Shown: in pieces, positions 1 to 64,000 of the stretch
Position numbering within the stretch: the stretch's first letter is position 1
Layout of the letters: every line of letters starts with the position of its first letter
Source: an uncultured Methanomicrobiaceae archaeon
GTDB taxonomy: Archaea > Halobacteriota > Methanomicrobia > Methanomicrobiales > Methanoculleaceae
DNA length: 64,000 bases
Reading direction: 5' to 3'
NCBI GenBank assembly: GCA_963826525.1
Contig: CAWGXH010000004.1
Location: 928,001 to 992,000, forward strand
Translations under genes and position numbers: made by a program
The notes under the pieces: model-generated
The model's database searches: none
What the model saw: the letters and a program-made list of their open reading frames with translations, nothing else
Told to the model about the DNA's origin: nothing

Positions 1-50
1 GCGAGCAGACAGATGACGAGTGTCAGTTGGAATCTGGATAAGCCTGTCAT
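1..50 (-). CDS. 5' fragment of a gene running off the window edge; N-terminus MTGLSRFQLTLVICLL looks like a signal peptide or TM segment
   Basis: ATG at 50 (minus) preceded by GGTGA RBS, a TTTTTAAG TATA-like box (~95-102) and an NrpR-like operator. Confidence 0.55.
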   Translation of the reverse strand, partial: MTGLSRFQLTLVICLL

Positions 51-72
51 TGTAATCACCTGCTACGCAGGT

Positions 73-90
73 AGAAGGATGTTTCCTTCC
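73..90. promoter_or_regulatory. NrpR-like nitrogen operator, two overlapping 1-mismatch copies of GGAA-N6-TTCC
   Basis: AGAA-ggatgt-TTCC (73-86) and GGAT-gtttcc-TTCC (77-90), just downstream of a minus-strand TATA box, beside the glutamate synthase/glnA cluster. Confidence 0.55.
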
Positions 91-177
91 AACACTTAAA
101 AATATTTCTATTTATTGCGGCGTATGCACTACCGACTGGGATTGTGGGCGATCATAAAAAATGTTACGGGAGATATC

Positions 178-1195
178 TTAGGGTTTTCTCGCGGCTTTCT
201 GTCCGGCGAGTCGTTCGATGATTTTTGTGTTGATCTCATTTCCGGTGGCGAGCCTGCCATGCCGGACTGCGCTATCGATAAATCCGCGGCCGGTGTCGTT
301 CCTGACAATCAGGGTGGTGAACCCTTCCGGTGAACCGATGGCTCCTGCCGAGATATCCGCATCGACGGCGGTAAGGTCGGTACAGACGTGACATCCCGGC
401 CGTACGCACGCTTCCAGTTCCTCGAGAGGAATTGAGGTGGTCGAACCGTCCTGCAGGAGAATCTCGAGTTTTCCCTTGACGTTAAGACGCCGGATCTGCC
501 AGGGCTCAATCTGATGCTCCTGCCGGAGTTTTCCTTCCATCAACTTTGCATAATCGAAGGTCTCCGTGCAGAAGAGGCCGATGACAAGGCGTATCGACTT
601 GCCGAAGGGCCTCGAGCAGATCGTGCTCACTCTCGCGTAGCGCCTTCGTCGCCCGCACCACGCAGGGGACGCCCACAACAGCGATCCTCCGGCACTTCCG
701 GTTGATCACCGCCTCCTTCAGCGAGGCCAGAAGCGGCACCCACCAGGAGTAACGGCTGCCGGCGTAATGAATGAGGGCGTCCGAAGAGGTAATGACAGCC
801 GACGAAGGCCTGAGTGTCCAGCGGTCCTCCGTAACCGTAACCACGGCATCGATAAGCCCTTCCTCGAGGGCGTTTGTCAGGATGGCGGTCACTGCGCCGC
901 CGCTCTGCTTCCTCTCCACATCAAAGGTCGACTGTGCCGCAACGATCTCGGTGTACGAACCGAGCAGCGTCTCCGGCCGGAAGGGGGCGGTGCGAGGACA
1001 GACTTCGTAGCAGGCGCCGCAGGGGACACCGTCAGTCGCCGCCTTGCAGTATCCGGCGTTGACGGGGGCAAGGGTACTTCCTGCCGGAAAGTAGATTGCG
1101 TCCGCCGGGCAGACTGCCACGCAGGCGCCGCACCCGGAACAGGTTCCCTTCAACCAGACCTCCGCCTCAAGGTCCTTGAATGTCTTCTTCTCCAT
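178..1195 (-). CDS. FrhB/FdhB-like F420-interacting subunit with N-terminal ferredoxin motifs; likely F420-dependent glutamate synthase subunit (frameshift ~613)
   Basis: CSGCGACVAVCP, QSGGAVTAIL, VGVPC, IGLFCTETF, GCHVCTD..ADISAG; ORFs 506-1195 and 178-678 join after removing one base. Confidence 0.85.
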
Positions 1196-1201
1196 GCTAA
1201 T

Positions 1202-1942
1202 CTACTCCCATGTGTACTTGCCTGCAAACGGCCTTGCACTCGCCGGTACGATCCGGGTATACTCTGCGTCGATGAGTGGCTCCGGGTCGAGGTCGAATGC
1301 CTCGGCAAACTCGCGGATCACCGGAGCGATCCGCTGCCGATCTTCTTCAGTGAGGGGCAGTTTCTTTGCACCGACACCAAGGCGGCTCTCATCGACATCG
1401 CCGCGGATGACGATCTCTCCGCCGTGGATTCCGCTCCCGACGCCGCGTCCAGCGTAATCGCTTCCGTCCATGCCGAGCACGATCAGGAGGCCTCCAGCCA
1501 TATATTCGCCGAGGAACGACTGTGCATTCCCGCCGACGACAAGGATGGGGCGTTTACTGTCGTACTGCTTCATGTGAATGCCGCCGCGGTAGCCGATGTT
1601 GTCACGGACAAAGACCGTGCCGCCGCGCATACTATGCGCGACCGCATCGCCGGCGCTACCGTGGATGACTACCTTCCCTGCATTCATCGTGTTGCCGGGT
1701 GCATGGTCGGCGTTCCCGTGGATGATGCAGGTCGGGCCGCTCATGAACATGCAGAGATCGCCTCCGGGAACGCCGTTGACGACGATAGTGGCATCCCCTC
1801 GGAGGCCGTTTCCGATGAACCGCTGTCCGAGGACGTTCTCGATGATAATCTCCTCGGCACCGTCGGCGACCGCCTGCCGGATCTTCTTGTTGAGGGGGGT
1901 GTAGTGCATCCCCCCCGCGTCGATGGTGACCGTCTTTCCCAT
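1202..1942 (-). CDS. gltB3: Glutamate synthase GXGXG beta-helix subunit (GltB domain 3)
   Basis: Gly-rich repeats GQRFIGNG, GYRGGIHM, FLGEYMAGG; operonic with the other GltB modules. Confidence 0.9.
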   Translation of the reverse strand: MGKTVTIDAGGMHYTPLNKKIRQAVADGAEEIIIENVLGQRFIGNGLRGDATIVVNGVPGGDLCMFMSGPTCIIHGNADHAPGNTMNAGKVVIHGSAGDAVAHSMRGGTVFVRDNIGYRGGIHMKQYDSKRPILVVGGNAQSFLGEYMAGGLLIVLGMDGSDYAGRGVGSGIHGGEIVIRGDVDESRLGVGAKKLPLTEEDRQRIAPVIREFAEAFDLDPEPLIDAEYTRIVPASARPFAGKYTWE

Positions 1943-1947
1943 GTGCC

Positions 1948-3459
1948 TCACGCCCCCACCTGTTTGACGTCGAGTACGTTCATCAGGCTCTCATCGAGCA
2001 TGTAGCCTCTGAGACGGTCGCGGTTTCCTCGCAGGCTCTCGATACTGTTGATGCCGGCAGCACCCATCAGTTCGGCGAGTTCGAGTGTCCATGCATCTAT
2101 CAGGTTGGCTACCTGCTTCGATGCAACGTCGGGATCGAGCCGATCGACGAGGTTCTGCTGCTGGGTGGCGATTCCCCACGGGCAGAGGTTGCGGTAGCAG
2201 CTGCCGCAGACGCGGCACCCCATCGCAACAAGGGCGGCGGTGCCGATGTAGACTGCATCTGCCCCGAGGGCGATTGCTTTTGCCACATCGGCGCTCTCCC
2301 TGATGCCGCCGCTGGCGATGATCGATACCTCGTTCCTGATGCCCTGGCCACGCAGTTTCGCATCCACGCTCGCGACCGCTGCCTCGATGGGAATGCCCAC
2401 GTGGTCTCTGAAGACCCGTGGCGCCGCGCCCGTGCCCCCCTTGAAGCCGTCGAGAACGATAGCATCGGCGCCCGACCGTGCGATACCCGCGGCGATCGCG
2501 GCCGCGTTATGGACGGCGGCTATCTTGACAAAGACCGGCTTTTTCCACTCGGTCGCCTCTTTTAAGCTCCTGACGAGCTGGGCGAGGTCTTCGATACTGT
2601 AGATGTCGTGGTGGGGAGCGGGGCTGATAGCGTCGCTCCCAAGCGGGATCATCCGGGTGCAGGAGACATCGAGGCAGACCTTCTCTCCTGGCAGGTGCCC
2701 GCCTATACCGGGCTTCGCTCCCTGACCGATCTTGATCTCAATGGCGGAACCGCGCTCGAGATAGTCGATATCGACACCGAACCGGCCGGATGCGATCTGG
2801 ACGATCATATGATTCTGGTAGGGGTAGAGCCGCTCATGCAGCCCCCCCTCGCCCGTGCCCATGAAGGTGCCGGTCTCTGCGACCGCCCGTGCCATGGACA
2901 TCTGGGCGTTTAGGCTAATCGCACCGTAACTCATATGCCCGATCATGATCGGCGTCTCTGCCTGGAGGTTCGGGGCAAGCTCGGTGACGAGCTCGACGTC
3001 CCCGTTCTCCTTCCTCTTTACCTCGATGCGCGACGGTTTCTTGCCGAGATAGGTGCGCACCTCCATCGGTTCGCGGAGCGGATCGATGCTCGGGTTCGTG
3101 ACCTGGCAGGCGTCGAGCACCAGGCGGTCGAAGATGATGGGATAGTCAAGCGCGTTGCCCATGCCGGAGAGGATGATCTTTCCGGTCTTGGCCTGGTTGT
3201 AGATAGCCTCCCTTACCTGTCGCGTCCAGACCGGGTGGCTGCGGTAGTCGCAGGGGTACTCCTCCAGCATGATCGCGTCCCGGGGGCACATGGCGAGACA
3301 GCGGTGGCATGCCGTGCACTTCCGGGAATCGATCAGGATCTTGTCCCCTTCCCGCCGGAAGACACCGTATGAGCAGTTCTCGATGCACCGTTCGCATTCC
3401 ATGCAGCGTTCACGGTCGATGCTGACCCGGTAGCGGAGTGGTGTGCTTCCAAGACTCAT
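1948..3459 (-). CDS. gltB2: Glutamate synthase FMN-binding subunit with N-terminal 2x[4Fe-4S] ferredoxin (GltB domain 2)
   Basis: MSYGAIS, GTGEGG, QIASGRFGV, EIKIGQGAKPGIGGHLPG, ISPAPHHDIYSIEDL, CRVCGSCYRNLCPWGIATQ; start overlaps the upstream stop (ATGA). Confidence 0.95.
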   Translation of the reverse strand: MSLGSTPLRYRVSIDRERCMECERCIENCSYGVFRREGDKILIDSRKCTACHRCLAMCPRDAIMLEEYPCDYRSHPVWTRQVREAIYNQAKTGKIILSGMGNALDYPIIFDRLVLDACQVTNPSIDPLREPMEVRTYLGKKPSRIEVKRKENGDVELVTELAPNLQAETPIMIGHMSYGAISLNAQMSMARAVAETGTFMGTGEGGLHERLYPYQNHMIVQIASGRFGVDIDYLERGSAIEIKIGQGAKPGIGGHLPGEKVCLDVSCTRMIPLGSDAISPAPHHDIYSIEDLAQLVRSLKEATEWKKPVFVKIAAVHNAAAIAAGIARSGADAIVLDGFKGGTGAAPRVFRDHVGIPIEAAVASVDAKLRGQGIRNEVSIIASGGIRESADVAKAIALGADAVYIGTAALVAMGCRVCGSCYRNLCPWGIATQQQNLVDRLDPDVASKQVANLIDAWTLELAELMGAAGINSIESLRGNRDRLRGYMLDESLMNVLDVKQVGA

Positions 3460-4508
3460 GCGATAAACCTCCCGATGACGGGTTCGCCCGCAGGCGGCAT
3501 GGTGATCCGCTCGACGTTTGGTTCCATGGCGCGGATGGCGGCCTCTTCGCTCGAGATGTAGAGGCGGTCGCCGCATTCGCCGACGACCAGGGGGCGGAGT
3601 TTGATCCTATCGGTGAAACCGACCATCACATCGTGATTGGCGACGACGATGGCAAAAGGCCCGTTCATCATCGCAGGTCCGTATGCAAGCCTGATAGCAC
3701 GATTCAGCTTCTCCTGTGCATCGGGCATCGTATCGATGTCGTCCCAGAAGGGCGGCGCGAGGGCGCGGACGGCGAGATCGATATCGAGTCCGTGCTTTCG
3801 TACCAGGTGGTCGAAGAGATAGGCAACCACTTCGGTGTCGGTAAACATCGTGCACTGGTAGCCGTAACTCTCGATGTATCGCCGGTTCGTCCCGTATGAC
3901 GTGATCTCTCCATTGTGGACGACGCTCCAGTTCAAGAGGTTGAACGGGTGCGCTCCTCCCCACCACCCGGGGGTGTTGGTCGGGTAGCGGTTGTGCGCAA
4001 GCCAGATGTAGCCTTTGTAGTCCTCTATCCGGTAGAAGTCTGCGACCTCTTCCGGCCAGCCTGCAGCCTTGAAGACCCCTATGTTCTTGCCCGATGAGTA
4101 GATGAGTGCACCCTTCTGCGCGGTGTTGATCTTCATCACGATCTGCGCCACGATATCGTCTTCGGGTGCGTTGCTATGGGACATCCTGTTCGGGTCAGGC
4201 TTGAAGAAGTACCGCCACGGGATGTGGATTGCCCGAAGGCCGGGCTGATCGTAGGTCGGGATCCTTTCGTCGTGAACGATCGTCCCCCACTGCTCGAGCG
4301 TTGTGTCGACTATGCGCTTTGTCTCATGAGTATTGTCAAAAAACACATGCAACGCATAACAGTCTTTATATTCCGGATAGGCACCATAGGCTACGTATCC
4401 CGCTCCTTCTCCACTTCCGCGCTCATTCATCATGGAGAGAGCACGCTTAATGGCGGAACCGTCCATCCTCTGGCGCCGTCGATCCATTACTCCAATAATG
4501 CCACACAT
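3456..4508 (-). CDS. gltB1: Class II glutamine amidotransferase subunit of glutamate synthase (GltB domain 1)
   Basis: N-terminal MCGIIG nucleophile Cys, HNRYPTNT, AHPF, HNGEI, TDTEV. Confidence 0.93.
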   Translation of the reverse strand: MCGIIGVMDRRRQRMDGSAIKRALSMMNERGSGEGAGYVAYGAYPEYKDCYALHVFFDNTHETKRIVDTTLEQWGTIVHDERIPTYDQPGLRAIHIPWRYFFKPDPNRMSHSNAPEDDIVAQIVMKINTAQKGALIYSSGKNIGVFKAAGWPEEVADFYRIEDYKGYIWLAHNRYPTNTPGWWGGAHPFNLLNWSVVHNGEITSYGTNRRYIESYGYQCTMFTDTEVVAYLFDHLVRKHGLDIDLAVRALAPPFWDDIDTMPDAQEKLNRAIRLAYGPAMMNGPFAIVVANHDVMVGFTDRIKLRPLVVGECGDRLYISSEEAAIRAMEPNVERITMPPAGEPVIGRFIA

Positions 4509-4608
4509 TGTAATCACGAATGATCGAGTTCTGGTAGGAACTCCTTGAAAGTTAGATACGGTATCCTAATCAGGCTTCTGCGTACAGTGACGTTTGTATC
4601 AATAGGTA

Positions 4609-4637
4609 TTTATTAGATTGGATAGAAGTTTTCTTCC
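4609..4637 (+). promoter_or_regulatory. glnA promoter: TATA box plus NrpR-like operator, probably a leaderless transcript
   Basis: TTTATTAG at 4609-4616; AGAA-gttttc-TTCC at 4624-4637, 2 nt before the ATG at 4640. Confidence 0.7.
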
Positions 4638-4639
4638 AT

Positions 4640-5968
4640 ATGCCCGGAGATGCAGTTACGGAAATGCTCGAGAGAATCGAGAAAGACAATGTTAAATTCC
4701 TCCGTCTTCAGTTTACCGACCTTCTCGGGATGCCCAAGAACGTGGCAATCCCCGTCAGTCAGGCGAAGAAGGCACTGACGGATGGTATCGGTTTTGACGG
4801 GTCCTCCATCGAGGGTTTTGTCCGGATCGAGGAATCCGACATGCTCTTAAAGCCGGATCTTGAGACCTACACGGTTCTCCCCTGGAGGCCACGCGAAAAC
4901 GCCGTCGCCCGGTTCATCTGCGATGTGCACAAGGCCAACGGCGAACCGTTCGAGGGAGACCCGCGCTATATCCTCCGGAAGGCCATGGAAGATGCGAAGA
5001 AGGATGGGTACACCTTCAACACTGGCCCGGAGCTTGAGTTCTTCCTCTTCAAGATGATCGACGGAAAGCCGTCAACCGCCTTCCAGGATGTCGGTGGCTA
5101 CTTCGACCTTGCGCCGACCGACCTTGCCGAGAACGTCCGCAGGGACATCGTCCTCGCGCTCGAATCAATGGGTTTTGAGATCGAGGCCTCCCACCACGAG
5201 GTGGCCGAGAGCCAGCACGAGATCGACTTCAAGTACGGCGACGCCCTCAAGACCGCCGACAACGTCGTGACCTTCAAGTTCGCCACCAAGACCCTCGCAC
5301 TCATGGCCGGCCTGCACGCAACCTTCATGGCAAAACCCGTCTACGGCATCAACGGGAGCGGCATGCACGTGAACAGTTCGCTCTCAAAAGACGGGAAGAA
5401 CGCCTTCTACGATCCGAACGGCAAGCTGCAGCTCTCCGAGACCGCGTACTACTTCATCGGCGGCCTCATGAAGCACGCAAAGGCGATAACCCGGGTGGCG
5501 AATCCGACGATCAACTCCTACAAACGGCTCGTCCCCGGCTACGAGGCACCGTGCTATATCAGCTGGAGTGCGAGCAACCGGTCGGCACAGATCCGTGTCC
5601 CCGCCCCGCGCGGCAACAGCACCCGTGTCGAGTTCCGGAGCCCCGACCCGACCTGCAATCCATACCTTGCCTTCGCGGCGATGCTCGCTGCCGGTATGGA
5701 CGGCGTCCGGAACAGGATCGAGCCCCCGGCAAGCACCAACAAGAACATCTTCCATATGACCCCTGCCGAGCGGCAGGAAGCAGGCATCGAAACGCTGCCC
5801 GGAAACCTCTACGAGGCACACCAGGCGCTCCTTGCCGATGATGTCGTCTGCAAGGCGCTTGGGAAACACGTCGTGGATGCGCTCACCTGCATCGCAGAGG
5901 CCGAGTGGGATTCGTTCCGCACCGCAGTACACCCCTGGGAAATTGAGCGCTATCTCGCAACCTACTAA
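4640..5968 (+). CDS. glnA: Glutamine synthetase type I
   Basis: FDGSSIEGF, GPELEFFLF, HHEVAESQHEIDF, NGSGMH, NSYKRLVPGYEAP, RVEFRSPDP. Confidence 0.98.
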   Translation: MPGDAVTEMLERIEKDNVKFLRLQFTDLLGMPKNVAIPVSQAKKALTDGIGFDGSSIEGFVRIEESDMLLKPDLETYTVLPWRPRENAVARFICDVHKANGEPFEGDPRYILRKAMEDAKKDGYTFNTGPELEFFLFKMIDGKPSTAFQDVGGYFDLAPTDLAENVRRDIVLALESMGFEIEASHHEVAESQHEIDFKYGDALKTADNVVTFKFATKTLALMAGLHATFMAKPVYGINGSGMHVNSSLSKDGKNAFYDPNGKLQLSETAYYFIGGLMKHAKAITRVANPTINSYKRLVPGYEAPCYISWSASNRSAQIRVPAPRGNSTRVEFRSPDPTCNPYLAFAAMLAAGMDGVRNRIEPPASTNKNIFHMTPAERQEAGIETLPGNLYEAHQALLADDVVCKALGKHVVDALTCIAEAEWDSFRTAVHPWEIERYLATY

Positions 5969-5970
5969 TA

Positions 5971-5981
5971 CCTTTTTTCTT
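5971..5981 (+). terminator. Oligo-T archaeal terminator after glnA
   Basis: CCTTTTTTCTT immediately after the stop. Confidence 0.45.
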
Positions 5982-6209
5982 ATCCGGGTGAAGCGGTATA
6001 CCCGCTCTCGGGTGAGCGCATACTGTTTGCCCCTCCTTCGGAGGATCTGCGACGGAAAGGGTCTGGCAACGCGGCTTAGATCTGGTGTCTTTCGGGGCAG
6101 ATTCGGTAAAAAGTCGTTCGATACCTCCGGTTCCTCCTTCGGTTGAAAACGAAGTTATAATATTCAGGGGGATGGAATCTTCTTGTGTCCGCTATCGTGA
6201 GGTATAGCG

Positions 6210-7799
6210 ATGAATCTTAGACAACCGAATGCTAACGAAGCAATTGGAACCGCCAACCGGTCGCGGAACGTCGTTCCGATGTCCGGTCTGTGCACCCGTT
6301 GTGTTGACGGGTGCAAGGGGAGCTGCGAAGTCTGGCTCTCCTCGTTCCGTGGCAGAGAAGTTCTCTACCCGGGGCCTTTTGGCGAGATCACAGCAGGCGC
6401 AGACAAGAACTACCCGATTGACTATTCTCACCTGAACATTCAGGGCTACGCCGTGGGTGCCAAGGGACTTCCCGAAGGCATCGAAGCGAACTCTGATAAT
6501 GCCGTCTTCTCAGCGGTCGACACGGAGACCGAGTACGGCTGGGATATCAAGGTGCCGATGCGCGTCCCGATCTTCACCGGTGCACTCGGATCGACCGAGA
6601 TCGCCCGGGCGAACTGGGAGCACTTTGCAATCGGTGCAGCAATCTCCGGCATTACGCTGGTCTGCGGCGAGAACGTCTGTGGCGTTGACCCCGAGCTCGT
6701 ATTGGACAACGAGGGTAAGGTCAAGGAATCGCCCGAGATGGATCGTCGTATCGAGACCTACAAGAAGTTCCACGAGGGCTACGGTGAGATCCTGGTGCAG
6801 ATGAATGTGGAGGACACGCGGCTTGGAACCGCGGAGTATGTCTCCTCGAAGCACAATCTCGAGACGATCGAGCTCAAGTGGGGGCAGGGTGCCAAGTGCA
6901 TCGGCGGCGAGATCAAGGTCAAGACGCTTTCCCGGGCAACGGAACTGAAGAACCGGGGCTACGTCGTCCTTCCCGACCCGACCCTCCCCGAAGTGCAGAA
7001 GGCCTTCGAGGACGGTGCACTCAAGGAGTTCGAGCGTCACTCCCGCCTCGGGTTCGTGACGCGCGAAGGTTTCCTCGAGGAGGTCGACCGTCTCCGTGAT
7101 ATCGGGTTCAAGCGGGTCACCCTAAAGACCGGTGCGTACTCGGCAGTCGAGCTCGCCATGGCACTTCGCTACAGTGCCGAAGCGAAGATCGACCTGCTCA
7201 CCATCGACGGTGCACCGGGCGGCACGGGTATGAGCCCCTGGCCGATGATGAACGAGTGGGGTATCCCGACCTTCTACATCGAGGCGCTCACCTACCAGTT
7301 TGCGGAGAGGCTCCGCGAGCGTGGAATCCGTGTGCCCGACCTCGCCATTGCCGGCGGGTTTGCCGATGAAGCGAATGCATTCAAGGCACTCGCGATGGGC
7401 AGCCCCTACGTCAAGGCGGTCTGCATGGGCAGGGCTCTCATGATCCCGGGCATGACCGGCAAGAACATTGCGAAGTGGCTCGAGAAGGGAGAACTGCCAA
7501 AGACCGTCCTGAAGTACGGCAGCAGCGTTCCCGAGATCTTCGTCTACTACGAAGACCTCAAGGAGAAGTACCACGACCGGATCGACGAGATCCCGCTCGG
7601 TGCGCTCGGTATCTACTCCTATGCCCAGAAGTTCAAGACCGGTATGCAGCAGATCATGGCGGGCAGCAGGAACTTCAACTTAAAGACCGTCTCCAGAAGC
7701 GACCTGATGGCGCTGACCGAGGAGGCCGAGAAGGTATCCGGCATTCCGTACGTCATGAGTGCTTACCGGGACGCAGCAGAAGCAATTCTAGACTCCTGA
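6210..7799 (+). CDS. Stand-alone FMN-binding glutamate synthase family protein
   Basis: IELKWGQGAKCIGGE, TIDGAPGGTGMSP, AIAGG, KALAMG; N-terminal CTRCVDGCKGSC. Confidence 0.85.
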   Translation: MNLRQPNANEAIGTANRSRNVVPMSGLCTRCVDGCKGSCEVWLSSFRGREVLYPGPFGEITAGADKNYPIDYSHLNIQGYAVGAKGLPEGIEANSDNAVFSAVDTETEYGWDIKVPMRVPIFTGALGSTEIARANWEHFAIGAAISGITLVCGENVCGVDPELVLDNEGKVKESPEMDRRIETYKKFHEGYGEILVQMNVEDTRLGTAEYVSSKHNLETIELKWGQGAKCIGGEIKVKTLSRATELKNRGYVVLPDPTLPEVQKAFEDGALKEFERHSRLGFVTREGFLEEVDRLRDIGFKRVTLKTGAYSAVELAMALRYSAEAKIDLLTIDGAPGGTGMSPWPMMNEWGIPTFYIEALTYQFAERLRERGIRVPDLAIAGGFADEANAFKALAMGSPYVKAVCMGRALMIPGMTGKNIAKWLEKGELPKTVLKYGSSVPEIFVYYEDLKEKYHDRIDEIPLGALGIYSYAQKFKTGMQQIMAGSRNFNLKTVSRSDLMALTEEAEKVSGIPYVMSAYRDAAEAILDS

Positions 7800-7940
7800 G
7801 CGGAAAGGCATCTCCGGGAGTGCGGGGAGGGTGCAGGGGGAAACCCCGTATACTACCCCCGCTCTTTCCCGTTCGATCAAACGGAATGCATGAGCCCGTC
7901 GTGCGGCCTAAAAAAGAGTAGTATCTTTCTCTTCTGACTA

Positions 7941-8258
7941 TCAGCAGCACTGCTTGCCGCCGGACTCTTCCCCCTCAAGGAGAAGCCCGCCGAAGAGCAC
8001 CTTCTCAAGCACCTCTGCGACGTACTTCATCTTCTGGGTAGTTTCCGTATCTTCATAGCGGTGGATATCTGCGTAGATCTGGAGGCGGAGAAGGCCGAAG
8101 CGCAGCTTATCGAGTTCGTCTTCTTTCAGGGCCATCGCTTCACGGTAGATCTCTTCGATCAGGAAGGGAAACTCATCAAGGTTAGCAAGCGCCGCGACGA
8201 TGGGGGAAAAGACGGGGAGGTCCTCACCCCGGCCGATGAGAATTGTATGAGAGTCCAT
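7941..8258 (-). CDS. Small hypothetical protein ending in Cys-Cys, coupled to mrp
   Basis: MDSHTILIGRGEDLP...GGKQCC; ATG 1 nt after the mrp stop; protein-like composition. Confidence 0.7.
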   Translation of the reverse strand: MDSHTILIGRGEDLPVFSPIVAALANLDEFPFLIEEIYREAMALKEDELDKLRFGLLRLQIYADIHRYEDTETTQKMKYVAEVLEKVLFGGLLLEGEESGGKQCC

Positions 8259-8259
8259 C

Positions 8260-9153
8260 TTATCCCTCGATCTCGTGTAAGAGGGCTTCCATGACGTTGT
8301 TGATACTTGTCCAGGTCGGGTTCTCTTCTGCCCGCCGGATGATGAAGGGGCGTCCCTCATCCCCGGCCCGCCGCATCTCCGGGTCGAGTGGAATTGCGCC
8401 GAGGAAGGGAACTTTGAGTTCTTTTGCCTCCCTCTCACCGCCGCCCTTGCCGAAGATGTCAATCTCCTCCTTGCAGTGGGGGCATACGAACCCGCTCATG
8501 TTCTCCACGATACCGAGGACGGGAAGGTCGAGTTTCCGGATGAACTCCACAGCCTTGCTCGAGTCCATCACCGCAACATCCTGGGGTGTGGTGACGATGA
8601 CGGCACCGGCAATGTTAGGAGCGAGCTGGGCGATTGTGAGTGCTTCGTCGCCGGTTCCCGGTGGCAGGTCGACGACCATGAAGTCCAGGTCTCCCCAGTT
8701 GACGTCCTCAAGGAACTGCCGAATCACTCCCATCTTCATCGGGCCGCGCCAGATGATCGGGGTGCTCCTCGCGGGTAGCAGGAACGCCATCGAGACGACG
8801 CCGAGCGTGCCCGTGACGTGGACGGGTTCGATGATCTTTCCGTCGTAGGACTGCAGTTTCGCATCTTCGATGCCGAGCATCTTCGGGATGTTCGGGCCGT
8901 GGATATCGAGGTCGATGAGGCCGGTTTTATAGCCGTGATTGGAAAGAGCGTACGCGAGGTTCGCCGCAACCGTGCTCTTTCCGACTCCACCCTTGCCGCT
9001 GAGCACGAGGATGACGTGTTTGACGTTGACGTTTGCCTTCGGGGGGAGGCCATGCCCTTCCTTATTGCGTGGGTCATCGCACTTCGTTGCGGACGGGCAG
9101 CTGGCGCAGTTGCCGGCGCACGCCTCTTCGGTAGGTTGGTTGGATTCTGCCAT
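8260..9153 (-). CDS. mrp: Mrp/NBP35 family Fe-S cluster carrier ATPase
   Basis: N-terminal CAGNCASCPSATKC, SGKGGVGKST, DLDIHGP, WRGP, DLPPGTGD, ENMSGFVCPHC. Confidence 0.95.
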   Translation of the reverse strand: MAESNQPTEEACAGNCASCPSATKCDDPRNKEGHGLPPKANVNVKHVILVLSGKGGVGKSTVAANLAYALSNHGYKTGLIDLDIHGPNIPKMLGIEDAKLQSYDGKIIEPVHVTGTLGVVSMAFLLPARSTPIIWRGPMKMGVIRQFLEDVNWGDLDFMVVDLPPGTGDEALTIAQLAPNIAGAVIVTTPQDVAVMDSSKAVEFIRKLDLPVLGIVENMSGFVCPHCKEEIDIFGKGGGEREAKELKVPFLGAIPLDPEMRRAGDEGRPFIIRRAEENPTWTSINNVMEALLHEIEG

Positions 9154-9272
9154 AGTATGTATTCTCCGTGATGTCTTGAAAACGTCGAGCTATTATATAT
9201 TAACGGTAAACGCAACAAAAACATAGTGGTGAGGGCAAAAGATCCACGCGAGTGCGTTTCGATCCCGGTACG

Positions 9273-9551
9273 TCATCCTCCGGCGGCAGGCGGAAAGAGA
9301 GCGACGGTATCGCCGTCGGCGAGTGGTGTTGCAAAGCCTCCGGTAAAATGAATATTCCTCCCGCTTTTGAGAATATTGACGTACTCACTGAGTTCTTTGC
9401 CGTCGGCATAGAGTGCTGGTGAGAGACCCCTATAGCGGTTGGTCAGGATGTCGAGGAGATCCCCGACCGTCGCTCCGTCCGGCATCGCGACGTCGACCTC
9501 CCGGGGCATAACCTCCCGGAAACCGGCGAATGCTTTCACCCTCACGTGCAT
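9273..9551 (-). CDS. moaD: MoaD/ThiS (SAMP-like) ubiquitin-like sulfur carrier
   Basis: Beta-grasp-sized protein, ends LFPPAAGG; divergent from AOR. Confidence 0.9.
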   Translation of the reverse strand: MHVRVKAFAGFREVMPREVDVAMPDGATVGDLLDILTNRYRGLSPALYADGKELSEYVNILKSGRNIHFTGGFATPLADGDTVALFPPAAGG

Positions 9552-9852
9552 ATCGCCGTTCTCTCCCGGAGAACTTTGCAGTCCGCAGATCTGGCAGGCT
9601 GCTCCCGCCCTCCGTGTCTGAAACGTGCTCTCTGGCAGGTATCTCTCTTCGTGCTTGATCTCATACCCAGTAAGGTCTGGTTTCAGAGGCCATCCCATAT
9701 GAATATCACGGCAGATCCCCTCCGGCCTTTTGGGGTCTGCTTACTATCCTTGCAGAGGTAAATGCCTTTTTAGAGGACACTTCGCCTGTCCCGGCAGGAG
9801 ATCAGAGAGACTATTATACCCCGCACCCCCTATGGGGTGCCTGGTGCTGTTC

Positions 9853-11667
9853 ATGAACGGATATGCAGACAGAATCCTCCACGTAGATCTGACCCATGGT
9901 TCGATCGATACCCACCCGTATCCCGAAGACTGGAAACGGCGGTACATCGGCGGCCGGGGTCTTGGTATCCGGCTCCTCTCCGAGATGGTAGATCCGAGGG
10001 TCGACCCACTCAGCGAGGAGAATGTTCTCATCTTTGCCACCGGCCCCATCGCCGGCAGCGGGTTTCCGATCGGGTCGCGCTACGATGTCATCACCAAATC
10101 GCCCCTGACCGGTACGTGCACGACGTCGAACTCGGGCGGGAAGTTCGGCACGGCCATGAAACGCGCCGGGTACGACGCCGTCATCCTCACCGGGAGATCG
10201 GAGAAGCCCGTCTACCTCTTCCTCGATAACGGCAGTGCGGAACTCCGGGACGCCTCCGAACTCTGGGGCAGGACGACCAGCGAGACCGCGACGGCGGTGC
10301 AGCAGGAGCACGGCGATCCCGGGATCAAGGTGGCGTGTATCGGCCCCGCTGGAGAGCGCCTCTCCAGGATCGCCTCGGTCATGAACGAAAACTCCCGTGC
10401 CGCCGGACGCGGGGGTGTCGGTGCTGTTATGGGCTCAAAGAACCTCAAGGCGATCGCGGCGAGGGGGAAGGGTTCGATCGGCGTTGCCGACCGGGAGGCG
10501 TTTCTCCGGCTCAAAGGCGAGATCGGTTCGAAGATACGGGAGAATGCGATATCGGGTGGAGGTCTTCCCCGTTTCGGGACTGCTGTCCTTGTCAACATCA
10601 TCAATGAGAACTACATCCTCCCTGTCCGGAACTTCCAGGAGAATCATTTCCCGAATGCAGAAGCGATCTCCGGCGAACAGATGACGGAGACCATCCTCAC
10701 CGGGAAGATGGGATGCCAGGCCTGTGTTATCCAGTGCGGCCGCGAGGTCGAGATCGAGGGCAAACAGATGGAAGGGCCCAGGTACCAGACGATCTGGGCG
10801 TTCGGGCCTGACTGCGGCATCGACGATCTTGCGATGATCGCAAAGGCAAACCAGCGCTGTAACGACCTTGGCCTCGACACCATCTCGACCGGGGCTACCA
10901 TCGCCTGCGCCATGGAGCTCTTCGAGAAGGGATATATCAACGAGGAGATCAGGTTCGGGGATGCGGAAAAGATGTACGATCTCGTCCGGATGATCGGGTA
11001 CCGGGAAGGGATCGGGGACGAGCTCGCCGAGGGTTCGTACCGGTTCGCGGAGCAGTCCGGCCACCCCGAACTCTCGATGAGCGTCAAGCGGCAGGAACTT
11101 CCCGCCTATGACCCGAGGGGACTGCAAGGGCATGGCCTTGAATACGCCACCTCCGTCCGGGGAGGCGACCACGTCTACGGGTACATGATATCCCCCGAAG
11201 TGCTCGGCTCTCCGGAGAAACTGGATCCCTATACGAGCGAGGGCAAAGCGGTCTGGACAAAGACGTTTCAGGATCTCACCGCCGTCATCGACTCGTCGGG
11301 AAGCTGCCTCTTCACCTCGTTCCCGCTCGGAGCGGGGGATTACGCGAGCATGATCGCAGCCGTCACCGGCTTTGACATCGACGGTGATGAGGTGCTCACT
11401 ATCGGTGACCGGATCTGGACCATGCAGAAGATCTTCAACCTCAAAGCCGGGTTTGGGAAAGAGGACGATACCCTCCCGCTGCGCCTCCTGAACGAGCCAC
11501 TCAAGGAGGGCGCTCCGAAAGGCCGGGTATGGGAGCGCCAGCCCCTCCTCGACGAGTACTACCGGGCGCGGGGATGGGACTCCAACGGTCGGCCGACCGC
11601 GGAGAAACTCCGGGAACTCGGGATCGAGTCCCTCTCCCCGGAGGCTGCCGGCATCCCAGGCAGGTAA
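9853..11667 (+). CDS. aor: Tungsten aldehyde:ferredoxin oxidoreductase family protein
   Basis: YIGGRGLG, KSPLTG, IGPAGE, GRGGVGAVMGSKNLKA, CQACVIQC, GLDTIS, YDPRG, DSSGSCLF, DDTLP. Confidence 0.95.
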   Translation: MNGYADRILHVDLTHGSIDTHPYPEDWKRRYIGGRGLGIRLLSEMVDPRVDPLSEENVLIFATGPIAGSGFPIGSRYDVITKSPLTGTCTTSNSGGKFGTAMKRAGYDAVILTGRSEKPVYLFLDNGSAELRDASELWGRTTSETATAVQQEHGDPGIKVACIGPAGERLSRIASVMNENSRAAGRGGVGAVMGSKNLKAIAARGKGSIGVADREAFLRLKGEIGSKIRENAISGGGLPRFGTAVLVNIINENYILPVRNFQENHFPNAEAISGEQMTETILTGKMGCQACVIQCGREVEIEGKQMEGPRYQTIWAFGPDCGIDDLAMIAKANQRCNDLGLDTISTGATIACAMELFEKGYINEEIRFGDAEKMYDLVRMIGYREGIGDELAEGSYRFAEQSGHPELSMSVKRQELPAYDPRGLQGHGLEYATSVRGGDHVYGYMISPEVLGSPEKLDPYTSEGKAVWTKTFQDLTAVIDSSGSCLFTSFPLGAGDYASMIAAVTGFDIDGDEVLTIGDRIWTMQKIFNLKAGFGKEDDTLPLRLLNEPLKEGAPKGRVWERQPLLDEYYRARGWDSNGRPTAEKLRELGIESLSPEAAGIPGR

Positions 11668-11669
11668 CT

Positions 11670-12130
11670 TTACTTTCCCTCTCTCTTTATCCGCCAGCCC
11701 CCCGTTGCTGCGGGGATGCAGTCGATCTCCGGCGAATACGGTTTGATGTCCAGCACCGGTGTCCCGTCGAGGGCATCAAGGCCCCGGACGGCAAGGACGG
11801 CCCCGTCGCGGGAGACCAGGTCTACAATGCCGAGCCCGATGGGGTTCGGACGTGCCGGGGATCGGGTGGAAAAGACGCCTCTCTGCTCGCTCTCTCCCGG
11901 TGGTGTCGCGAAAAGGAGCCCCCGCTCCGCCCGATCAAGCCAATAGAGAACGATCAGGTGGCTGCTCCCCTCCACGTTCTGCAGGCCGGGGAAAACTCCT
12001 CGAAGATATGAATCTCGGCAGCCGTATCGACGAGCCGCCCCTGCCGGGGTGCATCGCCGCGCTCCCGGTACGGCGAACGGACGACCCCTATTGGAATGCA
12101 TTCCATGCACGCTTTACGTTCCATAGTCAT
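11670..12130 (-). CDS. tsaA: tRNA m6t6A37 methyltransferase TsaA/TrmO (frameshift ~11990)
   Basis: IGVVRSPY..APRQG, HLIVLYWLD, GVFSTRSPARPNPIG, GLDALDGTPVLDIKPY across two frames. Confidence 0.9.
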
Positions 12131-12560
12131 GTCCTCTCTGTGCTCCTCCATACGTATCAAGCGTCTCGTTGCAGAGGCGGTCGGCGACCCTGATGCAGGG
12201 GTTTTCCCGGGGGACGCTGACGAACGAGACCGCCTCGAAGGCCTTCGCACGCTGCAGCACCTCACGGTGGAGTGCGGCAAGATGCTCTTTTCTGATCTGG
12301 TATCGCCCGGTGAGCTGCCGGATGACGAGCTCGCTGTCCGAGTGGACGATGACCTTCCCGCCGGTATGCTTCCGGGCTTCGGTCAGTGCATTGATGACTG
12401 CGTGGTACTCGGCGACGTTGTTCGTCGCCCGGCCAAGGTAGCCCGATCGCGACTCGACGATGCTGCCGTCCCGCACGACCACGAATGCCCATGCTGCGGC
12501 TCCCGGGTTGCCGCGGGAAGCTCCGTCCGTGTAGATGGTAAGGGTATCTCCGTTCGTCAT
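12114..12560 (-). CDS. rnhA: Ribonuclease HI
   Basis: YTDGASRGNPG, TNNVAEY, DSELVIRQL, VPRENP..ADRLCN. Confidence 0.92.
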   Translation of the reverse strand: MTNGDTLTIYTDGASRGNPGAAAWAFVVVRDGSIVESRSGYLGRATNNVAEYHAVINALTEARKHTGGKVIVHSDSELVIRQLTGRYQIRKEHLAALHREVLQRAKAFEAVSFVSVPRENPCIRVADRLCNETLDTYGGAQRGHDYGT

Positions 12561-12714
12561 GACTGGATCCTGCCGCACCGGCGGCGGAGACGGTTCTTTT
12601 TGACCGTCTGCACCTGAAGGGTGATTGTCCGATCTGCTCGATGTTATGTGTATCCCTTTGCAGGTATCTTTCGACCGTACTACCTTTATAGTCGGGTTGT
12701 ACAGAGGCACCCCC

Positions 12715-13419
12715 ATGCTGGATATGGGTAGGGTCATCGAGGATGTAACGCTCCGGGATCGAAGTCGCGTCTTTGAAGACCGAACCGATGCGGGCAGAAA
12801 GCTTGCGGCGGCTATTTCATCGCTCGAGGGGATGGAAAACCCGGTTGTCTGCCCCATTCCCGCGGGCGGCGTTCCTCTCGGGATTGAAGTGGCGCGGGTG
12901 CTTTCCGCACCGCTCCGGATGGCCGTTGTCCGGAAAGTGCAGATCCCCTGGAACCCCGAAGCCGGGTTCGGTGCCGTCACCTGGGACGGACGCGTCTTCC
13001 TGAACCGGGCTATGCTCGCCGGGCTCGATCTGACGGACGGGGAGATCGATGCCGCCGTCGAAAAAGCACGGCGGAACGTCCGGGAGCGGCTCGAGCGGTT
13101 CTCAAGCGATCGGCCGGAACCGTCCCTTAAGGATGCGACTGCCATCCTGATCGACGACGGGCTTGCCACCGGGTATACAATGCTTGCTGCCCTCGAGGCT
13201 GCATTGGCAGAGTCGCCCCGGCGCGTGATCGTAGCTGTTCCGACGGGCTCGCTCCGTTCAGTTGAGTTCATGGCGGAGAAGGCCGATCTGGTCGTCTGTC
13301 TCAATGTCAGGACCGGCTACTCGTTTGCGGTCGCCGAGGCGTACAGGCGGTGGCATGATCTCTCCGATAGCGAGGTGGAGAGCCTGCTCATTCAGGCGCG
13401 CGATATGGGGTTCTATTAA
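12715..13419 (+). CDS. Phosphoribosyltransferase family protein
   Basis: FEDRTDAGRKLA, IPAGGVP, PRPP-binding loop LIDDGLATGYT, AVPTG. Confidence 0.9.
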   Translation: MLDMGRVIEDVTLRDRSRVFEDRTDAGRKLAAAISSLEGMENPVVCPIPAGGVPLGIEVARVLSAPLRMAVVRKVQIPWNPEAGFGAVTWDGRVFLNRAMLAGLDLTDGEIDAAVEKARRNVRERLERFSSDRPEPSLKDATAILIDDGLATGYTMLAALEAALAESPRRVIVAVPTGSLRSVEFMAEKADLVVCLNVRTGYSFAVAEAYRRWHDLSDSEVESLLIQARDMGFY

Positions 13420-13485
13420 GGGCGGTCTCTCCTGGCATAACCTCTTTATACCACGTGCCCCTTGAGTGGGCCGGAGGAGTTCTTC

Positions 13486-13958
13486 ATGGACGGTCTGGAT
13501 ATCAATGTCGGGTTTAGTGTGTTTCCGCAGAAGTATACCTGCGATGGAACGAATGTATCGCCGCGTATCGAGATCAGGGGGCTCAAGACGCCGTATTTTG
13601 CCGTCATTCTGGAAGACCCGGATGTACCCGGGGAACATTTACCCACTGGCTCATCTGGAACGTCGCCAGCAGCGGAACCCTTCCGGAGGGACTGCCTGCC
13701 AGAGGGAAGATTACGGATCCCGTTACCGCAGTGCAGGGCAGAAATGACCACGGTACCGTCGGCTACCACGGGCCGTGCCCGCCGCGGGAGTCGACGCACC
13801 GGTACTTCTTCCGTGTTTACGGCGTCCGGGAGGAGATCGATCTCGGCCCCGGAGCAGACAGGGTTGCCCTTGAAGAGGCGCTGAAGGATCTCATCGAGCA
13901 GTACGGGGAGGCGATGGCGGCGTACGGGAGGAAGATCGGGGCCTTATCCGGAGCATAG
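13486..13958 (+). CDS. YbhB/YbcL (PEBP/RKIP-like) protein, copy 1 (frameshift in G-run ~13630)
   Basis: KYTCDG.NVSP, EDPD, TFTHWLIWN and GYHGPCPP..HRYFFRVY after restoring one G. Confidence 0.88.
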
Positions 13959-14071
13959 CCTCTCCTCGCCCTTCCCGGTCATGGGTGCTCCACAGGAGCG
14001 TTCTTTCGCTTCGGTGCAGAACTGTTTTATACCAGGTCTCCCCTCCGGGACACCTCAAGGAGGTACACTGT

Positions 14072-14548
14072 ATGGATGGTCTTAACGTGCGGCTTGATTT
14101 TGAACATTTTCCCCGGAAATATACCTGTGACGGTGAGGGCATCTCACCCGGCATAACTATTGAAGGTCTGCTGGCTCCCTATCTCGCCATCATTCTCGAC
14201 GATCCGGACTCTTCCGGCGGGACGTTCACGCACTGGCTCATCTGGAATATTCAGGCGACCGATCGTATTCCCGAGGGTATTCCCCCGCTCGGAAAGATCG
14301 GCTATCCTATTTCGGCCGTGCAGGGGACGAACGATTTTTCGCGAACGGGATACGGCGGCCCCTGCCCTGCACGGGGCGAGTCGCACCGTTACTTTATCAG
14401 AGCCTACGGGGTGCCGGTGCTGCTCGATCTGCCCCCGAACTCGACCCGGATTGATCTTGAGGCTCTCCTCAGGGGGACCGCAACGCAGTACGGTGAGACG
14501 ATGGCTCTCTGCAAACGGGAGCGGGTGCCGGCAGCCCCGGGGCAGTAA
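14072..14548 (+). CDS. YbhB/YbcL (PEBP) protein, copy 2
   Basis: KYTCDG, DDPD, TFTHWLIWNI, QGTNDF, YGGPCP, HRYF. Confidence 0.93.
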   Translation: MDGLNVRLDFEHFPRKYTCDGEGISPGITIEGLLAPYLAIILDDPDSSGGTFTHWLIWNIQATDRIPEGIPPLGKIGYPISAVQGTNDFSRTGYGGPCPARGESHRYFIRAYGVPVLLDLPPNSTRIDLEALLRGTATQYGETMALCKRERVPAAPGQ

Positions 14549-14616
14549 CGCACCTTCCGGGTTCCGCTCCGGTATCCGCCATTCCCTTTTTAAACTCCTG
14601 CGATGCATCTCCTGCT

Positions 14617-15084
14617 ATGGCTGCTGCTGTTGAAAAACTGACCGTCTCCCTGCCGTCCGCGGAGTTTCGTATATGGAATACCTGTGACGGCGCCGATCTC
14701 TCGCCCGAGCTCCGCATCGGTCGCCTTAAGCCGGATGTCCGGTCACTCGCGGTCTTTGCACTGAATCCTGCAGAGCAGGGCTGCTCCTTCACCTCCTGGA
14801 TCGCGTGGAATATCGAACCGTCGCCCCTCATCCCGGAGGGTATCCCGACGCAGGGCGTCGTGACCACCCCGGTGAACGTCGTGCAGGGAACGAACGATTA
14901 CGGCATGCTCGGGTATCGCGGCCCGTGCCCCCCAAAGGGAGAGACGCACCGCTATCACTTCAAGGTCTACGGTCTCGATGCCCTGCTGGAGCTTCCCGCC
15001 GGCGCCACCAAGCACGAGCTGATCGAGGCGATGAAGGGGCATGTGCTCCAGTTTGGCGATACCGTGGCGATATATGGGCGGTGA
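14617..15084 (+). CDS. YbhB/YbcL (PEBP) protein, copy 3 (DPD/His pocket residues substituted)
   Basis: NTCDG, FTSWIAWNI, QGTNDY, YRGPCPP, HRYHFKVYGLD. Confidence 0.9.
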   Translation: MAAAVEKLTVSLPSAEFRIWNTCDGADLSPELRIGRLKPDVRSLAVFALNPAEQGCSFTSWIAWNIEPSPLIPEGIPTQGVVTTPVNVVQGTNDYGMLGYRGPCPPKGETHRYHFKVYGLDALLELPAGATKHELIEAMKGHVLQFGDTVAIYGR

Positions 15085-15193
15085 TGCCGCTTTTCCTCCT
15101 GGCCGTTCTGGAGGAACAGGACTCCCGGTATCGCCGGATTGATACCAATCCTTTTATAGTATGCTCCGCAATCGGGGAGCGGAGCGTGATAGG

Positions 15194-15649
15194 ATGCATC
15201 CGTTGACGGTGACACTGGAATTCGAAGATTTCCCGGATACGCATACCTGCAGCGGCGAGGACTCCTCCCCGCGGATCATAGTGGAGGGCGTGCTGTCGAA
15301 CATCAAGTCCCTTGCCGTCGTGGCGACGAGCAGTCCTGAAGAGGGGCCTTCGAAGACCTCGTGGGTAATGTGGAATATCGAGCCTGCCGGGACGATCCCG
15401 GCGGGAATACCGAACGATGAGGTGGTATCCTCTCCAGTCCGGTGCGTTCAGGGGAGAAACGACTTCGGCACCATCGGGTACCGGGGACCGTGTCCGGGGC
15501 ATGGAGAGACGGAGGCGTACCTCTTCCGGGTATATGCTCTTGACCTCGCTCTCCATCTGCCGCCCGGCGCGACCTGGGAGGAGCTGGTCAGGGCTATGGA
15601 GGGCTCGGTGAATCAGACCGGCGAGGCGGTCGTGCTCCGCACGGGCTGA
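15194..15649 (+). CDS. YbhB/YbcL (PEBP) protein, copy 4 (DPD/His pocket residues substituted)
   Basis: HTCSG, KTSWVMWNI, QGRNDF, YRGPCP, YLFRVYALD. Confidence 0.88.
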   Translation: MHPLTVTLEFEDFPDTHTCSGEDSSPRIIVEGVLSNIKSLAVVATSSPEEGPSKTSWVMWNIEPAGTIPAGIPNDEVVSSPVRCVQGRNDFGTIGYRGPCPGHGETEAYLFRVYALDLALHLPPGATWEELVRAMEGSVNQTGEAVVLRTG

Positions 15650-15783
15650 CCGGGATACGGAGGGTGTCAGGTACGCCGGCACTCCCCGTTCCCGCGTTTC
15701 AGGAGCGGAGCGGCGATTACAAGCGTTACGATAAGGTTGCCCGTCGCCCGGCCGATAGCCTGTGAGTGTGCCCTGTTCTCCGC

Positions 15784-16215
15784 CTAACGTGGCAGCGGAG
15801 GGCTCTGCTTTTCGATAGTATGTGCGAGTTTTGCCATCTCGTCGCTCAGCAGGCGGATCATATCGTCCTGGGTGACGATGCCGATCAGTCTGCCGTTGTC
15901 GTCGACGATCGGCATTCTCCGTATGCCCTCCCGTGTAACCTTCTCGATCGCCTCGTAGACGCCGATGTCGTCCTTGAACGTAACCAGATCTTTCGTCATG
16001 ATCTCTTCTGCCGTCACATCCTCCGGCCTCATGCCCTTTGCGACGATCCTGACCACGAGGTCGCGATCGGTTACGATTCCGGCGGGTCTGTCCTCGCCGG
16101 TAATGACCATGACACTCCCGACATTTTTGGTGTCCATGATTTTGGCAATCTCGACGGCCGGTGTGTCCGGCGAGACTGCCACAACCTCTTCTCTACAACA
16201 CTGTATAAGTCCCAT
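15784..16215 (-). CDS. CBS domain pair protein
   Basis: GIVTDRDL, IMT, RRMPIVD, GIVTQDD. Confidence 0.9.
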   Translation of the reverse strand: MGLIQCCREEVVAVSPDTPAVEIAKIMDTKNVGSVMVITGEDRPAGIVTDRDLVVRIVAKGMRPEDVTAEEIMTKDLVTFKDDIGVYEAIEKVTREGIRRMPIVDDNGRLIGIVTQDDMIRLLSDEMAKLAHTIEKQSPPLPR

Positions 16216-16676
16216 GATGTGAACTCCACCGCCACTGATCGTGAAATGCTATATTAAAGTAACCCGCCCTGCCACCGCTCGTGTAAAGGTGCCGGGAGAC
16301 CATCCCGCACGACACCGCGGACGAAACGGAGAGAGCACACGGGTGGCACTCCAGAAAAATAGCGCGAGCCCGATGCAGGCTCGTGAACCCCATCCCCTCG
16401 TAGAGCGTTTCCCTCCGGGTACTCATCCTCCGGTCTGATTACTGCTGCCCGACACCGTCCGAACCTGACCGTTCTCGATGGTCAGTGTAGCGTCGGGTGG
16501 GAGCCACCTCGCGGTTGTACGGTCCCGTCGGCGTTCATGCCTGTGTGCGCCAGAGGATGTTTACACCTCGGGCAATCGGCTGTCGCTCCGGGATCCCCTG
16601 CCGGGGAGAATGGGTTTGCTCCACGCCGCTCTCCTACGCATTTATATGACTGCACGGGGAGACTCTCATCTATCGA

Positions 16677-17603
16677 ATGGACTGGATTGCAATTCTCCTG
16701 ATCGTGGCAGGGCTCTGTCTCTTCGAGACGATATCGAGCATCGATAATGCCATCATCAATGCCGAGGTGCTCTCGACGATGCAGGAGAGGGCGCGGCGGT
16801 GGTTTCTTGTATGGGGCCTCCTCCTTGCGGTTTTTGTCGTCCGCGGCCTCCTCCCCTGGCTTATCGTCTGGGTGGCGACGCCTTCGCTTGGACCTATTGG
16901 AGCGCTCTTTGCGACCTTCTCAAGCGATCCGGCTGTGATAGAGGCGATCGAAGCATCTTCGCCGATCCTCCTGATCGGGGGCGGAACGTTCCTCGTCTTC
17001 CTCTTCTTCCACTGGCTCTTTGTGGAGGAGAAGAACTTCGGCCTCCCGGGAGAGCAATTCTTTTCGCGGCAGAGCGTCTGGTTCTTTGCGGTCGTCTCGA
17101 TCCTGCTCTCCGGTATCGTCTGGTTCGCCCTGCAGCAGAACCTCCTGATGGGGTTCGGGGCAGTTGTCGGCTCAACGGCGTTCTTCATCGTCCACGGGTT
17201 CCGGCAGAACGCCGAGGCGCAGGAGGCCAGGCTCACCGACCGGAACCTCTCCGATGTATCCAAAATCTTCTACCTCGAGGTCATAGACGCGACGTTCTCC
17301 ATCGACGGCGTCGTCGGAGCGTTCGCATTCACCCTCGCCGTCCCCCTGATCCTGATCGGCAACGGCCTTGGGGCAGTCATCGTGCGGGAGCTTACTATCC
17401 GGAACATCGAGCGAATTACGTGTTACCTGTACCTCAAAAACGGGGCGATGTACTCGATCGTCGTCCTCGGGACGATCATGATCCTGGACAGTTTCGGCAT
17501 CCCCATCCCGGTATGGCTCGCCCCGGCAGTAACGTTCATCATCGTCGGGTACTTTTTCTACAAGTCGGCACGGTGCCGCGTGGAGCGCGGAACGGAGGCC
17601 TGA
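16677..17603 (+). CDS. DUF475 / TerC-like integral membrane protein
   Basis: ETISSIDNAIINA, YLEVIDATFSIDGVVGAFA, YLKNGAMYSI; multiple TM helices. Confidence 0.85.
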   Translation: MDWIAILLIVAGLCLFETISSIDNAIINAEVLSTMQERARRWFLVWGLLLAVFVVRGLLPWLIVWVATPSLGPIGALFATFSSDPAVIEAIEASSPILLIGGGTFLVFLFFHWLFVEEKNFGLPGEQFFSRQSVWFFAVVSILLSGIVWFALQQNLLMGFGAVVGSTAFFIVHGFRQNAEAQEARLTDRNLSDVSKIFYLEVIDATFSIDGVVGAFAFTLAVPLILIGNGLGAVIVRELTIRNIERITCYLYLKNGAMYSIVVLGTIMILDSFGIPIPVWLAPAVTFIIVGYFFYKSARCRVERGTEA

Positions 17604-18980
17604 TCCGGATTCTTCCACCTTTCACTATCCGGCAGAGGTGCAGGGGGGCACTCTTTCGGGACGGTTGTTTTCTTCCACCTGAATTGCTCCAGTGTTTCTT
17701 CGATCCGCCGGCGGAGCCACTCCTGGTCGAATTCCGAGTGGTACAGAAAATGTACTTCGTTCGCCGAGTCCCAGTCGCTGTCGGGGTCCACATCAGCAGT
17801 CCGCTCAAAGAGCGGAGAGCCCGGGAGCGGGACCGGGACATTGATCGAGATTTCATCAAGCGGAAGCGTGAGTGCGTGCGTCAGTGTCTGTTCGATCGAA
17901 CCGACCGTCTCACCCGGATACCCGACGATAAAGAATCCTGCAGTCCGTATGCCGGCACTGCGGTAGACCTGCACCGCCCGGACACCGTCGGCGACGGTTA
18001 TCCGCTTCTTCATGAGTGCGAGGGTTGCATCGCTCCCCGACTCGAGACCCAGATACACGCGGACGCACCCGGCCCGGTGCATGATTGCAGCGAGTTCATC
18101 CGAGATCCGATCGACGCGGGAGAGGCATGTCCAGGTGATACCAAGCCCCTGGCGGATCTTCTCACGGCAGAAAGCCCGGAGGTAGGTGATATCAAGGGTA
18201 AACGAGTCGTCAGCGATCCAGAGGCGGTCGTATCCGAGATCTTCGATGGCCCTGATCTCCGCGAAAATCCTGCTCAGGGATGCCTTCCGGTATACATTTC
18301 CCCAGACCGGTTTTGAACAGAAATCGCATGAATACGGACATCCCCGGGTGAGGATGATATTCGTCTGCCTGCATCCGTCCGTCTCCTGCCAGTGCTGCTG
18401 GTAGCGGTGATGGTCGAACCTGCTCCGATCCGGCAGGGGGAGGGCATCCAGCATCTCGGCCGGATTATGCACCGGGGGAACACTGACGGTACCTGCCGCC
18501 CGAGCGCCGGTAGAGCCCGGGATACCCGGTAAGCGGGAGGCGGGAGAGCGCTTCCGGCGTTCCCCCGGCATCGGTGTAATCACGGCAGAAACGGGCAAAC
18601 GTCAGATCGGCCTCTCCGCGGAAGACAAGATCGAAGGCTCCCGCAAATCGGTCGGGGTAGACGGTCGGAAGCGGTCCTCCGGTGGTGAAGAGGGTGTCGT
18701 CGAGCCTCGTGCGGAGCTCACCGAGGATCTCAAGAGCGTTTCTGCTCATGCTGATCATCACGTACATACCGACAATCGACGGATTGTCTGCCGCAATCTC
18801 ATCGATCACCTCCGGCACCTCTCTGAAAGTGCAGTCATATACTCTGACCGGGATGCCGACTGCAGTAAGCTGGCTGGCCAGGTAGGCGATCCCGAGGGGT
18901 GGAAAGAGTTTCCGGACGGGATCCCGATCGTTGAAGTAGGGATACACGAGAGCGACCGGCCGCCAGCCTTCCCGGTTCAT
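17558..18980 (-). CDS. B12-binding radical SAM protein (frameshift ~18500)
   Basis: PPLGIAYLA cobalamin-binding domain, GGPLPT, RGEAD, TRGCPYSCDFC, DDSF, GLESG, GYPGET. Confidence 0.9.
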
Positions 18981-19948
18981 TCCGTCCTCCCGCTGCTGTC
19001 AAAGGCGACCGTATACCTGCAGTCGACCTGCCGGGTGCCAGCAGGAGGCTCGAGTTCGATCTCGAACCCCGCCCAGCAGATGTCGTGCGTGCGCTCCCGC
19101 CCCCAGTACACGCGGTGGTCGACGGTATCGCTCGTCGCTATGTCGGAGATTTGGAATACAAGCCGGTGCTCCGGGTCATACAGCGCCACCGGGGTTCCGC
19201 CCGGGAGCACCTCCCAGCCCGGCGGGGGGTCGGTGGGTTCTCCGTTTCGCCATCCTGCACGGAATACGTCAGCCCCAAGTTCGTTGAGGAGATAGATTCG
19301 GGGCAGTCGGTCATGCAGGGCGTGGATTCTGCAGGAGATCTCGATTTTCGTGCCCCGAATAAAGTACTCGACTACGATCACGGCTATCGGCGGGACGGCA
19401 ACCGAAACCGGCCGTATCCGACCGATGGTGCGAAAGAGGGCGCCAAAAGGCAGGAAGATCTGCAGTGGGGGTACGTGCATGTAGATCTTCCCGATCCTGC
19501 CGAAGAACCGGGTGAGTGCATGAGACGGCCGCCCGAGTACACCCCACGCGAGCCGTGTATCTATGTGGAATATCTTGACCACCCGGCCTTCTTCGGCCGT
19601 TTCCGTTTCACAAGAACGACAGAAGTAGGTATTTCGCTCGGTCTTCAGAGCCGGGCTGCACAGGCCCATACCGTCCTGGGTGAGATTCTGCCCCCCTGCC
19701 AGAGCGACAAGAAGTCCCCTGGCAAGACCCGTTGATTTTCCGGAACCCCGGTAGGAGTCATCGCTGAAGATCGTGAGGCCTTGCAGGGTGGATGTATCTT
19801 CCGGGAGTTCCGCAGATTCATAATCCCGGTGCGTTTCGAAATCCTGCTCAAAAAGTGGCTTTGCAGACGGTGGTGGGGACACCCATGAATCGGCTGCCGG
19901 GCGAATAGATCCACCCCTCTGAAATCCGCCTTCCTCGCCCCATTTCAT
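18977..19948 (-). CDS. Hypothetical protein coupled to the B12 radical SAM gene (start uncertain)
   Basis: 323-aa ORF whose stop overlaps the rSAM ATG (ATGA); no family recognised. Confidence 0.65.
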   Translation of the reverse strand: MKWGEEGGFQRGGSIRPAADSWVSPPPSAKPLFEQDFETHRDYESAELPEDTSTLQGLTIFSDDSYRGSGKSTGLARGLLVALAGGQNLTQDGMGLCSPALKTERNTYFCRSCETETAEEGRVVKIFHIDTRLAWGVLGRPSHALTRFFGRIGKIYMHVPPLQIFLPFGALFRTIGRIRPVSVAVPPIAVIVVEYFIRGTKIEISCRIHALHDRLPRIYLLNELGADVFRAGWRNGEPTDPPPGWEVLPGGTPVALYDPEHRLVFQISDIATSDTVDHRVYWGRERTHDICWAGFEIELEPPAGTRQVDCRYTVAFDSSGRTE

Positions 19949-20013
19949 TCAAGGGTGAAACATTCGGAAAAATATATAATAATATCTCTCTATCGAGGAG
20001 TTCGGTCTCCCTC

Positions 20014-22713
20014 CTACCCGGCGGTACGTGCCCGATTCTGCACCTTTTTCCTTCTGATATGCGCCTTATATGCCTCGTGGCTGACAAAGAGCAGGATTGG
20101 GAAGGGCACCAGGATCAGCAGGTACTCCGGTGGTACGAATGCGGTGTTGAATATGAACTGCACCGGCGGGAACAGGAGGAGCAGGACGATCCAGAGGATC
20201 TCAAACCCTACTGCGGCGAGCAGGAGGCGGTTTGAAAAGAGGCCAAGGCTGAACGCCGGGAACTCCCATGACCTGAGCGTCCAGACGTTTGCGATCTGAC
20301 AGAAGATGGCACCGAGGAGTGTCATGGTCATCGCCTGGTAGTGGAGTGTAGTTCCGCTGATAGAAAGGTCACCGTCCTGCCATCCAGAGAGGAAGAGGAA
20401 ACCCAGAAATCCTGTCATCGCCGCAGCCGCCTCTATCATGCCGAGGAAGGCATATCCGCGTTTGAAGACCTCGCGGTCGAGGATCCGCTCATTCTTCCCG
20501 ACCGGTGGCCGATCCATGATGTCCTCTTCCGGCTGCTCCTTTCCAAGCGAAAGCCCGGGCAGCAGGTCGGTTCCGAGATCGATGGAGAGGATCTGGATGA
20601 CGGAGAGCGGGAGCGGGATCGCGAGGAAGAACTGCAGAATGTAGGGGATGATCTCGGGCATATTGGACGAGAGGATATAGGTGACGAACTTCTTGATGTT
20701 GTAGTAAACCGTCCTCCCCTCTTCGATCGCCGCCACGATCGATGCGAAATTATCGTCGAGCAGGATGATGTCGGCAGCCTCCTTTGCAACTTCCGTTCCC
20801 CGCTCTCCCATTGCAACGCCGATATCCGCTCTCCGGAGCGCTGGAGCGTCGTTTACCCCGTCGCCGGTCATGGCTACCACCTCGCCGTTCCGCTGCAGGA
20901 TGTCGGTGATCCGCAGCTTCTGGTCGGACGGCATCCGGGCAAAGAGGAGATCCTCTGTTCTGAGAATATCCCCGAGTTCGTCGTCTGAGTAGTCCAGAAT
21001 CTCGTCGCCGGTGATTGCCCTATCCACCGGAAGCCCGATTGTGTCGGCGATCGCCATCGCCGTGAACGGCGAGTCGCCGGTGAGGATCATCACCCGGACA
21101 CCGGCCCTCCGGCACGCCTCTACGGCACCGGGCACCTCCGCGCGCGGGAGATCCATGAATGCAACAAGACCAAGACAGATGAGATCGCTCTCATCCTCGC
21201 CCTCTTTATACGCGACTGCCAGCACCCGGTATGCTTCCTTCTCAAACTCCTCGGCACGGGAGAGGAGGCGGCTCTGCATCTCCTCATCGAGGATCCGTAC
21301 CTCGTTGTTTTCATCGAGATAGTAGCCTGACTTGCCGAAGATCACCTCCGGAGCGCCCTTTGAGAAGATGTATCTCCGGTCGCCTCTCCGGTAGACGGTC
21401 GACATCATCTTCCGGTCGCTGGTGAACGGGATCTCACCGATCTTCTCGTAGTCTGAGACATCGATATCGGCCTTGCGTGCCGCAGCAACGATGGCAAGTT
21501 CGGTCGGATCTCCGAAGATCGTATTCTCTCCGATCATCGCCCGGGAGTCCAGCAACCCGGATGTGAGGAAGAACCGCAACCGTTCCTGCGAACCTCCCAC
21601 CTCCTGCATGAAGGTGAACTCCCCTTTCTGGAAGTAACCCTCGCCGGTGATCGTGATCTCCTCACCGCTCGTCAGGTAGATCTGCCGTGCCGTCATCTCG
21701 CTGCGGGTCAGGGTGCCGGTCTTGTCGGTGCAGATGACCGTCGCGCTCCCGAGCGTCTGGACGGCGTCGAGGTTCTTCACGAGGGCGTTTCTCCTGGCCA
21801 TCCGCTGGCTGCCGAGGGAGAGGGAGAGCGTGATGGTAGGGAGCATCCCCTCGGGAACATTCGCGACAATCAGCGAGAGTGCGAAGATCGCGGCGACGAG
21901 GAGCCCCCTCCCGGAGAGAAAACCGAGGATAAAAAATATCGCTCCGGCCAGCAGTGCGGCGAGGGTGAGGATGCGGGTGATCCTGACGATCTCAAGCTGC
22001 ATCGGGGTCGGCCGTTTCGTCACTTCCTTTGAGAGTTTTGCGATCTTCCCGAACTCCGTCGCCATCCCGGTGGCAAAGACGGCCGCGACTCCGTTTCCCG
22101 AGACCACCGTGGTGCCGGCGAAGACGATGTTCCGGCTTTCAAGAAGTCGTTTTGCCTCGCTCGGCTCCGCTGTTCGCTTTACGGGGCGCGACTCCCCGGT
22201 GAGGGTTGCCATATCGACATACAGGGAGTTCGCTTCGAGCACAACGGCATCGGCGGCGATCTTATCCCCTTCTTCCAGGATCAGGATGTCTCCGGGAACA
22301 ATTATCCTGGCCTCGATCTTCTCGATGACCCCGTTCCTGCGGACGCTGACTCGTGGCGGAATAAGTTTTAAAAGCGCTTCAACCGTCCGTTCCGCCTTGT
22401 ACTCCTGCCAGAACGTGAAGGTGGCATTGACGATGACGGCACCGAGGACGGCTATGCCGAGGATACCATAGCCCTCGCCGGGAGAATAGATGTCGGCTAT
22501 AAATGAGAGTACTGCCGCGACTTCGAGGAGAACGGCAAAGAAGCTGGTATACTGTCTGGCGTACTCGATAACGTAGTTCTTTCGCTTTGCTCTCTCGACC
22601 TCGTTATACCCGAAGGTTGTCAGTCTCGTCTCGACCTCGTTCCCGCGAAGGCCATCCTCCCTGGTGTTGAGATGAGTGAGGTTCTCTTCCTTTGATTGGG
22701 AATAGACGGACAT
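20014..22713 (-). CDS. Type II P-type cation-transporting ATPase
   Basis: TGES, ANVPEG, DKTGTLT, KGAPE, TGD, GDGVNDAPAL. Confidence 0.95.
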   Translation of the reverse strand: MSVYSQSKEENLTHLNTREDGLRGNEVETRLTTFGYNEVERAKRKNYVIEYARQYTSFFAVLLEVAAVLSFIADIYSPGEGYGILGIAVLGAVIVNATFTFWQEYKAERTVEALLKLIPPRVSVRRNGVIEKIEARIIVPGDILILEEGDKIAADAVVLEANSLYVDMATLTGESRPVKRTAEPSEAKRLLESRNIVFAGTTVVSGNGVAAVFATGMATEFGKIAKLSKEVTKRPTPMQLEIVRITRILTLAALLAGAIFFILGFLSGRGLLVAAIFALSLIVANVPEGMLPTITLSLSLGSQRMARRNALVKNLDAVQTLGSATVICTDKTGTLTRSEMTARQIYLTSGEEITITGEGYFQKGEFTFMQEVGGSQERLRFFLTSGLLDSRAMIGENTIFGDPTELAIVAAARKADIDVSDYEKIGEIPFTSDRKMMSTVYRRGDRRYIFSKGAPEVIFGKSGYYLDENNEVRILDEEMQSRLLSRAEEFEKEAYRVLAVAYKEGEDESDLICLGLVAFMDLPRAEVPGAVEACRRAGVRVMILTGDSPFTAMAIADTIGLPVDRAITGDEILDYSDDELGDILRTEDLLFARMPSDQKLRITDILQRNGEVVAMTGDGVNDAPALRRADIGVAMGERGTEVAKEAADIILLDDNFASIVAAIEEGRTVYYNIKKFVTYILSSNMPEIIPYILQFFLAIPLPLSVIQILSIDLGTDLLPGLSLGKEQPEEDIMDRPPVGKNERILDREVFKRGYAFLGMIEAAAAMTGFLGFLFLSGWQDGDLSISGTTLHYQAMTMTLLGAIFCQIANVWTLRSWEFPAFSLGLFSNRLLLAAVGFEILWIVLLLLFPPVQFIFNTAFVPPEYLLILVPFPILLFVSHEAYKAHIRRKKVQNRARTAG

Positions 22714-22976
22714 GACAGGTACCCCGGATGCGGCGTTGGTTGATCTCCACCTTCAGGCGCCTGATCTTATATGAATTGGCCGTCTTCGGAATTTTCCAGA
22801 GACCATGTCGGGAACGGTATGGCAGAGGTGCCCCTTTCAGCCCGTGGTGGTCGGGACTTGTTGCGGCGGCGGTGCGGCCGACGAGGTGAGAACGTTTCTC
22901 CTTCGCAGCATTCAGCCACTCTCTTTCTTCCGCCCCAAAAAAGATTTTAATACTTCTCTACACACGGAATACCTTC

Positions 22977-23546
22977 ATGAAGAGATCTTTTGGTCCCCGA
23001 ACGCTGCTCTACCCGCACCCCGACCTGATCGTCGGGACATACGGCCGGGATGGGCGGCCGAACGTAATGGCAGCCGCATGGGGTGGTATCTGCTCCTCGA
23101 GGCCGCCTGCTATCGCGGTTTCACTGCAGAAAGCCCGCCACTCCTACGATGCCATCGTGGAGAGACAGGCATTCACCGTCAGCATCCCCTCTGCCGACTA
23201 CGTAAAAGAAGCCGATTATTTCGGCATCGCATCCGGGAAGGATGCGGATAAGTTTGCAGCGACGAACCTCACGCCCGTGAAGAGCGACCTTGTAGACGCT
23301 CCGTATGTCGGGGAGTTCCCGGTGGTGCTCGAGTGCCGCCTCCTCAAGACCGTGGAGATCGGTGTCCACACCCAGTTCATCGGCGAGATACTCGACGTAA
23401 AAATCGATGAGAGCGTTCTTGACGAGGATGGCAAGCCGGATGTTGCAAAGATCCGTCCCTTCGCGTACGATTCGGCGCGCATGGAGTACTACGGTTTCGG
23501 AGAGGTGCTGGCGAAGGCAGTCTCCGCGGGTAGGGAGTTCCTTTAA
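22977..23546 (+). CDS. Flavin reductase / flavoredoxin family protein
   Basis: PNVMAAAW, DYFGIASG, VDAPYV.EFP..LEC, HTQFIGEI. Confidence 0.9.
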   Translation: MKRSFGPRTLLYPHPDLIVGTYGRDGRPNVMAAAWGGICSSRPPAIAVSLQKARHSYDAIVERQAFTVSIPSADYVKEADYFGIASGKDADKFAATNLTPVKSDLVDAPYVGEFPVVLECRLLKTVEIGVHTQFIGEILDVKIDESVLDEDGKPDVAKIRPFAYDSARMEYYGFGEVLAKAVSAGREFL

Positions 23547-23992
23547 CTCACATCTCCGGTAGACCCGGTCAGCATCCGGTCAAGCACGAGATCCTGATCG
23601 CCGTACCGCTCTTCAGCCCGGAGAAGATCTTCCCAGATCTCAGGCGGCATCCCGGCAGGCCCGAGCTGCCGGATGATCCCGTGGACGGCGGAGTATATCT
23701 GGTACATGCCCCGGATGGAGTCCGACATCCCCCGATACTCCGCCATGATCACGTCGATGTCGTCCGGGTGCTCGGCGATAGCGGTTGCGTGATCGATGAA
23801 GGCGGGCAGATCATCGGTCAGCACCGGCAGCAGGTTGGAGAATGCCGAGAGAAGGAGATCGACCGTCGTCTCGTTCAGGCTGCCGGCGGACGCAGTATCA
23901 GGATCGAGAGCCGATGCCGGCACCCATCCTCCGGTGATCAGGAGAAGGGCGGCGGCACAGGCAAGGCACCAGAAGAGCCGTGGCGGTCGCAT
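23543..23992 (-). CDS. Secreted hypothetical protein
   Basis: N-terminal signal peptide (RLFWCLACAAALLLITGG) followed by an acidic helical body. Confidence 0.65.
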   Translation of the reverse strand: MRPPRLFWCLACAAALLLITGGWVPASALDPDTASAGSLNETTVDLLLSAFSNLLPVLTDDLPAFIDHATAIAEHPDDIDVIMAEYRGMSDSIRGMYQIYSAVHGIIRQLGPAGMPPEIWEDLLRAEERYGDQDLVLDRMLTGSTGDVS

Positions 23993-24056
23993 TGCTGTTC
24001 TCTCTTGTTCCCCGGCTACCTAAATGTTGCGGCGCCCGATCGAGAGCCCGGACGCT

Positions 24057-24215
24057 TTACCGCCGTCCTTTCTTCGTCTCTATCCAGCGCTTCCGCCTGC
24101 CGCAACGCTCGCAGACCTGCTCCCACTCGACGACGTTCGATGCGTACTCGTTGTACCCGCGCTTCCTGCCCCACCTATGGATGCCTATCCTGCAGAGGAG
24201 TGGTGTTCCGGCCAT
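24057..24215 (-). CDS. Small basic Cys/His zinc-finger-like protein (DUF1660-like pattern)
   Basis: MAGTPLLCRIGIHRW...CERCG; C-x4-H plus CxxC in 52 aa. Confidence 0.55.
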   Translation of the reverse strand: MAGTPLLCRIGIHRWGRKRGYNEYASNVVEWEQVCERCGRRKRWIETKKGRR

Positions 24216-24678
24216 AGTACCCGTCAATTTCCCTATACGATTCTCCAGGTCAAAAGTCTTCCCACCGCCTGAAAGCCGCGGAAAATATGTAAAACCGAAG
24301 ATCCGATGGTATCCTGTCAGCAATCCGGAGCGGTGTTTGCGGTGGCGTTTATTTACTACGGTCAGGGAGTCTCCTCCCTCTATGGGGATTTTGTTGAGCG
24401 GTCGATCTCGCATCTGGCGCTTGAGGGTACGCAGACTTACCCGGTAGTCGATCGAGGAGTCCGCTGCCCGGATGGATGTGCGTCATACCGGTGAGAAGGG
24501 GCAGCTCGCGATCGAACCCGAGGGAAAGAATGTCAAAGTGGACGTATACCGTCGAGCATGAGAAGAAAGAGATCGGGCGCGAACTGATGGGCGCCTTCGC
24601 CGGAGGAGGTATCGGCAGTAGTGGAGAGCGCTCGGGAGAGTCTGGACGCTCTCGAGGCCGACTAACCTTCTTTTTGCG

Positions 24679-25797
24679 CTAGGGGATAATCTCGCAGCTG
24701 TTGAACTTTTTATGGTCGAAGTCCGAGAGAGCGATGCGTCCTGCACGGATCAGGCGCTGCACCTCCGGGACTGCCTCGGTGAGGGCATCGTGCAGGTTTT
24801 TCACGGTACCGCAGACGCAGTCTCTCCCTTCTTTCGGCCACGGCCGGGTGATGTTTGAGTACAGGCAGCGGCCGCCGCAGAAGTCCCGGATCGAGCACTC
24901 CGTGCACGCGCCCGTGACGGAGACTTTCCCGAGCGTGGCGGGGTCGGCGGTCGCGATATGTCCGAGGTAATGCTCCCGCATACCGACCATGATCGGGCAG
25001 GGGGCGATGCTGCCGTCGGTCATGATGCTGTAGTTACCGTGGCCGGATCCGCATCGGAGGGGGCTCGGCCGATCGAGGAGCAGGTCCTGCATGGTATCGA
25101 GGAAAGGATACCACCGCATCACCCTTCCTTCGTCCCGCATCACCGCGACCCATCTCCCGACGAGCGACCGTACGCCGGGATTGTAGTTCGTCTCCGCCCA
25201 GGCAGCGAAGTCCCGGGTGTGGTAATCGTTCCAGAAGTCCGCATCCATCTGCCAGTGGATGGAGCGGAAGGAGAAATATTCGTTCTCTGCCAGGTAGCGG
25301 ACGGCCGTGTCGATATCGGTCTCTTCCGTCACGGTCATCCGGGCTACCACTTCCCCGGAGAAACCGCTCTGGACGAGGCGGCGGAGGTTCTCCGTGACCC
25401 GTGCAAAGACCCCCTCGCCCCGGTTTGCGTCGGTGATTGCAGGCGGCCCGTCGATGGAGACGAGGATGGTCTCAAAGCGGCCGGCCAGCTCCGGTTCGAC
25501 CCGGTCGAGGAGCAGGCCGTTTGTGTGGAGGAGGAATGATTTCACAGGCGCATGCGCCGCGATATCCCTGATGAGATCGAGCCGGAGCAGGGGCTCCCCA
25601 CCGTAAAAGGTCAGTGCGGCATCTGAGTCTTTCCGGAGGAAATCATACAGTTGCTCGAGATCGATCGCGAGGTCTACCGGGAGTTCGTCGTCTACCGGAG
25701 TCCCGGTGGTTTCCGGAATCTCGGTGGTGAATATCTTCCCCCGGCAGTAGGTGCAACAGAGGTTGCATTCGTCGGTGAGAATGAGGTGATAGTACAC
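24679..25797 (-). CDS. Radical SAM/SPASM protein, TIGR04084 (AF0577)-like
   Basis: LTDECNLCCTYC, FYGGEPLL, TNG, SIDG, CGSGH, PCP, SPASM CTECSIRDFCGGRC; GTG start at 25797. Confidence 0.85.
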   Translation of the reverse strand: MYYHLILTDECNLCCTYCRGKIFTTEIPETTGTPVDDELPVDLAIDLEQLYDFLRKDSDAALTFYGGEPLLRLDLIRDIAAHAPVKSFLLHTNGLLLDRVEPELAGRFETILVSIDGPPAITDANRGEGVFARVTENLRRLVQSGFSGEVVARMTVTEETDIDTAVRYLAENEYFSFRSIHWQMDADFWNDYHTRDFAAWAETNYNPGVRSLVGRWVAVMRDEGRVMRWYPFLDTMQDLLLDRPSPLRCGSGHGNYSIMTDGSIAPCPIMVGMREHYLGHIATADPATLGKVSVTGACTECSIRDFCGGRCLYSNITRPWPKEGRDCVCGTVKNLHDALTEAVPEVQRLIRAGRIALSDFDHKKFNSCEIIP

Positions 25798-25937
25798 GGA
25801 AGATCGTGCATACAGTTTCGTGAACCGACGAGAAAAAGATAGAGTTCCGGAACATAGGACTGTCTGCAAAATCTCAAATACTGCATCTCCCGGCAGTATT
25901 ATCCCTCCGGGAAGTGAGTGTATGCACAGGAGATTCT

Positions 25938-26141
25938 ATGGAGCGCAGAATGGAGTCAACCGCCGCGGTGCTTGCAGCACTCTTCGTTCTCTTCTCGGCG
26001 ATGATCGATCCTGCAATCTCGGTCGTCGCGGCTATAGCGGGGCTCGGGGCGCTGGCACTCTTAGCCGTGAGGAACCATATGCGACTCCGGGAACCACATT
26101 CGCAAAAGCAAAGTACCCGGAGAGGAGAGAAGAGAGCATGA
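25938..26141 (+). CDS. Small two-TM membrane protein
   Basis: AAVLAALFVLFSAMIDPAISVVAAIAGLGALALL; stop overlaps the cupin ATG. Confidence 0.55.
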   Translation: MERRMESTAAVLAALFVLFSAMIDPAISVVAAIAGLGALALLAVRNHMRLREPHSQKQSTRRGEKRA

Positions 26142-26473
26142 CCGATCCGCAGAAAGAAAACCTCACCGGAAAGGTTCTCAACCCCGCCGACCTCGTGGCC
26201 TACCAGGCCGGCTCGATCGTGAGCAGGATGCTCGTCTATAAGAAATCCGGAACAATCACGCTCTTTGCCTTTGACGAAGGAGAGGGGCTCAGCGAACATA
26301 CTGCACCATACGATGCAATCCTCACCGTCCTTGACGGCGAAGCGACCGTCACGATTGCCGGCATAGAGCACCTGCTGACAGCGGGCGAGTTGATTATCAT
26401 GCCTGCGAACATCCCCCATGCCGTACAGGCGGCAACCCGGTTCAAGATGATGCTGACGATGATCCACGAATGA
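26138..26473 (+). CDS. Cupin domain protein
   Basis: TLFAFDEGEGLSEHTAP, MPANIPHAV. Confidence 0.9.
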   Translation: MTDPQKENLTGKVLNPADLVAYQAGSIVSRMLVYKKSGTITLFAFDEGEGLSEHTAPYDAILTVLDGEATVTIAGIEHLLTAGELIIMPANIPHAVQAATRFKMMLTMIHE

Positions 26474-26733
26474 GATCTCACGCACACCTGTTTTTATCGA
26501 TGACTTTTCATAAAATTGCCGCCCGTTTCCACCCGGTATGGGCGCTCATGATAGCAAGCCTGTTGGTGGAACGGATCGATCGACTGGTGCTGCTTCCCGT
26601 ACCTGAACCGTCTGAGTGTCTTTGCCGTGCTGCTCGATGCCCGCCACGGGGGGTCGGTTCCGGGTGGCGGCAGCCCCTTCCTCTCCAGCAGGCTCATATA
26701 ATCGGGGTTCCTTATGGTTGATTCAGGATCCTC

Positions 26734-29468
26734 GTGACCCCCGATCCCGATACCCGGACGACGCAGAATGCGGTCGCATGGCACGCGGCGGCAGGGGACG
26801 AAGCCGTACGGAAGACTCGACTCCTCGCTCGAGGGGCTTTCGGGCGGCGAAGCAGCCGGGCGTATCAGAAAATACGGGGAAAATTCCCTCCCGACACGCA
26901 AACCGCCCACGCCTCTCCGGATATTTCTGCACCAGTTCGTAAACCCGTTGATCGCTATCCTGCTGGTTGCGGGTATCATCTCCATCCTCTTCGGGGACCT
27001 CGCCGACGCTTCGTTCATCTTCATCGTCATCCTGGTCAATGCCTTCATCGGGACGTTTCAGGAGTGGAAGGCGGAACAGAGCGCGGCATCGCTGCAGGAG
27101 ATGCTGAAGGTCTACACCCGGATACGGAGAGCCGGAAGGGAAGAGACGGTGCCGTCCGAAGATCTCGTTCCGGGCGATATCGTCATCCTCGAGTCGGGAA
27201 ACCGCATCCCCGCCGATATCAGGCTGCTGCGAGCGCAGAATCTTGCGGTCGACGAGTCCCTTCTGACGGGAGAGTCGCAGGCGATCGCGAAGTCGGCAGA
27301 GACCGTTCCGGCCGGAGTCGCCGTGAGCGACCGGACGAACATGCTGTACGCCGGGAGCACCGTGATGAGCGGTCGCGGCACGGGTATCGTCGTCGCGACG
27401 GGGACGGCCACGGAGATAGGCCATATCGCAGAGACGGTCTCTACTTCGGAGATGGGCCAACCGCCTCTCGTCATCCGGATGGAGGAGTTCTCGAAGAGGA
27501 TCAGCATTGCCGTCCTCGCGGCAGCAGGGCTGCTCGCCATCATCGTCCTCGGCCAGGGGATGCCGCCGGTCGAGGTCTTCTTCCTCGCGGTCGCGCTCGC
27601 GGTCGCGGCTATCCCGGAGGGGCTGCCGGTCGCGATGACGGTCGCGCTCTCGATCGCAACATCCAGAATGGCGAAGCGGAACGTTATCGTCCGGTTCCTG
27701 GCCGCCGTCGAGAGTCTCGGCAGCTGCACCATGATCGCGAGTGACAAGACGGGGACGCTTACTGTCAATCAGCAGACGGCGAGAACGGTAACGCTCCCCA
27801 GCGGTGAAGTCTTTGCCGTCTCGGGAGCGGGGTATGCGGGTGAAGGCGAGGTCTCTGCCGGTGACGGCGCCGCTCCCGAAGGCTCCGACCGGGAACGCCT
27901 CCTCTCCCTCGCCCGCGCCTCGGCCATCTGCAACGAGGGCAGCCTCGTGCGCGAGAACGGGGCGTGGACGCATAAGGGGGACGCCATCGACGTGGCGTTC
28001 CTCGCCCTCGGCTACAAGCTCGGGCTCGACCCGGTCGCCCTCCGCCGCGAGTGCCGATATCATCGCAGAGGTGCCGTTTGAATCGGAGCGGCGGTTCGCG
28101 ACGGTCTGGCATCGCGAAGGCCATGCCGTCAGGGTATCGGCCAAGGGTGCGGTGGAGGCCGTTCTTCCGCTCTGCGTGACGATGGCCGGACCTGATGGTT
28201 CTGTTCCGATCGATCCGGCTCTGATCGGCAGAGAACTCGAGGCGATGACCGATCAGGGGTACCGCGTCCTCGCCGTCGCTTCAGGCCGTGGTGAGGAGCC
28301 TTTTGGAGAGGAGAATATCTCATCCCTTGAACTTCTCGGGCTTGTCGGGTTCATCGATCCTATCCGTCCCGACGTGCCGGAGGCGATCGCCCGCTGCCAC
28401 GGTGCCGGGGTGGATGTCGTAATGGTCACGGGCGACCACCCGGCGACCGCGTATGCCATCGCCCATGAGCTTGGGATTGCAGAGAACCGTGCCGATGTGG
28501 TCACGGGTGCGGAGCTTGAGGAGGTGGAGCCTCCGACCCTGCCGCAGTACATCGACCGCGTCACCCATGCCAAGGTATTCGCCCGGGTGACGCCGCTGCA
28601 GAAACTCCGTATCGTTGAAGCATTGCGGACTGCCGGGGCGTACGTCGCCGTAACGGGTGACGGGGTGAACGACGCTCCGGCGCTCCGAACCGCAAACCTC
28701 GGGGTGGCGATGGGCTCCGGGACCGACGTCGCCAAGGATACGGCGTCGCTGATCGTCACCGACGACGACTTCTCCTCGATCGTATCCGGGATAGAAGAGG
28801 GGCGTTACGCCTACGACAATGTCAGGAAGGTCACCTATCTCCTTGTCTCAGCCGGGTTTGCCGAGGTGGTGCTCTTCATGCTCGCTCTCCTTGTCGGGCT
28901 GCCGCTCCCCCTTCTTGCGGTTCAGCTCCTCTGGCTGAACCTCGTGACGAACGGTATTCAGGGAGTTGGATTGGCGTTCGAGGCCGGTGAACCGGGGGCG
29001 ATGTCGCGCCCGCCTCGCCGGCCCGAGGAGGGGATCTTCAACGATCTGATGGTGAGAGAGACGATCCTCTCCGGGATGGTCATCGGCGTCGTCGCCCTTG
29101 GGGCCTGGTTCTGGCTGCTTGAAAACGGCTGGGAGGTGGATGCGGCGCGAAACCTCGTCGTCCTGCTGATGGTGCTCCTCGAGAACTTCCACGTCTTCAA
29201 CTGCCGGTCGGAGATCCGCTCGATCTTCAGGATCCCTCCGAGCAGCAACTACTTCCTGATCATCGGGGTGATCGCCGCCCAGGGTGTGCATATCATTGCG
29301 CTGTACGTCCCCTTCCTTCAGGAGGTGCTCGGGTTCCAGCCGGTCAGCCTTGAGGAGTGGGTAACGCTCCTGCTCCTCGCCTCGATCGTCGTGGTTACGA
29401 TGGAGATCTTCAAATTCGTCAGGAGGCACCGCACGCCCCCGCCCTCTGCGGAGGCTGCGGCGGCGTAG
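26734..29468 (+). CDS. Type IIA (Ca2+-like) P-type ATPase (frameshifts ~26812 and ~28050)
   Basis: AWHA, DESLLTGES, IPEGLP, SDKTGTLT, KGAVE, TGDH, GDGVNDAPAL, LWLNLVTN across three frames. Confidence 0.92.
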
Positions 29469-29470
29469 GG

Positions 29471-31406
29471 TCAGTACCCGTACCTCGGGTAGGCCTCCCG
29501 GTACGGGAGGCCTACTTCGCCGAGCCGGTCGGTGAGATCCGCCAGATTGCTCATGATGATCCTCTTCTGTGAGACCGTGTAGAGGACACTGTCCATATAG
29601 AGCGACCGCTGCACGGCGTCGGGGGTGTTCCAGGCGTACGGAATATCGCTTCCATTCTGCGTGACGGTGCCTCGAAGGGTGAACCCTGCTGACGGGCTCA
29701 CGCCGTAGACGTAGACTCCCTGCCAGGTCTTCAGGCTGTAGGAGTCATACCTCCCGCTGGTGCTGTTCACCCGGCGCACCTCGCTGATCGGGATGACGAG
29801 GAGATTCTTTGACTTCGCGAAGAGGAAGGCCTTGTGGTCGTAGAGCGCCTCGGAGTCGGTGCCTGCTTCGCCGATCTCGACCGAGTCGACCAGTTCCGGG
29901 TTGTTGACGTCAGAGACGTTGAAGAGGGCAAGCTTCACGCCGCCGACCGAGACACCGCCCCAGTCGCTCTCACCGGTCTCTTTGCCTATCCCGATGATGT
30001 GATCTTCGTCATACGGGTGGAGGTAGTCCGAGTAGCCCGGGATCTTCAGTTCTCCGAGAATGCCCGGGTTCTCCGGATCTTCGAGATCGATGACGAAGAG
30101 GGGGTCGACCCGCTTGAACGTCACCATGTAGAGCCGGTCGCCGACGAAGCGCGTCGCATAGATCCGCTCTCCGGGAGCGATGTTGCCGAGCTCGCCGACG
30201 GTCTCCATTCCTTCGTCGAGGACCGAGACGGTGCTGTACTGGTAGGATCCCCTATCCGTCCATCCCTCGACCGTGGTCGCGACCCGGAGGTATCCGTCGT
30301 ACTCGTCCATCGAGAACTGGTTCAAGAGGTGGCCGGGCACCTCTCCCATGCCCCGGTACTCGATTGCACCGTTCCCGACGGCGAACCGGTAGACAACCGT
30401 CCCTTCGGGTTCCTCGTTCGGCGGCAGAATGTCATCTACGGGGACGCTTCTATAGACCGGTCCCGTCGGCTTTGGGTAACTTAAGTAGATATTCTTCTGC
30501 GAGGCGTAGAGCGTGCTGCCGTACCCGAGGAGGAATGTCTCGGCATCCGGCGTATCGCCGCTATTCACCGCAAATGAACTGATGGTGTGGTAGGTGTAGG
30601 TCTCCCACGGGATATCCGGGTAGTAGATGTCGGGTAGGATTGTGCTCCCGTTCCTGTCCCTGACCTCCGGGAGGAGCGGTTCCCCGCCGTACCAGGGCAC
30701 ATACTCGCTCGTGATCAGGTAGACGGTTTTGCCGATCATCCGTGCGCCGGAGTACGAACCGGTGAATGCGACGTCACGAAGCTCTTCGGGCTCTGTTCTG
30801 TCCCGGACGGAGTAGACGTGTGCATGGGTCGCCTCCCGGGTGACCGGGACGGGAGCGACGCTCCGCTCCGGCGTGACCATGACCTCCTCCCATTGCGACG
30901 TGATGACCACCAGGTGGTCACCGTCGAGGAAGAGGCTCCTGCGGCCGCCCGTCGATAGGGGTCTCGGATACGATCCCCGCGTCCTTAGCAGGGTAGGCGT
31001 CCACGATCACGAGCGTATTCCCGGCGAGCATGTAGATGTACTTCCCGTCGTTCTTGATGAAGTCCGGCTCGTCCACACCCGCCACCTGGATATTGGTCGT
31101 GGAGTAGTCGCCCGCTCCGGTCTCCGGTGCGGTCACGGGCGCCCCGGTCGAGGCGGGTACCGGAGCCCCGGTCGTCGTTTCGTCGCGGGCGCCCCCGTTC
31201 GGCACCCCGGTGTACTGGCCGCCGCCAGGGCGACTGCCCGCAGCGTGCTCTTTGAGGTAGTCTCGGAGTTCCTCGGCCGATGTGAACTTCTTCAGTTCTC
31301 CAACGGTTTCCTGACCCGACGCCTCCGTAACCAGTGCACTCCCGATGATCGTCGCGACCACCAGAATCCCGATGGCGATAACCAGCCCCTCTCCTCGTCC
31401 CGTCAT
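29471..31406 (-). CDS. Secreted beta-propeller domain protein (frameshift ~30935)
   Basis: N-terminal TM/signal, YSTTNIQVAGVDEPD, LNQFSMDEY, VDPLFVIDL, ELKIPGYSDYLHP. Confidence 0.88.
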
Positions 31407-31547
31407 ACTCTTCACCTCGATTCGGTGAGAGGGAGATTGGCATACGGGATTATCTCGTTTGCGTAAGCTCCGAATTTTTTCGTAGTATTCTCTGCCCGCT
31501 GCCGTAAAAATGAGGGTTTCTCTCCCCTGGATGCATCCGCTATCCGA

Positions 31548-32472
31548 TCAGGCGGCAAAGAGCCAGGCGATGTATGCGGCGTACCCGGCGAGGAGCATCA
31601 CCGACCAGGCGCGAACCGTGCGCCGCGAGCCGAGGATCAGCGGGAGGATTCCCGCCGAGAAGAGGATGACAATGAGGATGTCCGTGAACGATCCGACGGC
31701 TATCGGATTTATGAGCGCGCTCAGACCGAGGACGAGGAGGAGATTGAAGATGTTGCTCCCGAGGATGTTCCCGACTCGAGATCGCTCCCTGATTTCGCAC
31801 GGCAGCGATGATCGAGGTGGCGAGTTCAGGCAGCGACGTGCCGAAGGCCACCATGCTCATTCCGACCACAAACGCAGGGATTCCGAACGCATCGGCGATA
31901 TCGAGCGCTCCCATCAGCACGAGCTGTGACCCGATGACGACGGCGGCGAGCCCGAGGGCGATGAAAAGGATATCTCTCTTTCCGTGCGTCTCGATCTGAT
32001 CGCCGTCCACCTCCTTTCGCTCTCTCCAGAGGATGGTGAGGGTGCCTGCAAAGACGGCGAGGAGCACCACACCCGCGAGTGCATCCAGAACTCCCCGAAG
32101 TGCGAGGACGGCGAAGACGGCGGTTGCGGCGAGCATAAGCCCGGTATGCCGGAGGAGGCCTGCACGCGACTCCGGGGTCGCCAGCATCATCTCGGGTTTG
32201 ATGAGCGTGCAGAGAGCGAGTACCAGCGCAATATTCGCGACGTTGCTCCCGAGAACGTTGCCGAGGGCGATTGCGCCGTTTCCGGTGGCTGCAGCGTTGA
32301 CACTCACGACGAGCTCCGGGAGGGACGTGCCGAAGGCGATAACGGTAAATCCGATCAGCGCCGGCGATACACGGTGGCGAATGGCAAGGCCGCCCCCGCC
32401 GGCGACGAAGGCGTCCGCCCCCTTGACCAGGAGGGCAAGGCCGATACAGAAGATGATGGCGGTTACTATCAT
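31548..32472 (-). CDS. Calcium/sodium antiporter, CaCA (YrbG) family (frameshift ~31775)
   Basis: Two alpha repeats GTSLPEL...GNVLGSN / GNILGSNIFN. Confidence 0.9.
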
Positions 32473-32667
32473 AGAGTTATCCGGAATGTCGGAGGAGCGT
32501 GGGGGCGGGTGCGACTAATATGTTGTGGAATTGTCCCCATGCAGTCCGGTGCCCGGATTTATGTCCGTTCTTCGGGCGGCATCTCGCCCGTTCTCCGAAA
32601 GCCCCGGCTCCTGCCGGCCGGAGCGGGGGATACCTTTTTATGAGGCGGTCGCCTCATCCCGGTCATC

Positions 32668-33447
32668 ATGGTGTATCGCAGGAACATTCAGGTTATACCG
32701 GGAGCGGGGCGGGCGTTCATGGATCAGACGAGGTATGAGCATCTCTCCGTCTCCGGCCAGACCCGGGGACATCCGCCGCCGCCGCTCGAAAAACCCTATG
32801 GGCGGGGCAGGGAGACGATCGCTCTTCCCCCTGTCCGGTCTCTCCCTGCTCCGGATATCACCCTCCGCGACGCCGTAGCCCGGCGGGAGAGCGTCAGATC
32901 GTACGCGGAGCAGCCGATAACCCTCGAAGAACTTGCCTTTCTCCTCTGGTCGACGCAGGGGGTTCGCCGGGTCGTCCGCGGGTACTACACACTCCGGACG
33001 GTTCCCTCCGCAGGTGCGCGGCACGCCTTTGAGACCTACCTGCTGATCAACCGCGTGGAGGGCGTCAGGAGCGGCCTCTACCGGTACCTGGCTCTTGAGC
33101 ACCGGCTCGCCGAGGAGCCGGCCGAATCCGGGGTCGCCGAGCGGATCGCGGAGGCCTGTTTCAATCAGCCGCAGGTCACGGCGAGCGCCGTCACGTTCAT
33201 CTGGACGGCAGTCCCTTACCGGATGATCTGGCGCTACGGCGAGCGAGGGTACCGGTACCTGCACCTCGACGCCGGGCATGTCTGCCAGAACCTCTATCTC
33301 GCCGGGGAGGCTCTCGGGTGCGGCACCTGTGCTATCGCGGCGTTCCGCGACGATATGCTCAATGAGATCCTCGGCATCGACGGCGAAGAGCAGTTCGCCA
33401 TCTACTGTGCCACCGTGGGGAAGCACACCGGAAGGGTGCCGGAGTGA
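32668..33447 (+). CDS. SagB/ThcOx-family nitroreductase/dehydrogenase
   Basis: RRESVRSY, RTVPSAGARH, YGERGYRY, DAGHVCQNLYL. Confidence 0.9.
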   Translation: MVYRRNIQVIPGAGRAFMDQTRYEHLSVSGQTRGHPPPPLEKPYGRGRETIALPPVRSLPAPDITLRDAVARRESVRSYAEQPITLEELAFLLWSTQGVRRVVRGYYTLRTVPSAGARHAFETYLLINRVEGVRSGLYRYLALEHRLAEEPAESGVAERIAEACFNQPQVTASAVTFIWTAVPYRMIWRYGERGYRYLHLDAGHVCQNLYLAGEALGCGTCAIAAFRDDMLNEILGIDGEEQFAIYCATVGKHTGRVPE

Positions 33448-33497
33448 TCCGGAGGGATTTATCCTGCGCCGCCGCAATCCGTTTCTGAGGCTTTCTG

Positions 33498-34080
33498 ATG
33501 GGGATACGCATCATCCTCCACAGCGCCGCGAGCATCGACGGGCGGCTCGACTGGTTTTCGGCTGATATCGGATTGTACTATAGGTACGCATCCATCTCTT
33601 CCCCGATTCCCCGCCCGAAGAAGGCGGCGGAGTTCCGCCCGCCGATCTGCCCCTGCTCGTCGTCCTGGACAGTAGGGGGAGGATCGCTGCATGGCACCGG
33701 TGGCGACGGGCTCCTTACTGGTGGGATGTCGTCGTCCTCTGCTCGGATACAACGCCGCGTGCGTGCCTGGCGTATCTCGAGCGGGAGGGGATCGACTGCA
33801 TCGTCGCCGGAGACGATCGCGTCGACCCCTGGAGGCGCTCGCCGAGCTCGAGAGGAGGTCCGGCGTACCGGCAATCCGCGTCGATAGCGGTGGGATGCTC
33901 AACGGCGTTCTCCTCCGCGAGGGGCTCGTCGATCCGCTCGTTCTCCCGCGCGCCGGACCTGGCCTCTCTCGATGCGGTTATCTCCTGCAGATTGATGCAC
34001 CTCGAGCAGCTGCGTGGCGGTGTCGTCTGGCTGCGTTACGCCGTGGAGCGGGTGATCCTGGCACCCGGGAGAAGGAAATA
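33498..34080 (+). pseudogene. RibD C-terminal/DHFR-like reductase remnant
   Basis: SIDGRLD, LVVLDSRGR, RVDSGGMLNGVLLREGLVD and VVWLRY lie in different frames with expected segments missing. Confidence 0.7.
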
Positions 34081-34147
34081 TCAGGTCTCCGGAGCGACGA
34101 TTAGAGAGGATACTCCCCTTCGGGGGAAGGACCGCACCGGAGGTGAA

Positions 34148-34864
34148 GTGCTATCGGACACGGATCGATCGATGCAAGGATAGACGAGCTCGAGGAAGAG
34201 CTCCGGGGTGTCATCGGCTACCCGGACGACGAGTTTGCCCGGGTGATACGGGACGTGGGGTTTGCCTGCGACTGCTGCGGACGGTGTTGCACGCGAGAGT
34301 ATAACGATCACGTATTCCTCCTCGATGCGGATGCGCAGCGGATCCGGGCGATCGACCCCGGCGCCCTCGTGCCTGCTCCCTACTTTGAGTTCTGCGATCA
34401 GAACGGGCGCTTCTACGTCTCCGGGTTCGCTCTCCGGACGAACCCTGACGGTTCGTGCGTCTTCCTCTCCGGCGGCCGCTGCAGGATATACGGTGACCGC
34501 CCCAGTCATCTGCAGCGTTTACCCGTACATGCTCCACCGCGAGGAGGACGAAGACGGTGTCGTCGACTGGCGGCAGATCAGCGGGCTTGACGAACATGGG
34601 TGCTACCATACGGAGATCGACGACGCGGAGTGCGCCCGGATACTCCGCAAAACGAAGGAGTATGAGATCGCATTCCTCACCCAGGAGATTCACTTCCTCG
34701 AAGCGGTACGGAGACTCTTTGCGGAGAAGGGCCTTCGGCACATCCGGAGAACCTACGATCTGCAGATGCAGCGACTCCGGAAGGGCGGGGAGGCAGAGGT
34801 CGCCGTCTTCTCCGGCAGTTCGTTTGAGACGGTGCGGGTAACCGCCGCCGACTGCCGGCTCTGA
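34148..34864 (+). CDS. YkgJ-family (CxxCxxCC) cysteine-cluster protein (frameshifts ~34166 and ~34505)
   Basis: FACDCCGRCC, CVFL, CRIY..RP..C..YPY; GGAGGTGA RBS upstream. Confidence 0.8.
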
Positions 34865-34991
34865 ACCTTTTTGAAGGCTATGCCTGACCCTTATTATGAG
34901 TTGATCTCTGTTTTGCCTCTCCTCAAATTTAAGCGCATTAAACCGGGCAGATACGAATATTATTAAGTTTCCTGTGGCAAATCGGTAGATA

Positions 34992-35570
34992 ATGTCTCAA
35001 AATGATCTGGATTCCCCCGGACTGGCTCCTGCGTGTTAATCGCTTCTGATCCGGGGCATTATCGGGGTTCTCTTCGGGCTTTTCGCCTCCATCTTGTCGG
35101 GATTCGTGCTCGAGGCGCTCGTCTACTTCTTCGGATTCTTCGTCATCGTCAACTCAGTCGTCACGCTCCTCATGGGCACGTCGTCGGAGCACCCGCCGAC
35201 CCCGCGGTGGCTTCTTCTGCTGGTTGGCATTCTCGGGCTCGGCTCAGGTATCCTTGCGCTGCTCTCGCCCATGGTGATGGTGGTGGCGTCCCTCTACCTG
35301 ATCGCCGCGTGGGTGCTCGTCACCGGACTCGGTGAGTTTGTCATGGCGGTATCCGTCGCCGATGACTGGGCGATCAGGATTCTGCTCGTGATCTCGGGTA
35401 TTCTCGGCATTATCTTCGCCCCGATCATCATCTCCATCCCGCTCGTCGGTGCATTCGCGCTCGTGCAGATGCCCGGGATCTATGCTGTTGCCTTCGGCGT
35501 CATCGGGATCGTCCACGGCCTCTCGCTGCGCGGGCGGGCAGATCCCGCTGCCGGCCAGCCCGTGGCGTGA
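34992..35570 (+). pseudogene. HdeD/DUF308 membrane protein with an in-frame TAA at codon 16
   Basis: ATG 34992, TAA 35037-35039, then SLLIRGIIGVLFG... continues in the same frame; repeated hairpin TM pattern. Confidence 0.6.
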
Positions 35571-35651
35571 GCCCGTAAGGTTCGTTTCCCTCTCGATCGA
35601 TGATACCCACACCCTTTTTTACTCCTGCCCCCCTGTTCAGGGCGACCTGAT

Positions 35652-37440
35652 ATGGAACTGCAGATCCTTCTTCTCCTGCTGGTGATCGGTGCGGTCGTCC
35701 TCCTCTTCGTCACCGAGCTTCTCAGGGTGGATGTGATCGCCGTCCTGACCGCACTCAGTCTTGCCTGGCTTGGGCTGATCACCCCCGAGCAGGCGCTTTC
35801 GGGTTTTTCAAGCACTGCCGTCATCGCCATGCTCTCGGTGATGGTGCTCGGCCACGGGCTCGACCGGACGGGGGTGACCACCCATATCGGCAGATCGATC
35901 CTCGGTATCGCCGGCACCGGAGAAAAACGCCTCATCGGTACCGTCTCACTGGTCACCGGGGGTCTCTCGGCGTTCATGCAGAACGTCGGTGCCACCGCTC
36001 TCTTCCTCCCCTCGATGCTGCGACTCTCACGCCTGACGGGAATCCCGCCGTCCCGTCTCCTCATGCCGGTTGGATTCGCTGCAATCCTCGGAGGAACAAT
36101 CACCATGGTGGGAGCGGGCACCCTGATCGTCGTGAACAATCTCCTCACGCAGGCGGCCTATGCTCCGTTCGGTCTCTTCGCCGTCACCCCGATCGGGGTG
36201 CCGCTCCTCCTCGCCGGTGTCGCCTACTTCGCCCTCTTCGGCTCGCGCGTTCTCCCGCAGAACGGCAGGCAGGCAACGGCAACCCCGCAGGAAGAGCTGA
36301 TCCGCACCTGGAACCCCCCCTGCTGCATCTCGTATCTCCGTGTTCCGGTCACAAGCCCCCTCGTCGGAAGGACACGGGAAGAGGTGCACCTGATATCGGA
36401 GTATAATCTGCACCTCATCTCCCTCGCGGAAGGCGGAGAGATCCTCTACACTCCCTGGCGCTACACCCGGTTCGTCGCTGGCCAGGAGCTCGGCCTCCTC
36501 GGGAACGCCGACGATGTCGAGCGATTTCTGAGCGATTATGGCCTCCAGTGGGTCAGGGCAGGGCGGAGTGCGGCGAACGTCATGGGCGATCCGAACGTCG
36601 GTTTCGCCGAGGTCATCATCCGCCCGTACTCCTCCCTCTCCGGAAAGACGCTTCGCGATCTCGAGTTTCGGATGAAATACGGTCTTGAGGTCATGATCCT
36701 CCTCTCCGGCGCCCAGGAGCAGCGGAGGAACCTCGCCGACCAACCCCTGCAGGCGGGGGATTCCCTGGTGGTGCTGGGGCGCTGGGAACGTATTCTGGCG
36801 CTCGGGACGAACCGGAACTTCGTCCTGGTCACGCCCGTGGAAGGTGGGTCCCTCCGCGAGTCGAAAGCAGTTCTCGCAGTCGCATGCTTTGCAGGAGCCG
36901 TCGCTCTCACGTTCACCGGCATGCCGATAGCAACAAGCCTGCTCTCCGGGGCTCTTCTCATGGTGCTGCTCCGCGTCATCTCCATCGAGGAGGCGTACCG
37001 GGCGATCGACTGGCGGACGCTTGTCCTGATAGCAGGCCTCATCCCGCTCGGTATTGCGATAGACCAGACCGGCACGGCTGCGTTCGTGGCCGATCAGCTC
37101 GTCGCGGTCACGGCCGGGCAGCATCCGCTCGCCGTCCTTCTTATCGTGGCGGTGCTCGCGACCCTCTCCTCACTCGTTATGTCGAATATCGCCGCCACCG
37201 TACCTGCTCGTACCGCTCGTTCTGGTGGTGACCGTCACGCCGGGGGTCGATCCCAGGGGCCTTGCACTCCTGGTCGGGCTCTGCACCTCGAACTCCTTCC
37301 TTCTCCCGACCCATCAGGTCAACGCACTCCTCATGGCTCCCGGCGGCTACCGGAACCGGGACTACCTGCGGGCAGGAGGGGCGATGACGGTGATATTCAT
37401 CATCATCGCCGTTGGCCTTGTCTACCTGCTCTATTTCTAA
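35652..37440 (+). CDS. SLC13/CitMHS-type permease with TrkA-C domains (frameshift ~37203)
   Basis: LRVDVIA, SAFMQNVG, LGGTITMVG, IDWRTL, MSNIA, PTHQVN..PGGY. Confidence 0.9.
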
Positions 37441-37988
37441 ACGGTCGTGATATTGCCGAATCTGATCCAGGGGTCTTCGACCATGAAGCTGACCATAGTA
37501 TAGGTGTCGTCGCTGTTTGGTGAATTCAGTGCTACGATCAACGCAGTTGCGGCCTCCGGGGCCTGGAGACGGCCAAGATCGACCGTAGTACCCCCGGGCA
37601 CACGGATGACGGTGCCGGAGACGATGGAAACGTCCTGCACTCCGTTGGTCATCGGGTGCTGGACGATGACGAAGTAGCGGCCGGGAGCGAAATCCCGCGT
37701 CACCGTCCGTTCGAGGACGTAGCGGTACGCACCATCCGGCTCCACGCTGACGCGGTTCGAGAGCGATCGATAGTTTGTTCCAAAGACCCAGACGTAGACG
37801 ACATCGGGCTGCCCGGCGGCGATGCCTGCTATTGTCATCTCATCGCCGCGTGCAAGGAGGGGGTTGTTCTCAATAGTCGTTCGTTCAACCCCGGTGGTCT
37901 GTTCCTGGGTCGCGCCGGCACCGGCGATGAGGAGCAGTCCGATACACCCGAACAGTCCTGCCCAAAGAGCTCTTCTTCGGAATGGCAT
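37437..37988 (-). CDS. Secreted protein resembling a Methanomicrobiales S-layer/cell-surface glycoprotein module
   Basis: Signal peptide; GRYFVIVQHPM, LQAPEAATAL..ALNSPNSDDTY motifs recalled from these surface proteins. Confidence 0.6.
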   Translation of the reverse strand: MPFRRRALWAGLFGCIGLLLIAGAGATQEQTTGVERTTIENNPLLARGDEMTIAGIAAGQPDVVYVWVFGTNYRSLSNRVSVEPDGAYRYVLERTVTRDFAPGRYFVIVQHPMTNGVQDVSIVSGTVIRVPGGTTVDLGRLQAPEAATALIVALNSPNSDDTYTMVSFMVEDPWIRFGNITTV

Positions 37989-38034
37989 GGCGGTTGTGGT
38001 ACCGTTCTGCCCTTATAGAGGTTGCCGCCAGTGA

Positions 38035-38863
38035 TCAGGCCGGGGGTCTTCCTGCAGCCAGAACGCTGTCCACGACCAAACCGTTCTGCACGGTGACCTG
38101 CACCGTCGCCTGGTCCGTTGCCACCGGATCTTTCATCGACCGCATCGAGAACCGGTAGGTGTAGCGGTGGAATCGGGATATGACCCTTCTGCGGCCCATA
38201 GGAGGGTGAGATTCTCACCGCCGTAGTCGCGGTATTCTGTCAGGTTGGTCATGTACGACTTCGCCACGTTCCGGCTCGCGGAGTCCACTCCGAAGTTGAT
38301 CCCGATGGTCTCTGCAAGCGAACCGATCCAGAAGGTATTCAGCGTGCCGTTCGTGAGGATACCCCGGCAGACGTACTCCAAGGTGTTCGTGCCATGGAGG
38401 AGGATGGTGCCGGAGAGTTCTCCCCCCCCTGTTCGTGGAGCACGAAGAGCGCCTCGGTCAGGTTCGGGACGGTTCCGGATCCGTTCCAGGGTTGCCCGAA
38501 CCGGAGTTCGACGACCGTCCCGCGGTGCCGAATCCCGGCGATACGGTCGTCCGTCACCCGGTAGTCGATCGCTGCATCGGCCTGCCGGAGGATCATGTAG
38601 AGTTCGTCTGTGCCGTTCCACCCCGGAAATATTCCGTCTCCGTCAAGGTACCAACCGTTGCCTTTGTGCCTGATAATGATGGTCTCGTTCGTCCCGCCCG
38701 CGATGTTGATCTGCGAGAGTTCGATCGGTCTTCCCCACTGCTGGAACGTCACTATATCGGTGCGGGTTTCTCCTGTAAATTTGACCGGGAGCCCGTCTGC
38801 CGCGAGTCCGCGCCGGGGTCTGGGTGCCCCGGGAGGAGCTCCTACAACCGTGTCCTCTCCCAT
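38035..38863 (-). CDS. Hypothetical, probably extracellular protein (frameshifts in C-run ~38425 and ~38170)
   Basis: ORFs 38339-38863 and 38133-38621 join; Thr/Gly/Asn-rich with several N-x-T/S sequons. Confidence 0.5.
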
Positions 38864-39099
38864 ACTGCTCTTATCCGACTCTTGCGGATATCCGTCATCC
38901 CGATATCAACATTTCTTTCCTCTCACGTGTTTTAACGCCTGATATTTCCGCCAGGAATGCCCTTTTTCGGGGTTACCTGGACCTGCACGCCCTCTGGTCG
39001 ACCCGAAGGTGTATATTCCATGACCATCTTTTTGATGTAGCAGCTCGAAGAGCTATATGAACAGCAACTTCGTATCACCGCCGCACCGAGGAGACCTGT

Positions 39100-39876
39100 A
39101 TGACTTCCGGACTGACCGCATTCATCGATATGGAGTTTGGCCATGTCTACGGCACCTGCCGCAACCTGCTTATGCCGGTGGAGCTTGGTATGGTGCTCTA
39201 CGATCCTGCCTCCAATACCCCCCGTTTTGCCGGCAGGAAATTTTCTTACGATATCGACGTCGAACTCTGGAAGAATGTCACCGACGAGCGGGGAGCTACG
39301 CTCGGTGTCACGGCAACGGTCGCGAACCTCGGCCGGAATGAGTATCAGAAACCCTTCCTGCGGAGCCACAGGCTCTCTGCCCGCCGCATCCGGGACGCCG
39401 AGGTGGTCTGCAGCGAAGCTTTCTCCGACCTTCGATGCACTATGGAAGACCTCTGCACCGGAGACGATATCGAAACCCTGGTTTTTTTCGCGGAAGGAAT
39501 GGAGGTGAAGGCCTTCGCCCGCGCCGGTTTCTCTCTTGACACATTCGGGCGGATCGACCTGCAGAAGGCGGTCATGCGACAGCTGCAGATGAACGATCAG
39601 CTCTCGCTCGATAAAGTCGCGAAGATAATCGGTTTCTGCGCCGTGCATACGGAGATCGCATCGATGCACTTCTCGTACCGGGTACCACGAAGACTTCGCC
39701 ACTTCATCAAGCCTCACCGTGCTCTCGGTGACGCCGCCCGGATATTTCTCCTCTCCCGCGAGCTTGCAGAGGCGGGGAGCGCGTTCGAGTCGCGGGCGCA
39801 TGCTTTCCTCGAGCAGTACGAACTCCTGTCGGCAGGACGGAGCGTGCCCGCGGCTGCCGGGCGTGCGGCTACCTGA
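39100..39876 (+). CDS. Putative DEDDh (DnaQ-like) 3'-5' exonuclease, paralog A
   Basis: ExoI FIDMEF + PVELGMV, IDLQK, ExoIII PHRALGDA. Confidence 0.7.
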   Translation: MTSGLTAFIDMEFGHVYGTCRNLLMPVELGMVLYDPASNTPRFAGRKFSYDIDVELWKNVTDERGATLGVTATVANLGRNEYQKPFLRSHRLSARRIRDAEVVCSEAFSDLRCTMEDLCTGDDIETLVFFAEGMEVKAFARAGFSLDTFGRIDLQKAVMRQLQMNDQLSLDKVAKIIGFCAVHTEIASMHFSYRVPRRLRHFIKPHRALGDAARIFLLSRELAEAGSAFESRAHAFLEQYELLSAGRSVPAAAGRAAT

Positions 39877-39936
39877 TGCAATCTGCCCGGGGTCGGGTAA
39901 AGATTTATACGGCGCTGCACCGATGGTGGCGCCATT

Positions 39937-41301
39937 ATGGAATGGGAGTATGATCTGGTTGTCATCGGGACGGGCACTGCAGGGACCGATATTGCCGTCC
40001 ATTGCAGGAAAGTCGGCAAAAGCGTCGCCATCGCCGATTATCGGGAGTTCGGGGGGACATGTGCACTCCGGGGATGCATTCCGAAGAAAGTACTCGGTGC
40101 TGCCGCCGAGGTCGTTGCCCGTGCAGGCGACCTGCACGGAAAGGGCGTCATCGGCAAGATAGCGATCGATTGGCCTGCCCTTGTTACGTTCGAGCATTCC
40201 TTCACCGATCCTGTCCCTGTGAACAAGGAGGAATCGTTCAGGAAGCTCGGGATCGATACCTATCACGGGTATGCACGGTTTACCGGCGAGCAGACGATCG
40301 AGGTCGGCGGCGAAACCCTGCGGGCACAGCAGATCGTCGTCGCGACCGGCTCCAAACCGCGACCGTTGCAGATCCCTGGTGCCGACCTCATGACTACCAG
40401 CGACGAGTTTCTCTACCTCGAACGTCTCCCGAAACGTATTGTCTTTATCGGGGGCGGCTACATCTCGTTTGAGTTCGCCCACGTTGCTGTCCGGGCAGGG
40501 GCTGAAGTGACGATTCTCCAGCGGAACGCCAGGGTGCTCAAACAGTTCGACGCCGATCTCGTCAATAGGCTGGTAACAGCCTCGGACGAGGCGGGAATCG
40601 ATGTCCGGACGAATATGCCGATTACATCGATCGAGAAGGCACCCGGTGGCCTCATCGTGCGGGCAGGGCCGGAAGGCAGGCATCTCTTCGAGGCGGATAT
40701 GGTGGTGCACGGTGTCGGCAGAGTCCCTGCAATCGACGGCCTCGATCTTGCTAAAGGCAACATCGCGACGGATAAAAAAGGCATTGCTGTCAATGAGTAT
40801 CTTCAGAGTGTATCGAACCCGGCTGTCTACATCGCCGGGGACGCCAATTACCAGAGCATCCAGCTGACACCCGTCGCCACGCTCGACGCCCATGTCGCCA
40901 TAGACAATATTCTGAACGGGAACCGAAAGAAAGCAGACTACTCAATGATTCCGAGCGCGATATTCAGTGTCCCGTCTCTCGCCGCCGTCGGCCTCTCGGA
41001 AGAGACGGCGAAGAGAAAGGGCATCGAGTACGATCTTCACTCCGGGGATATGTCCTCGTGGTACGCCTCCCGGAGGATCGGCCTTCGTCACGCCGCCTAT
41101 AAACTCCTGCTCGAAAAAGAGACCGGGCGCATCCTCGGCGCCCACATTCTCGGGGACAATGCCGGCGAGATCATCAACCTCTTCGCTCTCGCGATCCGGC
41201 ACAATATGACGGCGGCCGACCTGACCTACGACGCGATGATCTATGCTTACCCGACGAGCACCTACGAGATCACCTACATGGTCAAAGGAAAAGGCAGGTA
41301 G
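39937..41301 (+). CDS. Class I pyridine nucleotide-disulfide oxidoreductase (glutathione reductase-like)
   Basis: VIGTGTAG, GGTCALRGCIPKK, IGGGYI, AGDA, C-terminal AYPT. Confidence 0.9.
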   Translation: MEWEYDLVVIGTGTAGTDIAVHCRKVGKSVAIADYREFGGTCALRGCIPKKVLGAAAEVVARAGDLHGKGVIGKIAIDWPALVTFEHSFTDPVPVNKEESFRKLGIDTYHGYARFTGEQTIEVGGETLRAQQIVVATGSKPRPLQIPGADLMTTSDEFLYLERLPKRIVFIGGGYISFEFAHVAVRAGAEVTILQRNARVLKQFDADLVNRLVTASDEAGIDVRTNMPITSIEKAPGGLIVRAGPEGRHLFEADMVVHGVGRVPAIDGLDLAKGNIATDKKGIAVNEYLQSVSNPAVYIAGDANYQSIQLTPVATLDAHVAIDNILNGNRKKADYSMIPSAIFSVPSLAAVGLSEETAKRKGIEYDLHSGDMSSWYASRRIGLRHAAYKLLLEKETGRILGAHILGDNAGEIINLFALAIRHNMTAADLTYDAMIYAYPTSTYEITYMVKGKGR

Positions 41302-41308
41302 CCGGCCA

Positions 41309-41692
41309 TTAGCCTTCCGCCGCCTCTTTCTTTTGCTGCTTCTCCGGCTTGACGTAGGTGATAGGATGGCACTCGACCTCCCTTACCGTCACCGGAGCAG
41401 TATATCCGCTCTCCATGACGAGACACTTTACCGGGCATGCCTCGACACAGGCATCGCAGGCGATGCAGCGGAGGCGATCAATCTCCCAGACCTTCTCCGC
41501 CCGCTCTACCCGTATCGCCTGGGACGGGCACCGCCGCATGCAGAGGCCGCAGGAGATGCACCGTGCGGGGTCGATCGTCACGTGCCCTCGCGTTATCGGG
41601 CCGACACGTGCCGGAGTTGTGGGGTACCGCCGGGTGGGCGGCCTTCCGAAGAGGTTTTTCAGGACGGTCTTTGCCATCGTGAAGAATCCCAT
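41309..41692 (-). CDS. echF: Ech hydrogenase ferredoxin subunit F
   Basis: [12 protein letters not shown] and [12 protein letters not shown]; operon context. Confidence 0.9.
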
Positions 41693-41699
41693 TACCCGA

Positions 41700-42779
41700 T
41701 CACCTCTCCGTGCAGCTGATGCACGGGTCGATCGAGAGGACGATCACCGGGACGTCGGCGAGCTGACACCCGGGGAGCATCTTCACCAGTGCCGGGAGGT
41801 TCGTCAGCGTGGGTGTCCGGATGCGGGCGCGGGTCAGGTGCTTCGTGCCGTTGCCTCTGAGGTATTGGACGACCTCTCCCCGCGGCTGCTCGACCCGCGA
41901 GAAGTACTCCCCGTCGGGCGCACCGGTCACTTTCACCTCAATCGGTCCCTCCGGGATTCCCTCCGCGGCCTGCCGGATCAGGTCGATTGAGGTGAAGAGC
42001 TCCCCGACCCTGACCGCACACCGGGCGTAGCAGTCGCCCGCAGTCTCGGTCACCGGCTTGAAATCAAGGTCTCCGTAGGCAGCGTAGCCGAGCTCCCGGG
42101 TATCGATGGAGACGCCGCTCCCCCGGAGCGTCGGGCCCGCGGCACCAAGGTCGTATGCCTCGTCTTTTGTAATGATCCCGAGTCCCTGAAGGCGGTTTTT
42201 GACCGATCCGTCGTTGAGGAAGACGTCGCCGAGATCGCGGCATTGCTGCTCGAACGGGGCGAGTGATCGGAGTATCTCGTCGAGCTTCTCCCTGCCGATA
42301 TCCCGGCGGACCCCGCCGACTTTGCAGGTCCCCTGGATCACGCGCCCGCCGGAGGTATCCTCGAGCACGTCGAGCACGCTCTCGCGGAGCCGCCAGGACT
42401 GCATGAAGAGGCTCTCGAAACCCATGGCATCGGCGAAGAGCCCGAGCCAGAGGAGATGCGAGTGGAGCCGCGAGCACTCGGACCAGATCGTCCGCAGGTA
42501 CCGTGCCCGCTCCGGCACCTCGACAGCCATGATCGTCTCGATCCCCTGCACGTACGCAAGGCCGTGCATGAAACTGCAGATCCCGCAGATCCGCTCTGCA
42601 ACGTGGACGAATTCGGTATACTCCCGCTTCGTCACGAGCTGTTCGAGACCCCGGTGGATGTAGCCGATGGAGGGGATGACGTCTACGACCGTCTCGTCCT
42701 CAAGAACCAGGTCGAGGTGGATGGGCTCCGGGAGCACCGGATGCTGCGGCCCGAAGGGCACCACTATGCGTTCCGGCAT
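41700..42779 (-). CDS. echE: Ech hydrogenase [NiFe] large subunit E
   Basis: GPQHP, HRGLE, ERICGIC, C-terminal DPCISCTER without extension. Confidence 0.95.
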
Positions 42780-43147
42780 GGCCCTTCCCCCTTGCGGGTG
42801 ACGCTGAACGGCTGCTTCTGTGCAGTCCGGATCATCGTTCCCTGAAAGTCGATGTTCATCCCGGTCACCGGGATCCCGAAGAGATCGTGCATCTCGTTCT
42901 CAAAGACGAACGCTCCCCAGTAGATCCCGGAGATGCTCGGAACCTCCGTATCCGGGGCGACGGTCACCCGCAGGTTCAGGAACTGGTATTCCCTGTCGAA
43001 CGAGTAGTTGATCTCGTAGGCCTCTTCGAGGGCGGTGCACCCGATCTGGACGAGCCGGTAGCCGTCCTCATGCAGCCTCCGGGCGCTCTCCAGGAGATCG
43101 CCGAGCGGTATCTCCCGTATCGTCTGTTCTTCTGCAGTCATGGTCAA
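42764..43147 (-). CDS. echD: Ech hydrogenase subunit D
   Basis: NuoC-like, VPSIS, FENEMHDLFGI. Confidence 0.9.
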   Translation of the reverse strand: MTMTAEEQTIREIPLGDLLESARRLHEDGYRLVQIGCTALEEAYEINYSFDREYQFLNLRVTVAPDTEVPSISGIYWGAFVFENEMHDLFGIPVTGMNIDFQGTMIRTAQKQPFSVTRKGEGPCRNA

Positions 43148-43620
43148 CTCCCTGCTTCTGCTCCTATTCTTGCCTCTTCTTTCGCACGTGTCCGATCTTC
43201 CATCGTCCGGCGTTTTTCTTCGAGAATGCCGGTCGCCGTCACGATCCCGTCGATGATCGACTCCGGCCGCGCGGCACAGCCCGGGACATAGACATCCACC
43301 GGTATAACCTTATCGACGCCTCCGACGATATTGTAGCATTCCCGGAATATCCCTCCGGAGGTCGCACAGATCCCGACGGCTACCACCACCTTCGGCTCGG
43401 GCATCTGCTCGTAGATGTTCCTGACGACCTCCCTGTTCAGCTCGTTGATCCCGCCGGTGATCACCAGGATATCGGCGTGTTTCGGGTTTCCGGTGTTGAT
43501 GATTCCGAACCGCTCCACATCGTAGAGCGGTGTCAAGCAGGCCAGCACCTCGATGTCGCAGCCGTTGCAGCTCGAGGCATCGTAGTGCAGGAGCCAGGGT
43601 GATCGCTTCAGGAACGCCAT
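43144..43620 (-). CDS. echC: Ech hydrogenase small subunit C
   Basis: SCNGCDIE, GICATSGG, YVPGCAARPE. Confidence 0.95.
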   Translation of the reverse strand: MAFLKRSPWLLHYDASSCNGCDIEVLACLTPLYDVERFGIINTGNPKHADILVITGGINELNREVVRNIYEQMPEPKVVVAVGICATSGGIFRECYNIVGGVDKVIPVDVYVPGCAARPESIIDGIVTATGILEEKRRTMEDRTRAKEEARIGAEAGS

Positions 43621-43625
43621 CGTCG

Positions 43626-44487
43626 TCACACTCCTCCCATGATATATGCAATGATAACCAGGTTCGCAAAGCCAAGGATCGCCGCCGCCCCCCACCCACT
43701 CTGGAGCGCCGACTGCCACCGCAGCCGGGCGGTGGTGTTGTCGATGAAGATCTCCGCGAAGTAGGTGATTGCGACCGCCACTATCCCGAGCACCGGGTTG
43801 AACCCAAAGAATAGGTAGATGAATCCGAGGAGAAAGATGTTTTCATACCAGTGGGCGATCTCGATCTGGCCGAGAGTTGCGCCGGAGAACTCGGTCGTTA
43901 TCCCCTTGACGATCTCCTGGTGCGCATGGTGCGAGGTCGAGATGTCGAAGGGTGATTTTCGCAGTTTAATCGTCAGGACGGTGAGAAACCCGAGGAAGAC
44001 GCCCGGAAGGTAGAGGATGATCGGAACCGTCGATGAGGCGATATCTGCCTGAGTAGAAACTCCCGGTGACCATGTAGAGACCGACCGCTGCGAGGATGAT
44101 CATCGGTTCGTAGGCCATGATCTGGATCAGCTCCCGCTCTGCCCCGATATGGCTGTAAGGCGAGTGGACTGAGTAGGCGCCGAGCACCAGGAAGACGTGG
44201 GCGAGCGTGAAGGCGAAGATGACGAGCAGCAGATCTCCGCCCGCAAAGAAGAGCGCTCCCGATACGACGATGAAGGTGAGGTAGGCGAGAACGTAGAAGT
44301 TCTGCGCTGTGGTGACCACGACGTTCTCCTTCTCGAAGAGTTTGCCGACGTCGTAGAAGGGCTGTAGCAGCGGCGGCCCGACCCTGCCCTGCATCCGGGC
44401 AGTGAGGATGCGGTCTATCCCGGCGACGAGCCCGCCGAAAAGGGGCGCGAGGAGAATGAAGAGAAGGGCACCGAGCAGTCCGTTCAT
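43626..44487 (-). CDS. echB: Ech hydrogenase membrane subunit B (frameshift ~44045)
   Basis: ARMQGRVGPP..QPFYD, YEP, KSPFD..HQEIVKG..EFSG (NuoH-like) across two frames. Confidence 0.92.
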
Positions 44488-46385
44488 GCCGCCACCCCCA
44501 CGAGCAGCCAGGATGCCAGAATAAACACAGTGCAGAGCGCCGTTCCGACCGGAAGCAGCCGGTCTTCGCCGAAGTAGCCGATCAGGTAATAGTTCCTCGT
44601 CGTCATCTCCCGTGCGACCCCCATCGAGCCCAGAAATCGCATATCCGGGGTGGTTGTTCTCCCGCTCATATAGGGGGGAAGGCGTTTCGCGCTCTGCCGG
44701 AAGAGCAGGAAGGAGACGGGCAGGATAAGGAGCAGGAAGAGCATCAGTGCCATGATGGCGATATTAGCCTGCGAAAGGCGTGCCGTTGTGCCGTAGATCG
44801 AAAAGACATAGGGTTCTATCAGCACCGATGAGATGAGTGGGAAGAGAAAGACCGTGGCTGCCACGAGCGCGGTGAGCACGTACAGCGGAGCCCACCGCTC
44901 CTGCCTGAAACTCTTCTCGACCTTTGTGCGGTACCGGGTGACCGCCACAAGCTTGCCCATCCACTTCGCCCAGAAGAAGACCGTGACCGCACCGCCGTAC
45001 GCGAGGATGGCGACGAATATGAGGCCATAGGGTGCCTGCACGAACCCTTCGATGGCCGCCCACTTGGAGATGAGCATTCCGAAGGGTGCGAGGAACATCC
45101 CGGCGATCCCAATGAACATCATCACTGCCATCTTCGGCATCCGGACGATCAGTCCCTCCATATCCTCGATGTCCCTGCTGTGGATCCGGTGTTCGACGGT
45201 GCCGACGCAGAGGAAGAGGAGCGACTTCGAGATGGCGTGGAAGATGATCAGCAGGATCGCCGCCCAGACGAGCATGGGCGTTCCCACCCCGGCGCAGGCG
45301 GCGATCAGTCCGAGGTTTGCGACGGTCGAGTAGGCTAAGACGGATTTTGCGTCGCTCTGCGAGATCGCTATCGCAGATGCGACGAGGAACGTCACGGCAC
45401 CGACCATCCCGATCGAGACTCCGGCCAGCGTCCCGGCGTAGACCGGGGCGAACCGCACCAGGATGTAGACTCCTGCCTTCACCATCGTGCTTGAGTGGAG
45501 GAGGGCGGAGACCGGTGTCGGGGCGACCATCGCCCCGAGGAGCCAGGTGGAGAAGGGCATCAGCGCCGCTTTGGTTATCCCGGCAAACCCGATCAGGACG
45601 GCAGGAAGGATGGCTATCGCCTCCCCGGAGGCGAGGAGTTGGTCGAGCTCGAGGATATGGCCGGCCGGATCAATCGCCGCAAGATAGATCAGGGCGGCAG
45701 CGAATGCGATACCGCCGAGCAGGTTCATATTAAGCGCCCGAAAGGCGTTCCGTGTCGCTTCCGTCGTCTCCGAGTACCCGATCAGTAGGAAGGAGCTGAT
45801 GGTGGTCACCTCCCAGAAGAAGAATATCCACTGGAGGTTGTTTGAGAATATCAGGCCGAACATGGCGGCGAGGAAGACGAAGATGACGAAGAAGAAGAAC
45901 CGCTGCCGGTCACGCACCTCCGGGTGCTCGCTATGGTAGGTTTCCATGTAGCGGAGAGCGTACACTGCGATGAGGCTGCCGATGATCCCGATGATCAGAG
46001 CCATGATGACGGAGAACTGGTCGATGAAGAGATTGTTCACCGGGTGGAGGCCTTCTGCATACAGGAGCTCGAACGAGACGATCAGGGCGGTCTGTACCGT
46101 GATGAGTGCGATCGCCAGATAGTTCCTGAACCGGAGACCGAGGTAGGCGATATAGGCCGCTAGGCCCAGTTCGACGATCACCATGATCCGGCTCACCGGC
46201 TCCGACGGGACGGCAAAGAGTATCAGATCCTGCATTCCGTAGACGGCGAGCAGGAGAACTGAGGCGGCGCCGATTACCACGGCAGCGGCGGTGACCAACG
46301 CGAACCGGATCTTTTTCCGGTTCGCGAGCAGCATCCCGACGGCGATGACAGCGGGAAAGAGTATCAGAAACAGCAGTGTCTCCAC
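44484..46385 (-). CDS. echA: Ech hydrogenase antiporter-like membrane subunit A
   Basis: FFWEVTT, AMVAPTPVSALLHSSTMVKAGVY, HAISKSLLFL (NuoL-like). Confidence 0.95.
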   Translation of the reverse strand: METLLFLILFPAVIAVGMLLANRKKIRFALVTAAAVVIGAASVLLLAVYGMQDLILFAVPSEPVSRIMVIVELGLAAYIAYLGLRFRNYLAIALITVQTALIVSFELLYAEGLHPVNNLFIDQFSVIMALIIGIIGSLIAVYALRYMETYHSEHPEVRDRQRFFFFVIFVFLAAMFGLIFSNNLQWIFFFWEVTTISSFLLIGYSETTEATRNAFRALNMNLLGGIAFAAALIYLAAIDPAGHILELDQLLASGEAIAILPAVLIGFAGITKAALMPFSTWLLGAMVAPTPVSALLHSSTMVKAGVYILVRFAPVYAGTLAGVSIGMVGAVTFLVASAIAISQSDAKSVLAYSTVANLGLIAACAGVGTPMLVWAAILLIIFHAISKSLLFLCVGTVEHRIHSRDIEDMEGLIVRMPKMAVMMFIGIAGMFLAPFGMLISKWAAIEGFVQAPYGLIFVAILAYGGAVTVFFWAKWMGKLVAVTRYRTKVEKSFRQERWAPLYVLTALVAATVFLFPLISSVLIEPYVFSIYGTTARLSQANIAIMALMLFLLLILPVSFLLFRQSAKRLPPYMSGRTTTPDMRFLGSMGVAREMTTRNYYLIGYFGEDRLLPVGTALCTVFILASWLLVGVAA

Positions 46386-46469
46386 AAAAGCCCCTCGAAT
46401 GGTTACTATACCTGATCTACATTATTAATCATTCTAAATTGTGCGGTGGGTCAGGGCTGCCTGTCCGTC

Positions 46470-46829
46470 TCAGGCCCGCTCTTTTACGTTCCTGACTCCG
46501 CCGCCCGGGTGGCGTGAATCGCCCCGGTAGCGCGGGATGAAGTGGACGTGGACGTGCATAACTCCCTGCCCGGCCACCTCGCCGATATTGACGCCGATAT
46601 TGTAGCCATCGGGGTGGTGTTCGCGGTCGACGATCGCTTTGCAGTCCTCGGCGAGCCGTGCGAGCGCCAGCCGTTCCGCATCGGTCGTCTCAAAAGCGCT
46701 GGCTACGTGCCGGAAGGGGATGAGGAGGAGGTGTCCGGGGTTCACCGGGTGGATGTCGTAGCGGGCGTAAGCGAGATCGTTCTTCGCCACGATGACCGCC
46801 GGGTCGGGGTTGCAGAAGGGGCATGCCAT
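46470..46829 (-). CDS. HIT family nucleotide hydrolase
   Basis: CPFC, PGHLL, GYNIGVN, HVHVHFIPR. Confidence 0.93.
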   Translation of the reverse strand: MACPFCNPDPAVIVAKNDLAYARYDIHPVNPGHLLLIPFRHVASAFETTDAERLALARLAEDCKAIVDREHHPDGYNIGVNIGEVAGQGVMHVHVHFIPRYRGDSRHPGGGVRNVKERA

Positions 46830-46877
46830 GCTCCCCACTCCTCACCGATCCGATATGAGCCTTTCCGCACGTCCCCC

Positions 46878-48056
46878 TCACCCGAGCAGCCCGGCGATCA
46901 GCCTCCCGATCCTGCTCCGCTCAAGCGCGATCGCCTCATTCGTGCACATCTCGTGGCAGCAGTAGCAGCGAATGCACCGTGTGAGATCGATGACCGCCTT
47001 TCCGTTCTGCACTGTTATGGCTCCCATCGGGCAGATCCGCTCGCACTTTCTGCAGCTGGTGCACGACGCTGCTATGACCTTCGGTGAGAGGGCATAGGCC
47101 GCGCCGAACCGCTGGACGACGGCGAGGAGCGCCCGCCGCCAGATCCCGGTTCTGCCCCCGGTATAGGTGGATGGCTTTTTGAAGTCGGGCACTGCTATCT
47201 CGTCCGGCGGGACACCCCGCGTCACGACGCCGGCAAAGTCAGGGTCGACGAGTCCGCGGTTTACGGCGGCCCGGATCGACCCGATCTCCAGCGGGTCGTA
47301 CCCGATGAGGCGGGCGAGCACCACGTCCATGGCCGTATAACTACCGCTCGCGAGGACGGCGCCGATCTTTCGTGGCGTCCCCGACTGCGGCCCATCGCCC
47401 TCCATCCCTACGATCGCATCCATGATCTGGAGGCGGGGCTTCATCAGCTCGTTGAGGTCGACGAGCATCCTTCCGAACTCCGCTTCGTCCCTGAACCGGA
47501 AGTGGAAGGCGGGTTTTTCAAAGCCTGGTATCAGGCCGAAGAGGTTCTTCGTCGCCCCGCTCATCCGCGTCCACATATGCGTCTTCGCCTTCGAGACGAC
47601 CACAATCGCATCGGCTTTGAGTGCCGGGGTGATGATCGAAAAGCGCTTCATCACCTCGGCGTCAGGAAAAGGAACTTCCCGGTGGCCGGGGTCGAGGTTG
47701 ACGTCAATCCCGAGTTCTTCGGCGACCGCAGCGAATCCGGAGGCGGTATATGCCCGGCGAAGGTTCCCTTCGGAGTAGACGATCCCGGCTCCCGGGCTGT
47801 CGGCGATCACCACCCGGCAGCCGTGTTCGGTGAGGAGCTCTGCGACGGCGAAGACCACCTCGGGATGGGTGGTGACGCACCGTCCGGGGTCGGATCCCTG
47901 CAGCATATTCGGCTTCAAAAGGACGGTCTCGCCCGGCGAGACGAAGGCGTTCATCCCGCCGAGAAATTCGACCGCTTCCCTGACCGCCTTCCTGACCTCT
48001 TCACGGCGGTATCCGTCGCAGCGGACGATGGATACCGGTATCTCAGCTGCTGCCAT
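46878..48056 (-). CDS. DUF362 domain Fe-S protein with C-terminal ferredoxin
   Basis: LLKPN, TTHP, KTH, KNLFG, GMEGDGP, CTSCRKCERICP / CIRCYCCHEMC. Confidence 0.9.
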   Translation of the reverse strand: MAAAEIPVSIVRCDGYRREEVRKAVREAVEFLGGMNAFVSPGETVLLKPNMLQGSDPGRCVTTHPEVVFAVAELLTEHGCRVVIADSPGAGIVYSEGNLRRAYTASGFAAVAEELGIDVNLDPGHREVPFPDAEVMKRFSIITPALKADAIVVVSKAKTHMWTRMSGATKNLFGLIPGFEKPAFHFRFRDEAEFGRMLVDLNELMKPRLQIMDAIVGMEGDGPQSGTPRKIGAVLASGSYTAMDVVLARLIGYDPLEIGSIRAAVNRGLVDPDFAGVVTRGVPPDEIAVPDFKKPSTYTGGRTGIWRRALLAVVQRFGAAYALSPKVIAASCTSCRKCERICPMGAITVQNGKAVIDLTRCIRCYCCHEMCTNEAIALERSRIGRLIAGLLG

Positions 48057-48084
48057 GCTCGCTTCCTGTAGGGTGCCGCAGTTC

Positions 48085-48867
48085 TTATCCTCTCCCCTCG
48101 CCGAGCCGGGTGAGGGCATCCTCTGCAGCAAGCATGGCGGCACCCTGCTTGGTGCTGTCGGTTCCCTCGCCCCATGCCTGCTTTCCGAGCAGTACCCGTG
48201 CAGTCCAGGTGGCGGCTTTATCAGGCCCTGTCTGTCGGTACTCATACTCGACGTTCCCGAGTTTCCGCCGGCCCGCGAGCTCCTGAAGTCTTCCTTTATA
48301 GTTCTGCGAGAGATCGAACCGCTCGATCTCCTCCGAAAAGATCGCAAGGATGATCGTCCGCACCGCCTCCATGCCGCGGTCGAGGTAGATAGCGCCGAGA
48401 AGTGCCTCGAATGCGTCGGCGATGACGGCGTCGGTGAGAACCTGGCCCCGCCGCCGTAGCGCTCCGTCGATTCCGAGATTCCGGGAGAGGGCGATATCTG
48501 CCAGATTATCGTTCCCGGTCACCTGAAGCCGTTTGTTCAACTCGCCGGGAGGGAGGTTGTAGTGGGTGTACAGGTAATCGGCAACGACGAAGTCGAGGAC
48601 GTAATTGCCGAGAAATTCGAGCCGTTCGTTGTCTCCGGAGGCGGAGAGCCGGTACCGTGTCCCTTCAACGTAAGATCGGTGCGTTAACGCCCGGTCGTAG
48701 AGCAGAAGCGCTTCTGCATCTACTATCTCGAGATTGAACGGCGGTGCGCTGAGGAGCCACCGGAGCTCCGCCTCGCGGTCGGGAGCCGGCGGGAGGGGTC
48801 TCTCTTCGCGGTGCCGTTGCAGAAAGGAGGGGATCCTCAGTCTGATCGGGAATGCAGGGAACTTCAT
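48085..48867 (-). CDS. rnc: Ribonuclease III with C-terminal dsRBD
   Basis: ALTHRSY, NERLEFLGN, ADAFEALLGAIYLD, NYKGRLQE, KQGAAMLAA. Confidence 0.92.
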   Translation of the reverse strand: MKFPAFPIRLRIPSFLQRHREERPLPPAPDREAELRWLLSAPPFNLEIVDAEALLLYDRALTHRSYVEGTRYRLSASGDNERLEFLGNYVLDFVVADYLYTHYNLPPGELNKRLQVTGNDNLADIALSRNLGIDGALRRRGQVLTDAVIADAFEALLGAIYLDRGMEAVRTIILAIFSEEIERFDLSQNYKGRLQELAGRRKLGNVEYEYRQTGPDKAATWTARVLLGKQAWGEGTDSTKQGAAMLAAEDALTRLGEGRG

Positions 48868-48982
48868 AGGTGGAAGTGTTGATGAATGTCCGCGTTGCGC
48901 CAACTTATAACCGCCCCTCCCTTCCGGAGGGGAAGGCTCTTCACCCCCGCGGGTATACAGACGCCCCGGGAAGCGGGGTGGT

Positions 48983-49813
48983 ATGGTCGATATCTGGACG
49001 GTGCTCGTGGTGGTCGTTGTCATCATACTGGTTTTGCCGGTTTTTCTGCGTTTCGTCACTCGGACCCGTCGTATCAGGATGATCCGGACGATCGAAGAGA
49101 TGCGGGCAACACGGGTGATCACCCTGATCCACCGGCAGGAGCGCGTGACGTTCCTCGGCATCCCCCTCGTCCGCTACATCGACATCACCGACGCCGAAGA
49201 TCTTCTGCGGGCTATCCGGCTCACTCCGGCAACCATGCCGATCGATCTGGTCGTCCACACGCCGGGCGGCCTCGTTCTCCCGGCAGAGCAGATTGCAATG
49301 GCGCTCAAACGGCACTCCGCCCCTGTCACGGCCTTTGTCCCCCACTATGCGATGTCCGGGGGGACGCTGCTCTGCCTTGCAGCTTCCCGGGTGGTGATGG
49401 ATGAAAACGCCGTCCTCGGACCGGTCGATCCGATCGTAGGACGATATCCTGCGGCGTCGATCCTGCACGCAGCCCGCGTAAAAGATGTCAACGAGGTCGA
49501 CGACGAGACGCTCATCCTTGCGGATATCGCCGGAAAAGCCCGAAATCAGATGCAGGAGTTCGTCCGCGCTATGCTCGCCGGGACAGTGGATGCAGAGATT
49601 GGGGCGCGGATAGCCGATGCCCTGACCGGCGGGGTGTGGACGCACGACTATCCGATAACCTGCCGCGAGGCCGCCGGGATAGGGCTCCCGGTCTCCTGCG
49701 GAATGCCGGAGGAGATACACCGGCTAATGGAACTCTTCCCGCAGGCGATGCCGGGGCGCCCTGCGGTCGAGTATATCCCGGTGCCGTACTGGAAGAAGGG
49801 AGAGCGGCGATAG
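48983..49813 (+). CDS. Membrane-anchored SDH-family ClpP-fold serine protease
   Basis: N-terminal TM, IHRQE, HTPGG, PHYAMSGGT, LGPVDP, WTHDYPI. Confidence 0.9.
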   Translation: MVDIWTVLVVVVVIILVLPVFLRFVTRTRRIRMIRTIEEMRATRVITLIHRQERVTFLGIPLVRYIDITDAEDLLRAIRLTPATMPIDLVVHTPGGLVLPAEQIAMALKRHSAPVTAFVPHYAMSGGTLLCLAASRVVMDENAVLGPVDPIVGRYPAASILHAARVKDVNEVDDETLILADIAGKARNQMQEFVRAMLAGTVDAEIGARIADALTGGVWTHDYPITCREAAGIGLPVSCGMPEEIHRLMELFPQAMPGRPAVEYIPVPYWKKGERR

Positions 49814-49895
49814 GTCACTCTATCCGGGGAACTCTGGCGGAATCTTTTACCCGTACGAGGCCTCAAACTATGTATCCCGCTGCCGGGGAGGTGCG

Positions 49896-50648
49896 ATGAT
49901 ATCCGGTGATACTGCATACCTGGATCTCGAGTTCGGATACGTTTACGGGACGGCGCGAGCCGTGATCATGCCGATCGAGATCGGCGTGGTCGTCCACCGC
50001 CGCGAGGACGACTCCGTCAGGTATGCGGGAGACGTGTTCCGCTACGACATCGACGTCGAGATCTGGAAGAAGGTCGCCGACGACTGCGGGCGCACCGTCG
50101 GCGTCTCGACGTCGGTCGCGAACACCGGCGAGGGTGTCTACGGGAAACCCTACGACCACTATTTCCGCCTCGCCGGAGAAGGCGTTTCCTCATCTCAGAC
50201 GTTCTCCCGAGCGGCGTTTGCGGATCTGCGCACTTTTATGAATAACCTCCTCACGAACGGGGAGGTTTCGACGCTGGTCGTCTTTGCGGCTGATATGGAG
50301 AAGATGGCGTTTCGCGAGGCTGATATCCTAACTGAGAGTTACACACTCGTCGATCTCCAGCGGGAGATCAAGCGGCATATGTCGCTGCGCGATCTCCTCT
50401 CGCTCGATAGGGCGTCCCGTCTCGTCGACTTCCGAGCAGACAACGGCGTTATCGCCTCAGCGCATTTCGAGTACCCGATCCCGGCCGCGTTCCAGGGCTG
50501 CCTGCAACCCCACCGGGGGATGGGCGATGCCGCACGGATATTTCTCCTTGCACGGGAGTTCTTCGACCGGCGGGAGGCTTTTACAAAGAGAATAGAAGCG
50601 CTCACCCGGGTATGCGCGGCGCCCCGCGAGCCGGAGAGCGGCAGGTGA
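49896..50648 (+). CDS. Putative DEDDh (DnaQ-like) 3'-5' exonuclease, paralog B
   Basis: ExoI YLDLEF + PIEIGVV, VDLQR, ExoIII PHRGMGDA; aligns end to end with 39100-39876. Confidence 0.7.
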   Translation: MISGDTAYLDLEFGYVYGTARAVIMPIEIGVVVHRREDDSVRYAGDVFRYDIDVEIWKKVADDCGRTVGVSTSVANTGEGVYGKPYDHYFRLAGEGVSSSQTFSRAAFADLRTFMNNLLTNGEVSTLVVFAADMEKMAFREADILTESYTLVDLQREIKRHMSLRDLLSLDRASRLVDFRADNGVIASAHFEYPIPAAFQGCLQPHRGMGDAARIFLLAREFFDRREAFTKRIEALTRVCAAPREPESGR

Positions 50649-50679
50649 TTATACCGGATGCAGGCGACGATACTGTGCT

Positions 50680-52044
50680 GGATCGGGTTTTGGGAGAGAG
50701 TAGCGATCGTGGCGGCATGATTGGCTGCACCTCGGAGCGAGAGGGTTCCTGTCAGATCTCCGACGTCGTTCGCGCGGAGCATGATCCCCTGTCTCTGCAT
50801 CAGATCGTGAGATAGTTGAGTGCCGGATCGTGGGACCCCGAGATGAGCAGGGAGCGGTTGACATCCTCCTCGGGTTCCATCAGGCGGACATCGATCTCCG
50901 TCCCCGTAGCGATCTCTTCGACGGCAGGGGGGATGTGCAGATAGCCGTTCGCCCGGAGAGCGGCCATCTGCATCCCGGCGTCCCTCCTCTCGGGGAGCGC
51001 AACGTGGTGAGCTCCGAGGCGTGTGACCGTCATAAGGATAAATTCATCGTAACCGGGCTTTGACGTGAGTGGCTGGGCGAGTCGAGCACGGACGCTCCCG
51101 GTGGGGCGGGCTCTGAATCCCCAGGAGGCCAGCAGCGGCATGGCGATCTCCCGGAGGATCGTCAGTGCCGCCGCCGGATTTCCCGGAAGCCCGATCACGG
51201 GTGTATCGTCAACCCTCCCGATTATTGCCGGCCTCCCCGGTTTCACGGCAATTCCGTGGGCCAGCACCTCCCCGAGCCCGGCAATGGCACTTGCCGTGAA
51301 GTCCCGCATCCCTGCCGACGATCCTGCCGAGATCAGGACGAGATCGTTCTCCCGGGCACCGGTCTCGATCGCTCTCCGGATCAGGTCGGGTTCATCCCGG
51401 ACAATGGGATGGCGGGCCGGGGTTGCCCCGACTTCGGCAAGCCACACGGATGCCACGGCAACATTGCTCTCGATCACCTGCCCTGGCTCCGGGAGCGTGC
51501 CAAGGGGAACGAGCTCGTTGCCGGTGGGAATGAGGCCGACCCTGACTGCATCGACAGTGACCTCCGTGATGCCGCAGGTCGTGAGCGCACCGATGTCGTA
51601 GGATCTGATTCGGTGGCCTGCAGGGAGGAGTCTTGCTCCTGCTTGAATCTCTTCTCCGTGTCTCCTGATGTACTGCCACGGGCAGGCGTTCTGCCGAACA
51701 ATCCATCCTCCCGATACCCCGTCCTGCCGGAGGTCCTCGATCATGATGACCGCATCGTACCCGGGGGGCACAGCATTGCCGGTGTTGACCCGGACAGCAT
51801 CGGTAACGGTTACCGGGTGGCGAGCGCTCGCACCGCATGTGTCGCTGCTCTTAACCGCAATGCCGTCCCTTGCTGCGACGTTCACCCCGGGCAGGGTGAG
51901 GGGGGAGAAGATCGGCTGATAGGTTACTCTCCCGACCGATCCAAGAACCGGAATACGCTCGCTCCGATCGGGTTTTGGGAATGAACCCGTGACCAGTGAG
52001 ACTGCTTGTTGTAGGGGGAGGAGGGACTGATGTCTCCTCACCAT
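50680..52044 (-). CDS. moeA: Molybdopterin molybdo/tungstotransferase MoeA with truncated C-terminal PBP-domain remnant (3' end approximate)
   Basis: AARDGIAV, VNTG, TGNEL, SAGSSAG.RDF, KPGRP, GLPGNP; SGSHDP then frameshift ~50810. Confidence 0.85.
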
Positions 52045-53246
52045 AAATGAACCTCGACCTCGTCACTGGTATCGAGCCCTTCGCAGACCGGGCCGATCCT
52101 GACGATGCCGTCGCTCTGGACGAGCGTATTGAGGAGGCCTGACTTTCCGAAGAGCGGGACGGCTTCGTTCCCGAGAATCTTGACACGGATGTACTCCTCC
52201 CGGCCCCTTTCGGACGGGATATTCTGTGACAACCTGACTTTTCTGGTTGGCTCCCTGCTCGTCAGGCAGCGGGTCAGTGCATTCATCAGGTGGCCGCCAA
52301 GCAGCGTGAGCACGACGAAGGCGGCTGCCGGGTGACCGGGAATGCCGATGACGGGAGTTTTGTCGATGCGGCCGATGATCGTCGGTTTGCCGGGTGCGAG
52401 TGCAATGCCGTGAGCTAAAACCTCCCCAAGCCCGGCAAGTACCCCGGCGGTGATATCCCGGTCATCCTTCGAGCTGCCACCGGAGATCAGGATTGCGTCG
52501 CATTCGGCAACCGCCCTCTCGAGTGCCGCCCGGAGTTCCCCGGGGTCGTCTTTGACAACGCTGTAATACTTTGGAACGCCCCCCCGCTCTTCGACGAATG
52601 CGCCGCAGAGATAGGTGTTGACATCCCGGACCTCCCCGAGGGCAGGTGTCCTGTCCGGGGAGATCAGTTCGACGCCGGTCGAGATGATGCCGATCTTCGG
52701 CCGCAATCTGACCGGCACGAGGAGTGCCCCTACCGCCGCGAGGATCCCGATATCCTGCACTTTCAGAAGCCTGCCGGCGGTGAATACGCCCTCGCCTTTC
52801 CTGAAGTCCTCGTCCTGGCAGAGGATATCTTCACCCGGTGCGACTGGCCGCGTCACCCGAACGGTATCTCCGAGGTTCTGGCAGTATTCGGACATCACAA
52901 CCGCGTCGGCACCGCGGGGCAGCATGCCGCCCGTCGGGACATAGGCACACTCCCCCCTCCTGATCGTTCCGCGCCCCTTCTGCTGCCCCATGGAGACCCG
53001 CTGGGCGGATGTGAGGGCGACAGGAGCCGATTCGGTTGCCTGATTGGTGTCCTGTGCGATCACCGCATAGCCATCTTTAACCGAACGATCAAAGCCGGGA
53101 ATGTTGATGTCTGCCTGAATATCCTCTGAGAGAACCCTACCGCGAGCCTCGGTCAACAGAACATATTCGGTACCCATCTCCGGAGCAATACGGGAGATCA
53201 GGTTGAGTGCATCCAGGACAGAAATTAAACGGAAAAACTGGCTCAT
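52038..53246 (-). CDS. moeA: Molybdopterin molybdo/tungstotransferase MoeA
   Basis: PGFDRSVKDGYAV, PTGGMLP.GADAVV, STGVEL, SGGSS, PGKPT, GIPGHP. Confidence 0.93.
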   Translation of the reverse strand: MSQFFRLISVLDALNLISRIAPEMGTEYVLLTEARGRVLSEDIQADINIPGFDRSVKDGYAVIAQDTNQATESAPVALTSAQRVSMGQQKGRGTIRRGECAYVPTGGMLPRGADAVVMSEYCQNLGDTVRVTRPVAPGEDILCQDEDFRKGEGVFTAGRLLKVQDIGILAAVGALLVPVRLRPKIGIISTGVELISPDRTPALGEVRDVNTYLCGAFVEERGGVPKYYSVVKDDPGELRAALERAVAECDAILISGGSSKDDRDITAGVLAGLGEVLAHGIALAPGKPTIIGRIDKTPVIGIPGHPAAAFVVLTLLGGHLMNALTRCLTSREPTRKVRLSQNIPSERGREEYIRVKILGNEAVPLFGKSGLLNTLVQSDGIVRIGPVCEGLDTSDEVEVHLW

Positions 53247-53358
53247 AGTTGGTGACTCCGGTGGGTTTGCTGGGGTTGATAAATTATTTTCATTTACAAA
53301 AATATAATGTTTACTGTATCTCGTATACTCCTCCGGAGAAAAAAAGGAATGGGGAAGA

Positions 53359-54159
53359 TTACGCCTTGACATAGAGGTGTGCGTACACGGGCTGCCCCTT
53401 CGACTTGGGGTGGCGTTCGCCGAGGTCCCCGATGTAATGGTTGAAGAGTGCATGCGTGCCGTCGATGTCGCGTTCGACGGTCTCGATCTCCTTGAATCCC
53501 GGCAGCGGGTTCTCGATCGTGCCGAAGACGTAGATGTTGCCTTTCACCATCTGGCCGCCGACACGCCCCTTGGCGTTCCCTTTGATGACGACGGTGCCGC
53601 CTTCCCCGTGGGTCGAAACGTGGATATCGGCGTCGCCGCCGATGACGATGGTTCCGCCGTTGATGAACGTGGCGGTATCGTTGCCGACGTTTCCGCCGAC
53701 GCGGATAACGCCGCCCTTCATTCCGCGCCACTCGCCGCGGGGTGCTGCGCCGACGTGGTGACCCGCATCGCCGTCGATGACGAGTTCGCCGCCTTCCATA
53801 CCGATGCCGCAGAAGGAGTCGGCCTTCCCCTTCACGTGGACCTTGCCGCCCTTCATCCAGCCGCCGATATACATGTCGGCGTCGCCCTCGATGACGATCT
53901 CACCGTCGGTCATCTGCTGGCCGATCCTCTTCACGCGAGTACAGTTGCCCTTGACGATGATCCTGGTTTCACCGGGGGTCGCCCCTGCGGAACCTTCTAT
54001 CGTGAAGTAATCTCCGAGCGGGATCTTCTCTTTCCCTTCCCATATCTCCAGGGCTGCAATCTCCGCAGGTGTCTTTCCGGCGAAGGCGTCGGGGGTAATG
54101 GAGTTGCACTCTAGATAGAGTCCCGACTGTTTGTTTAATGTCAGAGTTACCGTCTTCAT
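53359..54159 (-). CDS. fwdC: Formylmethanofuran dehydrogenase subunit C
   Basis: ITPD, GXGXG beta-helix repeats, RGEWRGMKGG, GDLGE. Confidence 0.93.
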   Translation of the reverse strand: MKTVTLTLNKQSGLYLECNSITPDAFAGKTPAEIAALEIWEGKEKIPLGDYFTIEGSAGATPGETRIIVKGNCTRVKRIGQQMTDGEIVIEGDADMYIGGWMKGGKVHVKGKADSFCGIGMEGGELVIDGDAGHHVGAAPRGEWRGMKGGVIRVGGNVGNDTATFINGGTIVIGGDADIHVSTHGEGGTVVIKGNAKGRVGGQMVKGNIYVFGTIENPLPGFKEIETVERDIDGTHALFNHYIGDLGERHPKSKGQPVYAHLYVKA

Positions 54160-54169
54160 GTCATCCACC

Positions 54170-55873
54170 TCATTCTGCTGCAGGTACCTCAATGACCCGC
54201 GGGTTGTGCAGGTGCTCTTCGAACAGTGCATAGTTCTCCAGTTTGAGACTGTAGTGCTTGAGGAAGTGCTCATAGATGTCACGGTTGACCTGTGCATTCT
54301 CCGGAACCTTGACGTCTACCCAGATTGTCCGCTTTGCGGGTTCTGCGACGATCTCTCCGTCCCGGACAGTGATCACACCGTCCTTGATCATGTATGCGCA
54401 CCGTGAGAACGCGCGCTCGATCTCTTCGGCGTCCGAGGGCATGGCGTCTGCGTTCAGGTTGTAGATGGCCACGTCGGCGTCCATGCCGGGTGCGAGGCCA
54501 CCGTACATGTCAGCGATGCCGAGCGCCTTTGCGGTGCCGGCACGGGTCATCTGGGCGATCTCGTAGAACGAGAGCTCGCGGTCGATACCGGCGATGTTGG
54601 TGGCTTCGATAACCTTCCCGCGGTGCTTGAAGGCGTCGATCTGCTCGTTACGTGCATTCTCGCTCATCAGCCACTTGATGACGCGCGGATACCGGGTGAA
54701 GGGGCCGGCATTCGGGTGGTCGGTGGTGATGAACGTCCGCATCGGATCCTTTGCAAGGAGACCGATCTCAAGGCCGATAGCCCACTGAATGGCGTTCGCC
54801 TTGTTGTTCGCACTGTAGACGAACGGCACGACACCGGCGGCGGTCTCGAGTTCGACGTCGACGTTTGCCCACTTGAGGTTGTTCACCGACCGCAGGTGGT
54901 GCTCGAAGGGTCCGTCGGCGGTCATCGTGGTCGTTTCGTCAAGGGTGACCTGACCGATATCGACGGTGATGTTGTCGTGGCTGTTCACGTAGTCCATGAT
55001 CTCCGGGACCTTGGACTCGAAGTTAAGCCCTTCACCACCGTAGGAGTGGAACTGCAGGTGCGTGAGGTGCATGACCTGCGTCCTGCCGAACGTGTTCTTC
55101 GCGGTGTACCCCTCGGCGAGCCTGAGGGTTTCCAGCGTATCGACGTAGTTGCCGGGGTTCCCGAGGTTGTTCGGGTGAATGTGGATCGAGTGGGGGAGAC
55201 CGAGGGTACTCGTTCGTCTCGATGGATCCTTTGATGATCTGAGCCGGAGTGACGTCGAAGTACGGCACCGGTTCGTGGATGTTTGCACAGTTCAGACCCC
55301 ATCCCCATGCCTCGGAACCGCCGGGGTTGACGATCTTGATGCCGAATCCGCGGGTAGCACGGAGCAGCCAGGCGGTGTATGCTGCGTTATTCTCGATCTC
55401 GTTGTTTTTCAGGTACTCAAGAGAGAACCAGTTGTTCCCGAAGACGGGCATCGCGGATATGTCGATGATCGGCGTGTCGCGGATCTCCTCGTGCACGTGA
55501 GGCGAGTGGAGCGGGGGCATCGCCGCTTCGTTGACGTAGGAGTATCCCATCCGGGCGTAGTCGTAGCCTGTCTTGTAGACGGACGGGACTGAGGTGCCCA
55601 TCTCCATCCTGCTGGCGGTCTTTTTGATATTTTTGAAGAGCTTTTCTTCCGGGCGGAAGAGACGGCCGGTGTTGACTTTGGCCCCACGATGTGGGAGTGA
55701 ATGTCCACGCCGCCGGCCATGACGGTCATGCCGGTAGCGTCGATCGTCCGTGGGTTTTTAAGAGCAGTCGTCTCGACAATCTTGCCGTCCTTGATGGCGA
55801 TATCCACCTTGTCGCCTTTGATCCCCTGCAGGGGGTCGAAGACGAAACCGTTCTTGATGATGATCTCACTCAT
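54170..55873 (-). CDS. fwdA: Formylmethanofuran dehydrogenase subunit A (frameshifts ~55683 and ~55205)
   Basis: GGVDIHSH, YARMGY, KIVNPGG, HIHPNNLG.PGN, THLQFHSY, TTDHPNAGPF. Confidence 0.95.
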
Positions 55874-55877
55874 TGTT

Positions 55878-57254
55878 TTACTCCCCCACGATGGTCTTCT
55901 GCGTGTCCGCTGCCGCCGTACTTGGCTGAGTAAGTCCCTCTTCAGCCTCGATCTCGCAGATCCGCTGGTGAATCCGCTCGAAGAGTTCCTCGTCGCTGAT
56001 GACGCCCTCGGGCGGGTTCAGCACCTGGCGGTACTGGATCGGGACGTTGTCCATACGATAGACGATGCCCGGGACCTCGACGCCGACGATCCCGACCGGG
56101 ATGTGGAGGTCGGAGATCTCGCTGGCCATACAGATGTTCGGGTCGATGGTGATCCAGGGATGCTTCTTTAAGTGTTTGACGGCCTCGATCGGGAAGTGTG
56201 CTCCTGCATCGGTTCCGATGTTGAAGAAGGCGTCCACCTCGTCCCGCATGGCAAGGTCGACGGAGCTCGTCTCACCGGGGTTCATGTAGGCGTGGTCTTT
56301 CTTGCTCATGTCGATACAGTAGGGGTATCCGGTTGTCCATGCCCAGACCACGCCGGGACCGGCGATGTTGTAGTGGCCGCGCATCGCCATGATCGTCCAC
56401 TTGGTGAAGTCGTTCAGGTCGCGGGTCATGCTGATGGCGATATCCACATTGTGGTTGCGGCCGTCGGAGTGGCAGAGACCCATGCCGTAGAAGATGGTGC
56501 CGAAGCGGGCTTTCTTTAAGATATCAGCGACCTCCAGAATCTGCTCCTTTTTCACACCGGCGACCTCGTCCGGGATATCTTCGCCGTGGAGAACCGTCCT
56601 GAAAGCGTTGAAGAGATCGTAGTCATAGCCCTGCTTCACCTGGACGTAGATGTCGGCGACGCGGGCTGTATCGGTGTAGCGGGGATCGATGACGATGATC
56701 TTCCGGCCTTTGTGGCCCTTCCCGGTGAAGAAACCGCGGGGGAAGATCGAGTAGCGGGACATGTGCCGTGGGTGAGCGTGTGCCGGGTTAGAGCCCCAGT
56801 AGACGATAACGTCCGCCCGGTTCTTGGTCTCTCCGAGGGTGCAACTCGGGTATCCGTTGTCGAATATGGCCAAAAACGAGCTGCCGTGGCAGATCGAGGC
56901 ACAGTTATCGAGCACCGCCCCCGCTTTCTCGGCGACCTTGGCTGCGGCGGCCATTCCCTCGCAGTTTGTCGAGCCGAAGCCGTAGATGAGGGGTTTTTTC
57001 GCCTTGACCAGAACTTTTGCCGCGTAGTCGACCGCTTCATCGTAGCTGATGTCCTTGTAGGCGCCGTCCGGCTGGCGGAGACGGGGCAGCTTGATCCGGT
57101 TGTCACCGGAGGCGTGATGAAATATCTCATTCCCGATTGCACAGGCGTTCTCGACCTCGAGGACATTCCTTCCGTCGTCGGAAACGGTCACGACGAGGTC
57201 GTCGCAGCAGACGCCGCAGTAGGGACATCCGACGTTCTCAATTCTCTTTGGCAT
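55878..57254 (-). CDS. fwdB: Formylmethanofuran dehydrogenase subunit B (Cys ligand, not Sec)
   Basis: CPYCGVCCDD, SICHG, HAHPRHMSRY, MRGHYN, YRMDNVP. Confidence 0.95.
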   Translation of the reverse strand: MPKRIENVGCPYCGVCCDDLVVTVSDDGRNVLEVENACAIGNEIFHHASGDNRIKLPRLRQPDGAYKDISYDEAVDYAAKVLVKAKKPLIYGFGSTNCEGMAAAAKVAEKAGAVLDNCASICHGSSFLAIFDNGYPSCTLGETKNRADVIVYWGSNPAHAHPRHMSRYSIFPRGFFTGKGHKGRKIIVIDPRYTDTARVADIYVQVKQGYDYDLFNAFRTVLHGEDIPDEVAGVKKEQILEVADILKKARFGTIFYGMGLCHSDGRNHNVDIAISMTRDLNDFTKWTIMAMRGHYNIAGPGVVWAWTTGYPYCIDMSKKDHAYMNPGETSSVDLAMRDEVDAFFNIGTDAGAHFPIEAVKHLKKHPWITIDPNICMASEISDLHIPVGIVGVEVPGIVYRMDNVPIQYRQVLNPPEGVISDEELFERIHQRICEIEAEEGLTQPSTAAADTQKTIVGE

Positions 57255-57256
57255 CC

Positions 57257-57668
57257 TTAATCACCTTTCCATAGCCCGACGGCTCCCTGAACGCACTCGA
57301 GCGCACTCTTTCTCTTCATCCCTCTTGCGGGTTCGACCGTCACGGGAAAACCACTGTACCTGGGGCTCCCCGGTCGCCTGCGTCCGCGCCGGGACGATCT
57401 GGTTTGCCCAGACGCCCTGGGGGATAAATGCCAGACCGGGATAGAGTGTCTGGCGGCCCTTGACGGATTTCACGACGACACTCCCGCATTCGCTCGTTAC
57501 TTTCACGAGCTGGTTCGGCACCAGACCGAGTTTTCTGCTATCCTCTTCATTCAGCTCAATTATCGAGCAGGCTTCGAAGTATTCCTGCGTCGTTTTCCCC
57601 TTCTCCATCGCAACACCTTCTTCGATGGAGCGCTGGGTGATCATATTCAGCGTCAGTTTGTCTACCAT
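57257..57668 (-). CDS. fwdD: Formylmethanofuran dehydrogenase subunit D (frameshift ~57358)
   Basis: ITQRSIEEG, FIPQGVWAN, TGEP(QYSG) in operon order D-B-A-C. Confidence 0.9.
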
Positions 57669-57954
57669 ACCTATACCTCTTCATGCATCACGTGCTCATT
57701 CGATGGCAAACGGAATGCCTCCGACCCTGAAGTCCACAACGGACTTTTGGGATGGAGAATGGCAGTGTCGCCGTCCTGCTGTGACTGCGACCAGGGTTTC
57801 CCGGCCTTCTCCGGGACAATTATGCCCGACCGGGCGCAAAGCCGCCCCGGATGGTGGGAGACCACCTGTTCACACCGGAGAGGTGCGTGGAGCATCGTTC
57901 GGGGAGTACGTTCGCCGGTCGGGAACGTGTTCCGACAAAGCGTTGTAATGGTTT

Positions 57955-57962
57955 TTATTTAA
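57955..57962 (-). promoter_or_regulatory. Candidate TATA box of the fwd operon
   Basis: TTAAATAA on the minus strand in an AT-rich patch ~290 bp upstream of fwdD. Confidence 0.45.
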
Positions 57963-58420
57963 CCGTTCCGATGGATTTACTGCCGAAAAAATGGAAAAGC
58001 CGCCCGAATATTGTAAACTTAATCCCATTGATGTTCTCCAAAGTGTCAACGTACCTGTGTAATCTTTTTTCCCCGATCTCACACTATTTTCCCTGTCTGA
58101 CCGGGGGACGTATTATTTCAAAAGTACTTAACTCGCCTCTCGCCAGGCATGAGACTTCCCGTCCGGGCTGCCGGGGTAAGTCCCTTCGAAAAAGGATGAA
58201 ATCGTTCGGATTTGGGGAAAAGCGCAGGGAGATCTGCATCTTCCAGCACTGCATTGGGCACTCCGGTGAGCTCTCCGGAGGCAGAGACGCGGAAACGGCC
58301 GGATATTGTCAGGATAAAGGTCGCGATCGGCCTGCCGGTTTCATCTCCTGTGCGGTGACCTTCACTTTTGGGCGAGTCGGCATGCATTTATCGCAGAGTC
58401 GGTTCAGAACTGTACCATTC

Positions 58421-59515
58421 ATGGCTGGCGATAACAGGATCATCCTCCATGTGGATATGGATAGCTTCTACGCCTCTATCGAGGTTCGGGAGCGTCCTGC
58501 TCTTCTGGGCTTCCCGGTCGTCGTTGGGGCCGACCCGCGGGGCGGAGCAGGGCGGGGCGTCGTCAGCACCTGCTCCTACGAGGCACGGCGGTGTGGCATT
58601 CACTCGGGCCAGCCCATCTCCCGGGCGTTCGATCTCTGTCCGCATGCCGTCTTTCTGCCGGTGAACCACCGTCTCTACGCCGGGGTCTCCGGGAACGTGA
58701 TGCAGATCCTCATGCAGTATGCCGAGAGGATGGAGCAGGTGAGTATCGACGAAGCCTACCTTGATCTCACGGGCATCGCGAGTTACACGGAGGCGGAGCA
58801 GATTGCCCGGAGCCTGAAGGATGCGGTTCTGGCAGCGGAAGGCCTCACCTGCTCGGTCGGGATAGGCCCGAGCAAGGTCATCGCCAAGATCGCCTCGGAC
58901 TTCCAGAAACCCGACGGCCTGACGGTCGTCCCGCCCGGCCGGGTATCGGAGTTCCTCGCCCCGCTCCCGGTCGGGAAAATCCCGGGCGTCGGGAAGAAGA
59001 CCGGGGTGGAGCTTGCCGGGATGGGAATCCATACGGTGGGCGAGCTTGCGGCGTATGATGTTCAAGAGCTGATCACCCGTTTCGGAAGTGGGGGTGTCAG
59101 GATCCGTGACCTTGCGCTCGGCAGGGACGAACGTGAGGTAGAAATGAGGGAGGGGGCGAAGTCGATCAGCAGGGAGATGACTTTTGAGGAGGATACGGAC
59201 GATACCTTCTCTGTCGGGGAGGCAATGGATCTCCTTGCCGCCGATCTGGCACAGACCCTCGCGAAGGAGGCGCTCCGGTTCCGGACACTGACGGTGAAGG
59301 TGCGCTACCGCGGTTTTGTCACCCACACCCGCTCGCGGACGTTCGATCACGCCACGAGCGATCCGGCGGTGATCCGCGAGGGTGCCCGTGAGCTGCTGGC
59401 GCCGTTCCTTGACGGGAGATACATCAGGCTGATCGGGCTTCGGCTCTCGGGGTTCGACCGAAACCGGGTAAGGCAGGCCTCGCTTGACGAGTTCTTCACG
59501 CCGGAACAGGGGTGA
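58421..59515 (+). CDS. dinB: Y-family DNA polymerase IV
   Basis: HVDMDSFYASIE, SYEAR, SIDEAYLD, AKIASD..KPDG, IPGVG, RLIGL. Confidence 0.96.
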   Translation: MAGDNRIILHVDMDSFYASIEVRERPALLGFPVVVGADPRGGAGRGVVSTCSYEARRCGIHSGQPISRAFDLCPHAVFLPVNHRLYAGVSGNVMQILMQYAERMEQVSIDEAYLDLTGIASYTEAEQIARSLKDAVLAAEGLTCSVGIGPSKVIAKIASDFQKPDGLTVVPPGRVSEFLAPLPVGKIPGVGKKTGVELAGMGIHTVGELAAYDVQELITRFGSGGVRIRDLALGRDEREVEMREGAKSISREMTFEEDTDDTFSVGEAMDLLAADLAQTLAKEALRFRTLTVKVRYRGFVTHTRSRTFDHATSDPAVIREGARELLAPFLDGRYIRLIGLRLSGFDRNRVRQASLDEFFTPEQG

Positions 59516-59524
59516 AACCCGCCG

Positions 59525-60202
59525 TCACTTTTGTCCGTCCACATCCATCCGGATGCGTCGCACCCGCTCCTCGACGGGTGGGAAGTACCCGGAGAACTGC
59601 CTGCAGGACGGGGGATGGAGGGTCGTGACGATGCGGCCGGGACCCTGCCGGGTACCCCTTCTGGCCGCGATATCGGTGAGGATCCCGAGGAGGAGCAGTG
59701 AAGGCTCGTGTATGTTGTACTGAGTCTTCATTATCTCGGCGGCATACCGGTCGGCGGTGAACTCTTCGTCGTACATCCGGCGGTAGAAGATTCGGTAGAT
59801 GAGGAGCATGACGGCGAGTGCGGCAGAAATAATCAGGGCCTTTGTCGGTACCTGGCCGAGAAGTCCTTCCATAGCCGTAAGCCCCGCGTCAGGGAGGGTG
59901 GCGAAGGGGGACTTTGTGAGTACAATAAGGAGGAGCAGGGGGAGCGCGATGATGCCGTAGGGGGTGAGGGATCCTTTCTTGATATGCCCTTCTTCGTGCA
60001 GGAGAATGAACCGGAGTGCATCGTCGCTCAGCCGACTGAGTTTCTCATCGTAGAAAGCCTTCCGGTACCGGATGCTCCGCATGAACCCCTGCACGTTCAG
60101 GGTTGTCGGACACTCCCGCAACCGGCGTTTTTCAGCGATCAGACCCTCCGCCTGCAGTTCATGGAAGATCCGAAAGAACCGGTTGTTGCTGATATCGTCC
60201 AT
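59525..60202 (-). CDS. Membrane zinc metallopeptidase (M48/M56-like)
   Basis: LLHEEGH, two TM segments, EFTADRYA, FPPVEERV. Confidence 0.75.
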   Translation of the reverse strand: MDDISNNRFFRIFHELQAEGLIAEKRRLRECPTTLNVQGFMRSIRYRKAFYDEKLSRLSDDALRFILLHEEGHIKKGSLTPYGIIALPLLLLIVLTKSPFATLPDAGLTAMEGLLGQVPTKALIISAALAVMLLIYRIFYRRMYDEEFTADRYAAEIMKTQYNIHEPSLLLLGILTDIAARRGTRQGPGRIVTTLHPPSCRQFSGYFPPVEERVRRIRMDVDGQK

Positions 60203-60335
60203 TCCGCACTCAGTGACTTTTATTGTAGCTGCTGATATAATCTACCTAAATATATTATTTATTTTCAACAATTTCCCGGGAAAATAGAACCTTTTTCTGA
60301 TGAGATCACGACACACATCATGCCCTCTCTATCCG

Positions 60336-61894
60336 TCATGATCCCGGGTGCGGCGGTTCAGTCCCGGAATATGTATCGGCATCGGTCTTTTCGGTCTGCG
60401 GCACGCCATCGGAGTGCTCGTCTGGTATAAGGCCGCCTCCGAATACCCGGGATACCATGATGGCGGCGATCGGGGCGCCGAAGACGAGTGCCCACCCTAC
60501 CGCCTGGGCGAGGGGTGGATATCCACCGTAGGGCGCGGCGATCCTGTCGATCAGGTTTGTGGCAACCGCGACGATCAGGACGGCAGGAACGAGATACCCG
60601 ATACTGACATCCCACCACCTGCCGACCGGGTGGGACGCCGATGCGTTCATGAATCTGCGAAGTCGCCCGGCGCCGTAGAGGTGGCCGATCACGGCTGCTT
60701 CCAGGATGCCGACGATAAGAATTGCAAATGAATTGTAGTAGGAGTCGACAAGATCGATCCAGTACAGCCCGCCCTCCGTCATAAAGAGCAGGCCTGTCAG
60801 AAAGATTCCTGCACAGATCATGGCGGAGAGCAACGCGGGTGGTGTGCCGACATAGTCCTGGAGCGATATGCTGAGCCCCTCGACCGCAGCGAAGATGGAG
60901 TCGACGGCAAGGGTGACGAACATCAGGAAGAAGAGGATGCCGAAGATTTCAGGGGCCAGGGGCAGGAGGCTGATCGCCGCCGGGTAGACCACGAACGCGA
61001 GTTCGACACCCCCTTCCACGACCTCGGGAACCGGCACGCCGGTGGTGTGGGCGAGGTACCCAGGGTCGAGAAGACGGCAATCCCTGCGATGAACGATGTG
61101 ATACCGTTCGCGATACAGATCAGAAACCCGCTCCTGGCGAGGTCATGCCGGTCCGGGAGAAATTTTGCGTAGGCGATCATGATTCCCATACCGATCGAGA
61201 GTGAGTAGAAGATCTGCCCGAAAGCGGCCACCCAGACACCGGGTCTCGTGAGCGCTGCAAAATCCGGCGTCAGGTAGTATGAAAGCCCGTCGAGTGCCCC
61301 CGGTAGTGTCACGCCCCGGACGACCATAACGATCAGGAAGATCCAGGGGAGGAGTACCGTCAGCCAGATGACCCTCTCGACGCTCCTGATTCCGCGGAAG
61401 ATCGAGACGTATACTGCTATCCAGGAGATGACGGCACCGAGAACAACCAGCCAGTTCATGCCGCCGAGCGTGAAGATGTCGGGTGAGAGGCGGAGGAAGG
61501 TGCTGTAGAAGAATCCTTCGGGGTCCGACCCCCAGGCCAGCGTCGAGGCAAACCCGATGTAGTTCACACCCCAGGCCATGATCACCGAATAGTATGCCAT
61601 CAGGATCACGGTCAGGATCACGACCAGCCAGCCGATCCAGGCGGTCTTCCGGCCGATAAGCACCTGGAACGATCCGGGAACTCCTGCACGTGCCCGGTAT
61701 CCGACGGCGCTCTCCATCAGCCAGAGTGGAATGCCTGCAAAGAGCAGGGCGACGATATAGGGAATCAGAAATGCCCCGCCGCCGTTATCGTAGCAGACAT
61801 AGGGAAACCGCCAGAGGTTCCCGAGGCCAATTGCCGCCCCTATCCCGGCGAGGATGAAGGTGAGCCGGGAGCTCCACTGCGGTTCTGCACTCAT
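60336..61894 (-). CDS. Sodium:neurotransmitter symporter (SNF) family transporter (frameshift ~61055)
   Basis: WSSRLTFILAGIGAAIGLGNLWRFPY, GGGAFLIPY, QIFYSLS, LAFVVYP, GGLYW. Confidence 0.93.
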
Positions 61895-62172
61895 CGTCAA
61901 GAAGTTTTACGTCCGGGGCCGGATAGATGTTGTGTTCCCTCTCCGGACTCGTATCGCGAGTTTGTATCCTGAAATGGACATCCGGTGCGGGATCAACAGC
62001 GGCGGTGAAGCAACCGGATCGACACCATGGCAGGCACTTCTCCTTTTGGGCACCCTCGTCTGCATACCCGGAGATAGAACCGGATATCCGGATTTCACTT
62101 TTTTCTGCCGTGGGAGGTGGTGTTCCTCCGGCATCGAATACTTATTCATTCTCGCGGTCAAGCTGCTCAGCA

Positions 62173-62608
62173 GTGCGCAACATACAGCTCCCGCTCGGTG
62201 CATTCGATCCTGAGGCCGGCCCCCTCTGCAACGGCAACCCCGACCAGAATGGGTTTCTGCCCCTCTGCTACCGCTGCCCCTGTGCCGACCGGACAGCCCG
62301 CCCGCTCCGGTGCCGGGAGTACCGATCTCCCGATACGGGCACGGGACAAGTACGCCCTGAAGGGCTGGAAGAGGGTTCGGAGCCTCGTTCTCAGGCGCGA
62401 CGACCACCGGTGCGCTATCTGTTCCGGAGAGGAGAATCTGCACATCCACCATATCGACGGCGACAATACGCACGACAGGCCTGAAAACCTCGTCACCCTC
62501 TGTGAGTTCTGCCACGCCCGGGTGCATACCGAGCTCCGGCGGGAGGGGGGCATCGAGCGGGTGGCGCGGGTGCTCGCCGTGGTGCGAACGGAGAAGGGCG
62601 AGACCTGA
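62173..62608 (+). CDS. HNH endonuclease with Cys-rich N-terminus (frameshift ~62325)
   Basis: RDDHRCAIC, LHIHHIDGD..N..ENLVTLCEFCHARVH; upstream frame from GTG 62173 gives PLCNG..PLCYRCPC..RC. Confidence 0.8.
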
Positions 62609-63163
62609 TCGTTCCAGAAGACGCCCGGGAACGTATGCGGGACACAATATCGTCACGTGGAACGGCACGTTCGTTGCAATCCAGGCCTGGTGTACGCTCT
62701 GATCCTAAGTATGTGTCCCCCCCAAAAGTGCCGGTGTTTGAAAATTTATCCGGTTCGAAGCCACGTTCACGTAATCAATCCAGGGAAAAATCGCACCATA
62801 AGCCGGATCGCGAGCACGGCCAATCCCCGAGTTATCGCGTCGGAAGGGGGTCTCCCTCTTCTGTGATCCGGGGGAGAAGAGCGGGACGCGTTCTGCAGCC
62901 GGGATTACCTGACGGTAATAGGCCTGCCTGCGTCGACCGGAGTTACCGTAAGGTCGATACGACGTCCGCCCCGTCCCGGCAAGTCCCGTGAACATCGTTG
63001 GGCGGATCGGGGGCGATGCCGCGAGGCTGCGTGATGCCCTGGGGGCAGGGGGCAGTGCGGGTGGAGAAGGTCTGATCCCCTCCCGCCGATGCCTGTGCCC
63101 AGGGGATACTGTTATATCAGACCTCTGTGAGTGTAAGCATCGTTACAGGGGGAAGCGTCAGGG

Positions 63164-64000
63164 ATGGGAATACTCGGGCACCTCTTCGGGGGGAGAGAGG
63201 AAGGGTCAGATGTGCCCCGGCACGACCGCGACCACGAAAGGGCATGGAACAGCGCCGCGATCGCTTTTGCCCGGGAAGGAAGGTTTGACGATGCGGTCGG
63301 CTGTTTCGATCGGGCGCTCGTGACCGATCCGAAGAATCCGAAGCTCTGGAACAACAAAGGCGTGTTTCTTGAACTCCAGAACCGGGACCAGGACGCGCTG
63401 GCCTGCTTTACGGAGGCTCTTTCTATCGACCCCGGATTCGTCCCGGCATGGATCTCGCGGGGAATGATGCACCGGCGCCGGGGCAGGCTAACCGAGGCTC
63501 TGGACTGTTACGACCGGGCGCTTACCCTCGATCCGGGATCGGTTATCGGCTGGTACAACCGGAGCGGTGTCTTCATGGCGCTCGACCGGATACCGGAAGC
63601 GGTATCCTGCTATGAAAAGGCGCTTGCTATCGATCCGCATTTCGTCCCGGGGTGGATCGATCTCGGGTATGCCCATTTCACCCAGCAGCGCTATGAAGAG
63701 GCACTCTCCTGTTACGACCGGGCACTGGCATCCGACGCTGAGAATACGCGTGCCTGGAGCCTGAAGGGCGGAGCGCTCTATGCCTCCGGGAAGTACCGGC
63801 AGGCACTTTCATGTTTCGACCGAGTGCTTGCGTTCGATCCCGCCTCCGCCTCCGGGTGGAGCATGAAGTGCAGCGTGCTCTTCCGTATGGAGCGGTACCG
63901 GGACGCCCTCACCTGCGCCGATCGGGCGCTCGCACTCGAGTCGGACTGTTCCGTGACCCTGCAGGTTCGCGAACGGCTGCTGGAGATCATTGGTGACTGA
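63164..64000 (+). CDS. Tetratricopeptide repeat protein
   Basis: About seven 34-aa repeats W..KG/RG...A..C(F/Y)DRAL..DP; stop at the window end. Confidence 0.92.
   Translation: MGILGHLFGGREEGSDVPRHDRDHERAWNSAAIAFAREGRFDDAVGCFDRALVTDPKNPKLWNNKGVFLELQNRDQDALACFTEALSIDPGFVPAWISRGMMHRRRGRLTEALDCYDRALTLDPGSVIGWYNRSGVFMALDRIPEAVSCYEKALAIDPHFVPGWIDLGYAHFTQQRYEEALSCYDRALASDAENTRAWSLKGGALYASGKYRQALSCFDRVLAFDPASASGWSMKCSVLFRMERYRDALTCADRALALESDCSVTLQVRERLLEIIGD

Follow-up and report, generated by a model that had tools for sequence, protein, structure and literature searches.

The locus considered here raises the question of what is encoded by two similar genes, A and B, which stand on either side of a hydrogenase gene block in an uncultured Methanomicrobiaceae archaeon, and whether their products are active nucleases. 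The window comprises the whole stretch of 64,000 nucleotides that was analysed. The genes concerned are listed below; those lying between A and B were assigned by Pfam.

39100..39876, plus strand: A, ORF of 258 aa, candidate DEDDh-fold 3'-5' exonuclease with a DEEDh signature
39937-41301, plus strand: Pyr_redox_2
41309-46385, minus strand: echF/E/D/C/B/A
46470-46838, minus strand: HIT
46878-~48050, minus strand: DUF362+Fer4
48085..~48750, minus strand: rnc (RNase III), context of B only
48983-49813, plus strand: SDH-type ClpP-like protease
49896..50648, plus strand: B, ORF of 250 aa, with the fold predicted for A (AF2) and the same five residues, D10, E12, E135, H206 and D211

According to a preliminary description of this DNA, the two frames share orientation, align from end to end and bracket an oxidoreductase-ech-HIT-DUF362-rnc block. 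Both were found at exactly 39100-39876 and 49896-50648 on the plus strand, and every motif pair quoted for them was present in the translations. Pfam confirmed the intervening genes, Pyr_redox-echFEDCBA-HIT-DUF362-rnc followed by the SDH-type protease, and MoeA sits past B. The true start of rnc is probably near 48750 rather than 49161, because tblastn conservation spans only about 217-220 aa. BLASTP aligned A and B over 236 residues without gaps, with 100 identities (42%), 63% positives and E = 7e-71, and the divergence was confined to the last 15-20 residues. A and B are real same-strand paralogs with a similarity far above chance. Both starts are preceded just 5' by a Shine-Dalgarno-like GGAG. 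Comparison with orthologues in two sister genomes gave dN/dS of 0.15-0.17 for A and 0.17-0.26 for B, the comparison value for the adjacent oxidoreductase being 0.13. Both are real genes under purifying selection, and they are the sole copies of the family in the source genome, which is 87.6% complete.

Neither protein matched Pfam or NCBIfam at E <= 10, the models PF00929 (RNase_T; gathering cut-off 24 bits) and PF16473 (Rv2179c-like) included, and PDB sequences gave no match by phmmer or by the family profile. A six-frame search of the source genome with PF00929 returned nothing at E <= 1; the same search matched 12 of 14 control genomes. The family's proteins are labelled 'hypothetical' by NCBI, and one orthologue in UniProt is already auto-named 'Exonuclease'. 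The suggestion of an uncharacterised methanogen subfamily holds in so far as no curated model matches, but it is qualified by this automatic name and by distant relatives that appear bacterial.

The AF2 models are confident (A, pLDDT 90.1 and pTM 0.86; B, pLDDT 92.0 and pTM 0.89) and support a DnaQ-like exonuclease fold for both proteins. A VIA structural search covering 48,161 chains gave ExoX as the best match of A (Z 13.3, rmsd 3.3, 150 residues aligned), with Pol III epsilon (Z 12.6, rmsd 3.2, 155 aligned), DinG-exo (Z 12.6), ExoI and 3'hExo (both 12.3) among its further matches; B matched Pol III epsilon (Z 12.3), DinG-exo (12.0) and ExoX (11.7). Each of the best 40 VIA matches of A (Z >= 9.8) was either a DEDD exonuclease domain or a recognised degenerate version of one, and TREX1 was also among the DEDD-type matches of the two models. 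The comparison with DEDDh structures that had been proposed as a check came out in the same direction, Foldseek finding the DnaQ domain 8h2f (E = 3.8e-4, prob 1.00), and BFVD returned phage and giant-virus DEDDh exonucleases. The VIA ranges place model residues 5..224 on epsilon 7..180. In this register D10, E12 and H206 fall on epsilon Asp12, Glu14 and His162, of which the first two are catalytic residues and the last the general base according to part of a preprint on the same structure. The motifs were located as follows, those of B by ungapped alignment to A.

39127..39135, plus strand: A, ExoI, D10-x-E12, on predicted strand beta1 (5-16), from conservation and the epsilon register
39241..39375, plus strand: A, residues 48-92, family-specific beta-meander, with strands 53-61, 67-76 and 81-84 in the model
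39502..39504, plus strand: A, E135, putative ExoII acid, from conservation and predicted secondary structure
39715..39732, plus strand: A, ExoIII, H206-x4-D211, from conservation, the epsilon register and hhalign
49923..49931, plus strand: B, ExoI, D10-x-E12, signature DEEHD
50298..50300, plus strand: B, E135, putative ExoII acid, at a predicted helix
50511..50528, plus strand: B, ExoIII, H206-x4-D211, signature DEEHD

In the core-family alignment (A1), D10 is found in all 31 rows that cover its column, and E12, H206 and D211 in 34 of 34 each. ExoI D-x-E and ExoIII H-x4-D are invariant where covered, and together with the predicted fold they bear out the original assignment to DEDDh-type nucleases. 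The Glu that had been noticed at ExoII in both copies is typical of the methanogen core (33 Glu and one Asp in A1) and is Asp in distant relatives; the wider alignment A2 has 13 Glu and 21 Asp, so the column is always acidic. In the model of A, E135 belongs to the opening turn of helix 133-142, which follows strand beta4 (124-129), and in that of B at helix 132-141 after strand 124-129. Its role as ExoII acid is putative, based on conservation and predicted secondary structure, and in the weak profile-profile alignments the ExoII placement shifts by about 4 residues (about one helical turn) between runs. Alignment by hhalign to 16 canonical PF00929 proteins of the same order was weak (E = 0.012, probability 3.6%); hhalign placed ExoIII of A on the canonical H.A..D motif. 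Both proteins keep all five positions. The conserved replacement segment of the preliminary description proved to run through the whole family, and the models predict it to form three additional beta-strands. This beta-meander (residues about 48-92) bears the motif DIDVE.WK...G...V.N, also found in distant members, and its D51, E55, W57 and N76 are nearly invariant across the core family.

On these grounds A and B are most probably active 3'-5' exonucleases that depend on divalent metal ions and belong to the DEDDh superfamily (DnaQ-like, RNase H-fold), within a small family that lacks a curated model. Two Mg2+/Mn2+ ions would be coordinated by D10 and E12 on beta1, by E135 in the opening turn of the helix that follows beta4, and by D211. 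Water would be activated by H206 as general base, and the 3'-terminal nucleotide would leave as 5'-monophosphate. Glu in place of the usual Asp at ExoII would make the signature 'DEEDh', and the three-stranded meander, which in the models replaces the segment after beta3, probably shapes substrate choice.

It is highly improbable that A, B or both are instead catalytically inert nucleic-acid-binding pseudo-exonucleases, like Exuperantia, ESRP1 or the exo-like domain of polymerase alpha. Degenerate DEDD domains do occur among the structural matches, the putative ExoII Glu is non-canonical, and a deep branch of the family lacks the ExoI Glu and the ExoIII His. Six members of this branch have lost E12 (replaced by K), H206 and D171 together, as would be expected if the residues form one site. 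However, the five positions are intact in A and B and invariant in the core family, and a motif II Glu is compatible with full activity in nidovirus nsp14, which a section of PMC7654266 describes as a DEEDh enzyme whose motif II alternates between E and D among nidoviruses and whose E191D variant has near wild-type activity. The nsp14 ExoN resembles A and B in this Glu and in its alternation with Asp among relatives, and is a structural match (Z 9.5 for A and 9.0 for B); no sequence relationship to nsp14 was detected, and the most plausible account of the common Glu is convergence inside a single superfamily. Zinc fingers, the nsp10 cofactor and a fused N7-methyltransferase belong to nsp14, and A and B are without them.

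As probable exonucleases, A and B share with the RNase_T family PF00929 (Pol III epsilon, ExoX, RNase T, DinG-exo, ExoI) the fold (Z 12-13 over about 150-160 aligned residues), ExoI D-x-E on beta1, E-x-G on beta2, ExoIII H-x4-D, and the 'D-(L/T)' and 'S-L-D' motifs between ExoII and ExoIII. They differ in the putative ExoII Glu for Asp, in F-A for H-N before ExoII, in the meander of about 45 residues in place of a helical segment after beta3, and in two additions, a small sheet (178-196) ahead of ExoIII and a helix at the C-terminus. The Rv2179c-like 3'-5' exoribonucleases (PF16473) are likewise small stand-alone DEDDh proteins and are, of the clusters with a Pfam name, the closest by language model (score 0.93), but 157-164 of 256 features are shared, fewer than the 170 usual for members of one family. 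Their structure 4hec matched at Z 10.1 (A) and 9.4 (B); only 129-137 of its 155 residues align, so that nothing in it corresponds to the ~45-residue segment. The largest aligned cores, 165-169 residues at Z 10.8-12.3, were obtained with the RNA 3'-end trimming enzymes 3'hExo/ERI-1 and ERI2, from which A and B differ in having no SAP domain and only 10-14% identity, with no relationship detected at the sequence level. The family forms a branch, not yet classified, of the familiar DEDDh 3'-5' exonuclease superfamily; the type of enzyme is well known, the sequence unusual.

With regard to substrate, our tentative preference, somewhat short of probable, is for RNA over DNA ends, the role being either to trim 3' ends or to remove short oligoribonucleotides. 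This leaning comes from an order that lacks the exosome and uses RNase R, from the conserved divergent rnc neighbour of B, and from one member with a cold-shock domain. According to part of PMC7144898, Methanomicrobiales are without the exosome and use aRNase R. RNase_PH was not found in the source genome at its 87.6% completeness, and one RNB gene was present. The cold-shock domain is fused to P0065, a distant member (PADLOC CSD_V 3.1e-5), and the Pfam-named language-model neighbours comprise RNase_T as well as Rv2179c-like clusters. The preference is weak because the closest structural neighbours mix DNA and RNA enzymes. Indeed, the top structural matches are the DNA enzymes ExoX, DinG-exo, Pol III epsilon and ExoI, and RNA decay in this genome is already provided for by an RNase R-type gene, both of which favour DNA as the physiological substrate of the same enzyme class, in ExoX/TREX/epsilon-like 3'-end processing or repair. 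We find this rather unlikely, since the RNA enzymes 3'hExo, QIP, ERI2 and RNase T lie within about 1 Z unit, which makes the ranking non-discriminating, the conserved neighbours include no gene for repair or replication, and archaeal replicative polymerases have proofreading domains of their own.

The proposed survey of phylogenetic profile and neighbourhoods found the family to be rare: a set of 1.84 billion representatives contained 54 clusters of it, and 6 of the 40 genera sampled in the order possess it. A single copy is usual; the idea that the gene is kept in duplicate applies just to this genus and a few relatives, two full copies being present in 7 of the 63 positive genomes. A deep branch is apparently inactive, and the scaffold may thus persist without catalysis. 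In the tree the A clade and the B clade each mirror the genus split, which indicates vertical inheritance of both and a duplication older than the split of the two closest genera. The rnc gene is adjacent and divergent to the B-type copy in 36 of 38 positive genomes of the taxonomic family f1; RNase III is near-universal in the order (190 of 201 genomes) and so carries no phyletic signal. Outside one taxonomic family the gene context indicated no pathway.

The order MoeA-B-rnc-DUF362-HIT-echA-F-Pyr_redox-A is kept in every two-copy genome examined (G110, G166, G052, G118), and two genomes from a different family have the gene immediately downstream of one for DUF362. Both observations would fit a functional tie to the bracketed genes (ech hydrogenase, HIT, DUF362, RNase III), for example as locus processing factors or DUF362 partners. 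We consider such a tie very unlikely: DUF362 aside, none of these neighbours occurs at the examined loci of genera g8, g17 and g23, the DUF362 adjacency is found in only two of six g17 genomes, which are sisters in the tree, most g2 genomes have the ech block with the B copy only, and the bacterial relative stands alone. Even less credible is a nuclease of a defence system or mobile element, for which one may cite the DEDDh nucleases of CBASS (Cap18) and CRISPR adaptation (Cas2-DEDDh) among the structural matches, and a methylase/restriction pair near the gene in two g17 genomes. Against it, PADLOC-DB 2.0 (no family at E <= 1) and PHROGs gave no match for A, B and three relatives (P0033, P0035, P0045 in the PADLOC search), two queries of 2.9 million viral contigs found no relatives, synteny is stable, the tree follows the genera, and the composition profile was without obvious anomaly around A or B.

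Returning to exonucleases acting on RNA, one may speculate, though we think it unlikely, that the family supplies aRNase R with its missing partner in exosome-less Methanomicrobiales, acting as a nanoRNase or as an exact trimmer of 3' ends, with the beta-meander reading a specific RNA end. A and B would then be subfunctionalised in the two-copy lineage, e.g., for different RNA classes or as a heterodimer, and a divergent promoter common to B and RNase III would coordinate their expression for stable-RNA maturation. No new mechanism or system is revealed by A and B, and the practical value lies in annotation: a new family model can be built from alignments A1/A5, and the residue set is defined. 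A family labelled 'hypothetical' and outside Pfam and NCBIfam receives a functional class based on its fold, and the motif II Glu/Asp alternation, so far discussed mainly for nidovirus nsp14, gains a cellular example. For the Methanomicrobiales, an archaeal order in which RNA 3'-end processing is poorly mapped beyond RNase R, A and B provide a candidate 3'-5' exonuclease.

Genes A and B were found in the ORF read-out at exactly the positions assigned to them in the preliminary description, and every motif pair quoted there was present in both translations. BLASTP aligned 236 residues of the two products without gaps (identity 42%, positives 63%, E = 7e-71); judged by sequence, they are true paralogs. 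Pfam confirmed the genes of the oxidoreductase-ech-HIT-DUF362-rnc block that the pair had been said to flank:

39100-39876, +, gene A, 258 aa
between A and B, pyridine-nucleotide disulphide oxidoreductase gene (Pfam)
between A and B, six ech hydrogenase genes (Pfam)
between A and B, HIT protein gene (Pfam)
between A and B, DUF362/ferredoxin protein gene (Pfam)
between A and B, RNase III gene, rnc (Pfam)
48983-49813, +, SDH-type ClpP-like protease gene between rnc and B (PF01972, E = 1e-105)
49896-50648, +, gene B, 250 aa
next after B, MoeA gene

A GGAG-type ribosome-binding motif precedes both starts, and A and B are the only copies in their own genome, which is 87.6% complete. The dN/dS values were 0.15-0.17 for A and 0.17-0.26 for B, compared to 0.13 for the adjacent oxidoreductase. 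Several other features of the region were recorded. Upstream of A and divergent from it lies a conserved hypothetical gene (38339-38863, -; 174 aa, no Pfam family), the product of which keeps 70% identity in a sister genome and 41% in the genome after that. The echB gene (43719-44487, -) carries a frameshift near 44047-44063, so that its N-terminal 147 codons and C-terminal ~120 codons are in separate frames in the window, while both halves share one frame in 8 related genomes; the split reflects either a mistake in the assembly or the decay into a pseudogene of echB, which encodes an essential Ech subunit. Two ORFs were over-extended at the 5' end as called, namely DUF362 (46878-48347, -; 489 aa, with ~372-390 aa conserved in relatives) and rnc (48085-49161, -; 358 aa, with ~217-220 aa conserved), the extension of the latter overlapping the protease gene on the opposite strand. 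This protease is restricted to the genus of the window; in the neighbouring genus no gene separates rnc from B, and the two are transcribed divergently.

Sequence methods did not disclose the identity of A and B. At E <= 10 neither protein matched a Pfam or NCBIfam model, PADLOC and PHROGs yielded no meaningful hit, and no relevant match was found among PDB sequences by phmmer or with the family profile. Distant members gave sub-threshold matches only (DEDDh_C, 0.093; RNase_H_2, 0.023-0.07). The family is small: a search of 5.8 billion clusters gave 45 proteins (E <= 1e-3), and 54 representative clusters out of 1.84 billion belong to it. One profile match was obtained in genome contigs (query alignment A4), and four loci in metagenome contigs. 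In-frame stops were reported within some genomic matches; at two such loci, L017 and L020, the read from the beginning of the match to the stop is intact over 242 residues, so these stops look like alignment overrun beyond the stop codon. Full-length members have about 240-280 aa and no precomputed Pfam domain. The closest named orthologues are that of Methanoculleus taiwanensis, with 88% identity to A, and a B-type one of Methanoculleus sp. FWC-SCC1. Both are labelled 'hypothetical' at NCBI, the former being auto-named 'Exonuclease' in UniProt. None of the papers available mentions their accessions, and no description of the family was seen among the titles listed on DEDDh enzymes, Methanomicrobiales and Methanoculleus exonucleases. 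The earlier view of an uncharacterised family was upheld within this literature.

AlphaFold2 with the family alignments gave pLDDT 90.1 and pTM 0.86 for A, and pLDDT 92.0 and pTM 0.89 for B, with virtually identical secondary structures. The DnaQ-like fold, on which the nuclease reading depended, was confidently predicted for both proteins. Foldseek placed a DnaQ domain first in PDB (prob 1.00, E = 3.8e-4), and Foldseek against viral models agreed with a DEDD exonuclease fold. VIA, a structural comparison independent of Foldseek, was run against 48,161 PDB representatives.

Leading VIA matches of the A and B models.
ExoX: A, Z 13.3, rmsd 3.3 Å, 150 aligned; B, Z 11.7
DinG exonuclease domain: A, Z 12.6; B, Z 12.0
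Pol III epsilon: A, Z 12.6, rmsd 3.2 Å, 155 aligned; B, Z 12.3
ExoI: A, Z 12.3; B, Z 10.5
3'hExo: A, Z 12.3; B, Z 11.4

The lower-ranked matches to A were PolC-exo, QIP, TREX1, ERI2, Cap18, Cas2-DEDDh, ISG20, RNase T and REXO2, and each of the best 40 rows for A (Z >= 9.8) was a DEDD exonuclease domain or a known degenerate copy of one. About 150-170 of the 250-258 residues could be aligned to known structures. Residues ~48-92, which hold the motif quoted in the preliminary description, form three extra beta-strands in the models (53-61, 67-76 and 81-84), at a place that is partly helical in canonical members. In the core family D51, E55, W57 and N76 hardly vary, and distant members carry a recognisable form of the motif as well; the conserved replacement segment proposed earlier is family-wide. 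The models also have a second small sheet (178-196) before ExoIII and an extra C-terminal helix after it. Among single members, the distant P0065 (444 aa) bears a C-terminal cold-shock domain at residues 353-403 (PADLOC CSD_V, 3.1e-5; Pfam CSD, 0.046), and the tail of P0061 is Cys-rich and resembles a zinc ribbon.

In the 34-row core alignment E12, E28, D153, Q155, D171, H206, D211 and R214 were invariant, and D10 was kept in 31 of the 31 rows covering its column. Glutamate is the putative ExoII acid of A and B, and the E135 column was acidic in all 34 rows (Glu 33, Asp 1). In both models E135 lies within the first helical turn after strand beta4, where DEDD enzymes have their ExoII Asp. The wider alignment A2, which takes in members of 20-30% identity, had Glu in 13 rows, Asp in 21 and no non-acidic residue in this column. 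The full set read D-E-E-H-D in 13 rows, while the 15 further rows with ExoII Asp comprised 13 with D-E-D-H-D, one starting with Asn and one truncated N-terminally. The remaining six rows, from a deep branch (P0082, P0083, P0086, P0088, P0091 and P0093), read E-K-D-x-D. They have lost the ExoI Glu, the ExoIII His and D171, the last replaced by N, and retain D153, Q155, D211 and R214. Such joint loss is expected if one functional site decayed as a unit, and the deep branch is probably a catalytically dead lineage.

The VIA ranges paired model residues 5..224 with chain residues 7..180 of epsilon for both A and B, setting D10, E12 and H206 on epsilon residues 12, 14 and 162. In the epsilon structure 1J53, Asp12 and Glu14 on beta1 and His162 are described as catalytic residues and general base in the available text of a 2026 preprint. 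We infer that the five putative active-site residues (D10, E12, E135, H206 and D211) cluster in space. When hhalign compared alignments A1, A2 and A5 to 16 canonical PF00929 ORFs of this order, the local alignment was weak (E = 0.012-0.038). It paired ExoI, ExoIII and the E-x-G motif of beta2 correctly, but the placement of ExoII was unstable and slipped about four residues; globally the profiles failed to align. Glu at motif II has a parallel, in itself no sign of kinship, in coronavirus nsp14; the available text of PMC7654266 terms it 'DEEDh', reports that this acid alternates between E and D across nidoviruses, and gives nearly wild-type activity for nsp14 E191D.

Among 201 evenly drawn genomes of Methanomicrobiales, the family gene was found in 63, belonging to 6 of 40 genera; in some positive genera it was nearly always present (35/37, 12/12, 5/5), and other genera had none. 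The pair had been described as kept in duplicate, which is true for its own genome, but only seven of the 63 positive genomes have two full-length copies, six with A and B and one with B and a third, long-branch type. Part of the genomes in the neighbouring genus carry this third paralog (L010, G095:C2:368015-368764), which resembles P0035 and P0025 of Methanoculleus MAGs and sits at a locus distinct from A and B. A maximum-likelihood tree (37 rows, LG+C20) recovered an A clade (100/97) and a B clade (100/99), each dividing into the same pair of genera. The duplication is therefore older than the genus split, with A lost later in most members of the larger genus. How A, B and the next genus branch from one another had support of 81/70 only. 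Core members are methanogen proteins as proposed, but distant relatives appear bacterial: Bacteroidota clusters among the language-model neighbours and one locus in a Candidatus Parabeggiatoa MAG suggest that bacterial relatives exist.

The Methanoculleaceae conserve the gene order MoeA-B-rnc-DUF362-HIT-echA-F-oxidoreductase-A; where only one copy is present, it is B, between rnc and MoeA, and by coordinate comparison the B-type gene lies divergently <1.6 kb from rnc in 36 of 38 positive genomes. Neither the loci examined in three other genera (g8, g17, g23) nor a bacterial contig from a metagenome showed a shared partner gene; no Methanoculleaceae neighbour is retained there, and the bacterial relative stands alone. 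A phyletic link to RNase III was rejected, PF14622 being present in 190/201 genomes, and DUF362 linkage is limited to 2/6 g17 genomes. Context is therefore a weak hint at most. In two sister genomes of another family (L034, 7336-10193; L035, 10894-12759) the exonuclease gene comes after DUF362 and an N6_N4 DNA methylase, and a BsaWI-like restriction enzyme fragment is present as well in one of the two genomes; the arrangement is missing from the four other g17 genomes. The idea that the new family displaces canonical PF00929 was rejected: PF00929 is patchy (51/201 genomes) and neither excludes nor tracks the A/B family, the two occurring together in, e.g., G166, G118, G119 and G139 and apart elsewhere. 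No sign of a defence or mobile-element nuclease was seen in PADLOC, PHROGs or the viral contigs (2.9 million; queries A4 and A1), none of which encoded a relative.

We consider A and B likely to be active DEDDh-type 3'-5' exonucleases. Of the possible substrate roles, RNA 3'-end trimming or oligoribonucleotide clearance is weakly favoured over the processing of DNA ends, the less likely of the two. In their own genome no RNase PH was detectable and no canonical PF00929 gene was found, and there is one RNB gene (RNase R/II-type) outside the window (L040, G000:C4:449995-450990, -; E = 8e-77). This fits the available text of PMC7144898, where Methanomicrobiales lack an exosome and use aRNase R instead. 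By their models A and B are of the same structural superfamily as Pol III epsilon, ExoX, RNase T and ERI-1, and are predicted to work like them. Both fail the sequence-model tests for PF00929 and PF16473, and form therefore a separate family, new within a known exonuclease superfamily. No new mechanism follows from this; the gain is an annotation and a defined set of residues for testing.
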